Assembly: GCA_963777605.1 (NCBI GenBank) | Contig: CAVZRV010000011.1 | Coordinates: forward strand, 224,001 to 288,000 | Direction: 5' to 3' | Source: an uncultured Acidobacteriota bacterium | GTDB taxonomy: Bacteria > Acidobacteriota > UBA6911 > RPQK01 > JAPXNP01 | DNA length: 64,000 nt | Shown: positions 1 to 64,000 of the stretch, one piece after another | Position numbering within the stretch: the stretch's first letter is position 1 | How the letters are laid out: every line of letters begins with the position of its first letter | Made by a program: the position numbers and the translations under genes | The notes under the pieces: model-generated | The model's database searches: none | Told to the model about the DNA's origin: nothing | The model's input: the letters and a program-made list of their open reading frames with translations, nothing else

Positions 1-710
1 TCGTCGGCGACATCGTTGGAAAGGGCCCGGACTCGCTGGGCGTCCTGCGCTGGGCCTTCGAGCAGCAATCCTCAGTGGAAATGGTTTTGGGAAACCACGA
101 TCTTCACCTGATCAGACGATACCTGGGTTTGCGGGAGGCCAAGGAGTCGGACAACCTGGAGGAAGTGCTGGCAGCACCCGAGATCTCCACTCTGATCGAA
201 TGGCTGTCCCGGCGTCCCCTGTTTCTGGCAACTGGATCATTTCAGGTTATTCACGCAGGCATCCTTCCGCATTGGTCACCGAAGCAAGTCGGCAAGGCTG
301 CGGCCAAGGCGCAGAAGGCACTCAGAAAGGCCCCCTATCCGACCCTGAAACGCGCCGGTGAACGGATTCAGGCGTCCCGCAACGGCCTGGCCGAATTTGC
401 CCTCAAAGTCTTCACGAGCCTGCGCTGTTGTGATTCGAAAGGAGAGCCCAATTTCGACTACACCGGTCCGCCCGACAGCGCTCCCGAAGGGCTCCGGCCC
501 TGGTATTCCTTCTCCGAAATTGAGTCCCGGAGCACGACTTTTCTATTCGGCCACTGGGCCAGACACGGTATCGGAGGGGCAACTCACGCAATCTGCCTCG
601 ACACTTCCTGCGTTTATGGAGGCATGCTGACCGCCCTCCGCCTTCCCGACCAACAACTGATCCAGGTTCCCAACCAGGAGTCGGTGGCAGACACCGATTC
701 CGCCTCTTAA
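1..710 (+). CDS. apaH: Symmetrical bis(5'-nucleosyl)-tetraphosphatase (5' end outside window)
   Basis: Frame open from window start: VGDIVGKGPDSL, LGNHDLHL, IHAGI, FGHWA, LDTSCVYGG metallophosphoesterase/ApaH motifs. Confidence 0.85.
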   Translation, partial: VGDIVGKGPDSLGVLRWAFEQQSSVEMVLGNHDLHLIRRYLGLREAKESDNLEEVLAAPEISTLIEWLSRRPLFLATGSFQVIHAGILPHWSPKQVGKAAAKAQKALRKAPYPTLKRAGERIQASRNGLAEFALKVFTSLRCCDSKGEPNFDYTGPPDSAPEGLRPWYSFSEIESRSTTFLFGHWARHGIGGATHAICLDTSCVYGGMLTALRLPDQQLIQVPNQESVADTDSAS

Positions 711-786
711 ATAGCTTTCAAATCAGTATCTTCCCCAACTCCTGGCATGAAATAGGAGAGAGGTCTGCGACCTGTCTCGGTGGATG

Positions 787-2157
787 TCACCGGATTCCGA
801 GCAATTCGGTTTCCAACGCCTCCAGGGACCGTCCCTTTGTTTCCGGCACGAACGCCCTTGCGAAAAAGAACGAAAAGAGGTTGATCGCACCGTAAAAGAA
901 GAACGTGTACCCGCCGTCCCAGTTGGAGAGCATGATCGGAAAGGTAGCCGTTACCAGGAAATTCCCACCCCAGAGAGCCATCGTCGCCACCGAGACGGCA
1001 ACACCCCGGATGTTGTTCGGGAATATTTCGGAGATCAGCACCCAGAAGATGGGTCCAAACGAGGCCGCGAACGAAGCGATAAAGCCAAGGATGAACAACA
1101 GCACCCAGTAACCACTCAACAGGTCCAGGAAGAAGGTCCCGGACAAAGCAAACAGGGAGAAGGCCATCGCTGCCGTACCTGCAAGAAGTAGGGGGCGCCG
1201 CCCGATACGGTCCACGCACGCCATCGCCAGGATAGTAAAGAGGAAATTCACGGAACCGACAATCGCCGTCTGCAACAGCGCACTGTTGGTCGCAAAACCG
1301 GCCCGCTCGAAGATCAGCGGGGCGTAGTACATGATCACGTTGATTCCGGTGAACTGCTGCAAGATCGCCAGCGCGATACCGATCAGAGTGAGCCGGCGAA
1401 ACCTGGGACGGAGAAGCACCCCGAACGCCATCTTCTCGTCGGCTGAATGTGCATGCCGGATTTCGTCGACCTGTCGCGCAAGTTCCTCCCGGCTCATCCA
1501 TTTAGCAAGGATCGCCTTGGCGTCCTCAATCCTTCCTTTTACCACCAGCCAACGGGGACTTTCAGGGACGAAGAAGAGACAAACCAGAAAAAAAAGGGCC
1601 GGAATGCTCTCAACTCCCAGCATCCAACGCCAGCTGTCGGAACCGATCCGCTCAAGTCCGAAGTTGGAAAAGAAAGACACCAGGATGCCGGTCACGATAG
1701 TGAACTGGTTCAGAGCGACGAGCCTTCCCCGCCGATCGGCGGGTGCGATCTCCGCGATGTAGACCGGAGAGATCACCGACGCCGCTCCGACCCCCACTCC
1801 TCCCACCATCCGGTAGATGACGAACTCGCTGAATCCATGAGCCAGCGCACTTCCGACCGCCGATATCAGAAAGAGCAGCGCCGTGATCATGAGAGTCCGC
1901 TTCCGGCCCAGCAGATCGCCGGGCTTGCCTGCAACCTGAGTACCCAGAATGGCTCCCAGGATCAGGCTGCTGTTGGCCCATCCCAGCATGATGTCACTCA
2001 GGCCGAAGTAGTTCCGGATGAACGGATTCACTCCCGAGATCACGGCAGTGTCGAAACCGAACAGGAATCCGCCGAGAGCTGCCACAATGCTGATCAACAG
2101 AATGTAACTCGGCACAGAGCCATTCCTCCCATTCGCCCAACGGTTCCGGGCGATCAT
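787..2157 (-). CDS. Sugar porter family MFS transporter
   Basis: GGFLFGFDTAVISG, PESPRWL, QQFTGIN, PETKG motifs; about 12 TM segments. Confidence 0.93.
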   Translation of the reverse strand: MIARNRWANGRNGSVPSYILLISIVAALGGFLFGFDTAVISGVNPFIRNYFGLSDIMLGWANSSLILGAILGTQVAGKPGDLLGRKRTLMITALLFLISAVGSALAHGFSEFVIYRMVGGVGVGAASVISPVYIAEIAPADRRGRLVALNQFTIVTGILVSFFSNFGLERIGSDSWRWMLGVESIPALFFLVCLFFVPESPRWLVVKGRIEDAKAILAKWMSREELARQVDEIRHAHSADEKMAFGVLLRPRFRRLTLIGIALAILQQFTGINVIMYYAPLIFERAGFATNSALLQTAIVGSVNFLFTILAMACVDRIGRRPLLLAGTAAMAFSLFALSGTFFLDLLSGYWVLLFILGFIASFAASFGPIFWVLISEIFPNNIRGVAVSVATMALWGGNFLVTATFPIMLSNWDGGYTFFFYGAINLFSFFFARAFVPETKGRSLEALETELLGIR

Positions 2158-2257
2158 AGCGAATGGCGAGAAAGATAGCGAGATGTTGCCTCGCGAGTGG
2201 ACGGTCGATCACAACGCCGAATGAGGGTATGCTGATCTTTTTTTCAGAGGATGAGTC

Positions 2258-3241
2258 ATGGAAAACAGGCGTCACTGGTTTAAGAAGTCGCTGGCTGCGG
2301 GTCTTGCAGCCACTTTCGGAAGGAAGATCGGGGCACAGAACCACGGCACCTCGCGACCGGACTCGGGCCCGGTCATCGTCTCAACCTGGGACCACGGGCT
2401 TCCCGCCAATGAAGAGGCCTGGAAGACCCTCCAGCAGGGCCTGCGGCCGCTCGACGCCGCCGAGGCGGGCGTTCGTGTTGTCGAAGCCGACCCCAAGGTG
2501 ACAACCGTTGGGCTCGGTGGGTACCCGGACCGTGACGGTTACGTGACGCTGGATGCCTGCATCATGGACGAGACCGGAAATGCCGGTTCAGTTGCCTTTC
2601 TGCAACATATCGTCCACCCGATCAGCGTGGCACGCAAAGTTATGGAAGACACGCCCCACGTGATGCTGGTCGGCGAGGGAGCCCTGCAATTTGCCCTGGA
2701 ACAGGGCTTCAAGAAGGAGAACCTGCTCACTCCTGAAGCCGAAAAGGCCTGGAAAGATTGGCTGAAGGCGAGCGTCTACCACCCTGTCGCAAACATCGAA
2801 AACCACGACACCATCAGCCTGCTGGCTCTCGACGGCTCGGGTAAGATGGCTGGCGCCTGCACTACCAGTGGGGCGGCGTTCAAAATGCACGGTCGCGTGG
2901 GTGATTCTCCGATCATCGGAGCCGGGCTGTACGTTGACAACGAAGTCGGCGGCGCCTGTGCGACCGGGCTCGGAGAACTCGTCATGACGACGGTCGGCAG
3001 TCACTCGGTAGTCGAACTCATGCGCAGTGGAATGTCCCCACAACAAGCCTGCGTCCGGGCGGTGGAGCGGATCATGTCCAAGTATGGGCGGAAGCTTCGC
3101 GCCGATGACCAGATGCAGGTCGGCTACCTGGCGATGAACGTCAAGGGAGAGTACGGGGCGTTTGCCATTCGACCCGGATTCACCTATGCGGTGAGGACGG
3201 CTAAAGGCGCCCAACTGCTGAAGGCGGACAACCTGCTGTAA
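2258..3241 (+). CDS. N(4)-(beta-N-acetylglucosaminyl)-L-asparaginase (glycosylasparaginase), Tat-like leader
   Basis: VGLGGYPD, LDACIMD, HD|TI autocleavage site, GRVGDSPIIGAG; N-terminal RRxWFK. Confidence 0.9.
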   Translation: MENRRHWFKKSLAAGLAATFGRKIGAQNHGTSRPDSGPVIVSTWDHGLPANEEAWKTLQQGLRPLDAAEAGVRVVEADPKVTTVGLGGYPDRDGYVTLDACIMDETGNAGSVAFLQHIVHPISVARKVMEDTPHVMLVGEGALQFALEQGFKKENLLTPEAEKAWKDWLKASVYHPVANIENHDTISLLALDGSGKMAGACTTSGAAFKMHGRVGDSPIIGAGLYVDNEVGGACATGLGELVMTTVGSHSVVELMRSGMSPQQACVRAVERIMSKYGRKLRADDQMQVGYLAMNVKGEYGAFAIRPGFTYAVRTAKGAQLLKADNLL

Positions 3242-3267
3242 CCGGGCTTGGGAACGCCAGTCTCAGG

Positions 3268-4215
3268 TCAGCCGATCGGAATCCGGTCCTTGTTCTCAGC
3301 CAACCACTGAGAGAACGTCCGCAGAGCGGGATCAAGCGATCGAGCAACTTTCGGGTCCCGTGCGCCGCAGAAGTAATCCTCGAAATCTCGCTTGAACTGA
3401 AACATGTTTCCGAGATCATCGGCACCCGGGAATCCGAGGTTTCGGTACGCGTCCGGAGATATTGAATTGTAGTGGACTTCCTGGCCAAGGGCTTCACCGA
3501 GGGCCCGGGCCATTTCGGAACCGGTGAGGTGCTCGCCCGCGATACCCACGGTTCTGCCGATCCATTCAGCCCCCTGCGTGAAAATCCCGTAAGCGCACCG
3601 GCCAATGTCTTCCGCGGCGATTCCGGGAAGCTTCTTGTCCCCCATGGGGAGGGTGAACTGGAGCACCCCTTCCGAATCTCTCTTGGGGCCCATTCCGAAG
3701 TGGACCAGGTTGTCCCAATAGAACGAAGTCAGCAGGAAGGTCGTCGGCACGCCCAGTTCCGTAAACGTCTCATTCGACTGCCCCTTGGCGTCAAAATGCG
3801 GGACTTTGTAAGCTCCCATCAACGTCGGCATTCGCGAGTCGTCCAGGGGGACCCAACGCCTCGTGTCCTCCAGCGTAGACCAGATTACGTGTTTCGCGCC
3901 AACTGCCTTCGCCGCCTCGGCCATCGCCCGCACCTCCGCGATCTCCTTTTCCGGTGAGAAGTGCTCCCAATAAAATGTGACGCAGTAGATCCCGTGGGCT
4001 CCGGCGAACGCGTTTCTCAGACTCTCGGCATCGTCGATATCGGCCGCAACGACCTCCGCACCAAGTTCCGCAAGCTGTCGGGCGTTCGTTGAATCGGGGT
4101 TCCGAGTCAGGGCGCGCACCTTGAACCCGCCTTTCGGGTCCTCCAGAATGGCTCTGACCAGGCCGCCACCTTGGGCTCCCGTCGCACCAACAACCGCAAT
4201 TGTCTTTTCCGGCAT
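3268..4215 (-). CDS. NmrA/HSCARG family NAD(P)-binding protein
   Basis: VVGATGAQGG, VRALTRN, VPHFDAK. Confidence 0.9.
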   Translation of the reverse strand: MPEKTIAVVGATGAQGGGLVRAILEDPKGGFKVRALTRNPDSTNARQLAELGAEVVAADIDDAESLRNAFAGAHGIYCVTFYWEHFSPEKEIAEVRAMAEAAKAVGAKHVIWSTLEDTRRWVPLDDSRMPTLMGAYKVPHFDAKGQSNETFTELGVPTTFLLTSFYWDNLVHFGMGPKRDSEGVLQFTLPMGDKKLPGIAAEDIGRCAYGIFTQGAEWIGRTVGIAGEHLTGSEMARALGEALGQEVHYNSISPDAYRNLGFPGADDLGNMFQFKRDFEDYFCGARDPKVARSLDPALRTFSQWLAENKDRIPIG

Positions 4216-4375
4216 ATGTGGTTTCTCCCTCGTGAGGTTTTAGTCCTGGGGATTGGCTGTTGTTCAGTTATATGATCAATTGGTCGCGACGGTTGCACGC
4301 CGGGAGGGGAAAGCCGCAAGCGCCCCCCTGCCCCGCGTCAAGTCGGTGGAATGACTTTCGGTAAAGGAGAGACTG

Positions 4376-5713
4376 GTGAATACCGAGACACTGGCAAAGC
4401 TGCACGAGGATGCACTCGACATCTTCCTTGCCGCTCTCAGGGCTGTGGACCCCAACGCAGTTGTCCAGTCGAAGGTCCGTGTTGTGGACGACACCCTGTT
4501 CATCGGAGATCGCACCTACGACCTGAACGCCTTCGAGCGGATCCTCGTCGTCGGGGCGGGCAAAGCATCAGCGGCGATGGCGCAGGCTCTCGAAACGGTC
4601 CTCGGCGAACGGATTTCCGGTGGAGTTGTCAATGTCAAGATCGGGCACACGGTCGCTTTGCAGTCGATTGAACTGGTCGAGGCTAATCATCCGGTGCCTG
4701 ACGAGATGGGCCTCGAGGGAACTCACCGAATCATCGACCTGGTCAGTAACGCGACCGAGAAGGACCTCATCCTCTGCCTGATTTCCGGTGGAGGGTCTGC
4801 CCTTCTTCCGAGTCCGGGACCCGGCCTGAGTCTGGAGGACAAGCAGAGGACGACCCGCCTTCTCCTGCGATGCGGCGCGACCATTCAGGAAATCAATGCC
4901 ATCCGGAAACACATCTCGGGAGTGAAAGGGGGCCGACTGGCTCGACTCGCTTTCCCCGCAACCATGGTCTCGTTGATTCTTTCAGACGTCATCGGAGACG
5001 ACCTCGACAGTATCGCGTCAGGACCCACGGTCCCGGATCCCACCACTTTCTCGGAGTGCATGGAAATCGTTCAAAAATATGGAATCCTGGACGATCTTCC
5101 GGGGCCCGTGAAAGCGCTTCTGGAAATGGGCATCCAGGGCGCTGTTCCAGAGACCCCGAAACCGGGAGACCCGGTATTTGCGCGGACCCACAACGCCATC
5201 ATCGGCAACAACCTGCTCGCAGTGTCTACCGCGGAAACCCGTGCCCGTGAACTCGGCTATCATGCCCTCGTTCTCTCCACCATGATCGAGGGCGAAACCC
5301 GTGACGTGGCACTCGTTCACGCAGCCATCGCCAAGGAGATTCGAAAGAGTGGACGGCCGCTGGCGGCGCCGGCCTGTGTGATTTCGGGCGGTGAAACCAC
5401 CGTAACGATCCGGGGAGAGGGCGTGGGGGGAAGAAACCAGGAATTCGCCCTGGCGGCGGCGCTCGAAATCGACGGGTGGCCTGACCTGGTCATCCTGAGC
5501 GGCGGAACCGACGGAACCGACGGACCCACCGACGCCGCCGGTGCCGTAGCGGACGGCACGACCGTCCAGAGAGCGCGTGCCATGGGATACGAGGCCAAGG
5601 ACTACCTGCGCAACAATGACTCCTACAACTTCTTCAAGCCGATTCGTGGACTGCTGATCACCGGTCCCACGCTGACCAACGTCATGGATCTCAGGCTGGT
5701 GCTGGTTCGATAG
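4376..5713 (+). CDS. Glycerate 2-kinase (TtuD/GckA, MOFRL family)
   Basis: GAGKAS, LISGGGSAL, SDVIGDD..IASGPT, GGETTV, GGRNQE, GTDGTDG, TNVMD. Confidence 0.92.
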   Translation: MNTETLAKLHEDALDIFLAALRAVDPNAVVQSKVRVVDDTLFIGDRTYDLNAFERILVVGAGKASAAMAQALETVLGERISGGVVNVKIGHTVALQSIELVEANHPVPDEMGLEGTHRIIDLVSNATEKDLILCLISGGGSALLPSPGPGLSLEDKQRTTRLLLRCGATIQEINAIRKHISGVKGGRLARLAFPATMVSLILSDVIGDDLDSIASGPTVPDPTTFSECMEIVQKYGILDDLPGPVKALLEMGIQGAVPETPKPGDPVFARTHNAIIGNNLLAVSTAETRARELGYHALVLSTMIEGETRDVALVHAAIAKEIRKSGRPLAAPACVISGGETTVTIRGEGVGGRNQEFALAAALEIDGWPDLVILSGGTDGTDGPTDAAGAVADGTTVQRARAMGYEAKDYLRNNDSYNFFKPIRGLLITGPTLTNVMDLRLVLVR

Positions 5714-5793
5714 CGAAAGTCCGCGGAGAAGCAGGGTTTCGTTTACCCGTCCTCCTTGGTTCCGTCCGGACCGAGAGGATAGGGTTAACCCGG

Positions 5794-7032
5794 CTACAGC
5801 ATTTCGTACAACCCAATAATTCCCGAAAAGGCCATCCCGACCGAGAAGATGAAGGTGGCGACACAACCGATATTCAGCCAAAGGCCGGCCTTGTATTTCC
5901 CCATCACCTTCCGGTTGTTCAGGAGAATCAGGATCGCCAGTGCGACAAATGGCATCAGCGTGGCCTGAAAGGCTTGGGACGCAATCATCACGAAAACTGG
6001 GCGGGCACCGAAGATCGGCACGACGAGTCCCAGGAGAAGGGCGACGCCCGCGAGGATTCGGTACATCGGAGACTTGATGTTGCGGGGCCGGTTCGTGTAG
6101 TCGGAAATCAGCCACGGGGCAATCAGAACAATCGGGAAAACCGTCGAAATGCCGGCACTGACGATTCCGATAACGAACAGGCTGATCGCGAAAGAGCCTG
6201 CCATGGGTTCGAGCGTCTTTACCATGTCGATGGCCCGCTCCACGGGAATCCCTGCCGGATACAGGGTCCCGGCCGCCGAGGCCATCACCGCTGCACTCAA
6301 CAGAAGCATGAGGGTTGCCGAAACGAAGGCATCGCGCCTTTCTAAGGGGAGATGAGTCTGATCCCAGCCTTTTTCCTGAACCACGATGCTGCGCATCACG
6401 AAGACGACTGCAGAGAGCGTGGTCCCGGCCATGCCGGCGGCGATGAGGTGGGCATTTTCCTCCGCCGGCATGGAAGGTACCAAACCTTGGGCCATCTGCC
6501 CGAAATCGGGAACCACCAGAACCATGCTCGAGACGAAACTGGCTCCCATGATCCCGACCAGGACCATCAGGATCCGCTCGAAACGCAGATAGCCCCCGGT
6601 CCAGAAGAGGTAGTAGAGACCGACCATGATCGCAGCCGTGACGATCACTTCGTTGACGTGGCTTGCGGTCATGTAGAACACCCACTCGTCAATGAGGTTC
6701 ACCACGATTCCAAAGATGCCCATCAGCGCGGTCAACTCCCCGATAATGAGCCCGATAACCATAAAGATCGCCAGGCCATTCCCGAATAGCACCCGATAGC
6801 TGCTGATCGCGGTGTTGCCGGAAACCAGAGAATACCGCCCGTAAGCAACAAGCATCACGTAAGTGAAAACGCAGGACAGGAACAGGGCCCAGAAGAGCGA
6901 CATCCCATAACGGGAACCGGACGCCGCCATTGTTGTGACACTTCCCGTCCCGATGTTGTAGCCCATCAGGAAAATCCCCGGCCCCACCGACGAGAGCCCC
7001 AACGCAAACTTCTTCGAAATCTTCATCCACAT
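5794..7032 (-). CDS. NRAMP-family (SLC11-like) divalent metal transporter
   Basis: GPGIF..GYNIGTGSVTT motif; about 11 hydrophobic helices. Confidence 0.8.
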   Translation of the reverse strand: MWMKISKKFALGLSSVGPGIFLMGYNIGTGSVTTMAASGSRYGMSLFWALFLSCVFTYVMLVAYGRYSLVSGNTAISSYRVLFGNGLAIFMVIGLIIGELTALMGIFGIVVNLIDEWVFYMTASHVNEVIVTAAIMVGLYYLFWTGGYLRFERILMVLVGIMGASFVSSMVLVVPDFGQMAQGLVPSMPAEENAHLIAAGMAGTTLSAVVFVMRSIVVQEKGWDQTHLPLERRDAFVSATLMLLLSAAVMASAAGTLYPAGIPVERAIDMVKTLEPMAGSFAISLFVIGIVSAGISTVFPIVLIAPWLISDYTNRPRNIKSPMYRILAGVALLLGLVVPIFGARPVFVMIASQAFQATLMPFVALAILILLNNRKVMGKYKAGLWLNIGCVATFIFSVGMAFSGIIGLYEML

Positions 7033-7058
7033 TCCCCCGCAGTTCTGCGTTCAGCTCA

Positions 7059-7799
7059 TCAGTTTAGGACGAAACGAACCGTGACGGTAGCAATCACAGG
7101 AACAGGTTCGCCATTGAGTAGCGTCGGAGAGTACTTCCACTGAGAGACGGCATCCACTGCGGCAGCGTTCAAGAGGGGGTGCCCACGAATCAAGCGCACG
7201 TTCTCGACACTGCCCTCGGCTCCGACCTGGACCTCGAGAAGGACTACGCCCTGAATCCGGGCACGGCGGGCAATCTCCGGGTAGGACGGCTCCACCCGTC
7301 GGATCAGCTTGGCCGCCTGAACGGTTCCACCGACCCGAATCGGCGCCTTGGCTGCAGGAGGAGGTGGGAGGGGTGGGGGTGGGGCGGACGAGAGCCCTTC
7401 CGGGAAAGAAGGGCCAATCGCTCCCCCAGAAATCCCGAAAACTAAACCTGCCGGCAGGCCGGGCCCGTTCCCGTAGGCGAAGGCATCAACCATTGGCGGT
7501 TCAGCATCGGGAGACGGAATCGTATCCGGAACCGCGGCAGGAGGCACCCATGGACTGGCAGGCACAACCCTGGGAACACTCTGACGGACCGGCGGCGCAT
7601 CGGTCATCGGAGAAGGGGGCGGAGGCGGAGGCGGTTCAGCACTGAAGAGAGTTGTTACACTCCGGAAATCGGGCAGCCGATCGTAGTAGAGGAGCGGGAG
7701 AACGATCAAACTGCCGAGCAGAACAAAATGAACGCCAAAGGAGAGCAGTAAAGCACGCCTGTCCCGGGCGGAAACCGGCTTCGAGAAGTCGTTAAACAT
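7059..7799 (-). CDS. tonB: Energy transducer TonB
   Basis: N-terminal TM with SxxxH, Pro-rich linker, YPEIARRARIQGVV C-terminal domain. Confidence 0.9.
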   Translation of the reverse strand: MFNDFSKPVSARDRRALLLSFGVHFVLLGSLIVLPLLYYDRLPDFRSVTTLFSAEPPPPPPPSPMTDAPPVRQSVPRVVPASPWVPPAAVPDTIPSPDAEPPMVDAFAYGNGPGLPAGLVFGISGGAIGPSFPEGLSSAPPPPLPPPPAAKAPIRVGGTVQAAKLIRRVEPSYPEIARRARIQGVVLLEVQVGAEGSVENVRLIRGHPLLNAAAVDAVSQWKYSPTLLNGEPVPVIATVTVRFVLN

Positions 7800-8013
7800 G
7801 GTTCCAGTCCTTTCTACTTGGCAGAGCCAGGAGAGAGACCCCTCGAGAGATCCAATTACTTGCCGGCTAACAACTTGGAGTCAACATCGAAGAATTTGTT
7901 CCGTCCTTTTCACCGCCGGAGCACTCCCTGGCTGGACTCGCGGCGATCCAGACTCGATTCCCAGGTGACGTCCCGGTATGTTGATCGTGGAAAATGACAC
8001 GCCTTCCCGAAAA

Positions 8014-8865
8014 CTATTTCGAAGTCGGTAGCCGAGAAATCTTGACCCAATCTACGTAGAGATGCTGGACGTCATACTGGAAGTCGCCGGACCAGACGGC
8101 GGGCCAGTTGCCGACCCAAAGCTGGGCAGGAGATTTCGGGATGTTGCGAGTCGAGGTGTGAAGCAACCGGCCGTCAACATAGAATTCGACCCTCGGCGGA
8201 CCGTTGCTCCCGTCATACCAGTCCCAGCGATAGATGTGGAACTGGCCGTCGTTCTGGGCGAAACCCATATCCTCAGATTTGGCGCTGATGTGCGCCGGTC
8301 CCGGGTAGTAGGTATTCAGGCCGCCCCATCGAGACCAGTCGGAACCTTCCGCCTTTCCGTTCGCGGGCATCTCGATATCAATTTCTGTGTAGTCATCGGA
8401 AGTCTCCAGATAGTTCCAGATGCAGGAACATCCTCCGGGCAGTGGCAGGTTCTTCATTCGAACCTCGTAGGATCCGGCTCCATACTTTTCCCGGGTGATC
8501 ACCAACCCTCCGACCCGCGTCCCCACCTCGGTTCGTTCGTATCGCCGCGGATCACCGGCCGGAAACTGCCCGGAGTCCTTCGCCCGGCGAACGCCTTTGA
8601 TAGGTCCCGTGTAGAAGTCGCCGTGGGCCTCGGTATCGAGAACGGTTATTGGACGGCCGTTGTCTTCCAGGATACCGGGCCGTACATTCTCGGGAACTAC
8701 GCCGTTGTTGTTGGGGCCCCACTGGTGCAGCCCGGCTATCCAGAGATTGGAGTCAAGCTGCGGTCCGTCGAAGTCGTCAAAGAAGAGAACTTCTGCAGAG
8801 GACTTTTCCTGGACGGGAACAACCGGGAGCAACCAAAACAAGAGAAAGAGATAAGCCACGATCAC
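8014..8865 (-). CDS. Secreted glycoside hydrolase family 16
   Basis: Signal peptide, FFDDFDG, catalytic EIDIE, VDWVKI. Confidence 0.85.
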   Translation of the reverse strand: MIVAYLFLLFWLLPVVPVQEKSSAEVLFFDDFDGPQLDSNLWIAGLHQWGPNNNGVVPENVRPGILEDNGRPITVLDTEAHGDFYTGPIKGVRRAKDSGQFPAGDPRRYERTEVGTRVGGLVITREKYGAGSYEVRMKNLPLPGGCSCIWNYLETSDDYTEIDIEMPANGKAEGSDWSRWGGLNTYYPGPAHISAKSEDMGFAQNDGQFHIYRWDWYDGSNGPPRVEFYVDGRLLHTSTRNIPKSPAQLWVGNWPAVWSGDFQYDVQHLYVDWVKISRLPTSK

Positions 8866-9052
8866 CTCTCCTTCGGGTCACATGCGACCCCAAGTAGAAA
8901 CCATTATTTGATCCGTTGGGAGACAAATCGCATCTGAATATATGAGCACATTCGAGAATGCGCAAAGGCATTCGAGAGATGAGCGAACGAGATTGGAACC
9001 GGTCGGCTCGCCCGCGGGTCGATCGTGATCAGAAAAAATGGGAGTTTGAACA

Positions 9053-9589
9053 ATGAGACACAAAATACAAATGATTTTCCTGGTTCTTGCCATGGTTCTC
9101 GCGCCGGTCTCGGTGGCAATGGCAGCCCCGGCCCAGGCGGGAACAACCTTGACTCCGCTCCAGGATCAGGTGCGTCACGCTCTTGTGATGCTGCCGTATT
9201 ATAACGTTTTCGATAATCTCCAGTTCCAGGTTGAAGGAAGTCAGGTAATTCTGAGTGGACAGGTCGTGAGACCGACGCTGAAGTCTGAGGCCGAAAGCGC
9301 GGTCAAGCGACTTCCGAACGTTACGGCGGTCGAGAACAACATCGAAGTGTTGCCCTTGTCTCCGATTGACAACCGCATCCGCCTTGCCACATACCGGGCC
9401 ATCTACCGGAACGTCACCTTCACAAGATATGCGATCCAGCCCGTTCCGCCGATCCACATTATTGTGAAGAACGGGAAGGTGACACTGGTCGGAGTTGTTG
9501 CAAGTAGCGGAGACAAGATCATCGCCAACATTAGTGCGCGTTCGGTTCCCGGAGTCTTCTCCGTCGTCAACGATCTTCGAGTCGCCTGA
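9053..9589 (+). CDS. Periplasmic dual BON-domain protein
   Basis: Signal peptide; two BON repeats (VILSGQV...VENNIEV; VTLVGVV...VVNDLRV). Confidence 0.88.
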   Translation: MRHKIQMIFLVLAMVLAPVSVAMAAPAQAGTTLTPLQDQVRHALVMLPYYNVFDNLQFQVEGSQVILSGQVVRPTLKSEAESAVKRLPNVTAVENNIEVLPLSPIDNRIRLATYRAIYRNVTFTRYAIQPVPPIHIIVKNGKVTLVGVVASSGDKIIANISARSVPGVFSVVNDLRVA

Positions 9590-9639
9590 TCGGCGATCGG
9601 AAATCATCGTTTGAGAACGCACTCTGACAGTGCATGATC

Positions 9640-9675
9640 CATCCGTCAAGGCCCTGATCAGGGCCTTGACGGATG
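9640..9675. repeat. 36-bp perfect palindrome
   Basis: catccgtcaaggccctga|tcagggccttgacggatg, with outer cagtgcat/atgcactg arms. Confidence 0.9.
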
Positions 9676-9929
9676 CACTGCTTCTCACTCCCGGCCAAAA
9701 GAGCGCCCCAACCCTTTCCTCGCCAGCGACCCACGGGGAATACCTCCCGCAAATAGACCCTGACAATGAGACCATAGTTCGGAGGGCCGCTATTCTGGCG
9801 GAAAGGCAGAGATCCAGGCTTTAAAGTGACATCTCAGGAAATTGACCATATATTGATTCTGTTCCCAGGAGGCGGTTGACGACGTTTGCCTCCACCAGGT
9901 CGATCGAGCCAACTTGTGGACAAAGGACG

Positions 9930-11054
9930 ATGCACATGACACGACACAACATTCCGTTGGGCAGGATTCTGGGAATTCCGATCGGCGTGGATTATTCCTG
10001 GTTCATAATCTTCCTGCTCCTGACCTGGATGCTCGCGGGCAGCTATTACCCTGCCGAATTCACGAACTGGTCCCCCCCGCTCTACTGGATCATGGGAGCG
10101 GTAACCGCGATCATGCTCTTCGTGAGCGTGCTGCTCCACGAGCTGGGACATTCTGTCCTGGCCCTGCGATACAAGATCCCGGTTCGCAGCATCACGCTTT
10201 TCCTGTTTGGAGGCGTAGCCCAGATCGGGGCGGAACCACCCAGCGCCATTGCCGAATTTCTCATCGCAATCGCAGGCCCCCTGGTCAGCCTGGGACTTGC
10301 AGTCTTCTTCTACGCGATCCAGCCAATGGTGGGCGGCATAGCGCCGCTTTTCGGCCTCGCAGAGTACCTCGCCTACATCAACCTGGCTCTGGTCGTGTTC
10401 AACCTGATTCCGGGATACCCCCTCGACGGGGGTCGTGTCTTCCGGGCGATCATGTGGCGGATTACTGGAAACATGAGGCGAGCCACGTTGATTGCCGCGA
10501 ACGTGGGCCGGTTCTTTGCGTTCGTGTTCATCTTCGCCGGCGTCTGGCAGATCTTCCAGGGCAACTTCGGGGGAGGCCTTTGGATCGCCTTCATCGGATG
10601 GTTCCTTGACAATGCCGCCTCGGCGCAGGTCCAACAATTGGCCATCCAGGGGATTCTCGCGGGTCACACTGTCGAACAGGCAATGAGCAGGAACTGTGTC
10701 TCCGTGCCCGAGAACCTGACGCTGCAACAACTGGTAGATGAGCACATCCTGGGTGGGGGTCAACGCTGTTTTCTTGTCAACGAGGGTAGCCGGACCGTCG
10801 GAATGATGACCCTTCATCGAATCCAGGAAGTACCGCGGACCGATTGGTCCACAACAAGTGCCGGCCAGGTGATGATTCCTGCCGGACAACTGAAACAGAC
10901 CTCTCCCGAGGCCGAACTCTGGTCGGCCCTCCAACAGATGGACCGTGACGGCGTCAACCAGCTGCCGGTCATTCAGGAAAGCAATTTCGTCGGAATGCTC
11001 AGTCGGGAAGATGTCATCAGTTTTCTGAGGACTCTTCGGGAACTTGGGTCATAG
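9930..11054 (+). CDS. Site-2 protease (M50) with tandem CBS domains
   Basis: HELGH, AGP, FNLIPGYPLDGG, C-terminal CBS pair. Confidence 0.93.
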   Translation: MHMTRHNIPLGRILGIPIGVDYSWFIIFLLLTWMLAGSYYPAEFTNWSPPLYWIMGAVTAIMLFVSVLLHELGHSVLALRYKIPVRSITLFLFGGVAQIGAEPPSAIAEFLIAIAGPLVSLGLAVFFYAIQPMVGGIAPLFGLAEYLAYINLALVVFNLIPGYPLDGGRVFRAIMWRITGNMRRATLIAANVGRFFAFVFIFAGVWQIFQGNFGGGLWIAFIGWFLDNAASAQVQQLAIQGILAGHTVEQAMSRNCVSVPENLTLQQLVDEHILGGGQRCFLVNEGSRTVGMMTLHRIQEVPRTDWSTTSAGQVMIPAGQLKQTSPEAELWSALQQMDRDGVNQLPVIQESNFVGMLSREDVISFLRTLRELGS

Positions 11055-11112
11055 CAAAGTCGAACAGGCCTAACGTCGATCGATCGAAGTCAACAAACGG
11101 ACAGGCCGCAAA

Positions 11113-11751
11113 ATGGAGACTCTTGAGCAGCGCGTTCGGCGGGTAATTCAGGAGGAAGTCCGGATCGTACGTTACAATCCCGTCTGGCCGGTCTGGTTTC
11201 TCCAGGAAAAGGAGCACCTCCTGGACTGTCTCCCGGATGATCTCATCCGGCGGATCGAACACTTCGGCAGCACCGCCGTTCCGGGTATGGCTGCTAAGCC
11301 GGTCGTGGACATGCTCGTGGAGGTAACCGACCTGGCCGAAGTCAGGAAACGGGTGGTTCCCATACTCGAATCCCAGGGCTACGAGTACTTCTGGCGCCCA
11401 ACCCACGGCGACGACGGACTGCCGTTTTACGCCTGGTTCATCAAGCGGAACGCGTGGGCCGGGACTCGAACCCACCACATTCACATGGTCGAAAAAAGCT
11501 TCCGGGAACACTGGGAACGCCTCCTCTTTCGCGACTACCTCATCGAGCACCCGGAGGTCGCTCTTCAGTACGCCGAGATGAAAACTCGACTGGCGTCGGA
11601 CTTCTCCCGCGACCGAGTGGCCTATACCAGCGGCAAAGCCGATTTCATCGACAAAGTCACGAAGCTGGCCAGGGAATCTCTTCAAGTGGCCGCAGAAGGC
11701 AGGAGACCGGAGACCGGAGACAGTGTCCCACCCCTTTCGAGGAGAGATTGA
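11113..11751 (+). CDS. GrpB family protein
   Basis: IEHFGSTAVPGMAAKPVVD, LLFRDYL, YTSGK. Confidence 0.9.
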   Translation: METLEQRVRRVIQEEVRIVRYNPVWPVWFLQEKEHLLDCLPDDLIRRIEHFGSTAVPGMAAKPVVDMLVEVTDLAEVRKRVVPILESQGYEYFWRPTHGDDGLPFYAWFIKRNAWAGTRTHHIHMVEKSFREHWERLLFRDYLIEHPEVALQYAEMKTRLASDFSRDRVAYTSGKADFIDKVTKLARESLQVAAEGRRPETGDSVPPLSRRD

Positions 11752-11926
11752 AAGGGAGAAACTCCGGCGCCGAATGAAGAGTTTCTGGAAAGAACACTGG
11801 AGTGAGGCTGTTCGTCGTTCATCGATTCGGTGACGCTGATTTCTCTTGTCTGGGCCCGGTGTGCATGAGACGATCGCCGCAGGGATTGGTCCCGAGTTCG
11901 AAAATCAATTGAGCGGAGGGCGCATC

Positions 11927-12430
11927 ATGGGAAATCAGATGGACCGTCGCAGAATGCTTCGCCATTCTTTGAGCGTCTCGGCCGCAGCGGTGGTGGGTGT
12001 CGGCTACGAACACAGGGCTCTCTTTGGACAAATGGTCGATCGTTCGAAGCGCAACGAGACGAAGCCTCCCGTGACCGGCTTGCAGAGCGGGAAATTCGGC
12101 GGCAGGGAGGTTTCCCGCCTGATCATCGGTGGGAATCTGGTCAGCGGATCCGCTCACGCCGGGGACCTTCTTTATCAGTCCGAATTGATGACCCGCTACT
12201 TCACGGACGAAAAGATCCGGGAGACCTGGAGGATCGCCCAGGAGAACGGCATCAACACAACCCTGATGCGAGCCGATCCTCACATCATCGGCAACTACCG
12301 GGAGTACTGCCGGACATTCGGAGAAGGTCTGCAGTGGATCGCCCAGACGGCCCCTGAGCAGGGAGACCCGGTCGAGAACGCCCGCAAGGCAGCCGACAAC
12401 GGAGCCTTTGCCGTCTACTTCCAGTTCTGA
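11927..12430 (+). pseudogene. 3'-truncated Tat-exported aldo/keto-reductase-like protein
   Basis: DRRRML Tat leader, VSRLIIGGN and GINT motifs; ends after 167 aa inside the convergent gene. Confidence 0.6.
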
Positions 12431-14085
12431 GGGACTCTGTCGTCCTCGGTGACGTCATCCCTGGAAAGGATGCGCCCTTTTTCAACACCGAAGGAGATGT
12501 CCGACCTGGTGCCTTCGATCTTGATCGGGATGACTGCCCCGGCTCCCCTTCGCTTGAAGAGTGGATCGATCGGCTTGAGTAACAATGACTTGATCCCACC
12601 CGTCATTTGGGAGACCTTCGCCTCCGTCAGGAGCTCACCACGAAAGTTAACTGATTCATCGACAAGGCTGTAATCACCATTGAGGGCGACGGTTGCACCC
12701 GGAACCTTGAAGCGCAAGCGCCGAACCTGCATCAAGCCCTTACTGAGCAAAAATTCTCCAGAGATGTCCGAAACCACAGCTTTCGGTGCAGGGCCTTCCC
12801 GTTTTGGGCGATCCCCCCGGCCCAGTTCGCTGAGCAGATTGACCTTCTCCTGAACCGCGGGAATCGGAAACTCGGTTGATCGAATCTGGAAGTGCCCCTT
12901 GAGCTGCAGTTTTTCGAGGACGTCCACCTTTCCGGGAGGAATCAGGATCTTGGAATCGAAAGAAAGAATACCCGTCAGAAGAGGCTGGTCGGTTTTGACC
13001 GCCAGCTTCAGAAAGTCCTCGATCCGTCCATCAGTTCCATCTGCCTGGAGATCGATGGTCTTGCCCTTTTCGCCGGGCTTTCCGGCCACCGAACCGTTGG
13101 CAGTAAACTTCGAGCTTTCAATCCGCACCTTGATCGGGTCCAGAAAGGTATCCCCACTCGTACCGTCTACTACGGCCTTAAATTCAGTCTCCAGGTTGAC
13201 AGGTGTCCCGACCGGCTTCAGGTAGAAGTCCGGCGTGCGGGTAGTACCCTGGACCTCAATGTGTTCCAGGACTCCGCTGAATTCACCGTCCGAGTCGAGT
13301 GTTCCTCCGATGCCACCCAGGTCCGACAAGTCTGCCCCTTCAAAGACGTACTTCCCGCCGACCGGAGATCCCCCGGGGTCAGGGAGAGTCAGTGGTCCAA
13401 AAACTCCGGTCGTCCGGATTCGGCCCGGCGGCTTGGCATTGTCCAATTCCGCCTCGAACTTCATCGGACTCCGGGGTCCAACTGACGTCATTCTGAGTTG
13501 ATGAAGATCGAATTCGAGGGGTTCCTTCTCGGGGTTCCTGGAATGAATCAAGAGCACTGCGCCGTCGGCGATCAAACGGTCGAAGACAAACACCGGCGTC
13601 TGTCTCAAGGCAGCCGAGCCGGCGCCAGATTGGTCTCCGGTTCTCTTCCGAGGAGAAATCTGGATCTCCATCTGATTGAGGTCCAGTTTTCGAATCCGAA
13701 CGGGATCGGACCAGAGGCCTTTCAATCCGACTTCGACCTTGAACTCCTCGATCTCCAGAAACGGCGGGGCTCCCTGGCGCCCCTTGAGACTCAACCGCAG
13801 CCCCTTGCCCACGGCGCTGAAGGAAGGAAGCGGGTCGAAAGTTGGTCGAACCGCGAAATCCAGTGAGGAAAGCTGAACGTCGTCGAAACGCTGGCTCAAC
13901 AGTTCGACCGCTCTTGCCCTGGCGTTTGACCTCAGCCAGTGGGCACCCCAAATGCCAACGCCGACAAGGACGCCGAAGACCGCAAGGAAGCTTATCAGGC
14001 ACCAGATCAGCAGCGACCGGATACGGGACCGCGGCGCTGATCGTTTCCGTACTTCCCCGCTTCCCCGCTTCTCCTCCGTGGTCAC
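12415..14085 (-). CDS. AsmA-like (repeating beta-groove) protein
   Basis: N-terminal TM anchor, beta-rich body, C-terminal LLKPIDPLFK..GAVIPIKIEGT. Confidence 0.75.
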   Translation of the reverse strand: MTTEEKRGSGEVRKRSAPRSRIRSLLIWCLISFLAVFGVLVGVGIWGAHWLRSNARARAVELLSQRFDDVQLSSLDFAVRPTFDPLPSFSAVGKGLRLSLKGRQGAPPFLEIEEFKVEVGLKGLWSDPVRIRKLDLNQMEIQISPRKRTGDQSGAGSAALRQTPVFVFDRLIADGAVLLIHSRNPEKEPLEFDLHQLRMTSVGPRSPMKFEAELDNAKPPGRIRTTGVFGPLTLPDPGGSPVGGKYVFEGADLSDLGGIGGTLDSDGEFSGVLEHIEVQGTTRTPDFYLKPVGTPVNLETEFKAVVDGTSGDTFLDPIKVRIESSKFTANGSVAGKPGEKGKTIDLQADGTDGRIEDFLKLAVKTDQPLLTGILSFDSKILIPPGKVDVLEKLQLKGHFQIRSTEFPIPAVQEKVNLLSELGRGDRPKREGPAPKAVVSDISGEFLLSKGLMQVRRLRFKVPGATVALNGDYSLVDESVNFRGELLTEAKVSQMTGGIKSLLLKPIDPLFKRRGAGAVIPIKIEGTRSDISFGVEKGRILSRDDVTEDDRVPQNWK

Positions 14086-14434
14086 TTTGGATCCTTGCGG
14101 TCTGCCCCGGGGTCCAGAAACCGAAATCCGGGAAAGTCAGACATTCTCGAGTTGAATTCAAGCGGATTTGCCGGGTGATTGGCATCCCTGAGTGCGCTAG
14201 CGGCCGACGTCATTATCTCGATCCCTCCCTGATTGAATGCGTCCAGAAGGTTCTTATTCAGTTCTCAGTATATCTGACCAATTTAGGCCGGCGACTCGAT
14301 GAACACGTTCAGTTCATAAGGGACGGCGAAATCCCTCTCATTCTTGTATGGTTGGGCAATCAACTCTGCCCCGGGAATTGGGGCCAACATACTGGTCGCC
14401 CCCTCTTCCGTGCCGCGTATCGTCACCGGAAGGA

Positions 14435-15853
14435 TCACCAGAGGCCGAGAACCTTCCACCAAAATCCACCGATCAGGAGCCAGATCAGGAGGTTGACGAC
14501 ACTGATCAGGAAGCCGAGTTTCCACCAGGTCCCCAGATCGATATATCCGGCACCGAAATAGATCGGGGACGGCCCGGTCCCGTAGTGGGTCATGGCTGCG
14601 TTCAGGCTGTTCATGAATCCGAGCGTGAGTGCAGCCAGGGCCACTGGCGTCCCCAATCCGATCGCCACGAGCCCGAACGGGACGTAAAACGCAGTTGCGT
14701 GCGCGGTCATTGAGGCAACGAAATAGTGGAGGTAGACGTAGGCCAGCACCAGGAGGATGAACCCCGGCAGCCAGTAGTTCATTCCGGAGAGCCGCTGACT
14801 CATGGTTCCCGCCAGAAAGTCGATGACGCCGAGTTTCCCGAGGCCTGCCGCAAGGGAGACCAGACCGCCGAACCAGACAAGGGCATCCCAGGCACCCTTC
14901 TCCGTGACAACGTCATCCCACCCCAGAACGCCAGTCAACAGCAGAGTTCCAACTGCGCCAAGGGCAATTCCGGTCACATTCAATCCGCTCCACTGACTGG
15001 TCGCCCAGCAGCCCAGGGTGACCAGAAAGACTCCCGTCATCTTCCACTCTGCTGGAGTCATCGGTCCCATGCGTTCCAGTTCGCTGCGGGCCATGCGCTT
15101 TGCATCACCGGCATGCTGCGTTTCCGGCTTCAACCACCGGTGAAGGAGCAGCGGGATCAGGGCCAGAGAGACCGCAGCGGGAACAACGGCGGCAGCAAAC
15201 CACCCGAACCAGCTGATTTCATATCCGAAACTTTGAGCGGCAAGCAGCACGATCATCGCATTGGGAGCGACCCCGGTCAGAAACATGGCGGAGGTCACCA
15301 GGTTGACCTGGAACTCGTTGTAGATCAGAAAGGCTCCGGCTTTCCTGGCAGTCGGCCCTGGCTCCGAGCCGAGGCTGCTGCACAGCGATCGGACAATCGG
15401 AAACAAAATCCCGCCGGCCCTTGCCGTGTTCGACGGAGTCGCAGGAGCGATAATCAGATCGGCCAGGGTCAGCGAGTAGCCGAGGCCCAGGGTACTGCTC
15501 CCAATTTTGCTCACGGCCAGAAAAGCGATCCTGGAACCCAACCCTGTTTTGATAAATCCCCGTGCAAAGAGAAAAGCCGTCACGATCAGCCAGACGGTGC
15601 CGTTTGCAAACCCAGCCAGGGAATCAGCGAGAGAGAGAGTCCCGGTAACGGCGGCGACCGAGACTCCAAGCAAGACGACCGCACCCTGTGGAAGCGGCTG
15701 CAGGACGAGCCCCAAAATTGTGGCAACGAAAATGGCCACGAGGTGGAGAGCGTTGACTTCCAGATTCCCGGGGGGTGGAACCATCCAAATCACAGCAGCA
15801 ACGGCGATTACAGGCAGGCCGCGGACTAGCTTACTCTTCAGGTCAGGCTGCAT
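14435..15853 (-). CDS. DASS family di/tricarboxylate transporter (CitT/TtdT-like)
   Basis: TPSNTARAGG, HYFVASMTAH, THYGTGP, WWKVLGLW. Confidence 0.9.
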   Translation of the reverse strand: MQPDLKSKLVRGLPVIAVAAVIWMVPPPGNLEVNALHLVAIFVATILGLVLQPLPQGAVVLLGVSVAAVTGTLSLADSLAGFANGTVWLIVTAFLFARGFIKTGLGSRIAFLAVSKIGSSTLGLGYSLTLADLIIAPATPSNTARAGGILFPIVRSLCSSLGSEPGPTARKAGAFLIYNEFQVNLVTSAMFLTGVAPNAMIVLLAAQSFGYEISWFGWFAAAVVPAAVSLALIPLLLHRWLKPETQHAGDAKRMARSELERMGPMTPAEWKMTGVFLVTLGCWATSQWSGLNVTGIALGAVGTLLLTGVLGWDDVVTEKGAWDALVWFGGLVSLAAGLGKLGVIDFLAGTMSQRLSGMNYWLPGFILLVLAYVYLHYFVASMTAHATAFYVPFGLVAIGLGTPVALAALTLGFMNSLNAAMTHYGTGPSPIYFGAGYIDLGTWWKLGFLISVVNLLIWLLIGGFWWKVLGLW

Positions 15854-16036
15854 GCTGATGGCTTCCCCTCCTTCAGGTCCCGTTTTCCTGTTCAGCGAAC
15901 TGAGGTTAACATTACCATCTGGTACCGGGATTCTCGGATTCCGTGATTTTGTGGGGAAAAGTAGTCACCGAAACAGCCCGGGTGTTGCCCCTGCTCAAGT
16001 AGGAAATCGGAAAACAGTGGCGAAAGGATCTTCGTG

Positions 16037-17116
16037 ATGGACAGGTTTTCAGTGGCGGTGATTCCAGGAGACGGAATCGGGATCGAAGTCGTCGCGGCAG
16101 CTAAACGGGCCCTCGACATCGGGTGCGCACTCGACGGAGGTATCCGGCTCGATTACACCGAATTCCCCTGGGGATGCGAGTACTACCAGCACCATGGCCG
16201 GATGGCGCCAGAGGGCTTCATTGAAACGCTCTCGGCGTTCGACAGCATCCTCCTCGGCGCAGTCGGGTTTCCCGGAGTGCCCGATCATGTCTCCTTGTGG
16301 GGGCTGCTCCTGCCGATTCGCCGCCAGTTCGAACAGTACGTCAATCTGCGCCCGGTCCGGGTTCTCCCCGGAGTCACGAGTCCCCTTCGAGGGCGGCAGG
16401 CGGGCGATTTTGATTTCGTTGTGATCCGGGAGAACACCGAGGGTGAGTATTCCAGCTCTGGAGGGAGGATCCACTCCGGATTTCCGCACGAACTGGTCAT
16501 CCAAAATACGGTTTTCACGAGGGTCGGCACTGAACGAATCATTCGGTATGCGTTCGCGCAGGCCCAAAAAGCCTCCAGAAAACGCCTCTGTGGTGCAACA
16601 AAATCAAACGGGATCAACTGGACGATGCCCTTCTGGGATGAAGTCTTCAACGAAATTGGCGAACAGGAGTTCCCGGAAGTGCAGCGGAGCCTGACTCACA
16701 TCGATGCACTGAGCGCATTTTTTGTTCTCAAGCCGCAGGAATTCGACGTCGTCGTGGCGTCGAACCTGTTCGGCGACATCCTGACCGACCTCGGTGGTGC
16801 CATCGCCGGGGGAATCGGGATCGCACCCTCAGCCAACATCAATCCTGAAAAGCGCTTCCCGTCGATGTTCGAGCCGGTCCACGGCTCAGCTCCAGATATT
16901 GCCGGGAAAGGCATCGCCAACCCGATCGGGCAGATCTGGTCGGCCTCGATGATGCTCGATCACCTTGGACGTCCTGACCTGGGCGGTCGGTTGCTGCAGG
17001 CAGTCGAGAGAACCCTTTCGGAAACCAATTTGAGAACTCCGGATTTCGGGGGGACCGCAACGACCACTGAGTTCACCGACGAAGTCATCGCTCAGTTGAA
17101 ATCCTGCGACTGGTGA
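16037..17116 (+). CDS. Tartrate dehydrogenase / D-malate dehydrogenase (decarboxylating)
   Basis: PGDGIG, PDHVSLWGLL, RENTEGEYS, TKSNGI, NLFGDILTD, FEPVHGSAPDIAG. Confidence 0.92.
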   Translation: MDRFSVAVIPGDGIGIEVVAAAKRALDIGCALDGGIRLDYTEFPWGCEYYQHHGRMAPEGFIETLSAFDSILLGAVGFPGVPDHVSLWGLLLPIRRQFEQYVNLRPVRVLPGVTSPLRGRQAGDFDFVVIRENTEGEYSSSGGRIHSGFPHELVIQNTVFTRVGTERIIRYAFAQAQKASRKRLCGATKSNGINWTMPFWDEVFNEIGEQEFPEVQRSLTHIDALSAFFVLKPQEFDVVVASNLFGDILTDLGGAIAGGIGIAPSANINPEKRFPSMFEPVHGSAPDIAGKGIANPIGQIWSASMMLDHLGRPDLGGRLLQAVERTLSETNLRTPDFGGTATTTEFTDEVIAQLKSCDW

Positions 17117-17230
17117 TCCGGCGAAGGGCTCCTCATCCCGTGGTCAGCAGGCATTCGCTGTCTCCCGGCAACCCATGGGAGGCCCGAACGCCCCTTCGGA
17201 AAATCCCCGCTCAGCGCGACCGTCTGGTTC

Positions 17231-17763
17231 TCAGTCCTTCTTCTCCAGGAAGCTCTCCAGGTCTTTGATAGCGTCCCTGGCAACTGACTGGCTACTTAAT
17301 GTCCGCCTCTCGTAATAGCGAATGACCTTCGGAGGCTGTGAACTGGTGAGAATCGCGAATACATGAAAGAAACGTTGGGTCGGCATGGCCGCGTCACCGC
17401 CGGCCGGGTCGTCCGGAAACATTGACGGATGGTTGCCATGGGTATAAGTCTGGTAGTCGTTAAAGACCACCACGTCCGCAGACTCCGGATCCTGCGTTTC
17501 AGTCCACCCGAACTGCTTTTCGAGCTCCATCGCCAGCTTCTTTGCCTCATCCTGGTTGGGAGCTTTCGCGAGCCAATAGGTATGCACATCACGCAGGACC
17601 TCGCGACACTTCGACGCCGGTTTTACTTTCGCCAATTGGTCCAGGCGGTAGGCGGGTTGCGTCGTCCCTGGATCAGTCTGAGGGCTGGCCAAAGTGAGCG
17701 CGGAATCTGACCAACAGAACGGCGAGGAACAAGGGATACGTCGCTAAGATGGATCCTGCTCAT
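17231..17763 (-). CDS. Hypothetical secreted protein (apparent indels in signal peptide)
   Basis: ORF 17231..17692, plus upstream ATG with RBS and a hydrophobic LATYPLFLAVLLV stretch in a shifted frame. Confidence 0.45.
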
Positions 17764-18275
17764 CGCATCGACTCCATTTTCACTCCCTATACTCTAGCTT
17801 GATGCGAATAACAGAGTCAAGGTTCAAACATCACCCGTCGATGGCCGGTTGCAGATCCTCACAGTTCCCTACAAAACCCATAGATCTTATGAAATTGGGC
17901 CATAACAAATATGGTCTTTGCAGGATGACTCTCCTGGCACAGGGCTCCGGGATTGCGTCTTCCGATCAATAAAAGATCAGTATATTCATAGGTTTGGCAA
18001 TCTCCCGTCCTGATCACCCGGAGTCTGGAACGTTTCTTGCTTCAGCTACTTCGAAATCAAATTCCATCCGCCAGGGCCGGGGGCGGCCCGTCACGCTTCA
18101 ACATGGAATGGTATGCAGCCTGCGGAGTCGCGACTGGCCAGGATCCGGTCTGGGGATGGAGAGTCCTTGGAATTCACGTTTCTCAAGTGAGGATGCTCTC
18201 TCAGCGTCGGTCGAGTAAGGCTTTTGCGAAGACTGACTTGATGCATCCGCGACAGACCAAAGGAGGGTGGTCAAA

Positions 18276-19390
18276 ATGCGAGTATCTACATCAATCCTGG
18301 GAGCAGGGGTTGCCGGTTTGGTAATGATGGTGGGTGGCGTCCAGACTGCGTACGGCCAGGGGTGAGTGGTCGCCCGTCAGGGTGCGCCCGTGATTGGCGC
18401 AATTACGCAGACAAGTCGGGCATTCGGTGAGGGCGGAGAGGCAGGGACCGGCACCAGGCCGAGATCGCCTGCAGACAAGTGGCTGATCGCTGTTGGATAC
18501 CGATGGCAAGATTCGTTCCGCCATTTTCGCGGACCCAACGAGGAAGCGAATCGGATTGCCGACGGCACTCAGGTCGAAAACAGACTGCACCTGTTTGACG
18601 TCGCGGTCAGCTACCAGGCGTCTCCACGATGGAGCGTCAATGCAAGTGCTCCCTTCATGACTGTGGACCGCATCTCTCACGGTCCCGGAACCGTGACTGG
18701 GAGTGCCGGAATCGGTGACATGTCGGTTGGGGCGAAGGTTTGGCTCTTTAAACCTCCTACCGAGTCCGGGCCAGAACATCCAGGTCGGATTCTCTCTGAA
18801 ATTACCCACAGGGGATTCCAACGTCACAGACCAGGTCGGAGACAGCACCGTGGTCGTGGACCAATCGATTCAGTTGGGAGATTCGGGAACCGGGTTTTCA
18901 GTCGATTACACGGCCTTCAAGACGATCAACCGATTCACTTTGTTCTCCTCGGGGGTCTACCTCTTCAACCCGAAAAACTCTTATACTCCAAAGGGATGGA
19001 ACGAATCTTATCGACCTCCCGGCTACCCGGGCTACTCCAGGCCGGGAACGGTCTATTCCGTTCCTGACGCGTATCTCGTCCAGGCTGGGATTCGGATACG
19101 CCCCACCAAAGCCGTTTTACGGTTTAGCGCTTACGGCCACAGGTCGGATTGAGGGGATTCCGGCATTCGACGTCATCGGTGGAGAGGACGGTTTCCGTCG
19201 TCCCGGGTATGCAGTGTCGGTGGGTCCGGGCTTGATGTTTACCAAGAACAGCGACACATTTTCATTCAGCGTCCCAATTGCTGTCTATCGCAACCGGACC
19301 AGAAGCGCTTCCGACATTGAGAGCGGGAGGCATGGAGATGCGGCTTTTGCCGATTACCTGATACTGCTCGCGTATTCCCGTACCTTTTAA
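18276..19390 (+). CDS. Outer-membrane beta-barrel 'transporter' (MetA-pathway-like) with in-frame UGA, candidate selenoprotein; internal frameshifts
   Basis: GGAGG RBS, signal peptide ending AYG, then QG-TGA(18363-18365)-VVAR in frame; GIGDMSV, LKLPTG, QLGDSG, FRRPGY motifs; C-terminal YSRTF. Confidence 0.72.
18383..18401 (+). promoter_or_regulatory. Candidate bacterial SECIS hairpin
   Basis: tgcgcc-cgtgatt-ggcgca starting 17 nt after UGA; GU at loop positions 2-3. Confidence 0.5.
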
Positions 19391-19702
19391 GGCTCCGTTC
19401 GCACGACCGGTCGCCCGTTCGCAAACTGCGCCCTGTGGGGCGGTCTCAGCCGCCGCCGGGGTCGGGAAGGGTGCGAACGGGCCATCCTGGTCTCAGTCGG
19501 GCGAGCGAGGGCGCCGATCGCGCACCTGTTTGCGGACTCATTTGGTCGACGAAGCGTTCATCGCGCTTCCGCGGCGCAGACGACCCCATATCGCTCGAAT
19601 GGTCGAAGCCTCCAGGAACGAAGGGAATCGGGTTCGACTGGTACCCGACTTCTTCCGTTTCAGTAGAAATTCGCTTAGACCGCGGGCAGTTGCCGATTTC
19701 GA

Positions 19703-21272
19703 TCACACGGAGCCGGTTCTGCCAAGAACCACTCGCCCGGCAACCTCGAATCGCTCGGATTTCCCATCCTTTGTGAAGACGACCGATCCTTTTCCGCCAC
19801 CTGGATCCAGCCCAGTACTCGCCCCCTTTAAAGCCAAATTGCCACAGATGGCCAAAATGCCAGAAGCGGCTGACCATTCCGGTGATCCGGGCGGGAAACC
19901 GGGGCGTCCATTGGAGAACTCCATCCGCGGTATCGTCAATCCCGAAAATACCTCTCGCGGTCGCCAGGATCAGCCCTCCCGCGTGCTCCAGATAGTCACC
20001 CTGTCCCCCCGTGCCCTGTCGAGGAACTCCGTCCATATCCAGGCACTCCGGACAGGTCTTCTCGGCGACAACGACTTCACAGTAACGCTCGAGCAGGCGA
20101 AACCCGTGGTCGAGTTGTCCGACCGCGCAGCGGGCAAGAATGTCCCCCGCTCCCAGCCTGCCAAACCAGGAGTAAGGTCGCAGCTGCTCGCCTTCGAAAC
20201 TTGAAACCCAGGATGCAAACTCGCGACTCTGCTCTTCCAGAATTTCCTGGGCAACCGGGGCGCACCAGCGTGTCGGCACGCCCTCAAAGACGCGAGGTTC
20301 GGCATCGATACGGGAAAAGATTGCGGCGGATTGACTGGAGGAGGAGAACCCGTAGGCGATGGGCCACAACTGGGAATCGAGCCAGAAGTTGTTCACTTTC
20401 CGATCCCCCCGAAAGCGAATATTGTCGTAGTAGGAGGCACCGCTCCAGAAGTACTCGTCCAGAACCCGCCTTTGTCGGGCGAAGCGGCGGCCCATCATTT
20501 CTGCCCTGCCGTCATCTCCCAGGACTCGATAAATCTGCGCGCAATGCTGCAATGCCCTTGCGTACCAGGTGTGGTAGACCGCCGTTGACCCCTCCATCCG
20601 CTCCGGACACCAGTCCACCCAGTCCGCCCCTTCCGAAACCTGCCAGTCGTTGGTGTCGACCTGGTTGACGATCCCCTTCTCGTCGGTTCTCGACTCAATG
20701 TACTCAAGACAGCGGGTCAGGGGTTCCCGATGCTCTTCCAGCACCGCGCGATCGCCCGTAGCAAGATAGATTTCCCAAATCCAGATGAGATACATCACCT
20801 GCGTGAACACCCGGTCGGCGCCCGCCAGGAGATCTTCGTTGATAAAGAATCGTCCATTGCGACGCATGTTGCGCGGAAGGCGGTCGAGATGACCTCGGAA
20901 GCAGTCCAGGAACCGACGATCCGGATGGTAACGGCTTCCCAACATCCCAAACGTCAGGTCGGGCGCCATGCAGATAGCGACCGGAAACCCTACCGGGGAA
21001 ACCGTCATCCGATACCCGGTTGGGTTGAAGAAGGACATCATGTCTTTGCGGTAGTTCCGGGGGTAAATTCGTCCGGCGATCTGGAGCGCTGTGTCCACCG
21101 ACGGACAGCCGTCGATAACCATAATCGGGCCTTCGGAGGCGGAAACGCCCTCACCGGCACCCTCGGTCATGGAAGTCCGGGGCGCGACAACAGGGACGGT
21201 CGCCAGTCCGGCGAGCGAAGCCAAGGCGGATCGCCGACTCAACCGGCCAGGTAAGGGTGTCTTCTTTCGCAT
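19703..21272 (-). CDS. Tat-exported six-hairpin glycosidase-like protein (frameshift near 19810)
   Basis: SRRSAL leader; YLATGDRAVLEE, DWVDW, LDSQLWPI typical of (alpha/alpha)6 glycoside hydrolases. Confidence 0.65.
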
Positions 21273-21516
21273 CTTCGAACAGTATGCCGGAGTGGACGTA
21301 CAATCGCCACACAGCACGCCTGTAAGAGCGTTCAATTGTCACGCGACTCCTGAATATCCCGGCCGGACAGTCCTGTCGTCCTGGAGGTCCAGGTTGAACT
21401 CACCCATCAAAATCAACCTGTCCCTTGCTCCCGTGTGACAACTAAGGCAAAGTAGAGCGGAGATCCCGCTTCTTTTCTGGTAGCGGGACTCACGCTATTG
21501 AGAGGGGGATGGGAAG

Positions 21517-23055
21517 ATGCGGAAGCTGGATGATTTGATCGGAAGTGACGGAAACAGGGAGAAGTCAGGGGAGAGCCCGGAGAATCGAAAAAACCGGGCG
21601 CAGATATCACGTCGAGCGTTCGTGGGCGGAGCGCTGGCGGCGGGTGTGGCAGCTACAAAAGCACCCGCAATACTCCGCGGTCAGAACCTGAACAACAAGC
21701 TGGACATCGCCTTCATCGGCGCCGGGGGGCGAGCCAATGCCAGCCTCAACGAACTCACTGTCACGGATGACCAACCGCCGAGAAACAATAGGCGCCGGTC
21801 GTCGACCGCTCCCGGGGTACCTCACCCGGACGAGAACGTGGTCGTCCTTTGCGACATCGACCAGAACTACCTGAACCTGGCTTCCCAGCGATACCCAAAG
21901 GCCAAGACGTTCAAGGATCTCCGTAAAGTCTTCGACAACCCGAACGCCTTTGATGCCGTCGTAGTCTCCACGGCGGAACAGGCTCACGCGTTTGCCACCT
22001 ACCTGGCATTGACCCTTGGCAAGCATGTCTATTGCGAAAAGCCTCTTGCCTACAACATTTGGGAGACACGGCTGATCCGTGAAACCGCCGCCAAATACCC
22101 GAAATTGTCGACGCAAATGGGCAATCAGGGACACGCATCCGAACGCCGCCGGACGATTCGGGAGATCCTCGACACCGGCGTTATCGGTCCGGTCCGGGAA
22201 GTCCACGTCTGGGCCGACCGTGCCTGGGGACTCCAGGACGCCGCCTCGGCCGATAAGTACGACCATCCCCACGGGTTTTACAACGGGATTCAGATTGTTG
22301 ACCGGTTCAAGGAGAAGATGCCGATCCCCGAGCACTTGAGCTGGGATCTGTGGCTCGGGGCTGCTCCGGACCGGCCGTACCATGCGACATACTTCCCCGG
22401 CCCCCGCTGGTACCGCTGGTGGGATTTCGCCAACGGCACGATGAGCGACCTCGGCAGTCACGATAATGACGTCCCCTACACGGTGCTGGACCTCTGGCGA
22501 CCCGACGGCAAGGGCGGCAAACTGCTGGCTCCATTGACCGTAGAGTCGGTCTCCTACAATGTCCCCGTGGCCCACAAAGAACTCGCTCCAGCGACCTTGC
22601 GGGCGACCTTTGAGTATCCCGCGGTCGGATCACAGCCTGCCCTCAAACTCGTCTGGCACCAGGGCGACAGCAAGCCCCCGGGATGGGTCGAAGAGTGGGG
22701 CGGCCGGTCACAAATCTTTTTTGGCGATGACGGAATGCTGCTCGGCAACGGGAAACTCCTTCCCGAAGAGAAGTTCAAGGACTTCCAGACGCCGGCGGCG
22801 ACACTGCCTCGCTCGCCCGGCCACTGGGTCGAGTGGGTCAACTACGCCAAGGGGGAGGGACCGCACCCCGGGTCGTACTTCCAGTACTCGGGCTGGACCA
22901 CCGAGGCAAATCACCTCGGCAACGTGGCCTACCGGGCCGGGAAGAAGATCGAATGGGACTACGAGAACATGCGTGCCACCAACGCTCCGGAAGCGGATCC
23001 GTTCATCAAGAGGCCCGAATACCGCAAGGGCTGGGATAACATCCTGAAGTTCTGA
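21517..23055 (+). CDS. Gfo/Idh/MocA oxidoreductase, Tat-exported
   Basis: SRRAFV, IGAGGR, HVYCEKP, QMGNQG, WDLWLG, DLGSH. Confidence 0.9.
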   Translation: MRKLDDLIGSDGNREKSGESPENRKNRAQISRRAFVGGALAAGVAATKAPAILRGQNLNNKLDIAFIGAGGRANASLNELTVTDDQPPRNNRRRSSTAPGVPHPDENVVVLCDIDQNYLNLASQRYPKAKTFKDLRKVFDNPNAFDAVVVSTAEQAHAFATYLALTLGKHVYCEKPLAYNIWETRLIRETAAKYPKLSTQMGNQGHASERRRTIREILDTGVIGPVREVHVWADRAWGLQDAASADKYDHPHGFYNGIQIVDRFKEKMPIPEHLSWDLWLGAAPDRPYHATYFPGPRWYRWWDFANGTMSDLGSHDNDVPYTVLDLWRPDGKGGKLLAPLTVESVSYNVPVAHKELAPATLRATFEYPAVGSQPALKLVWHQGDSKPPGWVEEWGGRSQIFFGDDGMLLGNGKLLPEEKFKDFQTPAATLPRSPGHWVEWVNYAKGEGPHPGSYFQYSGWTTEANHLGNVAYRAGKKIEWDYENMRATNAPEADPFIKRPEYRKGWDNILKF

Positions 23056-23383
23056 GGCCTCCCGCCGGGACGTTGCTGTTCACGATCGACCATTTGAAGT
23101 CAGATGTGATCAGCGGTCATCGTCCCGGCGAAAGCGGTCCGTTTCGACTGAATCACTGGTTCGGTCTTATTAAACTCCTACACTCCGGGATTCCGCCCGC
23201 TCACTGAATCTGAGGAAGCTTTCGCTTCCTTGCGTGGTGGCGCCGTTCCGGGTTGGGGAAAAAGCTGAACTCTTCGGTTCAGCACGACCATATCGGGCGT
23301 TGTTGTGGACCTGGGTTGGCGGCTCAGCACACGGCCGATTGGCGACGGTGAGCTTCAAGCCGTCGATGCCTTCCCCGTTTGGC

Positions 23384-23447
23384 GTGCGCGAACCGAAAGG
23401 TTCCGCTTTGAACCCTGGAACGTCGGACGGAAGCGAGCGCTTCCGCC
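23384..23447 (-). repeat. Two-hairpin dispersed element, copy 1
   Basis: Reverse complement ggcggaagcgctcgcttccgtccgacgttccagggttcaaagcggaacctttcggttcgcgcac matches copies at 53477 and 60128. Confidence 0.8.
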
Positions 23448-23702
23448 CCGGTACAACTACTCCGGGTCATCCCGGGCTTTCTCGATTAGTAGTGGTAGCG
23501 GAGGACCATCCGGCAGCAACCGGATGGTCAGGTCTCCTGCCTACGTCCATGACCAGGAGGAATTCACCGTCAGGCTCGCCGCCGCGGTGGCATTTGGACG
23601 GGCCCCACACAGCTAATTACCTCGTTGACTGGGTGAGCGATTGTGAGCAACGGTGTGATCAGTAGTGAACTGACGTGCGAATCACTCCGAGGGTAGTATC
23701 AG

Positions 23703-24131
23703 GTGTGGGCCAGTCGGCGAACGCACCCTCAATGGGCGATACGCTATGGATCAGATCGACGACGCGGAGTAGCGAAAGCCGAAATCCTGGCCAACGCCGA
23801 GACTGGCGAGGTGATGGTCCACACTTGGGACCAGAACCTCAAGAACAGTCAGCCTATCGAAAACAAGCCTTTGATGCTGGGGAGTGGCGACCATACGGTT
23901 GAGCTTCAACCTCACCCGACAGCCAGTGACCCAAGCGGTTTCTGCAGCCGGTTCTACGGGCAAGCGGATTGGTTGAGAGGGGGCCAAATGGGCCAGGGCT
24001 GGCTCGGCGGCGGCGCGGGCCAAAGCCGACAAGAGTTCTCTTGGAACAACTGTTGGAACGCCGGCGCAGCCGACGGTTCAATGTGGAATGAAATGGGTGA
24101 GCATCGCCGGGGGATGATGGAACGCAAATAA
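23703..24131 (+). CDS. Hypothetical protein (5' end uncertain or disrupted)
   Basis: Protein-like composition from AEILAN onward; no clear family. Confidence 0.4.
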   Translation: MWASRRTHPQWAIRYGSDRRRGVAKAEILANAETGEVMVHTWDQNLKNSQPIENKPLMLGSGDHTVELQPHPTASDPSGFCSRFYGQADWLRGGQMGQGWLGGGAGQSRQEFSWNNCWNAGAADGSMWNEMGEHRRGMMERK

Positions 24132-24218
24132 CCTGACGCAGGAGGGAAGGGCCTGGGAGTGGGTGAGTCGGTCTTTCAGCCGGAATTGAAGCGGAGAGCA
24201 GGTGCAACAAGATCGGCA

Positions 24219-24248
24219 GCGGTTGAAGAGCCGCGGCTCTTCAACCGC
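24219..24248. repeat. 30-bp perfect palindrome
   Basis: gcggttgaagagccg|cggctcttcaaccgc. Confidence 0.9.
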
Positions 24249-24299
24249 GATCAACGGGGACATCGTCCCCGCAGACGGAATCGGCGGAGGCTCGTACCT

Positions 24300-24400
24300 G
24301 TTGAGCCTGGCGGGGACCAACCAGTGGTTTCACCTCGTAGATCTTCTTCAGGAGTCGGGCCCAGTTGCGGCGACACTGCCGAGCAAAACGTTCGGCGAGC
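24300..24400 (-). pseudogene. IS91-family transposase C-terminal remnant
   Basis: RRNWARLLKKIYEVKPLVGP resembles the WARLxKKVYEVDPLxCP tail of IS91 transposases. Confidence 0.6.
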
Positions 24401-24699
24401 GAGTCCGTATGCACGGAACTGTCGACGTCAGTCTGCTGGGCGGCGGAAGACTTTGTTGACGTCGTTTGCCGCGCGAGGCGTTGGAATAGCGGCCGTAGTA
24501 GCGGACCACCTGTGGGCTCGGCCGGGTCGACTACGAGGCCAACGGGCGTGCAGTTGCGGCGCGCAACCTGATCCGCAGGATCTCGCTCGGCCGCCACAGG
24601 AGCATGCGCGGGCCCCAGGTTCCGGTGCCCCGGCACACGATCGCCGTCATGAACATGGCGACCCCCGATGGTGTGTCCGCCGCCTCGCCGGCCGGCCGC

Positions 24700-27288
24700 T
24701 CATCCGGGGAGCTCGGCTTGGGCCGGCGCCGTGTCGGACCGCCTGCGCAGCACCTTGAGCAGCTCGAACCACAGGATGCACACCAGGCCAGCCAGCAGGC
24801 TCAGTCCGAGCAGGTTCGCGCTCGGGGTCGCGAAGTGGAAGAGCGATTGCAGCCAGGGGACGTAGAGGACAAGTCCGAGGAGGACCAAGGTACCGCCGAC
24901 CACCCACCAGGCAGCGGCATTGGGTACGCGAAGCATCGCCAGGATGGTGCGATCCCACGAACGGTTTGCGAGGATGAGCATGAGGTTGGCGACGACCAGG
25001 GTCGCGAACGCAGCGGCACGGGCGGCATCGTCGCTCTCGCCAAACCTCCTCGCCGCGACGTAGACGAACAGGCAGGCAGCGAGGGTGCTGGCGCCCTGGA
25101 GGATGCTCAGACCCACGGACTTGCGAGAGAAGAGCCGTTCCCTCGGGTTGCGCGGCGGCCGTCTCATAATGTTGGGTTCGGCCGCTTCGGCCTCGAAGAT
25201 GAGAGAGCATGACGGGTCGATCACGAGCTCGAGGAAGACGATGTGCACCGGGAGCAGGAGCAGGGGCCAGTCGGCGAAGAACACCGGCACGATCGAAAGG
25301 CCGGCGATCGGCACGTGCACGGCGAAGACGTAGGCAATCGCCTTCTTGATGTTGTCGAAGATCCGGCGCCCGAGCCGCACCGCCGCCACGATCGCCGAGA
25401 AGCTGTCGTCGAGCAGCACCAGCGACGCCGCCTCGCGGGCCACGTCTGTCCCGCGTCCTCCCATGGCGATGCCGATGTGCGCCGCCTTGAGAGCCGGGGC
25501 GTCGTTGACGCCGTCGCCCGTCATGGCCACGACCTCGCCGCAGGCCTTGAAGGCGTTGACGATCCGCTGCTTCTGCTCGGGTACGACGCGGGCGAAGATG
25601 TTGACGTGGGGAGCGCGTGACTGGAGCTCGTCGTCGTTCATCGCGTCGATCTCGGTACCGGTGATGACCGAGCCCGGGTCCGCGATTCCAGCCTGCCGGG
25701 CAATGCTCTGGGCGGTCGTCGGGTAGTCGCCCGTGATCATGACGACCCGGATCCCTGCCCCCAGGCACTCTGCGACCGCCCCGGGCACCGCCGGGCGGAC
25801 CGGGTCCTCGAGCGCGATGAGGCCCACGAAGTCGAGGGAGAGGTCGTGCTGGTCCTCCGGGAGGTCGCGGCCGTCGATCCGTCCTGTTGCGACCCCGAGC
25901 ACACGCAGCCCCTGGGAGGCGAGCACAGCGACCCGGGCCGAGAGCTCGGACCGGCGATCCGGCGGCAGATGGCAGAGATCAGCGATCGCTTCGGGCGCGC
26001 CCTTGGAGGCCACCGTCAGGACGTCGCCGTCCCGACTCTGCCAGGCGTGCGAAAGAGCCAGGAGCTTCGGCGTCAACGGGTACTCGCGCACCAACTGCCG
26101 GGCATCGCCGTCCGATCGGCCCGGGAGCCTGTGCCTCTCCGACGCTTCGTGAATCGCGCGTTCCATGGGGTCGAACGGGTCTCGCTTGCTCGCGTACATG
26201 GCACAGTCGAGCAGTTCCCGGTGGCGCCCGTCGACCGACCCGACCTCCGCCCGCGGGTCGATGCTGACACCGTCGATCTCCAGGGCCGCCAGCGTCATCT
26301 GGTTGAGCGTGAGAGTGCCGGTCTTGTCAACGCACAGCACGGTTGCGGCGCCGAGGGTCTCGACCGCCGGCATCCTGCGCGTGAGCACCTTGCTGCGCGA
26401 AATTCGCCAGGCGCCGAGCGCGAGGAACACTGTGAGGATGACCGGGAACTCCTCCGGAAGGGTGGCCATCGCCATCGCGATCCCGGCGAGCAGCCCCTGT
26501 TTCCACGCGAGCGCGGTCCCGCCTCGGGTGAGCGCGTAGGTGACCACCACCACCGCGCAGGCCGAGAGGCCGACTAGGGCAAGCACCCTGACCAGCCTGC
26601 CGGTCTCCTTCTGGAGAAGGGTCGGCTCAGGCTCCAGCGACAGAAGCGCTTTACCGATCTTTCCCAGTTCGGTGCGGCTGCCCGTCGCGGCGACCTCGGC
26701 GATCCCCTGGCCCGCCGTCACGAGCGTACCGGAGAAGAGCGACGGCAGGTCGTCGCCGCCAGGCCTGTCGAGGGTCGCGGCATCCGGCTCGGGTTTCTTC
26801 CTGACCGGAACGGACTCGCCGGTCAACAGCGACTCGTCGGCCGAAAGGTTGATCGCCTGCCGCAGCAACGCGTCCGCCGGGACGCGGTCGCCCTCCGCGA
26901 GCACGAGCAGGTCGCCGCGTGCGACGTCGCGACCGGCGATTCGCCTCTGAACGCCGTCGCGGATCACGAGCGCTCGCGGGCTCGAGAGGTCGCGCAGCGC
27001 TTCCAGGGCGTGCTCGGTTCGCCGCTCCTGGATGATCGTGATGGCCATCACAACCACGACAAACCCGAGCAACATGAGCGCGTCCCGCGGTTCGCCCATG
27101 ATCAGGTAGAGCGCACCGGCCGCAACGAGCATGAGGAACATCGGCTCCTTCACAACGTCGAATGCGATCTTCAGCAGCGTGCGCTTCTGCTTGGTGGGCA
27201 GCTCGTTGGCGCCCTCCTCGGCAAGCCTGCGCGCCGCCTCGTCTTCGGTGAGGCCACCGATCGTAGTCAAGTCGAAACCGACGGCCAT
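24700..27288 (-). CDS. Cation-translocating P-type ATPase (P2/Ca2+-like)
   Basis: LTGES, PEEFP, DKTGTLT, KGAPE, TGDGVNDAPALK; visibly higher GC than flanks. Confidence 0.93.
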   Translation of the reverse strand: MAVGFDLTTIGGLTEDEAARRLAEEGANELPTKQKRTLLKIAFDVVKEPMFLMLVAAGALYLIMGEPRDALMLLGFVVVVMAITIIQERRTEHALEALRDLSSPRALVIRDGVQRRIAGRDVARGDLLVLAEGDRVPADALLRQAINLSADESLLTGESVPVRKKPEPDAATLDRPGGDDLPSLFSGTLVTAGQGIAEVAATGSRTELGKIGKALLSLEPEPTLLQKETGRLVRVLALVGLSACAVVVVTYALTRGGTALAWKQGLLAGIAMAMATLPEEFPVILTVFLALGAWRISRSKVLTRRMPAVETLGAATVLCVDKTGTLTLNQMTLAALEIDGVSIDPRAEVGSVDGRHRELLDCAMYASKRDPFDPMERAIHEASERHRLPGRSDGDARQLVREYPLTPKLLALSHAWQSRDGDVLTVASKGAPEAIADLCHLPPDRRSELSARVAVLASQGLRVLGVATGRIDGRDLPEDQHDLSLDFVGLIALEDPVRPAVPGAVAECLGAGIRVVMITGDYPTTAQSIARQAGIADPGSVITGTEIDAMNDDELQSRAPHVNIFARVVPEQKQRIVNAFKACGEVVAMTGDGVNDAPALKAAHIGIAMGGRGTDVAREAASLVLLDDSFSAIVAAVRLGRRIFDNIKKAIAYVFAVHVPIAGLSIVPVFFADWPLLLLPVHIVFLELVIDPSCSLIFEAEAAEPNIMRRPPRNPRERLFSRKSVGLSILQGASTLAACLFVYVAARRFGESDDAARAAAFATLVVANLMLILANRSWDRTILAMLRVPNAAAWWVVGGTLVLLGLVLYVPWLQSLFHFATPSANLLGLSLLAGLVCILWFELLKVLRRRSDTAPAQAELPG

Positions 27289-28121
27289 CAGCGGTTCTCC
27301 GCTTGGGTTCTCGTCGTCAGCCCTCCGGTCGGCATCGTGGTGGTCTCCGTCTGGTCGCTCGGTCTCGGGTCCGCGGGAGGCTGGCTTCCGCCTTTCTGAG
27401 CGCACACGGCAAGTCCAGGCTATCGATTCAAAATACGCAGCCCGTCCGGCCCCAGCCGTCCAGCCTGAGCCGATCTTAACACAGAGGCTTGTAACAGCAC
27501 GCGTGTCGCAATTTCTGCAACGCCCCGGTCAGAAAAGACGGGTTGTGGGAGAGTCAACCCGAAGAAGGGACACTCCCTTGAAAGACTTCTCACTCCGGCA
27601 GTCACCTGACTCAGCCTGGTCGCACCCCCAAAAAATCGCGCAATTGGCACGACCGCCGATGATGGACCAGGAGTAAACATCAAAACGTTTCGTTCGGTGG
27701 AAGACCAGTCGATGGGAGCCTTGGAGAGACTGGGAATCGTCGGCGCGGCAGTCCCCGCGTCACATCAAGACCATGGAAGCGACGCCGCTATAGGAAGTAC
27801 GCACAACACAACTCCACCACCAGGATCCACCAGGAAGAAAGAGTGAAGAATCTTATCCAGAACCGGGTTTACAAGGCATTTAACCCGCCTTCTCAGGATC
27901 AACTATCTCGCGACGATAAACTTCGCCCTAAAAATGACGATATGGGAATTGAGCCGGCTCAGGAGAAATTCCTGGATGGCGGAACTGTGACTAGTGGCAT
28001 GAGAACAAATACCCGCAAAGCGTTCCTGAATTCGCAACAGCGGATTCGCGAGACCGAACGACTACAACGCTAAAGGACTCATCCCGAAGGGATTTCAGCC
28101 GGAACAGATGGCGAGCACTCA

Positions 28122-29051
28122 ATGCGCATCCTGATCGCGGAAGATGAACTGATCTCGAGGAAGATCCTGGCCGGACTTCTGAACAAGTTTGGTCATGAAA
28201 TCATTACGGCGGCAGATGGAAACCAGGCCTGGCAGTTGATGCAGGGACCGGAAGCACCAAAACTGGCCATCCTGGACTGGAATATGCCCGGACTGGATGG
28301 AGTTGAAATCTGCCGCCGGATTCGGACGACCGCGGACCCTAACCCACCATTCATCATCCTCCTGACTGCGAGAGCGGATGAACAAAGCATCGTTGAGGGG
28401 TTGGATGCGGGCGCCAACGACTACCTCACCAAGCCATACAAGACCGAGGAACTTCGTGCACGAATCTCCGTCGGGGAGCGAATGCTCCAGCTGCAATCGG
28501 ACCTTTTTGAGGCAAAAGAGAGGTTAGCTCACGAAGCCATGCACGACTCTCTGACCGGAGTGTTCAACCGGCGCGCCATTCTCGAAGCGCTGCCGCGAGA
28601 GCTGACGCGGGCGGACCGCCAGTACTCCAACTTGAGCATCGGGTTGTGCGACATCGATCTCTTCAAGAGCATCAACGACCTCTTCGGGCACCAGGTCGGC
28701 GACGAAGTTTTGAAGGGCGTAGTCCAAATTCTCCGCTGCAACCTCCGACAATATGATCTTATCGGTCGGTACGGTGGAGAAGAATTCCTGGTCATAGCTC
28801 CCTCGTCCACAGAAAACCCCGCCTTTGCTCTTTACGAAAGGCTTTGCAAGTCAGTTTCTGACTCAGTCATCGCGGCACGACAGCAAGAGGTTCGCGTGAG
28901 TATCAGCATCGGCGTGGCTGCAACTGGTGGACAGCGAAGGATGGACGATCTGCTCGCAGAGGCCGATGCGGCACTCTACAAAGCCAAAGCGGATGGGCGA
29001 AACCGGGTTCGATACGCGTCCAGAGACCTCGCTGAAAACCTCATCTCCTGA
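28122..29051 (+). CDS. Response-regulator diguanylate cyclase (REC-GGDEF)
   Basis: ILIAED, LDWNMP, DYLTKP; GGEEF with RQYD (RxxD) I-site. Confidence 0.93.
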   Translation: MRILIAEDELISRKILAGLLNKFGHEIITAADGNQAWQLMQGPEAPKLAILDWNMPGLDGVEICRRIRTTADPNPPFIILLTARADEQSIVEGLDAGANDYLTKPYKTEELRARISVGERMLQLQSDLFEAKERLAHEAMHDSLTGVFNRRAILEALPRELTRADRQYSNLSIGLCDIDLFKSINDLFGHQVGDEVLKGVVQILRCNLRQYDLIGRYGGEEFLVIAPSSTENPAFALYERLCKSVSDSVIAARQQEVRVSISIGVAATGGQRRMDDLLAEADAALYKAKADGRNRVRYASRDLAENLIS

Positions 29052-29055
29052 CAGT

Positions 29056-29565
29056 TCATTCGTTTCGCGGAACTTCCGTAACCTCTTCCACTCGCAACAG
29101 GACACCGCCTAAACGCTTTTCCGTTGAAATCAGGAATCGGAGGTTTCGGCTATTGCCCTCTGATCGAACGGGACGCTCCCCGGCGGCTTCGGTCACTGTT
29201 TTTCCCGTCCTCATCGTCTTAGTGATCGAGTTTCGGATGACGCAACCGTCACAATGCGCTGTTCTTCCACAACCTCCCGGCAACCGGGCATATGCACAAT
29301 CAATCACTTCTCCCCCAAGTTTCCCTTCAATCTGCTCAGGAGACTTACCGACCAATCGACAGGCAGCCTCGTTACCAGCTTGAATCCGAGTGTCGGAGCC
29401 AACCAGAAATACCGGTTGAGAGAACTCGTTCAGAAGTTCCACGAGCGGCACTGAGGGGTGCTCCAATTGTTCGGCGCAGGGCGAACAGATCCCGTGTGTT
29501 AGGGAAGAGGACTGGGAATCCTGTTTCGTCAGTCTCTCACCACACCATGCGCACGCTGCGTTCAT
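29056..29565 (-). CDS. Cys-rich PAS-domain protein
   Basis: CAWC...HGICSPC N-terminus, PAS-like core, CG..HC.GC motif. Confidence 0.65.
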   Translation of the reverse strand: MNAACAWCGERLTKQDSQSSSLTHGICSPCAEQLEHPSVPLVELLNEFSQPVFLVGSDTRIQAGNEAACRLVGKSPEQIEGKLGGEVIDCAYARLPGGCGRTAHCDGCVIRNSITKTMRTGKTVTEAAGERPVRSEGNSRNLRFLISTEKRLGGVLLRVEEVTEVPRNE

Positions 29566-29654
29566 CGTCCAAGTGGTCCCGTTAAAGCCGTCATCGGAGA
29601 GAGTTCAATCCCATCCTCAATATCGACTGAAACACCCTTCCCATTAGACGGCAT

Positions 29655-30224
29655 TCAGCGTCTCCCGGATCTTCGCCGAAAAGGATTCGATTGTGAACGG
29701 CTTCTGGAGAAACTGCACTGACCCATCCAGAATTCCATGGTGGACAATGCCTTCAGCCGGGTAGCCTGAAATGAACAAGTGTCTGAGTCTGGGATGACTT
29801 GCAAGCAACCGTTCAAGCCACTCCGGACAGTCAACTCCGGCATGACAACATCGGTAATCAACAAATCAACATCGCCGTCATGCTGCTGGGCGAGCTTGAC
29901 CCCCGCCCGTGGCGATGAAGTAGCAAGCACTTCGTACCCAAGGCGATCCAATGCCGTTTGAGCAGTTCTCAGGATAGCGGGTTCAACAGCCCGGTCAAGC
30001 GTTTCGGGTTCCATTCCGACGCTGTCATCAGACACGGACATTATTACGAAATCGCCCTGGAGGTTGTCTCGGATTGGATCGGCATGGACCAGTTCCTCGA
30101 TCGCCGTGTTTCCGAGAATGGTCTGGATCATGTCTTTGAAGTCATGCGCAATACCCCCAGCCAAGCGCCCGATGGAGTCCATTTTTTGGGCACGCAGAAG
30201 CTGCGCCTGCAGTCTTTCCCCCAT
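29655..30224 (-). pseudogene. Degenerate hybrid histidine kinase/receiver fragments
   Basis: [18 protein letters not shown] joined to VSDDSVGM and [10 protein letters not shown] with large deletions. Confidence 0.75.
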
Positions 30225-30239
30225 TCACTCCCAATCAAA

Positions 30240-30298
30240 GCACGAGGGCTCGGGGCACGAGAGGGCTCGGGGGGCACGAGGGTTCGGGGGACACTCCC
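30240..30298 (+). repeat. 3x gcacgagggctcgggg-like tandem repeat ending in GGGGACACTCCC
   Basis: Read directly. Confidence 0.75.
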
Positions 30299-30480
30299 TC
30301 CTCCCTGATCCGAGCGCCAGGTCGAGATCAGGGAGGACGGGGACTAACAATCGGGATTCAAGCGAGGGCGCCATTTTGGCTGGGCCTCCAGGAATCTAAC
30401 CGAATCCGATACAAGTTCGTGCAATAATCGCTATCAGTCAATCCTAATCGGTACAAGCAACAGGAGAGGGGCAACCACGG

Positions 30481-31140
30481 GTGTTCCTGGGCCATTACGG
30501 CATCGGACTTGGCGCAAAAGGTGCCGCTCCTAGAGTCTCTTTGGGGACACTGTTCCTGGCGGCTCAGTTCTTGGACCTGCTTTGGCCTACTCTGATCTTG
30601 GTCCACTTGGAGACGGTCAAAATCAAACCAGGTGCAACCAAGCTCACTCCGCTCAATTTCGTGAGTTACCCCATCTCGCACAGCCTACTGATGGCATTGG
30701 TCTGGGGTTTACTTATTGGCGGTGTCTACTGGCTTCAGAAGAGAAACACGAGAGGAGCCTTGGTAGTCGGCATCTGCGTCGTGAGTCACTGGCTTCTTGA
30801 TATGGTCGTACACAGACCGGACCTCCCGCTCTTTCCTGGTGGGTCGTTTCGAGCAGGACTGGGTCTCTGGAATATGCCCGCGAGGGCCATATTCGTGGAA
30901 GGATTAGTGTTTCTCTTTGGGCTCACGATCTATGGGCGCATCACCAAGGCCAAGAACACGTCTGGCCGGATAGGTTTCGGGGCCCTGGTCTTGATATTGT
31001 CCTTGATCTACATCGCAAACATCGCTGGTCCGCCGCCACCAAGTACCGGCGCAATTGCTTGGGCGGGTCAACTCCAGTGGATATTTGTTGCCTGGGCGTA
31101 TTGGATTGATCGGAACCGGACGGCGAAGGTGCCTGCGTGA
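30481..31140 (+). CDS. Membrane-bound metal-dependent hydrolase family protein
   Basis: MFLGHY, DLLWP, SHSL, SHWLLDMVVHRPDL. Confidence 0.8.
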   Translation: MFLGHYGIGLGAKGAAPRVSLGTLFLAAQFLDLLWPTLILVHLETVKIKPGATKLTPLNFVSYPISHSLLMALVWGLLIGGVYWLQKRNTRGALVVGICVVSHWLLDMVVHRPDLPLFPGGSFRAGLGLWNMPARAIFVEGLVFLFGLTIYGRITKAKNTSGRIGFGALVLILSLIYIANIAGPPPPSTGAIAWAGQLQWIFVAWAYWIDRNRTAKVPA

Positions 31141-31174
31141 TGACCTATGCTCCGTTTAGGCCATCGGAAAGCGG

Positions 31175-32074
31175 TTAGCGAAGCGCGTACAGGTTGGCGA
31201 CGCCAAGGGGAACTGGGCTGCGATCGCGGTTGTAGACGCCTCGGGAACGGTAGTGGGCGAGGATCTGCTTCACGTGTTCCTCGTCCGCCACGACAACTCC
31301 CCGTGTGAAGTGTGGGATCGATTTCAGGTAGCAGCCCCGGTCGATCCCCTCCCGCTCCATCCGCTCGGCCAACTCAATCGGAATGCGCCGGTCATTCGCC
31401 TTTGACGGCTTCGTTCCTCTCCAGTAGAGCAGACCCCAGTAGAGCCGTTCACTCTCCCGCCGGTCACTTACGCCTGTCAGATCCTCTATCGGAGTCAGCC
31501 AGTCGTCCCGTTTATGGCGCCGTAACCAAGCCGACGAAAAACACCAGTTTTCCGGTCGGATCACTAACCCTGCCCTTACCGCGTTCAAATCGACGTAGAA
31601 AACAGTCTCAAGTAGGTTGTTCGACTCGGTCAACTGAAAACGGTCGGCCCAGAATCGTCCTCGGCGATTGTAGCGCCGATTGTACCATCGGGCATAAGTC
31701 GACTGGAGGTTCCGCATCAATTCACTGACGTTGAACAGGCGGCGGTTGAACTGCTCCCACTGGCAGTCGTTCCAACGCTGGTGCGGCTGGTAACGAGGAT
31801 CGGGATAAAACCGCTGGGCAGTCTTCCAAAGCCGATCACGAGAGAGCTTCCGATAGGCCTGGAAGCGTAAAACGAGGTGGTAGTGGCTACCAAGGATGTT
31901 AAACGAGCCAACAGAGCAGGAATAGAGTGAGGTGAAGCGGTGGATCAAGGCGGCAAGTTGACGAGCGTTTTCGGGCTTCTGGAGGGGGAAATCCCCGATA
32001 AAGCCGGCAACACACGCACGAATATGAAAAAGCCCACCGGCTTTAGGATTGAGGTTTCGCGCAAGTCGGGCCAT
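31175..32074 (-). mobile_element. REP-associated tyrosine (HUH/Y1) transposase, RAYT-like
   Basis: MARLAR start, FHI, SHYHLVL (HUH), GRFWADRF, YVDLNAVRAG; GTGTCCC repeats nearby. Confidence 0.85.
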
Positions 32075-32533
32075 GTGTGGTTCCTTCCTTCAGGTCGCGT
32101 GTGGGACCTTCATAAAGAAAGAACGAACGAGTCTCCAAAAGTGCGGGGCCCGATACGGGGACAAAAATCACATCTCAGATCAGGGGGGGCTGAAATGTCA
32201 GAAAAACAGCTCGGCTTGGCTTTACCTCAATCGACTGTCGTCGCCAAGGCCCAAGCGCAGGGATTAGTCGGCGCCCGGATAGAAGAGAGTGTCCCTTTGT
32301 CCCCCTTCCTTCGTCCCCCTTAGTCCCGCTGGACGGTCGCTCTTTCGGGTCACGTCTTGGAGCCGGACTGATGGTCAAAGCCCTCCACTGAGGCTGGGGT
32401 CACCTTCGATTTGGCCGATTGGGACATGAGGGCAAAACAGAAACGATAGCGATAACGTGGCCGACAAGAAACTTTATCTCTAAAGTTCACGCCGCGCAGG
32501 CATCGTAAATCGCTGACCCATCGACGGGAACAA

Positions 32534-33830
32534 ATGGCGATGACACCATCAGAAGAACCCAAATCCGCCACGTCAGAGGAAGGGCCTCATCGCCAGCGAA
32601 CAAGTCTAGGAGTGTGGATACTCCGCTCAGCATTGCTGATCCTGGCTGTTGCTGCATCTATTGCAGCCTACCGCTGGTGGCAATTTCATGCTGTCCACGA
32701 GTCCACAGATGATGCGTACGTTCACGGGACGGTTGTGACGATCGCGCCCCAGGTTTCGGGTCGTGAGGTCAGGGTGGCAGTCCGGGAAAACGAACCGGTT
32801 CACAAGGGAGACCTCCTGCTGCAGCTCGCCCCCACCCCATTTCAAGTTGCCGTCGAGGAAGCGCTGGCGGCTGTCGATATGGCTCGCTCAAAGTTAGCCG
32901 CCCAGCAGGCGACGGTCACTTACACCCGCGACTACACCGGTGCTTCCGTGCAGGAGGCCAAGGCAAAGCTCGCCGTACTCTACAAACAACTGCAGTCTCT
33001 CGATGCCGAACTGCCTGAAGAGTCTGAACAACTCGACGCTGCCGCCTCCAGACGCGAAAAGGCGGTCAAGGATCTGAAAAGACTGACTTATCTAATCGGC
33101 AAAGGAGTCACTTCTCAAGAAACCGTGGATGCCGCCAAGACCGCTTTCGACGAGGCCGACTCGGAATTCAACGTGGCGAAAGCTTTATCGAGTCCAAGAA
33201 TAAGGAGATCGAAGCAACCGGTGAGCAGACCAACGAGATCCAGGCAAAAATCTCCCGGGCGGCTACAGGCGAGATCTCGAGCCGCGTCCAGAAGCACCAG
33301 GCAGACCTCGCAAAAGCACAATTGGAGCAAACTATCGCCCAACTCCATCGTGCTCAGCTCGATCTCTCCTACACGGAGATCCGGTCTCCTTTGGAAGGTC
33401 ACGTCGGGAAGAAGAATGTCGAAGTAGGCAACTTCGTGACCGAAGGGGGAGTTGTGATGGCAATCATCGCCTTGGACGCCGTCTGGATCGAGGCAAATTT
33501 CAAAGAGGATTAGATCGAATACTTGAAAATTTGACAGCCGGCGGAGATCGAGGCGGACACTTACTCGAATCATGTCTTCATCGGAAATGTCGAGAGTATC
33601 AGCGCCGGAACGGGCGATGAATTTTCCCTTCTGCCTCCCGAGAACGCTACAGGCGACTGGATTAAAGTGACGCGCCGGATACCGGTGAAGATTGTATTGG
33701 ACAGCGTACCTCCGGGGGAGTTCGCTCTCCAGCTCGTCATGTCGACGACCGTCACTGTCGACACCCGTGACCAAAGGGGCGAGAACATGTCGTACTGGCA
33801 CCCGAATCGCACCTGTTCTCGGCGGCTAAC
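32534..33830 (+). pseudogene. EmrA/HlyD membrane fusion protein, disrupted
   Basis: STDDAYV, WIEANFKE, LLPPENATG; frameshift near 33190, TAG 33511, TGA 33532. Confidence 0.8.
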
Positions 33831-33839
33831 TGACCGAGA

Positions 33840-34926
33840 ACTATGGGTGGCCCTGGATATTCTTCATCAACATTCCCTCCACCATCATCCTGGGAATCAT
33901 CACGATTTCGACCTTCGCCGAAGACCCTCCTTACCTGAAGCGGGGGGCTCAAGAAGGTCGACTGGACCGGGATTACATTATTGACGGTCGGACTGACAAC
34001 CATGCAAGTCGTCCTCGAGCAAGGTCAGGAAGAAGACTGGCTCGAATCGAACTGGATAGTTGAAGGCATCCTCGTGACGGGAGTTGCACTGGTTGCCCTG
34101 ATCATTCAGGAACTGCGGTCCAAGGAGTCGATCGTAAATCTTCGATTGCTCAAGAACAAGGTCGTTGGTTCAGCAATGGAGCTCGTATTCGAGCTTGCCC
34201 TATGCGGCACTACCTTCATCCTCCCCCAGTTCACCCAGAACCTAGAACCTACTCGGGTACCCGGCGTATCAGGCCAGCCTCGTGCTCTTTCCGCGGGTAG
34301 TGACACTGTTTCTGATGATGCCTCTGGCGGGCTGGTTATACAACCGGATGGACCCTCGAATCCTGGTTGCGTTCGGCGTTGTTGTGATCGTCTGGTCCTC
34401 TCAGAAACTCTCGGCCCTGACACTTACAGTTGGTTTTTGGAATCTGGTCCCAATGCTCCTGCTCATGGGGGCTGGAATGCCTTTCATGTTCGTGACGGTG
34501 AGTACAGTGTCCCTGAATACGATGCGGCGTGTTGACATGACTGACGCATCGAGTCTGTTCACTTTGGCTCGTCGCGTTGGAGGGAATATCGGATACGCAC
34601 TTGTTGCCACTGTTGTCGAAAGGCGCACCGCTTTTCACCGACTGCACCTCTTGAGTGGTGTCAACAATTTCAACAACAGCTTCCTCCAGTTCAAGTCGGG
34701 GGTATCCGCCTACTTGGGAGCGACTCCAGGTATTCAGCAAATCCAGGAGAAAGCTCTCAAACTCACCAACATCTCAGTCGTCCGACAGGCACGGATGCTC
34801 GCGTACAACGACGCTTCCTGGATCATGGGGTTGCTATTCTTAGTCGTTCTTCCGCTGGTACTTCTCCTGCCGGGGCAAAAGCGCATCAAGGCGGATCAGG
34901 CCCGAATGGCAATGGAGGGATCCTGA
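33840..34926 (+). pseudogene. DHA2/EmrB MFS efflux pump, 5'-deleted and frameshifted
   Basis: QVVLEQGQEEDWLES, DASSLFTLARRVGG, QARMLAYND. Confidence 0.8.
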
Positions 34927-34928
34927 CA

Positions 34929-35378
34929 ATGGGAGAAACCATCGACCCGTTGGCCCTCGACCTTTGGTCCCGCACTAATTCCAATTTCAACCTGCTGGTA
35001 CGCGCCAGCCGTGACAATCTGGCCCCGCTCGGGATCAGTGGTCCTCAGTACGGGGTCCTGCGGATTCTGCATCGAAGAGGAGCCCGTACAATGGGTGAAA
35101 TCTCCCAAGGGCTTCATGTGACTGCGGGGAATGTCACTGGGCTTGTTGACCGACTCGTTCACGAGGGTCTCGTCAGTCGGGTCGTGGGCAAACAAGATCG
35201 AAGAGTCGTTCGGACCCGCCTAACTTCCGCTGGGCTCGAACTCGTCGAAAAGGCGATCAGGAAAGATCACCGACTGATGACCGAACTCTTCTCGGGCTTT
35301 TCAGAGCAAGAGAAGGAAACCATGCTCATTCTGTCTGATCGGTTGGAGCAAGCTCTGATCCGTCCTCGGGAGTCGTGA
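34929..35378 (+). CDS. MarR family transcriptional regulator
   Basis: ISGPQYGVL, GNVTGLVDRL, DRRVV..LT..G. Confidence 0.9.
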   Translation: MGETIDPLALDLWSRTNSNFNLLVRASRDNLAPLGISGPQYGVLRILHRRGARTMGEISQGLHVTAGNVTGLVDRLVHEGLVSRVVGKQDRRVVRTRLTSAGLELVEKAIRKDHRLMTELFSGFSEQEKETMLILSDRLEQALIRPRES

Positions 35379-35551
35379 AAGTCGCTTAGCGCAAGGCGTC
35401 TCAATCGTTCATGAGAACGTTTCCGGATCTGAACTCCGGGGACCCTTAGGGGAGTGTCCCTGGCATCCCTGGCATGAGCTTCACGCGCGAGCGTCCCTAC
35501 TGGCTCGCGGATGCTGCAAGCCGCTTCCCTGCTAAAGTCGGACGGTCACTG

Positions 35552-36337
35552 TCATCGGCTTTGCACAAACGCCTTCAGTTTCTCAAAGGTCATGTCCGGC
35601 TGCTGGCAAAACTGGATCAACTCTCGTTCGCTGAGGAACACCTCGTAGCACGCTTGCACCGTCTCGGTCGCAACCTCTCGCGGGATTTGGATGACTCCGT
35701 GTTCGTCGGCCTGAACCAGATCTCCTGAATGGATTGTCACTCCACCAACCTTAACGGGTTTGCCAAAGTCGACCAGGTGAACATACGCATGGGAAACGAG
35801 AATCTCCGCGGCGAAGAAATGAAAACCGAGAGGTCTTACCACAGGAAGATCGCGAACACCACCGTCAGTAACCACACCGATGCACCCCAGCGCTCGATGG
35901 ACATTGGCGTTTACTTCACCCCAAAAGGAACCGACCGGGTGGGGAGCGTCAAGATCGTGGATTACCATGAACGTGGGCTTGGGCAAGGAACTGATGTACT
36001 CCCAGTACTCGAGGTTTGAGACCGCTGGATACCCAGAGGCGCGGGGCCTCGACGCCCGAATAGTTGCGGTCCCAGCATAACCATTGGTGATACCCAGTTC
36101 CGGAAATATGCATCGGATCGCGGGGTTCATGCAGCCATCGAGACGATCACATGAATTCAACTTCTCCAAGGCATTTGCGATCGTCGGCGTATCCCAACGC
36201 CGCAGTTCTGCACGTTCTGCATCCGATAATACGGCCTTCAGCAACGGCGTCCGCATTCGACTCCCCGATGCCGTCTCTGAATGGACGTCAGCCCCTTTCG
36301 ATTCCCGTTCTGAAACTCGCCTTTGCGAACCAGACAT
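35552..36337 (-). CDS. RraA/HMG-aldolase family protein
   Basis: DTPTIANA, WGEVNA, VTDGGVRD, GDLVQADEHGV. Confidence 0.87.
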   Translation of the reverse strand: MSGSQRRVSERESKGADVHSETASGSRMRTPLLKAVLSDAERAELRRWDTPTIANALEKLNSCDRLDGCMNPAIRCIFPELGITNGYAGTATIRASRPRASGYPAVSNLEYWEYISSLPKPTFMVIHDLDAPHPVGSFWGEVNANVHRALGCIGVVTDGGVRDLPVVRPLGFHFFAAEILVSHAYVHLVDFGKPVKVGGVTIHSGDLVQADEHGVIQIPREVATETVQACYEVFLSERELIQFCQQPDMTFEKLKAFVQSR

Positions 36338-36717
36338 ATTAAACTCCTCCTCCAATTCCAGCTTCTCAGCCCACGCCTCGATAAGTATCTGTCACTTCGT
36401 CACTGGTCCATCCTCGCGGCGATGCTCTCGCGCAGCGACCCCAGAATCTCCCGTCCGGCCCTGGTTTCTGAGCAGAAGAGAACCTCTCCAGCGATTCTTC
36501 CCATTGGGGAAAAACAATATGCCCATTGCCCTGCAAGAAAACAGTCTCCCTCTGTCCTCGTTTGAACTGGAGAATTCGATCCGCAAGACTGGGAGTAGTT
36601 GAGAACTGGAACCCGGTTGATCCGTCACCCAAGGGCTTACAAGTCAAACCTAGTGGATACCGGTGGGTCGCTGCAACTAACCCTGAGCTTGGTGGAGCCA
36701 ACCTCAATTGGGATCGA

Positions 36718-37890
36718 ATGATGAATGGAAAAGCAGAAGAAAGGATTCGCACGCTAATTATCGGAGCTGGAGTCTCCGGGCTAACGCTGGCTGCCCTCAT
36801 GCGCCAGAGAGGCCAGGATCCCATAATTATTGAGAAAGCAGAGGATTTTGATCGCGCAGGATACATGCTAGGTCTGTACTACCTCGGTTCCAGGGTTCTG
36901 CATGGCCTCGGACTCTTCAGTCTATTTCTGGGTGAGAGCTCACAAATGAACCGTTACGTCATCCCCGACGATGGCGGGAGACTCCTCCACCGATACGACC
37001 TGCGGAAACTCAGCCAGACGCAGGGGCCAATTCGAGGGATCAGCAGGAAAGCCCTGATCAGAACTCTCCGGCAGGCGTGTAACGGACTTTCTACTCGAAT
37101 GGGAACAACCGTCGAGTCCTTCACATAGGCCAATCGCGAGATCGAGGTCACTTTCAATGACGGTACCGCCGAAAACTTCGACCTGGTCGTAGCGGTAGAT
37201 GGACTTCATTCGGACACCCGGGCAATGCTTTGGAACGAAGGAGAATACAGTTACCGCGAAACAGGGTGGGGCGACTGGGTCTCCTGGGGGGATCGATCCT
37301 CTCCCGATGGAAACGACAGTTACATCGAATAGTGGGGAAACAACCGATTTCTGGGTTTGTATCCCGTCCTAAACCGAATCGGCATATTCCTATGTGGCCC
37401 GACTTCGGCACCGAAAGACTCCGGGTACCGGCAGGCGATCGAATCATCAAGTTCGCACTTCCGGAGCAAAGGCTCATCAGTCTGGCGGAATCTGGAAGAG
37501 ATCAAAGATGACGCGAACCCCTTCTTCTGGGACTTCCATGACTGTCGAGCAAGCTCCTGGGTGAAGGAGCGGGTCGTCCTCCTCGGTGATGCAGCAGCCA
37601 GCTTCCTGCCGACCGCTGGGATCGGAGCGACGATGGCGATGGAATCCGCAGCAGTCCTGAACGATGAACTCACCCGCACCGACTCCCAACAGCTTGACCG
37701 TGCGCTGAGAAACTATGTCCAGCGCAGGCAACGACGTGTTGAGTCGGCGCAGGACAGTTCTCGAAAGATGGGCACGATGATGTTCGTCGGGTCAACTCCA
37801 CTCGCCTGGATCCGAAACCAACTCGTCAAAATTTACACGCTCGGAATGTTTGTCAAGTCGATATCTGATCTCATGAATGAACCTATTTAG
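36718..37890 (+). pseudogene. FAD-dependent monooxygenase with two in-frame TAG codons
   Basis: IIGAGVSG, VAVDGLHS, LLGDAA; TAG at 37126 and 37330 in one continuous frame. Confidence 0.8.
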
Positions 37891-38279
37891 GGAGGAGTCC
37901 GCAACTCCGAAAAAGTAACCTGCGGCGTCAGGGCTTTGTCTATCTCCCCATTACTCGCCCCACAAGAAGCAGGGATTCTTCCTGTCCTGTGGGCCTCGAA
38001 TTTGCCCTGAGTGACCAGAGAAAGTGAGCTCCGCCATCCACGTGAGAAAGTGTCCCCCGGTTTCTGGTTGATTCCCCAGTTCAAATACGCCCCCAAGCGG
38101 TTGAAGGTAAAGGAGTGTCCCTTGATTCCCTTCCTTGGTTCCCTCGAGTCGAGTTTCCCCTGATTTATACCTCTCGGAAATTGGGGGGAAATTTAGGGGA
38201 GTGTCCCTTGCGCGCCCCTTCCTTGCATGCCACTTGGATGCCTTATTGCGGGGGAGTGTCCCCGTCGACAATAATCTGC

Positions 38280-38897
38280 CGATCCACCAGCGGATCGACC
38301 GGAGAGCATCTGGTCGTGCGTCGTACGAAATCAGAAGAGAGGCAATTGACCGCGTTCCGACTCCGGACACTGCTTTCATACGGCGCCCGGCCTCACGACC
38401 GGATTGCCAGTGCAGTCTACCTGCTCCCCGACCGGGACTTCCCTGCAGGCGATCGGGGTGAGATCGTGCTCACCGCGCTGTATTCGTACGCAATGCCTTT
38501 TATTCGATGTCGGCTGGGGAACTGGGTAGAGCTCGGCCCGGCGCCATGTCCGTGCGGAACCCTTTATGCGACCATCCGCAGAATCCGGGGCAGGCTGGCC
38601 GATCGGATCTTCGACCAGGGGCCGAACTCGACCCTTCAGTCGTGGACCAGACACTTTGCCGGCACGCCCCCTGGGTGCGAGATACCGGTCGTACAAGACT
38701 CGCTCGACCTCATCCTGGTTCGCGTCGAAGGACCAGCGCGACACGAAGCCTTCAACCGGTTGGCTTTCCAGCCCGGACATGCAACCGGATTGTCGTTCAC
38801 CTTTCAAGTGATTAGCTGCCCCGAGTTGCAGGCTTCCCGGGCAGGCAAGTTCCCGCTCTATGGGTCCAGAGTAAACGGACCGCGCGAATATGAATAA
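38280..38897 (+). pseudogene. Phenylacetate-CoA ligase family remnant
   Basis: STSGSTG, GEIVLTAL..YAMPFIR.RLG, CPCG, GKF; large internal deletions. Confidence 0.65.
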
Positions 38898-39047
38898 GCG
38901 GCCTCCAGCGCAATTTCTTGCCAGCCTGACCCGCGAGCGCATGTCTCGTCCTCGTCCTAAGGAACGGAGACACTACTCCCAGATCCGAAGTAGGGATTCT
39001 GCTCAAGGCCAGGGCCAGAGACTCCCTCCGCTAGACTGGCGGGTGTC

Positions 39048-40917
39048 CTACCAGGCTATGCCGTAGTCTTCACCGTAGTTGCTGCTGCCGCCCCAGAACG
39101 TGCGGTGTTCATGGTCGAAGAATATGGCGTTTATCGGACCCGACGTGCGGGGTTCGAGAGTAATCTTGTAACCCATGGAACGCAGCTGGGCGATAACCCA
39201 GGGAGACATCTTATCGCTGAGAGTCATTTCTCCGGGTAACGTCTCGTGTTCACCGAAGGAATTGCGCATCTGAAAACTGTTGATGTTGGCTGCTTCGCAG
39301 GCCTGTTGAACGTTCATCCCGAACTCCACGACGTTCAAAAAGAACTGGAGCAGGTTCTGATCCTGAGTGTCCCCTCCCTGAACCGCAAAGCTCAGGTACG
39401 GCTTCCCGTCTTTCATCGCCAGACCAGGAGTCAGAGTTGCGCGGGGACGCTTGCCCGGCTCGACCACATTGAACGGGTTCTCGGCCGGGTCAAGCACGAA
39501 ACTCTGCATGCGCTGGCTCATGCCGACACCGGTCCTTCCGGCGATCACGGCAGGCACCCAGCCTCCGCTCGGGGTCACCGAAACCACCCAGCCCTCCTCG
39601 TCCGCCGCCTCTATCGAGGTCGTGCCCCGGTAAAAGTCCTCCTTGAACTGGTCGTCCAGAGAAGCGTCCTGGTTGAATTTCCGACGGTCTTTCTTCTCGT
39701 TCGTCCACTCCTTCAGATACTGGAGATAGAGATTCTGCTCACCCTGGAACGGATAAGGGTCGCCAGGCTTTACGTTGGGATCATTGCGTTCCCAGTCAAT
39801 CGTCTCGAACCGGCTCTTGGCGTAATCCTTGGACAGCAGCCCGCGCATCGGTTCAACCGGCGGATAATAGGGATCGCCGTAATAGAAGTCGCGATCGGCA
39901 AAGGCCAGGTTCATCACCTGGTAGAGGGTGTGGATATAGCGGGCACTATTGTAGCCCATCGGCTGGAGATCCACATTCTCCAGCAGGTTCAGCGCCTGCA
40001 GCATTACCGGCCCCTGAACCCAGCAATTGAGCTTGTAGACATCAATTCCTTTGTAGTTCGTCTGAACCGGCTCTTCGAGGTAGACCTTCCAGTTGGCCAG
40101 GTCTCCAAGAGTGATCAATCCGCCCTGCTCCTGGACTCCACGGACAAACTCCTCGTGCGATGTCGCCTTTGTAGAACCGATCATAGGCCGCATAGATCGC
40201 ATCCTCGCGGCTCTTTCCCTGGGACAGTGCGGAATGCTCCGCCTCGACCAGTTTCTCGAGTGTTGCGTGCAGATCGGCCTGGCGGAAGATCTCTCCGGCG
40301 TAGGGCGCTTCCCTGCTCTCCCCGGGATGCGTCAGGAAGACGTTGCGTGAATAGGGCCACTGCTTGATGAGTTCCTTCTGCCGCTCGATACTGTTGGCGG
40401 TCTGGGCCTCCATCGGATAGCCCTCGGACATCTCCATGGCGGGAGAGAGCACATCCTTCAAACTCATGGTTCCGAACTCGGCCAGCATGGTCAGCAAACC
40501 GCCCGGCGTCCCTGGCGTCACCGCGGCCAACGGCCCAAATTCGGGAGGATAATCCATCCCTTTCGCCTTGAAGAACTCAGGAGTCGCGCCGGTCGGGGCA
40601 GCACCCAGTGCATTCAGGGCGATGACCTTGCCGGTTTTCGGATTGTAGATAAGCGCCTGGGTTTCCCCGCCCCAACTCAGCACGTCCCACATAGTGCAGG
40701 TGGCCGCAAGCATGGCACAGGCGGCGTCGACGGCGTTTCCGCCCTTTTGAAAAATCATGGAACCGGCCGTTGCAGCCAAGGGTTTACCGGTGATCGCAAC
40801 CCAGTGACTTCCATGCAGAACAGGCTTCTCCGTTCGCTGCGCGTAGCTCGGACTCATCAGAAAGATCCCCACTGAAAAAACGGCCAAAGTAGGCACGAAC
40901 CAGGACTTATGAAACAT
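39048..40917 (-). CDS. ggt: Gamma-glutamyltransferase (frameshift near 40155)
   Basis: GGNAVDAA, TPGTPGG, YKGDIA, GTTS nucleophile, PGKRP, GGDTQDQ. Confidence 0.88.
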
Positions 40918-41349
40918 GCAAACCCTCCAGGGCAACCTCCAGGGAAGCGTGAATGCTGTCTGTGTCACGCCTACCGGCTTACCGAGCCGGGCCGTCACGC
41001 CAGTTCATGCTCCGGGCGGGGCCGCCACGTCATCCGATTATCGTAAATAAGCCTCTGTCTGCAAACAACCCGGGCGTGGGCGTGGATTTGGACGTCATGA
41101 TGGAATAGCGAAATTTGTAGCCCTCGCAAGATGTGCGTGCGAATTTCTGACTCAGGACGGTCATGGCAACTTCGACCACGTGAGCAGGATGATCAAGGGA
41201 AAAACCACTCTGTCCCCTACTCGCCGCACTCTCGGAGAAGAGACCGTCCACTCTCGCTCGCAAATTCCGCGCCTAACTAAAGGCCCGCAAGAAAACAGTC
41301 TATAACCATTTTGAACTACATCCATGTGCCAAGATGGAGAACTCACTTA

Positions 41350-41904
41350 GTGAACAGGGGATTCTCGATTCTGGAATTGCTGATCGTTTTGGCGTTGATG
41401 GGGCTGATCCTGGCTATTGCCGTCCCCAGCTATGAGCAGGCCGTCGATGCTGCGAAGGTGGCCCGCGCCATCGGCGACATTAAAGCGATCGAAGAGGAAA
41501 TACTCGTGTTCGAAGCCGTGACTGGAAACCTGCCGTCCAGCCTCGAACAAGTCGTGAGGGACGACCTTCTCGACCCATGGCAAAATCCCTACGAGTACCT
41601 CAACTTCTTCGTGGATCCCCATCAGGGCGGCAACGGCAACGGCAACGGAGGCGATTCTAATGGCGGCAAGGGCAAAGAAAACGCCGGAGGAGGCCAAGGG
41701 GGAGGGCACGGAAACCAGGTTCCACCCCAGGTCCAGGGATTGATGCGCCGGGACCGCAACATGGTCCCGATAAACAGCCGCTTTGACCTGTACAGCAAAG
41801 GCAAGGATGGAGAGAGCCACCCTCCGCTCACCACAAAAGCCAGCTGGGACGACATCATCCGCGCCAATGACGGCAGCTTCGTGGGGCTTGCCGCCAATTA
41901 CTGA
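41350..41904 (+). CDS. Prepilin/pseudopilin (GspG-like) with Gly/Asn-rich insert
   Basis: Class III signal G|FSILE, DPWQNPYEY, FDLYSKGKDG. Confidence 0.85.
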   Translation: MNRGFSILELLIVLALMGLILAIAVPSYEQAVDAAKVARAIGDIKAIEEEILVFEAVTGNLPSSLEQVVRDDLLDPWQNPYEYLNFFVDPHQGGNGNGNGGDSNGGKGKENAGGGQGGGHGNQVPPQVQGLMRRDRNMVPINSRFDLYSKGKDGESHPPLTTKASWDDIIRANDGSFVGLAANY

Positions 41905-41913
41905 GGATTTCGT

Positions 41914-43602
41914 ATGCAGAAGTTTCGGACGGGGCTGGGAAGCAAGGTCGGCAGACGGTTTTTGGCCATCTTCTGCCTGTCGTCTCTTCTCCCCTTGTCC
42001 GCTTTCGCAGTTGTTTCCTTCCTTGAGGTGAACCGACAACTTGCCACACAAAACAGTGAGCGGCTGCACCGAACCACCAAATCGCTGGCCCACACTCTGG
42101 TAGATCGACTGCTGCTGCTCAAGCAGGAATTGACCTACAAAGCCGGCGAAATTTACTGGCCGAGTGGTTCAGAAGACAACCCCACACTGCCGGAATCAAG
42201 TTCTCGATTCCTTTCTCTTGCGGTTCAGCGGGGATCCGAGATTCTGCCACTGGTGGGTGCCGCTCCCGAGCCCGTTTCTCTCTCGGAAGACTGCTACCCG
42301 CATTTGGCCTCGGGAGGGGCGCTCCTGTTCACTTCGGATACTCCTCGGCATCCAATTCTTCTGGCAGTCGCTCTGGATGGGAGCCAGCCGTTACGGGGGA
42401 TCCTGGTGGGTCAGCCCGATCCCACATTCCTTTTCGGCACCGACTACACCAACGTCGATACCCCTGGCACGGTCGTTATGGTCTTCGATAGCGATCGCCG
42501 TGAGCTCTTCTCTTCCGGCTCGCTGTCTGATGGAGAAATAGGAGAACTCTGCCAGGTCTTTCCAGAATTAGCCTCAACTGAATTCCGCTGGACTTGGGGA
42601 GACCACGAGTACGTGGCATACAACTGGTCGATACCGCTGAACTTTGAGTTTCATACCCGGCAATGGCACATCGTGCGGAGCGAGAACCAAGCCTGGGTTT
42701 TCGCACCCCTTCAGAACTTCCAGCGTGACTTCATTCTACTCTCCCTGATCTCCCTTCTGATCGTCGCTGCTTTGAGTTCGATGCAGATCCGAAGGAACCT
42801 GAATCCGCTGGCCGAGTTCCAGCAGGCCACACGGCGCATCGCCCACGGCGATTATCGAACCGCGGTGGAGGTCTTCAGCGGGGATGAATTTGAGGAACTG
42901 GCCCGATCCTTCAACCTCATGTCGGACGAGATCCGGGGACTCCACGTGAGCACCCTGACCGCCCTAGCGCGCACTGTGGACACCAAATCACCCTGGACAG
43001 CCGGACACTCAGAACGGGTGGCGGCAATGGCAGTCGAGATTGGAAGTCGCCTCGGCCTATCGGAGAGTGAGTTGGCGACGCTTCAAAGAGGTGCGCTGCT
43101 TCATGACATCGGGAAGATCGGGGTTTCCTCGGCGATTCTCGACAAGCCCGATAGACTCACCCACTCCGAAATGAGCAAGATCCGGGAACATCCCGTCATT
43201 GGGGCCAGGATCCTGGCGCCCATCAAAGCGTTCACTGAAGCACTTCCCCTGATTCGAGGACACCACGAGCGTATTGACGGCAAGGGGTATCCGGATGGAC
43301 TGAAAGGGGATCAGATCCGGTTCGATGTGAGAATCCTTGTGGTGGCAGATGCCGTGGATGCCATGATCTCGGATCGTCCGTATCGGCAAGGCATGTCTGC
43401 CGCGAATGCTGCTCGGATTATAAGGCAGGAGATCGGCCGCCAGTTCGATGCCCGAGTGTCCCAAGTTGCCCTCGAGCTGCTGGGACAGTCAGTAGACACC
43501 GATGGCATTCCGATACCCGTTGGACGGCCTGATCACCCGGAACCGCCACGTCTGCAACCGCCGCCCCAAACTCGCCAGCATCCTTCACTGGAGGTACTGT
43601 AA
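41914..43602 (+). CDS. Membrane sensor with HAMP and HD-GYP phosphodiesterase
   Basis: Two TMs around a periplasmic domain, HAMP, HDIGKIG, HHERIDGKGYP. Confidence 0.9.
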   Translation: MQKFRTGLGSKVGRRFLAIFCLSSLLPLSAFAVVSFLEVNRQLATQNSERLHRTTKSLAHTLVDRLLLLKQELTYKAGEIYWPSGSEDNPTLPESSSRFLSLAVQRGSEILPLVGAAPEPVSLSEDCYPHLASGGALLFTSDTPRHPILLAVALDGSQPLRGILVGQPDPTFLFGTDYTNVDTPGTVVMVFDSDRRELFSSGSLSDGEIGELCQVFPELASTEFRWTWGDHEYVAYNWSIPLNFEFHTRQWHIVRSENQAWVFAPLQNFQRDFILLSLISLLIVAALSSMQIRRNLNPLAEFQQATRRIAHGDYRTAVEVFSGDEFEELARSFNLMSDEIRGLHVSTLTALARTVDTKSPWTAGHSERVAAMAVEIGSRLGLSESELATLQRGALLHDIGKIGVSSAILDKPDRLTHSEMSKIREHPVIGARILAPIKAFTEALPLIRGHHERIDGKGYPDGLKGDQIRFDVRILVVADAVDAMISDRPYRQGMSAANAARIIRQEIGRQFDARVSQVALELLGQSVDTDGIPIPVGRPDHPEPPRLQPPPQTRQHPSLEVL

Positions 43603-44237
43603 TGCGTCCTTATCGCCGCCGCCACTACCTGGTCCATGGTCTCCAGTACCGCCTCATCGCCGCCATCATGGTGTATTTCCTCCTCGCACTGGTCGGTGTC
43701 GTAGCGGTGATCTTCGCTCCGTTTGTTCTGGACTTCTCGGAAGGCGCTTCATTCACACCCGAGAAGTTTGAGGTCGCCGGCATATTCCTCAAGCTCCACG
43801 AGAGGTTCTGGCCTGTTGTTCTCCTGATCGCGGTCGCCATCGTTCTCCATTCGATCCTGATCTCTCATCGTATCGGCGGGCCACTCTATCGATTTCGAAA
43901 AGTGTTCAGTGCCATCGCTCAGGGGGATCTCTCAATGGAAGTGCGCCTTCGCAATCGGGATTACCCCAAGGCCGAGGCGGAAGCACTCGGCCAGATGGTG
44001 AAATCTCTCCGCGCCCGGGTCCGCACAATCAAAGGCGCCGGCGCGAAACTCGCCGAATCTGCGCGGCACTTGTCCGGCGGTGTTCGCGAGCGGCAAGAAT
44101 TCGATAACCACCTTCGGGATCTCCAGGAAACACTCGCGTTCTTCCAACTCGATGGGACACCGGAACCGCACCAGGCGGATCCAGCTTCAGAGCCTCCAGT
44201 CGGTGCCGCGGCCCAGCTCAACAGCAGGGAGTCTTGA
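43602..44237 (+). CDS. Two-TM HAMP-only protein (truncated MCP-like)
   Basis: SHRIGGPLYRF...GDLS..VRLR.RD; TAATG coupling to upstream gene. Confidence 0.78.
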   Translation: MRPYRRRHYLVHGLQYRLIAAIMVYFLLALVGVVAVIFAPFVLDFSEGASFTPEKFEVAGIFLKLHERFWPVVLLIAVAIVLHSILISHRIGGPLYRFRKVFSAIAQGDLSMEVRLRNRDYPKAEAEALGQMVKSLRARVRTIKGAGAKLAESARHLSGGVRERQEFDNHLRDLQETLAFFQLDGTPEPHQADPASEPPVGAAAQLNSRES

Positions 44238-44680
44238 TGCTGTGATTGGGACTGCACCCGCCGCGGTGGAGTTGGGACCGGGCGGGCTCTTGCTGGACGG
44301 AAGCGCGGTTGGAGTTGATTTCAAAACGGGACTGGCAGCGCTGGAGGTCCTCAGCAGAACCAGGCTCTTTACAAGCCGCGAGAAGAGTCTCAACCAGCAA
44401 TTGGTCGAACTCTTCGATCCGAAGCGATTCGAGTTGGGGTCTGTCCCCTTGCCGAGACTGTCCCTTTGCCGAAGAAATGCGGGGCCACTCCCGGGGCAGC
44501 ATATCCGGAACTGATCACAGGCCGGCTGACGGAAACACTCCTCCAGTTTGAGCCCCTGATCGTTTTCCGTGTCAAAATCACGGTTCAGCCAGGCATCGCA
44601 ATGCTGATTTCCGCCGCGAACGCAAGAGGGGAGCGCGAAGACCACATTCCCGTTCTCATCTGGTTTCTATTCGATCATCG

Positions 44681-46531
44681 CTAGGGGTAGGGATAGCGGT
44701 TGGTCCGCTACCCCTCCCTCCGAACCCGGCGTCCGGTTCTCCCGGACCGGGCTCTCCAGTTGGTGGTTCACCTCGAAGAGGATTGAGTGGCCGAGTCGTA
44801 GGCTGCAGTCAGGGAGAACAGCCTGCGCTCGCGGAAATAGGCGTTGGGCCAGCGTTGGTAGTCGGCACCCCGCGCTCGTCCTCGGAGACCGTGGCGTTTG
44901 CGAAGAATGGCTCGGAGCCGTCCGCGCACCCAGATATCGACTTGCTCAAACGTACGGCGGTTACTGTGTTTGTAATAGCCAAACCAGCCCCGCAGTCGCA
45001 GATTCACAAGTCGGATGATCGCGTCCAGACTCCGCCCATTCGCCCGCTTGGTCAGCGGCTTCAGATTGGCGCGAAGCTTCTGCATGCTCTTCTTCCGAGG
45101 ATACTTGACCAGCCGCGGCAGTCCGGACCTGCCTGCTTGAAAGTGGTACCCCAGGAAGTCAAACCCGTCCTCGTGAAGATCCACGATTCGGGTCTTCTCC
45201 GGATGCAATTCCAGCCCCACCGCCTCCATCCACTCCGCCAGCAGTCGCCACGCCCGGCGGGCTTCCTGCTCGCTTCGGCATAGGATCACCAGATCATCGG
45301 CATACCGGATCATCACGAAACCGGCTTGCTCCATCCGGTGGTCCAGTGGATTGAGATAGACGTTGGCCAGTAGTGGACTGATGACCGCCCCTTGCGGACA
45401 GCCTTCCTCCGGCGTCCAGTGCCGCAGCGCCTCGAAGATCTCCTGTTTCAGGAAAGCCTCGAGCAACTCCAGCACGCGTCCATCCGCCACTTGTCCCTGG
45501 ATCTCCTCCCGAAGCCGGGTGTGGGAGATTCGGTCAAAGTAGCTGCGGATGTCCGCATCGACCACCCAATAGTGGCCGCTCTGGATCGTCTGCTGCACCT
45601 GCCGTAAGGCATCCTTGCATCCGCGCCCCGGACGAAAACCAAAACTTCGCACGGCGAACGTTTCCTCAAAGATCGGTTCCAATACATTGCGTAGTGCCGT
45701 CTGCACTACCCGATCCCGCACCGTCGGAATCCCCAGCGGCCGCTTCTCGCGGCTGCCCGGTTTGTCGATATAGCTTCGACGGATTCCCTGCGGGCGGTAG
45801 GTCCCGTTCTTGAGGCTGTCGTGCAGCCGTTCCAGTTCCTCGTCCAGGCGCTTGTCGAACTGCTCGACCGTGACATGGTCCACTCCCGCCGCTCCCCGGT
45901 TGGCCTTCACTTTCGCAAAGGCCGCCCCCAAGTTGCGTTGACCGTAGACCTTGTCCATCAGGCTGAACCAGGCTCCTCCTTTCACTCCCGTTTCCAGGGC
46001 CTTCAACATCCGATCCGTCCATACGCTGCGTTCCGCCCAGTCCCACCGGGACCCGGCTTCTCCGACTTGTTTAGTCTCAGACACTGCCGTCGGTTGCTCT
46101 TCGCTGCCCATGTCGTCTCGTCTCCACCTTCCTGTCCCCCTTCGCTCCAGTCCCATTACAGGACCTTCATCACTACTATGAGGACTCGGACTCCTGTCCG
46201 ACCCTCTCCCGGGTCGGCAGGTCTCCCCACGCTCGCGTCGCATTGCCTTCTGTCGCCGTTCCGTCTCCAACCACGCCATGTCCCGCCCTTCTCTCTTTGA
46301 CAGCTACCCATATAGAGGAAGAACCGTCCTTTCGGATCAGGCTTCGCCATTCCACTGCAGGCTCGCCCAGACACATCGCCGAATCGAGTTCCTCGCGTAC
46401 GGACCGGTGACTCACCTCCTGTGCCCCCCACCCCGTCTCACGACGGCGCAGTAACATTCGGTTACAGGCCCGGAGAGCTCTGGCCTGGGAGGGACTTTCA
46501 CCCTCCTGACAATGCGCGCCTGTGGGCGCGC
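44681..46531 (-). mobile_element. Group II intron
   Basis: 5' GCGCGCCC; DV GAGAGCCCGGTCCGGGAGAACCGGACGCCGGGTTC; DVI ending CCCTACCCCTAG; RT ORF in DIV. Confidence 0.9.
44768..46111 (-). CDS. ltrA: Group II intron reverse transcriptase/maturase (no endonuclease domain)
   Basis: GAAGVD, RPLGIPTVRDR, PQGAVISPLLAN, RYADD, FDFLGY, WPNAYF. Confidence 0.95.
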   Translation of the reverse strand: MGSEEQPTAVSETKQVGEAGSRWDWAERSVWTDRMLKALETGVKGGAWFSLMDKVYGQRNLGAAFAKVKANRGAAGVDHVTVEQFDKRLDEELERLHDSLKNGTYRPQGIRRSYIDKPGSREKRPLGIPTVRDRVVQTALRNVLEPIFEETFAVRSFGFRPGRGCKDALRQVQQTIQSGHYWVVDADIRSYFDRISHTRLREEIQGQVADGRVLELLEAFLKQEIFEALRHWTPEEGCPQGAVISPLLANVYLNPLDHRMEQAGFVMIRYADDLVILCRSEQEARRAWRLLAEWMEAVGLELHPEKTRIVDLHEDGFDFLGYHFQAGRSGLPRLVKYPRKKSMQKLRANLKPLTKRANGRSLDAIIRLVNLRLRGWFGYYKHSNRRTFEQVDIWVRGRLRAILRKRHGLRGRARGADYQRWPNAYFRERRLFSLTAAYDSATQSSSR

Positions 46532-47101
46532 AATGGCGCTGCTCGCCGCAACCGCTCTGGTGGGAACACTCTTGTGATTTGCCCGCCGGTTCAGAGCAAG
46601 GCGGAACCCGGAAGGAATTCCCTTAGACTTCGATTGGGTGCACTGGAGGATCCGAAGGAATTGGAGCGTTCGGTGACGGCTGACTCCGCCTCCGATCCAG
46701 TTTCGCATTCTGCACGATCTCTGGAGCTGCGAGAGGGATAGGGATGACGCGATAAGTCTCTATCCAGTGAACCCTTGCCAGCGGTGGGGACCGGGTTCAT
46801 CATTGAAGGGATGGGGAAGGAGGCCATTCATGTCGGGGCGGTGCTGCGCCTGGTTTTCGTCGTCTCCTTTTTTTGGCTCCGGTTGGGATTGGAGCTCACT
46901 CACAAGTGTCGGAGCCGCCGAGGCGCTCCCCGCTTGCGCTCGCCTCGACCGGGAGATTCAGGAGACGACTCCCGGTACGGACGTTCTGGCCAGCGATCTC
47001 TTCTATCACCTCACAAGGGTGGTCCGCGGTAGGATCCACTCTAGCCTGGTCTCCTACCGGAACGAGGAAGCCAGCAGAACAAATACGAAAGGACGAATTC
47101 T

Positions 47102-48340
47102 GTGACGAGACAACTTACTCGACGGGACTTTGTTGGAACTTCAATCGCGGTAACAGCTGCAAGCCTTACCCGGGTTCGGGGCGCCAATGACCGGATCAAC
47201 ATCGGCATCATCGGGTGCGGCGACCGGGGACGGGAATCCCACATGAAGGACATCCTGAGCTTCCGCGATGACTGCAACGTGCAGATCGTGGCCGTCTGCG
47301 ACCCCTGGCGCCAGATGAGGGAAAAGGCGGCGGCGGACGTCAAGGCAGTTACCGGCCAGGAACCCAGGCAATTGGTTCATTACCAGGACCTCCTCGCAAT
47401 CCGGGACCTCGACGCCGTCACCATCGCCACGCCCGAACACCAACACTGCACCCAGTTGATCGCGGCCGTTGAGGCGGGAAAGGACGCCTACATCGAGAAG
47501 CCGCTGGCCATGAACATGGACGAACTGAAGCGCGCGGTCGATGCCGTCGACCGGGCCGGACGAGTGGTCCAGAACGGCACCCAGATCCGGAGTCTTCCCC
47601 AGGCACGGGCAGCCCGCAAGTTCCTTTCCGCCGGAGGGCTCGGGAAGGTCCTGAAGGCCTCGCAGGCGAGAAACGGATATCGTCCCTACTGGTACCAGTA
47701 CGCCGAACGCCCGATTCGAGAGGAGGACGTCGATTGGAAGGCATTTCTGATGCACCTGCCCGACCGTCCGTTCGATCCCGACCAGTACGCCGGCTGGTAT
47801 GCCTACCGGGAGTTTTCGAGAGGCCCCCATACCACCCAGGGTCTTCATTTCGTCGATACCGTGCACTACATAACAGGGGTCGGGGCACCAACGAGCGCCG
47901 TCGCCCACTTCGGGACCTACCGGTGGAAACATCCGCGGCGAACCGCCCCCGATTCAGTGGAAATGACATTCGAGTACCCGGAAGGCTTCGTGGTCCGCTA
48001 CGGCCAGTTCTTCGGAAACGCCTCAGGACGATTCCTGACCCTGTTTGGAACGAGAGGTTCAATCGACTGCAGCAACTGGTCGTGGGACGGGGAGTGGCCC
48101 CTCAGTGGCGAGGGAACCGAGGAACCGGACCGGATTCAGCCCGGTGCGAAGCTGCCCAAAGAAGGGAGTGTCCCCCACATGAAGAACTGGCTCGAGTGCC
48201 TCAGGACTCGCCAGGAACCGAACGCCCCCATGTCAGCCGGATATGCTCACGCGGTTGCCGGGATCCTGGCCGATGAATCATACGTTCGCGGTCGGAGGAT
48301 GAACTACGACCCGGTCACACGGGAGATCTCGGAAGCCTGA
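47102..48340 (+). CDS. Gfo/Idh/MocA oxidoreductase, Tat-exported
   Basis: TRRDFV, IGIIGCGDRG, ATPEHQH, YIEKP. Confidence 0.9.
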   Translation: MTRQLTRRDFVGTSIAVTAASLTRVRGANDRINIGIIGCGDRGRESHMKDILSFRDDCNVQIVAVCDPWRQMREKAAADVKAVTGQEPRQLVHYQDLLAIRDLDAVTIATPEHQHCTQLIAAVEAGKDAYIEKPLAMNMDELKRAVDAVDRAGRVVQNGTQIRSLPQARAARKFLSAGGLGKVLKASQARNGYRPYWYQYAERPIREEDVDWKAFLMHLPDRPFDPDQYAGWYAYREFSRGPHTTQGLHFVDTVHYITGVGAPTSAVAHFGTYRWKHPRRTAPDSVEMTFEYPEGFVVRYGQFFGNASGRFLTLFGTRGSIDCSNWSWDGEWPLSGEGTEEPDRIQPGAKLPKEGSVPHMKNWLECLRTRQEPNAPMSAGYAHAVAGILADESYVRGRRMNYDPVTREISEA

Positions 48341-48853
48341 TTCTCAACTACAACGTTCCAGATGCGAAGTACACAGTTATCCGTTCAAGGGAGTGTCACC
48401 TTATTGGGGTACAAGGCGAAGTGTGCGAGGAAGTGCAAGGGAGTGTCCCTTTTTCAGGTCCCTTCGTGGCCCCCGCGGGCCGAAGAGTCCAAACGGCCGT
48501 GGCACTAGTCTCGGGAGTAATGTGTCCAAGGAGAATGTCTCTTGAAATTCTCCTCCCCTAGATATTGAAGTGAGTGTCCCCATGTCTTCCCATGGCTTTC
48601 GCAAGGCGACGTTCCAACCGAAGGTGTGGGGGCCATTGGTTAGCATTTCACATCACAATCGCCATTCGAAGAGTGACCGCCTTTGAACCGTTTTCCTCTG
48701 AGATCCCATTTTGGCGCACCTATAGGCCCACCAATCCCTTTGATCTCTCGTAAGCGCAGAGAATTTGCAGGCGTCGTCTAATCCCACCAAATCGGTGATC
48801 GTGGGATCGACTTGCCGAAAGTGTCAGATAGCCCCGCAGATGGGTAGATCCGA

Positions 48854-50687
48854 CTGATCTTCCCTGAAAATAAACGTAAAGATCTCGGTTCAAGTCATTG
48901 AATAGTAACGACTTCAGGGGTCTTCTTCGGCGAGTATGTCCTGCCTACAGCTGTTGTCCTTTCGGCAAGGTGATGTTCAAGGCCTCCAGAATGCTCTGTT
49001 GACGAGAGTCCGGTTGAGGCAGCCGGGTGATCGTCGTTCCGTTCTGAAGCGAGTAGTGCTGCAGGCACAGTCGGCTCAGGGCGGCCAGAGCGTCGGGTAA
49101 GGTCACCGTGTGAGGATCGGCCTCGGTCGTTCCGAAGCGAGCCGTCAGGCGGCGTTCCATCTCCCGGACGATCTTCAAGGCCAGCATGCAGACCAAGGCA
49201 TGCGCCCGAGTCCGATTCGCTTTGCGCAGAAACAGCGGCCGGATCTCCAGTAACCCGGTCTTCATCGATCGCCAGTCCCGCTCCACTTTGGCCAGATCCT
49301 TGTAGCAGTCGTGAACCCGCTCGGCCCCGAGCGCTTCCGCCGGGACGTCGGTCTCGATCACATAGCAGCCGGCCAACAGCAGCGTTTCCTCCTGTGCCGC
49401 CTCGTCAATCTCGACGACCAGCATTCGTTCCGTGAGGCTCACTCGTACGAAGTTCTGCAGTTTGTAGCGACGGATCCACGCCTCCAACTGACGCAGCCCG
49501 CTCTCGGGAACCGCCCGTTCCGAATCCGCCACGAACCGGTTGCGCACCTCCACTTTCTGCGTCAGCTTGGCCAGTTTGTTTTTGACCCGGTGGTGTTCCT
49601 TGCGCTCGATCTCGGGATTCTTGCGCAGGACATAGCGCAAGCCGGCGGCCTCGACCTCGCACACCTGCTCCTCGAACAGCCCCATCTGCAGGGTTCCCTG
49701 CTTGAGCAACTTGCGGATCTGAGGATCGGTCAGAGCTGTGATGTAGCGCAGATCCGCCTGCTTCAAGGCGTCTTTGCCCAGGCTCTTGACCATCCCCCGG
49801 TCCCCGACGAAGACCACTTCCCGCACCCCGAACTGCTCCTTGAGAATCTCGATCTGCGCCCCCACCGTCGTCGGATCCGCCTGCTTCCCCTTGAACACCC
49901 GCACCGCCAGCGGCTCGCCCCGCTCGTCGGTCAACAGTCCCACCAGGATCTGCCGCTTGCCTCGCTTACCGTCCCGGTTGTAGCCGTACTCTCCCAGTTC
50001 GTGACAGTGCCCCTCCAGGTAGCTGCTCGTCACGTCATACAAGACCAGCACGGGCGGAGTCCCTCCACGCCGCCGGACCGTCTCCCGATACAGCTTCTGT
50101 TCGATCCGGGGCTGAGCGCCGGCCAGTTCATCCAGGACTCGATACAGATCGTCTTCGTCGAACTCCCCCAGACCCAGCACTTCTCCGACGGCCTGGTCGG
50201 CGGCCCAGCGCACCGCCGACAGTCGCGATCCCTGATGCGCGACCCGAGCGAAGACCAGAAACAGCGCCAGTTTGGCCCAGGCTGCCTTGCCCAGCGCACG
50301 GCCGATCCCCATCTCCTCGGCCACCTGCTTCAAGGCGAACAGCAGACCAAAGACGGCCCCGCAGACGGGGTCACCCAACGGCAAATGGTCGAACTCTCCG
50401 CGCAGGGCCCGGCGCAGGGCCTCGACTCGAGCAGAATCCCAGCGCGAGAGGTTGGCCAGGGTGCGGGTCTTGACCCGAGCCCCGTCCCGATAGCTTTCAC
50501 GCAGGAGAATGGCCGGCGGAGAAGAGCGATTGGGGACGGTCGCCACATACATGCGGCAATCATACAACCAAAGATTCCATTAGTCCATGATGCAATCACA
50601 TATTACATGCCTACATATATCAGCTCCAACTCTCCCCATCTCGTTCAAAATACGGGGCTTACATGTTCAGCCTACTCGGAAGATCAG
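48854..50687 (-). mobile_element. IS1634-family insertion sequence
   Basis: Terminal IR ctgatcttcc/ggaagatcag; 5-bp target duplication TCCGA at 48849-48853 and 50688-50692. Confidence 0.88.
48945..50552 (-). CDS. IS1634-family DDE transposase
   Basis: LLRESYR..KTRTLANLS, LYDVTSSY, GYNRDGK, VGDRGM, VERDWRSMK. Confidence 0.92.
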   Translation of the reverse strand: MYVATVPNRSSPPAILLRESYRDGARVKTRTLANLSRWDSARVEALRRALRGEFDHLPLGDPVCGAVFGLLFALKQVAEEMGIGRALGKAAWAKLALFLVFARVAHQGSRLSAVRWAADQAVGEVLGLGEFDEDDLYRVLDELAGAQPRIEQKLYRETVRRRGGTPPVLVLYDVTSSYLEGHCHELGEYGYNRDGKRGKRQILVGLLTDERGEPLAVRVFKGKQADPTTVGAQIEILKEQFGVREVVFVGDRGMVKSLGKDALKQADLRYITALTDPQIRKLLKQGTLQMGLFEEQVCEVEAAGLRYVLRKNPEIERKEHHRVKNKLAKLTQKVEVRNRFVADSERAVPESGLRQLEAWIRRYKLQNFVRVSLTERMLVVEIDEAAQEETLLLAGCYVIETDVPAEALGAERVHDCYKDLAKVERDWRSMKTGLLEIRPLFLRKANRTRAHALVCMLALKIVREMERRLTARFGTTEADPHTVTLPDALAALSRLCLQHYSLQNGTTITRLPQPDSRQQSILEALNITLPKGQQL

Positions 50688-50803
50688 TCCGACTCGCGGG
50701 ACCCTGTTTTCAACAGAAGCACCTTGGGCCCTCTCGGGCGTTTCTGTCGTTCCCTCAGCGTTTCGGAGGAGAGTTGGACTTTGGGTAGACAATCAGCTTG
50801 ACT

Positions 50804-50819
50804 TGGAATATAAGTTGCA
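50804..50819 (+). promoter_or_regulatory. Sigma54 -24/-12 promoter candidate
   Basis: TGGAATATAAGTTGCA (GG-N10-GC), 22 nt before ATG 50842. Confidence 0.6.
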
Positions 50820-50841
50820 ATTCACTCAAAGGGAGAAATCG

Positions 50842-52986
50842 ATGCGACCAGATAGGTACTGCTCTCTCTTTATGGCTGCCTCGGTACTTCTGGTGACTTT
50901 CTTTAATGCTTCCGTCTTCTGCGGAACCTTCAAGTATCTTTGGCAAGGCCAGCTCAACGACTCGGGAACGGTGGCCTTTTCGGCCGGACTTGAGGATAGC
51001 AGTCCCGATTCGAACGGGCTCTTCTTGAGGTTACCCGGCGACACGATTCGGGCTATCGCCGTTCTCGGGGAAGTGTCCCCGGTGCCTGGGTTCACCTACC
51101 AGGAGATCGGGGATTTCTATCTCAACAACCGGAACAACATTCTCTTCGGCGCGACACTTCAAAACGGAGACGAGTCGTTGAAAGACGTCTTTCTTTACCT
51201 GCAAGACGAGCGACGGGTGAAGGCATTGGTCCTGCCTCAGGATTCGGCCATAGGCCATCCCATTCAGACGGCATCCGCTTTTGGACTCAACGACCAGGAT
51301 CAAGCCATCTTCAAGATCGCCCTCGTGATCACTCCCTGCTCGGACCCGACCAAATGTAGAGCGGTCACCGAGGCCAGATTTTACGAGTACGATCGAAATC
51401 GAGACGAACTGGCGCTTCTTGCCCAGGAGGGCGGCCAAGCGCCCGGAGGCGGAACGTTCACGACAATCGGCAACCCGTGTGCCATTAATGACCGAGGGAC
51501 GGTGGTCTTTTACGGTCAAGGGTCCGAACCCGGAGTGTCGTCATTCAATGACCTCTTCATCAAGCGATCCAGTTCATCCCCGGTCGAGCGGCTCTACGTG
51601 AGCGGCCCAGGGACCGACTTGTACCTTCCGGTTTCGGTTCAACTGACCGATTCCGATGCGTCTCCCGTTCTGTTTTCCGCCTACTACCCGAGCCCCTCCG
51701 CTCCACCCTACAGAGGGCTGTTTGGACTTACCGAAGAAGGGCTTAACACGCTTGCGACAGACGGGCAGACGGTCGATAACATTGAAATCAACCTGCGTTT
51801 CATGTCGGGGTTCCTGGGTCAGTACACCGAGCATTTCGACCCTCCTGCCACCGTGTTGTTGAACGACGGCCTGGTGATCTTCACCGACCACCTCAACAAC
51901 ACCTTCGCGACATCGATGCAGAACGGACTGTTGGTTTTCCTTTCCGGGGAATCCCAACCGGTCGTGATCGAAGGGAGGAGCTACGTCCCGTTGCTCCGTG
52001 GCCCAGCCTCCGGTCCCGCCGGTGGTGGAGATCTCGTCGGACCGCGCAACGACCTGGGACAGGTCGCCTTTCGGACTACAGAGGATGATCTACTCTTATT
52101 TGATCCTTCGTCGGGATTCCACAGGGCGCTCGACAACGGAAGCCCGGTCCCAGGCACGGCCCAGTCGACGTTCGCGACGCTTGAGCCCCTGGATATGAAT
52201 GATACCCAGGTGCTTTTCTCCGGAACTTTCTCGTTGGGCCAATCGGGTCTTTTTCTGCTGGATACTCAAACCGGAGCTGTTCAGAAGGTCGTCGCGCGAA
52301 ACGAAGTCGCTCCCGAAGCCCCCTTGTCCCTGACTCAGGTATTTCCGCAGTTTGCGGATGGATCTTATGAAGACGGTTCCATCAAGACCGCCTTCCTCCT
52401 CATCAACTCAACTTCGTTCGCAAACGTCGTCTCGCTGAACTTCCGAAGCTCCGACGGATCAGCGGCCGACGTCTCGATCGGGGGCGAAACCGCAGATCAC
52501 TTCAGCTTTTCTTTGGCCCCGAAAGGAAGTGCCCTCGTCCAGACCCAGGCCATCGGAGCCGTTCAAAATGGCTACGTCCTCCTCGAATCGGAGGGAGAGA
52601 TGGCCGCCTCGGAGATCTTCGCGGTCTTTGACTCAGAAGGCAATCGTGTGACCGAGGCGGGAGTCTTGCCCTCCCTTCCGGGGAGGCACTTCACGCTTGG
52701 AGTTGAGGCACAGAACGATGTAAACACTGGAGTCGCATTGGTCAACTTGAGCGGCGAGGAGGCCGATCTCGTCTTTGTCGCCCGCGACCAGGCCGGCAAC
52801 ATCGTTGCCTCGATAGAGCGAACGCTTGGACCAAATGAGCATCTTGCGGAATACGTCGCCGGAGAGTTGTTCACAGACCTGGAGGCCCTGATTGGAAGCG
52901 TGGAGGTGGTTTCCTCGGTCGAGGTCCACAAGCTGACACTCCGGTCAGGGGCGCATTCACTGACGACACTTCCGATCGCCGATTAA
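50842..52986 (+). CDS. Secreted NxxGxxAF-repeat protein with C-terminal beta-sandwich-like domains
   Basis: Signal peptide; LNDSGTVAF, INDRGTVVF, NDLGQVAF repeats; FPQFADG...NTGVALVN tail. Confidence 0.7.
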   Translation: MRPDRYCSLFMAASVLLVTFFNASVFCGTFKYLWQGQLNDSGTVAFSAGLEDSSPDSNGLFLRLPGDTIRAIAVLGEVSPVPGFTYQEIGDFYLNNRNNILFGATLQNGDESLKDVFLYLQDERRVKALVLPQDSAIGHPIQTASAFGLNDQDQAIFKIALVITPCSDPTKCRAVTEARFYEYDRNRDELALLAQEGGQAPGGGTFTTIGNPCAINDRGTVVFYGQGSEPGVSSFNDLFIKRSSSSPVERLYVSGPGTDLYLPVSVQLTDSDASPVLFSAYYPSPSAPPYRGLFGLTEEGLNTLATDGQTVDNIEINLRFMSGFLGQYTEHFDPPATVLLNDGLVIFTDHLNNTFATSMQNGLLVFLSGESQPVVIEGRSYVPLLRGPASGPAGGGDLVGPRNDLGQVAFRTTEDDLLLFDPSSGFHRALDNGSPVPGTAQSTFATLEPLDMNDTQVLFSGTFSLGQSGLFLLDTQTGAVQKVVARNEVAPEAPLSLTQVFPQFADGSYEDGSIKTAFLLINSTSFANVVSLNFRSSDGSAADVSIGGETADHFSFSLAPKGSALVQTQAIGAVQNGYVLLESEGEMAASEIFAVFDSEGNRVTEAGVLPSLPGRHFTLGVEAQNDVNTGVALVNLSGEEADLVFVARDQAGNIVASIERTLGPNEHLAEYVAGELFTDLEALIGSVEVVSSVEVHKLTLRSGAHSLTTLPIAD

Positions 52987-53121
52987 CCTTTGTCCCCGAC
53001 TTCGGGATATGAAAAGGGCTCGCCTCCTCTCTCTTTTCTCCGGTTCTGCTGGGGACACTCCCCATTATTGGCCTTGCGGCCTTGCGAGCAGTGTCCCCTT
53101 GGACGTATTGGCCACCAGACC

Positions 53122-53330
53122 GGCCTCTGAAGGAGGCCCCGGTTAAGGCCTTGGCTTCAGCCAGGGAACGGGATCGAGGATAGTGTCTATCCGGCCCTCA
53201 AAGGGCCGACGGGATTTGCCTCGGTGCCAGACCCGGCGCGACCTTACAGGCTACAATTCCGGGTAAGAATCCCTGTAACCCAAGGTAAACCTTTGACTTT
53301 AACGGACGGCTCCTCCAGCGCCGTTGGCCC
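53122..53330. repeat. REPIN-like cluster of GCCCTxAAAGGGC-type hairpins
   Basis: ggcctctgaaggaggcc, ccttggcttcagccaggg, ggccctcaaagggcc, ccttacagggc. Confidence 0.55.
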
Positions 53331-53440
53331 AGGTTCACCTCTTTGCGTGATCTCCGCAGCGCAGGGTGGCGGGGCTTACCTGAGATTCCGCAACGGGACG
53401 GTTAGCATGACTGCCCGAGTGCGAGTAGAGTGCCGAATTC

Positions 53441-53585
53441 GAGCGACTGCGGCGGATCGTCTTCGGCAGCCACCTTGGCGGAAGCTCTCGCTTCCGTGCG
53501 GCGTGCCGGGTTTCAAAGCGGAACCTTTCGGTTCGCGCACTCCGGATGGACCAGGAGACGTGCCGGAATCTGCAGTTGAGAACCC
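53441..53585 (+). repeat. Two-hairpin dispersed element, copy 2
   Basis: Aligns with 60092-60238 and with the reverse complement of 23384-23447. Confidence 0.8.
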
Positions 53586-53709
53586 GGAAGAATGGAGGGG
53601 AGCGTCGCCACCATTTTGCAGCTGTTGATCTGGTTGTGGTCAGGCAGGAATTGAGGGAGCGGAGACTCCGATGAGAGTCTCCGAGACTCACAAGCGGGAA
53701 CCCGCTCCG

Positions 53710-54791
53710 CTACTTTTGGCCGCTCCGTTCCGTCGCGAGCTCTTTTTCCATCTCCTTGATCTCCTGCTGAAGCGCGTCAATCTGTGCCTTCTGCGCCTTG
53801 GCGGCCTCAACCAGGACGGCGGCCAGGGCGCCGTAGTCGATCCCCTGGGGAGTCCCCCTTGGAAATTCACGACTTCGGGCAGGACCTCGGCCACTTCTTC
53901 TGCTATCAGGCCCAGTGAGGGCTTTCCGTCACTCTTCCAGTCGAACGTCACCCCGCGAAGCTGCTTCAGTTTATCGACCGCGTCGGGAAGTGTTCGGACA
54001 TCCGTTTTCCGGGTGATTGAACTGGTCTGATAGAACTCTCGCGCGGAGACTGTCCCCGTGAAGATCGCTTCGCCGTCGTTGGTGATGGTCAGCCTGCGCT
54101 GGCCTTCACCCCCGACCGACGTACCCAGGTCGTTGATGATGAACTCCCCGTCATTCAGATCGGACGCATTCACGCCGACGACGAACGTTTTCAGGATTTC
54201 CCCTTTGGTGTTGTTTCGGACGAGTATGAAGGCCGCCGAGTCCGCCGATCGGTCCATTCGAAACACGGCATTCGGACCTTTCAGGTGGACGGCGCGTTCG
54301 GGGGTGTCCGTTCCGACGCCCAAGTACCCGCCGATCGTGAAATCTCCCGGATGATCCACCGCCAGTGCCACCGCAGTGGGCGCTTGCTGAGTGAACGGGA
54401 AGAGCCGAATCTCTCCGACACTGTAGCCGATCGGCTCCGACCAGTCGTCCCAGGCCTGGAGGGTGTAGCGAACGTAACCCTCGGGATTATCGACCCAGTC
54501 TGCCAACAGCGAGTCCCATTGAACCGACGATCCGGGCTGAACGCCGGAGTCGGCGATTTCTTTACCGTCCGGTCCTTTCAACCAGAGCCGAAGTGAACCC
54601 ACGCGCGGGTGATCGACTGAAAAGTTCACCGCCGATCCATGGAACAAAACGGCTACCGCGTTTGACCTGACTCCGCTGTCAGAGGGTCGCAGCGGCCCCA
54701 GATTGTATTGAATCGGGTGACTTGAGGGCGCGCCGAACCCGTCCCCAATCAGAATGAACATTGCCGTCAGTACCAGTCCTGCCATTCTCAT
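53710..54791 (-). CDS. Secreted fibre-like protein with C-terminal peptidase S74 (intramolecular chaperone) domain; frameshift near 53850
   Basis: Signal peptide; LGVGTDTP; TSSITRK..LRGVTFDWK..GLIAEEV..PEVV; IDYGAL plus coiled coil. Confidence 0.78.
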
Positions 54792-54843
54792 GGTTCTCTT
54801 GTCTCCTGGTGCATTTGAACCCTTCACAGAGCGTGGATTCGGG

Positions 54844-56762
54844 TTATTTCAAATTCCGGCGCTGATTCAGTTTCTGCCGGAGCTGTTCTTTTTGCCGGGC
54901 GAGGGCATCCACCTGCCGTTGAAGTTCCTGGTAGGTCTCAATCAGCACTACCAGCAACCCGCGATAGTTCACCTGGGGGACACTGTCCGGATTCCGGAGT
55001 ACCAATTGGGGGAAGAGCGTCTCGACTTCTTCAGCGATCAGGCCGATTCCGGGCTTTCCGGAATCCATCCAGTCGAACTGGACACCGCGCAGGTTCATCG
55101 TCTTTCGAAGCGTGTCGGAAAGCGGGAGGATGTTCGTCTTCAGGTTCCGAGAACTCGTCTGAAAGAAACTCGTCGCAGCGAGACCGCCATCGAATACGGC
55201 GTCTCCGCCGGTAGTGATCGTCAGTCGTCGCCGACCGTTGCCGCCGACGTACCGCCCCAGATCATTGATTAAGAACTCTCCCTGTCCGAAATCGGAAGCA
55301 TTCACTCCCACCACGAAAGACTTGATCGGCAGGCCGGTCTGGGTGGTTCGGACGAGCATGAATGCGGCCGAGTTGCTGCTGCGGTCGAGTCGGAAGACCG
55401 CGTTTGGTCCGCTGACGTGAAAGGCCCGGGAGGGAGCGTCGGTACCGACTCCGAAGTAGCCGACGACGGTGAACTTCTCGGTCATCGAGGGTGCACCGGC
55501 CTCTGGTTGGGCGAGGAAGAGGCCGTCCCCTGCCTTGGTACCCTTGACCGCTTGGGCGAAGACGATCTCGTTCAGGTTGTTCATGGCCACCTGGGCAATG
55601 CGTCCTGCAAACAGGGAACCGAACTGAGTGCCGGGCAAGCCCGGGATCGGGTCGTTCGCTCCCGCAATTCGGGTTAACCCTTTCGGCCCCGCATAAAGCA
55701 CGCTTCCCGCTGCACCGCCGACCAACTCGGTTCCGGTTTCCCAGTTGCCGGCAAACGCCACCGCCCCGGCATTGTTCAGGTCCAGGTCTACGAACGTCCC
55801 GTATCGAGGCGCGGCAAGGTTTCCGATTTGATAGGACGCCAGGCTGTTGTCCGCGATTCTGTACCGGAACAGGCTGGTCGTACCATCGTCGAGACTGGCA
55901 CTGAAGACCAGGTCTCCGCCGTCGTTCAGTACCGGGTCTCCAGGTCAGCCTGGAAGTGCACCTCACACGCTGGATCGGTGCACCCGGCGCCCCAAAACGG
56001 ATCGTCTACCGATGTGACGCGGGTCACCTCTCCGTCGGAAAACAGGCTGATGTGCAGGCCGGGTTTATCGGAGTTGAACTGCCCGGTCACCCACTGCTCT
56101 TCGAAGGCGATTTGACCTTCGCGGTTGAGAGAGAGGGCCGTCGGGACCACGTCCTGGTATTCGGTCGCGACTACGGAGGCGAACTGTCCGTCCGAGGCAA
56201 GAAAGAGGCGGATGCCGTTATTGGCCGTGCCCCCGGTAAACGCAATCTGATCCAGGTCATTCAGCGCAAAGTCCGCGATCGAAGTGGGCTCGGTAAAGGT
56301 ACCGTAGTCCACCTGGACGACCGTGGACCAGGCCCCGTCGGCGTAGAGGAAGACCCCTCCGAACGGAGCCCGGATCGCGACATGGCCCCGGTTGTTGATC
56401 CGCAGGTCGTGCACGCTGAGATCGGTTGCACCGGTGGGAAGAGGATCTCCCGAAAGGTAGAGCGGCTGGATCTCCCCGTCGTCGAAAAGGAAGACGCCCC
56501 CGGTTGTGGAACCGTTGAGGACGGTGGCACCGAAGACGACCTGCCCCAGGTCGTTGACGTCGAACTTGCCGAAGCGGTTGAACGTGCCCCCCGCGGTGCC
56601 CGGCGCGGGATCCCCGGTCAGGACGAGCGGTCGAATGGTGAAGTTCTCTCCACCGAGGCACCCCCCGATTCCGGCCCAAAGCACCAGGCTTGCAATCAGG
56701 CCGAATTGTGCAGACGGTCTGAACCGGGCAAGACATGAAGCATGACGAACTTGAGCAGGCAT
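54844..56762 (-). CDS. Secreted NxxGxxAF-repeat protein fused to S74-chaperone fibre (frameshifts about 55760-55930)
   Basis: NDLGQVVF, NNRGHVAI, NREGQIAF, NNLNEIVF; TSSRNLK..LRGVQFDW..GLIAEEV..VNYRGL. Confidence 0.72.
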
Positions 56763-56809
56763 AATCTGACCCTCCCCTGGTTTCTCATCATAAAGCCAGC
56801 CCACCCCAC

Positions 56810-57100
56810 CTAAGGATCTGGCAGGACTGGGAACGTACTCCTGTAGCTGTCGTCGACCCGAATGACGACCGTAATCAGGTCGGTTGAACTCGCAAACTCT
56901 GCTGTCCCCTGGGACTGATCCAGGCTTCGGTTAACCAGGATGAATTCGGTGGCGAAGTACTCGTCGGAATGTGTCGGCTCGTTCGCCCCCTCGGCAACTT
57001 GGGGAATCCAGATGGCGGCCGCCTGGATCTCAGCGGCTCCGGCGAACATGGAGAACAAGCCCAGTGCAACGAGAAATGAATACGGCCGCGATTTCACCAT
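56810..57100 (-). CDS. Small secreted protein or fragment (IPQVAEG domain similar to the 50842 tail)
   Basis: Signal peptide; WIPQVAEG..FATEFILVN resembles VFPQFADG..KTAFLLIN. Confidence 0.5.
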   Translation of the reverse strand: MVKSRPYSFLVALGLFSMFAGAAEIQAAAIWIPQVAEGANEPTHSDEYFATEFILVNRSLDQSQGTAEFASSTDLITVVIRVDDSYRSTFPVLPDP

Positions 57101-57113
57101 GACCTAAACGTTA

Positions 57114-57129
57114 AGCACTGTTCGTACCA
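57114..57129 (-). promoter_or_regulatory. Sigma54 -24/-12 promoter candidate
   Basis: Reverse complement TGGTACGAACAGTGCT (GG-N10-GC) just upstream of ATG 57100. Confidence 0.5.
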
Positions 57130-57677
57130 GTGTCCACCTCGGACTCAATGAATCGTCTATGTGGCTGCGTTTGGGGGAATAACAGCACATCCTGGGTTTC
57201 GGCGGGCACTGGTCCCACGGTCAAGGAGATACTTACGGATGTGTCTGATTGACCCACAGAAGTGGTATTCTGTCACTAAATCGGTGACACGCACATAATT
57301 GACTCGTAAACCCCCGTCAATTCACTATTTCAATCAAGATCTGGCACTCATTTCAGCGGATCGCTGGGAGGGTCGGTCCGATGAAGTGATCCGTCGTGAG
57401 CTCTTTCGGAGGTCAGTCACCCTGTCGATACGGCGGGCAGAGCAACCGCCCGGCTTCCGGTGAGGATTCCACCGAATTCTTCGAAATTGGTGCCAGACCG
57501 CTCACGGAATCTTTTGTTTTCCAGTACTTACGCTCCAAATCGGTGCGTGTCACTTCCCTTCGAGGAGATTGGAAGATCTGGATGAATTGGCGGGATCTGG
57601 GGTAGCGTTGCCGGGAGGGGGCGGACTTGTGAATCAAGCACGGCTTCCGGAGCGCCGGAGGAGCTTTTCGCACCTTA

Positions 57678-57880
57678 GCCCAGGAGTTCACTCCTGGAAA
57701 ACGGTTGAAGCATAAAGAGAATTAGTCCCGGAGGGACGGCCGAATCCGGGCTGACAATGGTTGGTCGTGACGCGCCGGCAGGAGTCATCGGCCACCCCTC
57801 CGGGGCTTGAGGAATCGCGTGAACAGCCCATTTCCCAGGACTTGAAGTTCTGGGCTGGAATCGAGATGTCCCTCCGGGAC
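57678..57880. repeat. REPIN-like element (gtcccggagggac ... gtccctccgggac)
   Basis: 13-bp inverted repeat at 57725/57868, plus ccaggagttcactcctgg and cccaggacttgaagttctggg hairpins. Confidence 0.65.
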
Positions 57881-58212
57881 AATGGGGTAGTCCCCAAACC
57901 TATGGCAAGTTTCACAGTCTGAATAATCCACAGAGGCCGCCGGGGCGGAGCTGATTTGGCAACAGAAACAGGGAAAACGGCAGCGTGGAGGCTCGAATAG
58001 CCTCACTCACCCGGCGGAAGACCTGACCGCGGCTCTGTCGAATCGACTCACAACCGCGGCTTTCTGTCCCGCCATGTGATTAACAAAGTCCGAAAGGGAT
58101 TCAACCTGAGGAGCCAAATCCGAATCCCGAGACCCACACTGATCCTGGGCGCCTCAGACACAATACCCGGCCACTCGAGTTTGAGAATTTCCTGATCGAA
58201 GTGACCACTCTA

Positions 58213-59697
58213 TCAGAGGTCACTCCCCGCCAGCAGTCCCAAAAGTCCCCTTACCTGTTCAGAAACCCCGGCAGCAAGATCGCCGGATCCATCGTAACCG
58301 ACATGCTTGTACTGGATGATGCCGTCACCGTCTGAGATGTATATTGCCGGGATCTCTCCCAGCCCGAAAAGCCGAGGAGCGTCCAGGCTTCGCACGACTG
58401 GAAAGGTCAGCTTTCGCTTCTTCAGAAAATCCCGAACTGAGCCATCCCGCTCGTCCAGGCTGATCGCGATTACGCGGACCCGGGGATCGTCCTTGAAGAG
58501 TTGGTACACCTTCTCCACCTCGGGGAGTTCCTTCACACACGGACCGCACCAGGTTGCCCAGAACGCCAGAACTCCGACCCTGCCGTCGAAATCCGATCGG
58601 TCGACACTGCTCTCGTCCAGTGTCCGGAAGGAGAACTCCGGAAGACTCCGTGCGTAACGCCGACGCGCTGCGGCAATCGCCTCATCGAGCGACAGATTCG
58701 CAGGAGCTTCCTCCAACGAAACGACGGATGTCGCACCAGCGGACTGATTGAAGGCAAGCACCAGGGCTCTCAACGCATCGGGCCCGCCTGGCGTCATCTC
58801 CAGGAGTGTTCCACGGGCTGCGTCATTCCGGTATCGGATCAACGCCTCGAGGTAATGCTCCCGGGCTAATTCCTTCTTCCCCTGCTGTTCGAACAAGTTT
58901 CCCAACAATAGATGAATCTCGGAGGCATCCTCTTCCGCTTCGTTGAGAAGTTTGCTCGGCCAAGCTGTTTCGTCCACGGCTTCGATAATCGGCTGCAGCA
59001 CATCGATTGCCTTTGCTTCTGAGCCGAGTTGGACGTCGAGCTTTGAGATTTCCAGCGCAATGTAGGCGCGATCCAGAAGCGCTCGCAGCCTGCAATCTCT
59101 TTCACTCGGTCTACCATAAGCGTTAATGGCAACCCCGGGCATATTCTCGGGAATCGCCGCGTTGAAAGCCTCCTCATAAAGGCGCAGGGCGAGGTTGGGC
59201 AAACCCTCTTCAACCATATGGCTGCCGAACCGGACATACAGGATGTGGTTCGGATAGTGCTTCGCCAGGATCGTTTCCGCCAGCTCAGTTCGGTGATCTT
59301 TCTGGTTCGATGACTTAAAGAGAAACTCACACGCGTCGAGAAGCAGCGATGGATGTTGATCAAGGAGCTTGGCATCGTCGAGGACGGCGTGGGCCAGTTC
59401 GGCCCCTTTGTTTACATCGTGGGTCGCGTAGTAATCGAGCAGCCCGCGGTAGGCGACATTGATGTTGGCGTACCCGGGGTATTCATCAATCAGCTGTTGC
59501 CAGATTCTCGCCTTCTCAGCCTCGCCACTTGCATTCAAGCCAAGGTGATAAAGGTGATCAGGCGTTTCGCTCGCCGCCGGCTTCGCAGGGCGGGATGCCT
59601 CTGGCGAGACATTTCCCGTCTGCATGTCTTGTGAACAGGAGCAGCCGAGAGCGAACGCAAGGCAGAAACCGAGAACCCCACAGGACCCGCGTGTCAT
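58213..59697 (-). CDS. TPR-like helical lipoprotein with C-terminal TlpA/redoxin domain
   Basis: Lipobox-like ALGC; FWATWCGPCVKELP; IP motif. Confidence 0.85.
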   Translation of the reverse strand: MTRGSCGVLGFCLAFALGCSCSQDMQTGNVSPEASRPAKPAASETPDHLYHLGLNASGEAEKARIWQQLIDEYPGYANINVAYRGLLDYYATHDVNKGAELAHAVLDDAKLLDQHPSLLLDACEFLFKSSNQKDHRTELAETILAKHYPNHILYVRFGSHMVEEGLPNLALRLYEEAFNAAIPENMPGVAINAYGRPSERDCRLRALLDRAYIALEISKLDVQLGSEAKAIDVLQPIIEAVDETAWPSKLLNEAEEDASEIHLLLGNLFEQQGKKELAREHYLEALIRYRNDAARGTLLEMTPGGPDALRALVLAFNQSAGATSVVSLEEAPANLSLDEAIAAARRRYARSLPEFSFRTLDESSVDRSDFDGRVGVLAFWATWCGPCVKELPEVEKVYQLFKDDPRVRVIAISLDERDGSVRDFLKKRKLTFPVVRSLDAPRLFGLGEIPAIYISDGDGIIQYKHVGYDGSGDLAAGVSEQVRGLLGLLAGSDL

Positions 59698-60091
59698 ACG
59701 GGCGATTCTACGAACCAGGATTCAGATATGCACCGATTATCTGAATCGAGGCCATCGGCTCCGTCCGCAGTGACTTCCGCACAACGACCGCCCCTGATTG
59801 GCGATGCGAGCAAAAGGAGTGTCCCTGTGTCCGCGAGGTTTGCCTGGTGGAGTCAAGTGAGATCAGCACAGTCTTCGCGATCTGGCCCGAAACTCTTTTG
59901 GAGTGCTGAATCGACAGGTTCAGCTTTTTCCCAGCGAGGTATGTCTCCCACGGCATCAGGAAGCGAGAGCTTCCGTCTCCTCAGCCGATGGCCCCCGTCT
60001 GTCACCGAGCCGTGGACTGACGGTTCCGGTGAAATCTCTTTCCCAGAAGACGGTTCTCAGGCCTGCCGAGTGCCGGCAGGGAGCCAAATCT

Positions 60092-60238
60092 GAGCGGCGT
60101 TGGAGATGAGTTTCCGTCGTTCACCTTGGCGGAAGCTGTTCGCTTCCGTCCGACTTGCCGGGTTTCAAAGGGGAAGCTCTCGGTTCCGCACTTCCATACG
60201 AATTAGAGACGTGCCGGAACCGGTAGTCAAGAATCGAG
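60092..60238 (+). repeat. Two-hairpin dispersed element, copy 3
   Basis: caccttggcggaagc..gcttccgt..gccgggtttcaaag..ggttccgcac..gagacgtgccggaa shared with copy 2. Confidence 0.78.
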
Positions 60239-60287
60239 TGGGTTTCTATAATGGAGGCTGGACAGCAAACCTATCCGGAAGGAGGGA

Positions 60288-61013
60288 ATGATGGCTGATC
60301 AGCCACAAGGATGCGCTCGGATAACGGGTACTGTTACGGGCGAAAAGCACGAAAAGGAACAGGCAGTCGAGCAAGACGCCTCTAAGGAGGAAATCATGGC
60401 CGTCCGTGTTGGGCAAAATGCCCCCGACTTTGCCGCCCCGGCTTTCTACAAGGGCGGATTTACCAATGTGAAACTTTCCGATCACTTGGGGAAGTGGGTT
60501 CTGCTCTGCTTCTATCCCGGTGACTTCACCTTCGTCTGAGCGACCGAAGTGTCGGCGGTCGCCGACAAATACGACGTGCTGCAGGGAATGGGTGTCGAGG
60601 TTATCTCGGTCAGCGTGGACAGTCATTTCGTACACAAGATGTGGAACGACCACGAACTGGTGAAGATGGTTGACGGAGGCGTTCCCTTCGCAATGGCATC
60701 AGACCAGGCGGGCAACGTGGGAAAGGCCTACGGAGTCTTCGATGAGAACCAGGGAATCGAGCTTCGCGGACGGTTTATCATCGATCCGGATGGAGTTGTC
60801 CAGGCCATGGAAGTTCTGACCCCGCCGGTCGGTCGCCGGCTTGCAGAGACTGTTCGCCAAATCCAGGCATTTCAACATGTTCGGGCCACCAAGGGAGCCG
60901 AGGCAACTCCGGCCGGGTGGGAACCGGGCGACATTACGCTCAAACCGGGCCCGGATTTGGTTGGAAAGGTCTGGGAAGTCTGGAGTCCGTCCATGGAGAG
61001 CGCAAAGAAATAG
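60288..61013 (+). CDS. prxU: Selenocysteine-containing peroxiredoxin (PrxU/AhpC type)
   Basis: [12 protein letters not shown](60537)-ATE at the peroxidatic Cys position; frame continues [16 protein letters not shown]. Confidence 0.93.
60550..60567 (+). promoter_or_regulatory. SECIS element
   Basis: tgtcggc-ggtc-gccgaca perfect hairpin about 10 nt after UGA. Confidence 0.85.
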
Positions 61014-61038
61014 ACTCCGCGTCTGGTTGCTGTCGCCG

Positions 61039-61066
61039 AAAGGGGCGGGCGAACTCGCCCCTTTTT
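61039..61066. terminator. Rho-independent terminator between convergent genes
   Basis: aaaggggcgg-gcgaac-tcgcccc-ttttt. Confidence 0.75.
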
Positions 61067-61086
61067 GTCTCGGCCCGAACGCGGGC

Positions 61087-61767
61087 TCAGTTGATCAGCT
61101 TGCAGTCTTTGATGTAATCCATCTCCGGAAACTCCCGGCGCAAGTACTTGTTACCGAGGCGCTGAAGCAGATTGGGCTTCGGACCATCCCCCTTGGGCTG
61201 CAGTTCCCCGTATCCGGTATATATCGAGTCAAGAGTTTCCATCCCTTCGACAACTCGGCAAATCGGAGCGAGCCCGAAGCTGTCTAAGTCGGCGGCGTTG
61301 TCGCCAAGGTTGATGAACAGCTGTGTCGTGCGCGAATTCGGGGCTTCCTGGGCGAAAGACATGGTGCCACGATCGTTCGAAAGCTGGGGCTCGTCATCTC
61401 GGATTTTGGCCTCAGCCCAAATTTGAGTAACCTCGGGGTTCCCGTGCGTTCCGAACTGGACAATATAACTCTCGATGGCCCGGTAAAACGCGACATCCTC
61501 AAAGTAACCAGCCTTGACCAGGTTGTAGAAGCGGTCTACACCGTAGGGAGCCCACTCCCGGTTGCAGCGGACGGTAAAAGCGCCCTTCGTCGTCTCGACG
61601 AGGACAGAGAACTCCGCGGGCGCCTCCGCCTTCATCAGTGCAGGAGAAAATAGTCCGGGGTTGACATCGGGTTCGACGGCCCGCGGGACAGGTTCAGGAG
61701 TCGAGGAACATCCCCAGAAGGAAGACACACCCAACAGAAACACCAATCGCAGAAGCCGACGGCTCAT
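61087..61767 (-). CDS. Cyclophilin-type peptidyl-prolyl isomerase, lipoprotein
   Basis: FWGC lipobox, ETTKG, RFYNLV, FYRAI..VQFG, RTTQLFIN. Confidence 0.9.
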   Translation of the reverse strand: MSRRLLRLVFLLGVSSFWGCSSTPEPVPRAVEPDVNPGLFSPALMKAEAPAEFSVLVETTKGAFTVRCNREWAPYGVDRFYNLVKAGYFEDVAFYRAIESYIVQFGTHGNPEVTQIWAEAKIRDDEPQLSNDRGTMSFAQEAPNSRTTQLFINLGDNAADLDSFGLAPICRVVEGMETLDSIYTGYGELQPKGDGPKPNLLQRLGNKYLRREFPEMDYIKDCKLIN

Positions 61768-62236
61768 GAATCCTTCCCTTCCGACAGACTGCCACATCCG
61801 GGAAGCCATTCGGAAGGGCCGGTCCGCTGATCAGCTTCCTTGTAACATATTCCGGCTGAGCCGGGATCTTGATTGACGGTCGAAACCTCCGATCAGCTTG
61901 TCAATCACTCAGTCGGACACCTCCCATGATGCCAGGGCGGGGGGCAGTTCCGTTCCGTCAACCAGGCTCAGTTGAAGCCGGATGTCGCCAATCAACGGCT
62001 CTATATATTTCGAAGGCATTCCAATACGATCTATTCATCATTAGGCCCGCCTTCCGCCCGAAACTCCGCCGACTGTTCCTCACGTTCGTCCCATCGCACC
62101 ACAACCGTTTGCCCGCCCGGCGCTCGTGATCGATTCCCGAGTCATCCGAGGGCGTGAAGGGTGATGGCGGTGTTCCTGCTCGTGTCCCGCAGAATGTTCG
62201 GCGACTCCTTCCCCGGCGTGAGCAGCCTAAGCTTCA

Positions 62237-64000
62237 TCAAGCACCTGCCTCACCTTTTCCGCCAGTGCCTGGGTCGAAAAGGGCTTCTGGATAAACGCAA
62301 GTCCGTCGTCGAGAATTCCTCGTTTCGAGACCCGATCCTGCGTGTACCCGGACATGTAGAGCACCCGGATCTCGGGGGTACTGCCGGAGGACTTCCTGAT
62401 AGATCTCGGTTCCGCTCAGGCCAGGCAACACGACGTCCGTGAGTAGAAGGTCCAAACGCCCCTCGTGGCGAGCGAGAACATCGAGGCACTGCGGTGCCGT
62501 CTTCAGCCTCCAGCACCGAATACCCGCGGCGGCGAGGATCGCGGCCGCGAGTTGCCGAACCTGTTTCTCGTCCTCCACGATCATGATGGTCTCATTGCCG
62601 CCAAGATCGGTCGGCACCGTCGGTCGAGACGGTTCACGCTCCAGGCTCGGGTACATCTGCCACAGGGAAATAGCACTTGAAGGTCGTTCCCTCCCCCAGT
62701 TCTGAATAGACCCAAATGTTGCCGCCGTGCTGTTTCACGATCCCATAAACGGTGGCCAGTCCAAGGCCGGTTCCCCGCCCGATTTCCTTGGTCGTAAAAA
62801 AGGGTTCAAAGATCCTCGAACAGGTCTCGGCGTCCATTCCATGTCCGGTGTCACTGACCGCAAGCAACACATGTCGCCCGGGTGTCACGGCCGTGTGCCT
62901 TCCCGCGTACTCCTCGTCAAGATCGACCGTCGCGGTTTCTATCCAAAGCGTCCCGCCGTCCGGCATGGCATCCTGAGCATTGATCACCAGGTTCATGATC
63001 ACCTGCTCCAGTTGCCCCCGGTCTCCCCGAATCGTCGGCAGGGAGGAAGCAAGGCGGAGTTCAATGCCAATGTCTTCCCGCACCGTGCGTCGGAGCAGGT
63101 TCTCAAACTCGAGGATCATTTTCCCAAGGTCGATCGACCGGAACTCGAGGGTCTGCCGACGACTGAACGCAAGCAACTGGCGCACGAGGTCGCGCGCGCG
63201 AAAAGAAGCCCGGACGATCTCGCCGGCGGAATCCCGCGTGGACGGGGACACCGACGCGTCGCTGGACAGCATCTCTGCGTATCCGATGATCGGGGTGAGC
63301 AGGTTGTTCAAGTCGTGGGCGACTCCCCCGGACAGCCGACCAATCGATTCCATCTTTTGCGCCTGGTTGAGCTGCAACTCGAGATTCCGATGTTCGGTAA
63401 CGTCGCGGAGGATTCCGAGAATCGCTTTGCCGCCCTGGTATTCAAATTCTGTGACCGACGCTTCCACGTGAACCCGCTTCCCAGACCGGGAGAGAATCTC
63501 GAATTCGTAAACGTCGGCCACCTCTTCGCCCTTGGCCCGTTTTTCCTGGCGCTCCTGGACCAGCGGTACGCTTTCCGGCGCCAGGAGGCTCCAGAAACTG
63601 AAGTCTTCGGACCGGGCCTCTTCTGGGGTAACCCCTGTCAGTTCGCAGAAACGCCGATTCACCAGATCAAAACGACTTTCAAAAAGTATGTAAATCGCGT
63701 CGTTCGACTGCTCGATGACGCTTCTGAAACGGCTTTCCGAGACCCGCAGTGCTTCCTCGGCCAACTTGCGTTCGGTAATGTCCCAGGTGGTCCCGATGGC
63801 ACGAACCGGGTTGCGATCCGAGTCACGGATCACCCCTGCAAGGCATCGGAGATGCCGGATGTTGCCGTCCCGTGCCCTCACGATTCGAAATTCCAGGTCG
63901 AAGGGTTGCACGGCGTTCTGCAATGAGGTTCTGAGCTCCTCTTGTACTCGACTCAAGTCTGCCGAGTGAATTCGACCTTCCCAGCGGGCCAGGCCCGTTT
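62237..64000 (-). CDS. PAS hybrid sensor histidine kinase (5' end outside window; frameshifts in receiver region)
   Basis: PAS/PAC, AQKMESIGRLSGGVAHDLNN, NLVINAQDAM, FTTKE..GTGLGL, LLTDVVLPG. Confidence 0.88.

Follow-up and report, generated by a model that had tools for sequence, protein, structure and literature searches.

Gene layout and the in-frame UGA

The window, that is, the whole 64,000-nucleotide stretch of an uncultured Acidobacteriota genome that was analysed, carries on its forward strand a gene at 18276–19390 in which a TGA follows shortly after a signal peptide and the coding sequence continues beyond it (Table 1). Direct reading recovered the features on which the original prediction had been built, namely a strong ribosome-binding site upstream of the ATG at 18276, a clean signal peptide ending in VQTAYG, the run CAG GGG TGA GTG GTC GCC CGT, and a hairpin 17 nt after the UGA with GU early in its loop. 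In this hairpin the arms tgcgcc (18383–18388) and ggcgca (18396–18401) enclose cgtgatt (18389–18395), which places G and U at loop positions 2 and 3 and leaves 23 nt between the UGA and the loop. A scan for promoters and terminators found none on the + strand near the gene. Its neighbours in the window, to judge by their names, have no relation to the barrel gene, and they are not kept beside its homologues: they encode a Na/sulfate symporter, a P-type ATPase, a glycosidase-like protein, an isocitrate/isopropylmalate dehydrogenase and a GFO/IDH/MocA oxidoreductase. Among sequencing runs, no RNA run is listed as containing the stretch, and the DNA runs listed, in the form of contigs, contain a small share of it.

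Table 1. Features of the UGA-containing barrel gene and of the prxU gene in the window
Feature	Position	Strand	Basis or remark
Shine-Dalgarno sequence AAGGAGG	18260..18266	+	Direct reading; 9 nt 5′ of ATG 18276
ATG and 27-codon signal peptide MRVSTSILGAGVAGLVMMVGGVQTAYG, ending VQTAYG	18276..18356	+	Direct reading, translation
Predicted signal peptidase I cut after A-Y-G	end of 18276..18356	+	−3/−1 pattern in 92 distinct homologous N-termini
CAG GGG TGA = Q-G-U, predicted mature N-terminus	18357..18365	+	Predicted Sec codon 18363–18365, codon 30
SECIS-type hairpin, 6-bp stem UGCGCC/GGCGCA, 7-nt loop CGUGAUU	18383..18401	+	Starts 17 nt after UGA
Frame-1 barrel part (flexible N-terminal tether and first strands)	18366..18767	+	89% identity to P0004 residues 1–135
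First +1 shift, one extra base in ccgggcc	18766..18772	.	Window-only G versus 7 homologues
Frame-2 barrel part	18769..19086	+	94% identity to P0004 residues 136–242
Second +1 shift, one extra G in ctGGGat	19087..19089	.	Window-only G versus 7 homologues
Frame-3 barrel part, ending YSRTF, TAA 19388–19390	19088..19390	+	88% identity to P0004 residues 241–340
PrxU selenoperoxiredoxin, one in-frame TGA	60306..60992	+	NF040737, 386.2 bits versus cut-off 270

Two extra bases in the window copy

It had also been proposed that the reading continues in a single frame into a barrel ending in YSRTF. The ending holds, lying before the TAA at 19388–19390, but the continuous frame does not, as two extra G's shift the frame twice: three-frame translation follows the coding sequence through frame 1 as far as about 18768, then through frame 2 until about 19087, and finally through frame 3 up to the stop. 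The three pieces are 88–94% identical to P0004, an intact database protein of 340 amino acids encoded in one frame, and a DNA alignment with seven close homologues locates one window-only G in ccGGGcc and another in ctGGGat.

We lean towards the view that both single-G insertions are consensus errors rather than signs of decay, because the assembly is prone to indels and a relative roughly 90% identical is intact. Within this assembly, stretches of large contigs recur in small ones at about 97–98% identity with many 1-nt indels; over 124.6 kb compared in this way, frame-breaking indels number 279 in the small contigs and 165 in the large ones, and two of these indels fall in the window, at about 55937 and 56792. 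In a contig of run X2, a different soil run, one base is missing at 18766, so that the extra base at the first site is not seen there; this contig differs from the window in 11 other letters over 151. Contigs from other runs cover none of 19082–19291, where the second site lies. Moreover, the gene is otherwise undecayed. The TGA, the SECIS-type hairpin, the Shine-Dalgarno sequence and the signal peptide are all intact, and 67 of 68 conserved columns are kept, the sole change being at Q238. This change to A was considered as a sign of decay and dropped, since P0004, intact and 89–94% identical, also has no Q there.

It is nevertheless possible, if somewhat doubtful, that the window copy is a real and very recent pseudogene, in which two genuine +1 G insertions inactivate the barrel and the genome makes no such selenoprotein. 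Beyond the confinement of both shifts to the window among the close homologues, this reading draws on the flanking genes: over the first 27 kb of the window most open reading frames look whole on a rough map that was not compared with homologues, and two errors within one 1.1-kb gene would therefore not be expected. In addition, a search of the genome for a paralogue of the barrel gene that might compensate found none, and L030, a copy from another long-read-style metagenome-assembled genome, is also split into two frames. Whether the shifts are assembly errors or mark a pseudogene, the selenocysteine reading at the level of the family is unchanged.

The UGA column across the family

By protein search, the gene is present in 12 of 61 related genomes, the window's own included, at 13 places. 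At each of the 13 places the TGA is in frame and occupies one and the same column, behind a signal peptide and Q-G, and the 12 copies outside the window's genome stay in one frame for 327–340 codons after the TGA. The recurrence of UGA at this column in other genomes, put forward as a check on the original prediction, is thus borne out, as is the base call itself: a contig from an independent run reads across the TGA without a gap, and no difference is listed at that place.

Scanning species genomes yielded 582 relatives, the best 80 being retained, and in total 93 loci were examined (L007–L099, L007 being the window copy and L026 a repeat of L011). The codon at this column is TGA in 41 of these loci, TGT in 27 and TGC in 25, with a signal peptide upstream in all of them. 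The suggestion that the family begins with QGCVAxR after the signal peptide, and that the UGA therefore sits at a conserved Cys, proved accurate: 52 of the 93 loci carry a Cys codon there. One copy, L015 from genome G018, is counted among the 13 from related genomes, among the 41 TGA loci and among the genes compared at synonymous sites, and no conclusion rests on it. In an alignment of 89 mature proteins, which omits L015, the duplicate L026 and the frameshifted window copy and L030, the residues Q1, G2 and C/U3 are invariant (89/89), and V4 and R7 are nearly so. Among the 92 distinct N-termini, none has a stop within the 20 codons upstream.

Cys at this position occurs in relatives from Bacteroidota and some other groups, the cultured carriers including, by record title, Arundinibacter, Spirosoma, Flectobacillus and Cyclobacterium, and five full-length proteins with QGC stand at 53–57% identity. 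A tree of the barrel columns has two clades, an acidobacterial-type clade with 36 Sec and 2 Cys forms and a Bacteroidota-type clade with 50 Cys forms and 1 Sec form, the latter a Verrucomicrobiota record; at least three changes between the Sec and Cys states are needed on it. Record titles place further Sec forms in Planctomycetaceae and Candidatus Deferrimicrobium, and on one contig labelled Heliomicrobium, which is probably misbinned. The UGA at 18363–18365 is almost certainly read as selenocysteine.

A conserved hairpin with SECIS properties

Bacterial SECIS elements are described as having a loop of 3–9 nt, a stem of 4–16 bp, a G in the first two loop positions, a distance of 16–37 nt from the UGA, and a minimum free energy of −7.5 kcal/mol or lower (PMC13188914, section 5). 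In a gap-free alignment of 40 distinct TGA copies, the same local hairpin is found in every copy, 17 nt downstream, with energies of −8.2 to −16.7 kcal/mol and 23 nt from the UGA to the loop. Its aligned loop resembles CGUG(A/C)UU in 37 of the 40, the others being CGGUCUG (twice) and CAGUUUG, and measures 7 nt, with extra closing pairs leaving 5 nt in two copies and 3 nt in one. The suggestion that the hairpin fits the bacterial consensus therefore stands: energy, spacing and stem lie within the published limits in all 40 copies, and a G is found in the first two loop positions in 39 (at position 2 as aligned), the exception being CAGUUUG.

The pairing itself is conserved. Across a 7-pair helix, 88.9% of 280 cells are paired, compared with 21–52% when the 3′ partner is slid, and compensatory changes on both sides occur at four pairs in 19 cells; none of 500 shuffles reaches that number or the covariation score. 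The hairpin also encodes a conserved peptide, A-P-V-(I/L)-G, and synonymous sites were therefore examined in 38 genes. Within the hairpin, Pro is CCC in 36 of 36 cases and Val is GTG in 34 of 34, while the Ala codons, 26 GCG and 4 GCA, are matched by the Gly codons, 34 GGC and 4 GGT. Third-position entropy amounts to 0–0.57 bits in the hairpin, as opposed to 1.34–1.96 bits at 16 equally conserved A/P/V/G/R/S/T control codons in the same genes. The hairpin is present in none of the 52 Cys forms.

Two results count against it. An Rfam search over 18250–18480 at E ≤ 10 gave no relevant match, and in a single-sequence minimum-free-energy fold of a 48-nt segment (18363–18410) another structure was preferred, with a z score of −1.48 and 15 of 200 shuffles folding as well. 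Judged by the comparative evidence, the hairpin at 18383–18401 is nonetheless one that behaves as a predicted SECIS element. It resembles Sec recoding of the E. coli fdhF type, in which the UGA is likewise followed by a hairpin in the coding region with G and then U at loop positions 2 and 3, and its 23-nt spacing and ΔG of −7.5 kcal/mol or lower agree with the consensus bSECIS model. Unlike fdhF, to which its sequence is unrelated, the barrel family has a loop of its own, CGUG(A/C)UU, in a hairpin that encodes A-P-V-(I/L)-G.

Decoding machinery and the improbable reading of UGA as a stop

The genome is equipped to insert selenocysteine. ARAGORN finds a tRNA-Sec, and selB (354 bits), selA (528 bits) and selD (363 bits) all score over the curated cut-offs, so that the full set of genes proposed for checking (selA, selB, selC, selD) is present; its selD itself carries one TGA. 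The PrxU cited beforehand as an indication that the genome decodes Sec is likewise confirmed, scoring well over its cut-off with a single in-frame TGA (Table 1). Of ten other genomes with Sec forms, eight have selB above the cut-off; G040 has only a fragment that scores below it, and in G023 no selB was found at E ≤ 1e-60.

These findings bear on the possibility that the UGA is a true stop, which would make a 29-codon leader ORF followed by a separate barrel ORF from the GTG at 18366, with the hairpin as a coupling or regulatory element. A GTG directly follows the TGA in 35 of 38 copies, and gene callers choose it in most database entries. Such a start, however, would leave the barrel without a signal peptide despite its outer-membrane barrel fold, and all 92 N-termini keep the signal peptide in frame without a further stop. 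In addition, 52 homologues read through with Cys at the exact codon, the hairpin fits the SECIS rules, and the carriers have selB. Termination at this UGA is thus highly improbable.

Export signal and barrel fold

Q is preceded by A, G or S in every one of the 92 distinct homologous N-termini; position −3 is taken by A, L, V, S, T, I or G in all but one of them (91), and a hydrophobic core lies upstream of the cleavage site. Because the N-termini show this signal peptidase I pattern, the leader would be a Sec-type signal peptide with a signal peptidase I site and selenocysteine would be residue 3 of the mature protein; the placement of Sec at mature residue 3 in the original prediction agrees with the −3/−1 rule in 91 of the 92.

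Lipoprotein signals have a lipobox, [LVI][ASTVI][GAS]C, with A/S/T-type residues at −2 and L/V/I at −3. That the invariant Cys/Sec is instead an acylated residue at a signal peptidase II site, and neither a redox nor a metal residue, is suggested by its position right after a signal peptide and by the Gly at −1, as in lipoproteins, but is most unlikely, as an invariant Q at −2 and A/G/S at −3 do not match the lipobox, a site two residues upstream fits signal peptidase I, a lipid anchor does not explain the near-invariant V4 and R7, and Sec in place of an acylated Cys would bring no obvious gain.

With regard to the rest of the protein, AlphaFold2 run on an 89-row alignment gave a barrel with a mean pLDDT of 85.3, residues 9–36 being below 50. 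In Foldseek this model matches two PDB entries best: 5o65, which is FapF, with E 1e-12 and a TM by target of 0.71, and 4rl8, the COG4313 channel, with 0.73; over the two structures, 5O65 and 4RL8, the E values are 1e-12 and 7e-9 and the TM scores by target 0.68–0.73. The family profile also matches the FapF sequence at E 3e-11. Matches to PF13557 range from weak to moderate. Against this model (gathering threshold 22 bits), a window piece scores 14.6 bits, the intact L008 has no match, and the Cys forms L074 and L017 score 27.6 and 21.1 bits; among the 120 nearest database proteins, some carry a precomputed PF13557 assignment. Pfam and NCBIfam gave sub-threshold matches only on the three window pieces, including NF041027 at 10.1 bits and E 0.24 with a cut-off of 350. 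The structural model and its matches allow the protein to be predicted with confidence as a 12-stranded outer-membrane barrel of the FapF/COG4313 type.

FapF (PDB 5O65/5O67) and the COG4313 channel Pput2725 (4RL8), outer-membrane barrels associated with PF13557 (Phenol_MetA_deg), share with the family a 12-stranded barrel of about 300 residues and an N-terminal extension. The family differs from FapF and Pput2725 in that identity is about 14%, neither of the two contains Sec, and neither a fap operon nor aromatic-degradation genes lie beside the family loci. To our knowledge, a mature N-terminus of the form Q-G-(C/U)-V-A-x-R is not a described feature of FapF or Pput2725.

Possible roles of the predicted N-terminal selenocysteine

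Very probably, then, 18276–19390 is a gene for an exported barrel of the FapF/COG4313 type with 12 strands, whose mature N-terminus is Gln-Gly-Sec, whose UGA is recoded under the direction of a SECIS element, and whose tether is inferred to act as a hook. According to this proposal, SelB and tRNA-Sec would decode the UGA at 18363–18365 as selenocysteine, with the hairpin at 18383–18401 directing the insertion from inside the coding sequence. The product would present a single selenol (in other forms a thiol) on an N-terminal tether that is flexible and about 40 residues long, and this group may serve or gate the channel as a hook that binds soft metals or takes part in thiol redox chemistry. 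In part of the family, a periplasmic TlpA/ResA-like reductase encoded next door could keep the selenol reduced.

Beside the acidobacterial-type genes, such a protein is the one neighbour that recurs, an exported thioredoxin-fold CxxC protein resembling TlpA/ResA, which adjoins 11 of 41 acidobacterial-type loci (10 Sec, 1 Cys); none lies near the window gene or, within flanks of 1.5 kb, near the copies from 11 related genomes. No metal gene recurs beside the Sec forms, where a TPR/multihaem protein was seen at 3 loci and a response regulator at 3. Among the best 80 of 582 loci, three genes recur beside the Bacteroidota Cys forms: one for a membrane-anchored protein of about 180 amino acids at 25 of the 80, one for a vanadium-haloperoxidase-like protein at 19 and one for a second Phenol_MetA_deg-like barrel at 15. 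The TlpA/ResA-like neighbour is the one piece of support seen here for the metal-binding or redox role that had been suggested for the Sec and that the Sec may have.

A second Cys within 20 residues occurs in 45 of the 52 Cys forms and in 18 of the 40 Sec forms, and is absent in the window. As 22 of the 40 Sec forms have no second Cys in this range, a simple redox pair is not general; given how infrequent the second Cys is in Sec forms, we prefer the idea of one nucleophile or soft ligand carried by a flexible tether to that of a fixed redox pair.

ScoI and CoxB have copper-site cysteines that TlpA reduces, and peptides with an N-terminal X-Gly-Cys can chelate Ni, Cu and Tc; with these in view, a metal hook is plausible. 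A more specific model, which we regard as rather unlikely, treats NH2-Gln-Gly-Sec as an amino-terminal chelate. Its ligands would be the selenolate, two amides of the backbone and the free amino group, much as in an ATCUN site whose His is replaced by Sec or Cys. At the periplasmic opening of the barrel, the channels would then take up or pass on a soft metal (Cu, Ni, Hg) or a chalcogen species; selenium would be an improvement of the ligand made in Acidobacteria, and the TlpA-like reductase would reset it. If this were true, the protein would be a selenoprotein for metal trafficking in the envelope, not for catalysis.

Novelty and annotation of the family

A catalogue of prokaryotic selenoproteins from 2026 holds 119 families, two of which are outer-membrane barrels, namely the GSU2204 family of MtrB/PioB type and a TonB-dependent receptor (PMC13188914, Table 1). 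Neither a PF13557/FapF-like barrel nor a QGU motif appears among these 119. The two barrels resemble the present family in being predicted outer-membrane barrel selenoproteins, but GSU2204, with its CXXCH motif (NF041027), and the FCYXU receptor (NF049945) belong to the MtrB/PioB and 22-stranded TonB barrels, respectively, and have their Sec in other motifs. NCBIfam 20.0 gave no match for an intact homologue. No description of the family was found in the accessible parts of PMC12013277, PMC9312934 and 10.1101/2022.07.06.499078 or by full-text search, and an unlabelled entry in a supplement is possible.

Annotation pipelines and selenoproteome surveys miss the family because public gene calls truncate it nearly everywhere. 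Of the 120 database proteins closest to it, all of which go by "hypothetical protein" or "MetA-pathway", 115 are without a signal peptide. It is almost certainly an uncatalogued and widely mis-annotated selenoprotein family of outer-membrane channels in soil Acidobacteria.

Acidobacteriota are among the commonest soil bacteria, and few selenoproteins have been recorded in them, to which the family would add a secreted, membrane-embedded one. For the one acidobacterium that it tested, deep-Sep lists, in the accessible part of its report, three known selenoproteins and no new ones (PMC12013277). The family is large, and its barrels are uncharacterised: more than 5000 database proteins match at E ≤ 1e-10, and species genomes contribute 582 loci. 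For these proteins the invariant residue 3 of the mature form points to a functional residue and offers a target for mutagenesis, the Cys form being found in cultured Bacteroidota.

Assembly quality and split genes

The genome to which the window belongs (G000) contains many small contigs that duplicate stretches of its large contigs at 97-98% identity, and these small duplicates carry very many 1-nt indels that break frame, for example, 374 gap openings in 44.8 kb. Duplicate contigs with such indels fit an assembly that is both indel-prone and strain-mixed, and frameshifts in this genome are therefore not to be taken as biology without reads. Within the window itself, three neighbouring ORFs on the reverse strand look like a single gene broken by a 1-nt deletion at each of two sites, around 55937 and around 56792; over this region, the open frame spans 506-655 codons in the duplicate contig C4 versus 334-366 in the window's contig. 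Elsewhere, like the barrel gene of the window, one homologous Sec-form copy on a long MAG contig (L030) is split, in its case into two frames, and its split may be a long-read indel of the same kind.

Coordinates of duplicate contigs, split genes, and selenoprotein-related genes (C-numbers, contigs of G000)
Feature	Location	Strand	Details
Duplicate pair	C16 vs C31
Duplicate pair	C3 vs C35
Duplicate pair	C4 vs C11:272853-286664
Three neighbouring ORFs	window 54844-57100	-	305, 292, and 96 aa
Split Sec-form copy	L030 4001-5006
First ORF	L030 4001-4579
Second ORF	L030 4278-5006
PrxU	C2:7120-7806
PrxU	C4:11468-12154
PrxU	window 60306-60992
selD	C7:931111-932034		one TGA
tRNA-Sec gene	C7:942798-942896

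Other selenoprotein genes of the genome

PrxU is present in three copies, each with one TGA; the C4 copy lies on the contig duplicating the window region, and the C2 copy is more diverged (87-95% identical). The selD of this genome is a selenoprotein gene itself, and some 11 kb separate it from the gene for tRNA-Sec.

Variation among homologous loci

In three Sec forms, the SECIS loop is a variant one: L024 and L029 carry GGUCU atop an 8-bp stem, and L053 has CAGUUUG in the alignment, which leaves a 3-nt loop when folded. The hairpin-encoded peptide is altered in step with the loop, reading APGLG, ASGLG, and ALSLG in these forms. A further Sec-form outer-membrane barrel gene (L022) sits on a contig labelled Heliomicrobium, of the Bacillota, which have no outer membrane; in the tree, it clusters with Pyrinomonadaceae copies, and the contig is probably misbinned.

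Around the Cys forms of Bacteroidota (L038-L099), the gene neighbourhood is conserved. Immediately upstream of the Cys-form gene, 25 of 80 loci encode a protein of about 180 aa that is membrane-anchored and has no family assigned, and a second Phenol_MetA_deg-like barrel (about 300 aa) occurs in 15 loci. In 19 loci, there are one or two PAP2 proteins, each about 450-540 aa long, that resemble vanadium haloperoxidases, with a match to PDB 4CIT (E 2e-15).

What the first reader, a model, noticed from the sequence alone, without database searches (positions are those of the whole stretch)
44681..46531. Group II intron with non-canonical GC...AG ends and a compensatory gamma-gamma' pair
Known: group II introns start GUGYG and end AY, and the last base pairs with the first base of J2/3 (AGA/GGA). 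Seen on the minus strand: start GCGCGCCC (46531), DVI ending CCCTACCCCTAG (44681), and J2/3 reading GGAGTC-CGA-GTCCTC with C at 46188. A gamma C and a terminal G about 1.5 kb apart therefore restore the Watson-Crick pair, which argues against sequencing error. DV (AGC triad) and the YADD RT are intact. Inference: an active variant whose termini resemble spliceosomal GC-AG introns.
Basis: partly seen in the sequence, partly recalled or inferred. Interest (0 to 1): 0.75.

Follow-up and report, generated by a model that had tools for sequence, protein, structure and literature searches.

The report
Group II intron with GC-AG ends
This is a real, recently mobile bacterial group II intron whose last base (G) and its internal pairing partner (C) have both changed so that they still pair, which confirms a known rule with an unusual natural variant.

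Summary
A 1851-nt group II intron lies on the minus strand at 46531-44681. It has an intact RT/maturase without an endonuclease domain, an AGC domain V and a bulged branch A. It starts GCGCG, ends UAG, and J2/3 reads CGA with C at 46188.

Three covariations fix the boundaries:
- EBS1-IBS1 sets the 5' splice site.
- EBS3-IBS3 sets the 3' splice site.
- Gamma-gamma' is Watson-Crick in 49 of 49 distinct related introns: A-U 43, C-G 5, G-C 1.

On an RT tree the gamma pair changed at least three times. C-G arose twice; an AU test rejects a single origin (p 0.010).

The genome holds four copies at different sites. Two are intact and differ by 2 nt; two are decaying. All four keep C2, C344 and the terminal G. 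Sequencing error and a dead relic are therefore very unlikely.

C2 arose once, after the C-G switch; a sister intron is GUGCG...UAG. The two unusual ends are therefore separate events. The likeness to spliceosomal GC-AG is superficial. No RNA data exist, so splicing is inferred.

Verdict: a new variant of a known kind, of moderate interest. The lineage also inserts just behind DNA hairpins, as class C introns do.

The parts
44681..46531 (-). Whole group II intron, 1851 nt
   Evidence: Four copies in the genome share exactly this stretch plus one conserved base on each side. The related intron in G032 aligns from 46531 to 44681.
46527..46531 (-). 5' pentamer GCGCG (consensus GUGYG); C2 is at 46530
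   Evidence: Aligns column for column with GUGCG of 50 of 54 distinct relatives. Only window, L007, L046 and L047 have C2.
46532..46536 (-). IBS1 (CCAUU), last 5 nt of the 5' exon
   Evidence: Pairs with EBS1 AGUGG at all 5 positions. The other copies have CUGCU, CUACU and CCAAU. Relatives covary, e.g. GAGUG with CACUC and GAACG with CGUUC.
46352..46356 (-). EBS1 (AGUGG) in a D1 terminal loop
   Evidence: 24 of 36 distinct EBS1/IBS1 combinations are fully paired and 156 of 180 positions pair. Most failures are regex mis-hits. The loop is unpaired in the RNAalifold model.
46271..46271 (-). EBS3 (G, intron position 261)
   Evidence: A blind column scan finds this as the best complement to the first 3'-exon base: 46 of 49 rows, and 9 of 10 rows where that base is not C.
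44680..44680 (-). IBS3 (C), first base of the 3' exon
   Evidence: C in all 4 copies. Pairs with G46271.
46226..46526 (-). Domain I. Its basal stems pair 46522-46526 with 46226-46230, and 46508-46518 with 46236-46247.
   Evidence: RNAalifold on 12 sequences. Both stems show double changes, e.g. column 17 with column 326: A-U 7, G-C 4.
46189..46225 (-). Domain II (short hairpin)
   Evidence: RNAalifold columns 341-408 with compensatory changes.
46186..46188 (-). J2/3 = CGA; gamma is C at 46188
   Evidence: Lies between the covarying DII and DIII stems. Relatives read AGA (43), CGA (5) or GGA (1), matching a last base of U, G or C.
46134..46185 (-). Domain III
   Evidence: The stem covaries: GUCCUC/GGGGAC here, GCCCGC/...GGGC in L007, GUCGCC/GGCGAC in L008.
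44768..46111 (-). RT/maturase ORF in domain IV, 447 aa, with YADD at 45304-45293 and no endonuclease domain
   Evidence: Pfam RVT_1 and GIIM only. The ATG at 46111 follows a GGAG-rich stretch. The longer ORF from 46279 would run through DI-DIII.
44722..44754 (-). Domain V, 33 nt, with AGC triad at 44751-44753 and a 5-nt terminal loop GAGAA
   Evidence: Rfam alignment and sequence. A 5-nt DV loop is named as a IIE/IIF trait in PMC3753933.
44681..44721 (-). Domain VI. The bulged branch A is at 44688, the penultimate A at 44682 and the terminal G (gamma') at 44681.
   Evidence: Rfam alignment. It is in the same register as CCCUACCCCUAU of the relatives.

Best explanation
This is a functional, recently mobile bacterial group II intron. 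It has no endonuclease domain, a IIB-like core and class E/F-like traits, and it starts GCGCG and ends UAG.

The terminal G (44681) pairs with C344 (46188), the first base of J2/3. This keeps the gamma-gamma' Watson-Crick pair that places the 3' splice site for exon ligation and for reverse splicing. In effect the usual purine(gamma)-pyrimidine(gamma') pair has been flipped.

The flip happened in an ancestor that still began GUGCG. U2 to C2 came later, as a separate single event, in a background where position 17 was already G.

Shown here: the boundaries, by three covariations; the pair, by independent compensatory switches; and the copy history. Inferred: that the RNA splices and makes a lariat, and why C2 is tolerated.
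For: Identity as a group II intron:
- Rfam RF00029 at 42.9 bits against a gathering score of 40.
- RVT_1 and GIIM in the ORF.
- Covarying DI basal stems, DII and DIII: 62 of 100 predicted pairs have double changes.

5' boundary:
- EBS1 AGUGG pairs with the 5 bases before G46531. It sits in the same columns as GAGUG/CACUC of L007 and GAACG/CGUUC of L008.

3' boundary:
- The base after the terminal G pairs with G261 in 46 of 49 rows: G-C 37, U-A 5, A-U 4.

Gamma-gamma':
- 49 of 49 distinct introns are Watson-Crick: A-U 43, C-G 5 (window, L007, L047, L048, L093) and G-C 1 (L094).
- The tree needs at least 3 changes of the pair.
- Holding all C-G rows in one clade costs 85.5 log-likelihood units, AU p 0.010.

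Unoccupied paralogues of the targets of copies 2, 3 and 4 fit the junctions without any indel. One example is accact|CGAC against accaat|cgac. Another is 29 nt from the junction to GCCGGAGGCC in both the occupied and the unoccupied repeat (the count was made by eye).

Recent mobility:
- Four copies at unrelated sites differ from the window copy by 2, 5 and 15 positions. None of the differences is at position 2, 344 or 1851.

Persistence:
- The C2/C-G form is kept in G032 (77% nt identity, 450-aa open frame) and in metagenome contigs L046 and L047 (RT 74% and 70% identical).

Order of events:
- L048 (GUGCG, C-G) is sister to the C2 clade. The 7-row clade has SH-aLRT 99 and the C2 subclade 87. 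Position 2 changes once on the tree.
Against: - There is no RNA evidence. No RNA run holds the stretch, so splicing, branching and the exact junctions are inferred.
- The empty sites are paralogous repeats in the same genome, not orthologous empty alleles. No same-genus genome was held, and the flanks matched nothing in 40 relatives.
- Taken alone, the flanks allow a shift of both boundaries by one base, because T precedes and C follows the intron in all four copies.
- The boundaries of the relatives were set with the same HMM and regex procedure. Two rows (L093, L082) had to be corrected by eye.
- C2 has a single origin, so nothing statistical can be said about why it arose.
- The AU-test group was named after the tree had been seen.
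- Two of the four copies are already broken (L003 has a frameshift and a DV change; L004 has three deletions), so decay is under way.
Confidence: 0.85

Rival explanations
1. The two unusual ends are one coupled adaptation. C2 would be needed because of, or be compensated by, the C-G gamma pair, for example through a tertiary contact between position 2 and the 3' end.
For: C2 is found only in introns that also have gamma C and, where the 3' end is present, a terminal G: window x4, L007 and L047, plus L046 whose 3' end is cut.
Against: L048 and L093 have the C-G pair with an ordinary U2. C2 arose once, so the association rests on one event. In the one structure paper read, U2 contacts a D6 G-C pair before branching, not gamma-gamma' (PMC10733145 passages). 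The D6 3' strand UCCCUA is the same in C2 and U2 relatives.
Confidence: 0.12
2. C2 is a compensatory change in a local 5' hairpin (nt 1-6 with 13-18) that hides the 5' splice site. This hairpin competes with the DI basal stem for nt 14-18, making a folding switch.
For: Positions 1-6 and 13-18 can pair in 81% of cells across 54 distinct 5' ends. Pair 2:17 is U-A 26, U-G 17, C-G 4, other 7. All C2 introns have G17, and L012, the closest 5' end with U2, has U-G. The 3' strand of the DI stem reads like the intron's 5' pentamer and carries the parallel U-to-C change: the triplets are UAU 26, UGC 12, CGC 3.
Against: The GC-alternating sequence pairs almost as well when slid by 2 columns (63-68%). 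Strong covariation assigns nt 14-24 to the DI basal stem. G17 with U2 is common (12 of 49), so a single C2 origin falling in that background has roughly a 0.3 chance expectation. Nothing was read in the literature on such a hairpin.
Confidence: 0.2
3. The true boundaries are shifted by one base, so the intron would run U...A or C...C and the ends would not be GC...AG.
For: All four copies are preceded by T and followed by C. Copy comparison and the paralogous empty sites of copies 2 and 3 alone allow a shift of plus or minus one.
Against: The EBS1-IBS1 register is the same as in relatives with canonical GUGCG. EBS3 pairs with the base after the G. The gamma column covaries with that G. A shift costs one extra mismatch against the empty paralogue of copy 4.
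Confidence: 0.03
4. It is an inactive relic or an assembly or sequencing error, and the odd ends are damage.
For: Two of the four copies are degenerate. The window copy sits in an intergenic stretch with no sign of expression data.
Against: The same three bases occur in 4 copies on 3 contigs. They also occur in another genome and in separate metagenome contigs. The changes are compensatory. The RT ORF, YADD, DV triad and branch A are intact. Two copies differ by only 2 of 1851 nt at different sites.
Confidence: 0.04

Closest known systems
Bacterial group II introns of the endonuclease-less, IIB-like classes E and F (including Toro's g1-g4 varieties and the unclassified Kuenenia intron named in PMC3552965)
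   Same: The ORF has RT and maturase only. The ribozyme is small: 398 nt for DI-DIII and 74 nt for DV-DVI. It has an AGC triad, J2/3 of the form gamma-G-A, a single-base EBS3, and the 5-nt DV loop that PMC3753933 names as a IIE/IIF trait.
   Different: It starts GCGCG and ends UAG with gamma C. RT clade membership was not tested, because no reference sequences were available. Rfam's D1-D4 models do not reach threshold: the best is RF02003 at 20 bits against 49. Most relatives sit 0-6 nt behind a hairpin, which the 2015 review ascribes to class C only.
[quoted passage not shown]
   Same: A single Watson-Crick pair forms between the first J2/3 base and the last intron base. It covaries across relatives.
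   Different: PMC4238363 describes gamma as a purine and says natural G-C and A-U are about equally frequent. Here the pyrimidine is in J2/3 and the purine is at the 3' end.
RmInt1 (class D) and other introns with non-consensus ends
   Same: These are natural mobile introns that depart from GUGYG...AY. RmInt1 ends CC. Travisia mitochondrial introns begin GCGCG. A predicted integron-linked intron was drawn as UUGCG...GU.
   Different: None of those passages reports a terminal G paired with a J2/3 C, or GC and AG together.
Class C (IIC) introns
   Same: They lack the endonuclease domain, are small, and insert a few bases behind a DNA stem-loop.
   Different: EBS1-IBS1 here is 5 bp, against the 3-4 bp stated for IIC. 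The DV loop has 5 nt. The four window-genome copies have only weak hairpins (z from -0.65 to +1.2).
Spliceosomal GC-AG (and GU-AG) introns
   Same: The first two and last two letters match. L048 and L093 are literally GU...AG.
   Different: Here the terminal G makes a Watson-Crick pair with an internal C of the ribozyme, and the penultimate A and G1 are unchanged. There is no evidence of shared descent of this trait; it arose at least twice within one bacterial lineage.

Membership tests
Group II intron | Domain V with catalytic triad and 2-nt bulge, followed by domain VI with a bulged A | tested here: met
   RF00029 scores 42.9 bits against a gathering score of 40, over the full model 1-77. 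AGC is at 44751-44753 and the branch A at 44688.
Group II intron | Intron-encoded RT with YADD and a maturase (X) domain in domain IV | tested here: met
   RVT_1 at 1.7e-42 and GIIM at 3e-14. YADD is at 45304-45293.
Group II intron | Domains I-III with conserved helices supported by covariation | tested here: met
   RNAalifold on 12 sequences gives 100 pairs, 62 of them with double changes. The DI basal stems, DII and DIII are all found.
Group II intron | EBS1-IBS1 and EBS3-IBS3 pairings that define the splice sites | tested here: met
   for EBS1. for EBS3 (46 of 49).
Group II intron | Gamma-gamma' Watson-Crick pair | tested here: met
   C46188 pairs with G44681. 49 of 49 relatives are Watson-Crick.
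Group II intron | Consensus termini 5' GUGYG and 3' AY (a consensus, not a requirement: exceptions are in print) | tested here: not met
   The termini are GCGCG and AG. This is the variant reported here. Homology to GUGCG...UAU relatives runs along the whole length.
Group II intron | Splicing through a lariat, and retromobility | not testable with these tools
   No RNA run holds the stretch. Mobility is inferred from 4 copies at different sites.
Class E/F (IIB-like, no endonuclease) | 5-nt DV terminal loop and a small ribozyme (450-700 nt without the ORF) | tested here: met
   The loop is GAGAA. DI-DIII has 398 nt and DV-DVI 74 nt, plus DIV stubs. The criterion comes from PMC3753933.
Class E/F (IIB-like, no endonuclease) | Alpha' in a terminal loop of DId3 and an extra bulge loop in DId3 | not tested
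   Alpha-alpha' was not located.
Class E/F (IIB-like, no endonuclease) | RT groups with class E or F reference proteins | not testable with these tools
   No named reference intron sequences were available. The classes themselves are unsettled according to PMC3552965.
Class C (IIC) | Insertion just behind a stem-loop | tested here: inconclusive
   Relatives: the hairpin ends a median of 3 nt before the intron. The 40 nt next to the intron fold better than the 40 nt further upstream in 44 of 61 sites. The window genome's own four sites have weak stems only.
Class C (IIC) | Short EBS1 (3-4 bp) and a 4-nt DV loop | tested here: not met
   EBS1-IBS1 is 5 bp and covaries. The DV loop has 5 nt. The IIC figure is from PMC7923331.

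The most novel reading that the evidence does not exclude
This E/F-like lineage without an endonuclease would be a second, independent group of hairpin-targeting group II introns. Within it the 3'-terminal pair flipped to C-G at least twice, producing natural mobile introns with the nuclear-intron termini GU...AG (L048, L093) and GC...AG (window clade). The 5' pentamer would also be a copy of the 3' strand of the DI basal stem. The two would compete for nt 14-18 as a folding switch, and C2 arose as a compensatory change in that switch.
Probability: 0.2. Interest if true: 0.6.

Novelty: new variant of a known kind. Interest (0 to 1): 0.4.

Why it matters
The gamma-gamma' pair is a textbook element of second-step catalysis. 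The passages read describe it as purine(J2/3)-pyrimidine(3' end), which gives the AY end. Here nature has run the mutagenesis experiment. The pair was exchanged three times in one lineage, twice to the flipped C-G form, with mobility retained. This shows that the orientation is not essential.

It also yields natural, probably active group II introns that end in AG and begin GU or GC. These are useful test cases in two areas: discussions of how nuclear intron termini could have arisen, and engineering of 3' splice sites.

The practical consequence is for annotation. Pipelines that demand GUGYG...AY will misplace or miss these introns.

The hairpin-adjacent insertion sites of a non-IIC lineage may be the more original lead, if they hold up.

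Tried and rejected
Orthologous empty site. The intron with 430-580 nt of flank on each side was searched in 40 relatives. The flanks matched nowhere, and no same-genus genome is held. Only paralogous empty repeats inside the same genome could be used.

RNA evidence. No RNA holder is listed among 20 runs.

Laying contigs of 4 DNA runs. Only pieces of the intron and of related introns were covered, the flanks had no cover, and the two joints reported are short-sided and internal. Nothing was learned about an empty allele.

G005 and G013. These hold a 5' end (GUGCG, U-G at 2:17) and a 3' end (UAG) at contig ends. A direct search found no further pieces, so they stay partial.

Rfam D1-D4 models. 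The best is RF02003 at 20 bits against a gathering score of 49, so they give no help with class.

Class assignment by RT phylogeny. It was not possible without named references.

A link between C2 and D6, prompted by the U2 base triple in PMC10733145. The D6 3' strand is unchanged between C2 and U2 relatives, so there is no covariation to report.

Literature. Full-text searches and passages of ten papers turned up no report of a natural C(gamma)-G(gamma') pair or a terminal G. The library lacks most subscription papers, the 1989-1990 compilations and the intron database, so this is not proof of absence. Supplements were not asked for.

A phylum-wide sample found two further close relatives among the 401 genomes searched, a count that includes this one. 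G220 and G154 are both canonical GUGCG / gamma A / UAU.

Rows dropped:
- Of 105 loci scanned, 54 had a 5' end, J2/3 and 3' exon, and 49 of these were distinct. The rest end at contig edges or belong to distant lineages (L024, L108-L111, L116).
- The tree used 76 rows. Same-genome duplicates (L018, L021, L027, L031, L032, L033, L040) and rows covering fewer than 330 residues were left out.
Full report
WHAT IS THERE. On the minus strand of the window, 46531 to 44681, lies an 1851-nt group II intron.
- Rfam's DV-DVI model RF00029 matches 44756-44681 over its full length at 42.9 bits (gathering score 40, E 3.8e-6). The model's last two positions 'Au' fall on 'AG'.
- The internal ORF carries RVT_1 (1.7e-42) and the group II maturase domain GIIM (3e-14), and no other Pfam family, so it has no endonuclease domain.
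- I take the ATG at 46111 as the start, giving 447 aa. The mechanical ORF from 46279 would run through domains I-III.
- YADD is at 45304-45293. The DV AGC triad is at 44751-44753. The bulged A is at 44688, eight bases from the end.
- All coordinates in the finding are right: GCGCGCCC at 46531, CCCTACCCCTAG ending at 44681, and ggagtc-CGA-gtcctc with C at 46188.

COPIES AND BOUNDARIES. The genome holds four copies: the window copy, C23:23314-25164, one near C11:298410-300276, and C30:148832-150679.
- Against the window copy they differ at 2, 5 and 15 positions.
- L003 has a one-base insertion that breaks the RT, plus a DV change. L004 has three one-base deletions and stop codons.
- No difference touches position 2, 344 or 1851.
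- The flanks are unrelated except for a T before and a C after the intron. By themselves the copies therefore fix the boundaries only to within one base.

Three independent pairings remove that ambiguity.
- EBS1. The loop 5-mer AGUGG (46356-46352) pairs with the five bases before G46531 in copy 1 (CCAUU). It pairs with CUGCU and CUACU in copies 2 and 3, and with CCAAU (one mismatch) in copy 4. In the same alignment columns L007 has GAGUG against CACUC and L008 has GAACG against CGUUC. A regex extraction found 24 of 36 distinct EBS1/IBS1 combinations fully paired, and 156 of 180 positions paired. Most failures, and the 17 rows with no motif, are extraction errors. Several of those rows show the complementary 5-mer by eye.
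- EBS3. A blind scan of every column of a 49-sequence alignment finds intron position 261 (G46271) as the best complement to the first 3'-exon base. It matches in 46 of 49 rows: G-C 37, U-A 5, A-U 4.
- Gamma. The same scan finds position 344 (C46188) as the best complement to the last intron base, with 6 of 6 matches where that base is not U.

Unoccupied paralogues of the targets of copies 2, 3 and 4 exist in the same genome, and they fit these junctions without indels. They are paralogues, not empty alleles.

GAMMA-GAMMA' COVARIATION. Relatives came from four searches:
- 40 related genomes;
- the order, where 18 of 76 genomes had an RT match at E <= 1e-60;
- one genome-contig scan, giving 5 loci;
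- one metagenome scan, giving 78 loci.

With J2/3 located as the three bases before the covarying DIII stem, all 49 distinct introns that have both ends are Watson-Crick (L093 and L082 were corrected by eye). The counts are:
- A-U: 43.
- C-G: 5 (window, L007 from genome G032, L047, L048, L093).
- G-C: 1 (L094).

Partial members agree. L046 has gamma C and C2 but a cut 3' end. L009 (G013) has the UAG end only.

On an RT tree (IQ-TREE quick, LG+G4, 76 rows):
- The window clade of 7 rows has SH-aLRT 99.
- L093 groups elsewhere, with A-U introns (95).
- L094 nests among A-U introns (97).
- Parsimony needs 3 changes of the pair.
- Forcing all C-G rows together costs 85.5 log-likelihood units, AU p 0.010. 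The caveat is that the group was named after the tree had been seen.

Two further relatives from a 401-genome phylum sample are canonical.

THE GC START IS A SEPARATE EVENT. C2 occurs only in the window copies, L007, L046 and L047. L048, their sister, is GUGCG with the C-G pair, as is L093. Position 2 changes once on the tree. So the order was A-U to C-G first, and U2 to C2 later.

Why C2 is tolerated is open. One lead concerns a local hairpin.
- Nucleotides 1-6 can pair with 13-18 in 81% of cells across 54 distinct 5' ends. Pair 2:17 is U-A 26, U-G 17, C-G 4, other 7.
- However, the alternating GC sequence pairs nearly as well when slid by two columns.
- RNAalifold assigns nt 14-24 to the DI basal stem with strong covariation; column 17 with column 326 is A-U 7, G-C 4.
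- The 3' strand of that stem reads like the intron's own 5' pentamer and carries the parallel U-to-C change. The triplets (position 2, position 17, stem partner) are UAU 26, UGC 12, CGC 3.
- That is compatible with a competing 5' hairpin. With one origin of C2, and G17 present in 15 of 49 rows, it is only a hypothesis.

From the literature I can say this much: in the E.r. intron RNP, U2 makes a base triple with a D6 G-C pair before branching (PMC10733145, passages). The corresponding D6 strand does not differ between C2 and U2 relatives here.

HOW IT MOST LIKELY WORKS.
- Established knowledge, from passages of PMC6224600, PMC3669008 and PMC10733145: the last intron base pairs with the first J2/3 base to bring the 3' splice site to the catalytic metals. 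It also holds the 3' end of the excised intron for reverse splicing.
- Shown here: in this intron that pair is C344-G1851.
- Inferred: splicing and retromobility proceed as in its GUGCG...UAU relatives.
- Recent movement is inferred from two intact copies 2 nt apart at different sites.
- Long-term function of the variant is inferred from its retention, with open RT frames, in relatives 70-77% identical in protein.

COMPARISON WITH WHAT IS KNOWN.
- PMC4238363 (passages) describes gamma as a purine, says natural G-C and A-U are about equally frequent, and presents RmInt1's CC end as a deviation.
- PMC8924214 reports mitochondrial introns that begin GCGCG.
- PMC7923331 draws a predicted intron as UUGCG...GU.
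- I found no report of a J2/3 pyrimidine paired with a terminal purine. The library is partial.
- The 5-nt DV loop and the small size match the IIE/IIF description in PMC3753933 (passages; Introduction). Class membership by RT phylogeny could not be tested.
- The resemblance to nuclear GC-AG introns is in the letters only.

SIDE OBSERVATION. In 67 distinct insertion sites a hairpin ends a median of 3 nt before the intron. The 40 nt next to the intron fold better than the 40 nt further upstream in 44 of 61 sites. The medians are -14.4 and -9.7 kcal/mol, Wilcoxon p 5e-6; the sites are distinct but the introns are related. The 2015 review states that only class C targets such motifs (PMC4424553 passages). 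The window genome's own four sites have weak stems.

VERDICT. It is a new variant of a known kind. Interest is 0.4.

Noticed in passing
Loci L008, L012, L023, L028, L036, L046, L047, L055, L056, L061 and others (5' flanks); window 46532-46571: Nearly all relatives sit 0-6 nt behind a 6-12 bp hairpin that overlaps IBS1, as class C introns do. Yet the ribozyme has a 5-bp EBS1, an AGC triad and a 5-nt DV loop. The window genome's own four sites have weak stems only.
   Followed up: partly
G000 C23:23284-23313 and paralogues at C27:46834-46794, C31:300383-300358, C15:185487-185511, C11:99897-99873, C11:99748-99772, C7:1116364-1116332, C23:22754-22730: Copies 2 and 3 are inserted in members of a short dispersed repeat (ttcagtacgcgag..gagcgagcgc, then 4 variable bases, then the junction, then a conserved tail with GCCGGAGGCC). 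At least 7 members are unoccupied. One has IBS1 CUACU followed by C, so it looks like a ready target.
   Followed up: partly
L068:~500-560: One metagenome intron begins 3 nt after the CCCUACCCCUAU end of another intron of the same family. This is a tandem insertion that uses the neighbour's domain VI as the upstream hairpin.
   Followed up: no
window 46514-46531 and 46236-46247: The first 18 nt form a perfect 7-bp hairpin (GCGCGCC/GGCGCGC). The 3' strand of the DI basal stem repeats the intron's 5' pentamer, so the two compete for nt 14-18.
   Followed up: partly
G000 C13:13985-14059(-), C13:208668-208741(+), C29:271719-271795(+): There are three further RF00029 matches of other group II intron families in the same genome (41.8, 40.5 and 35.9 bits). 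The first ends in a canonical AC.
   Followed up: no
L046:~1849-1985: This C2 relative has domain VI cut off after CCCUAC and continues into unrelated sequence. It is either a 3'-truncated copy or an assembly join.
   Followed up: no
window 41914-43602 (+) and 47102-48340 (+): The intron lies antisense in the gap between two plus-strand ORFs of 562 aa and 412 aa. By eye the first ends in an HD-GYP-like motif (recalled, not searched). Neither ORF was analysed.
   Followed up: no
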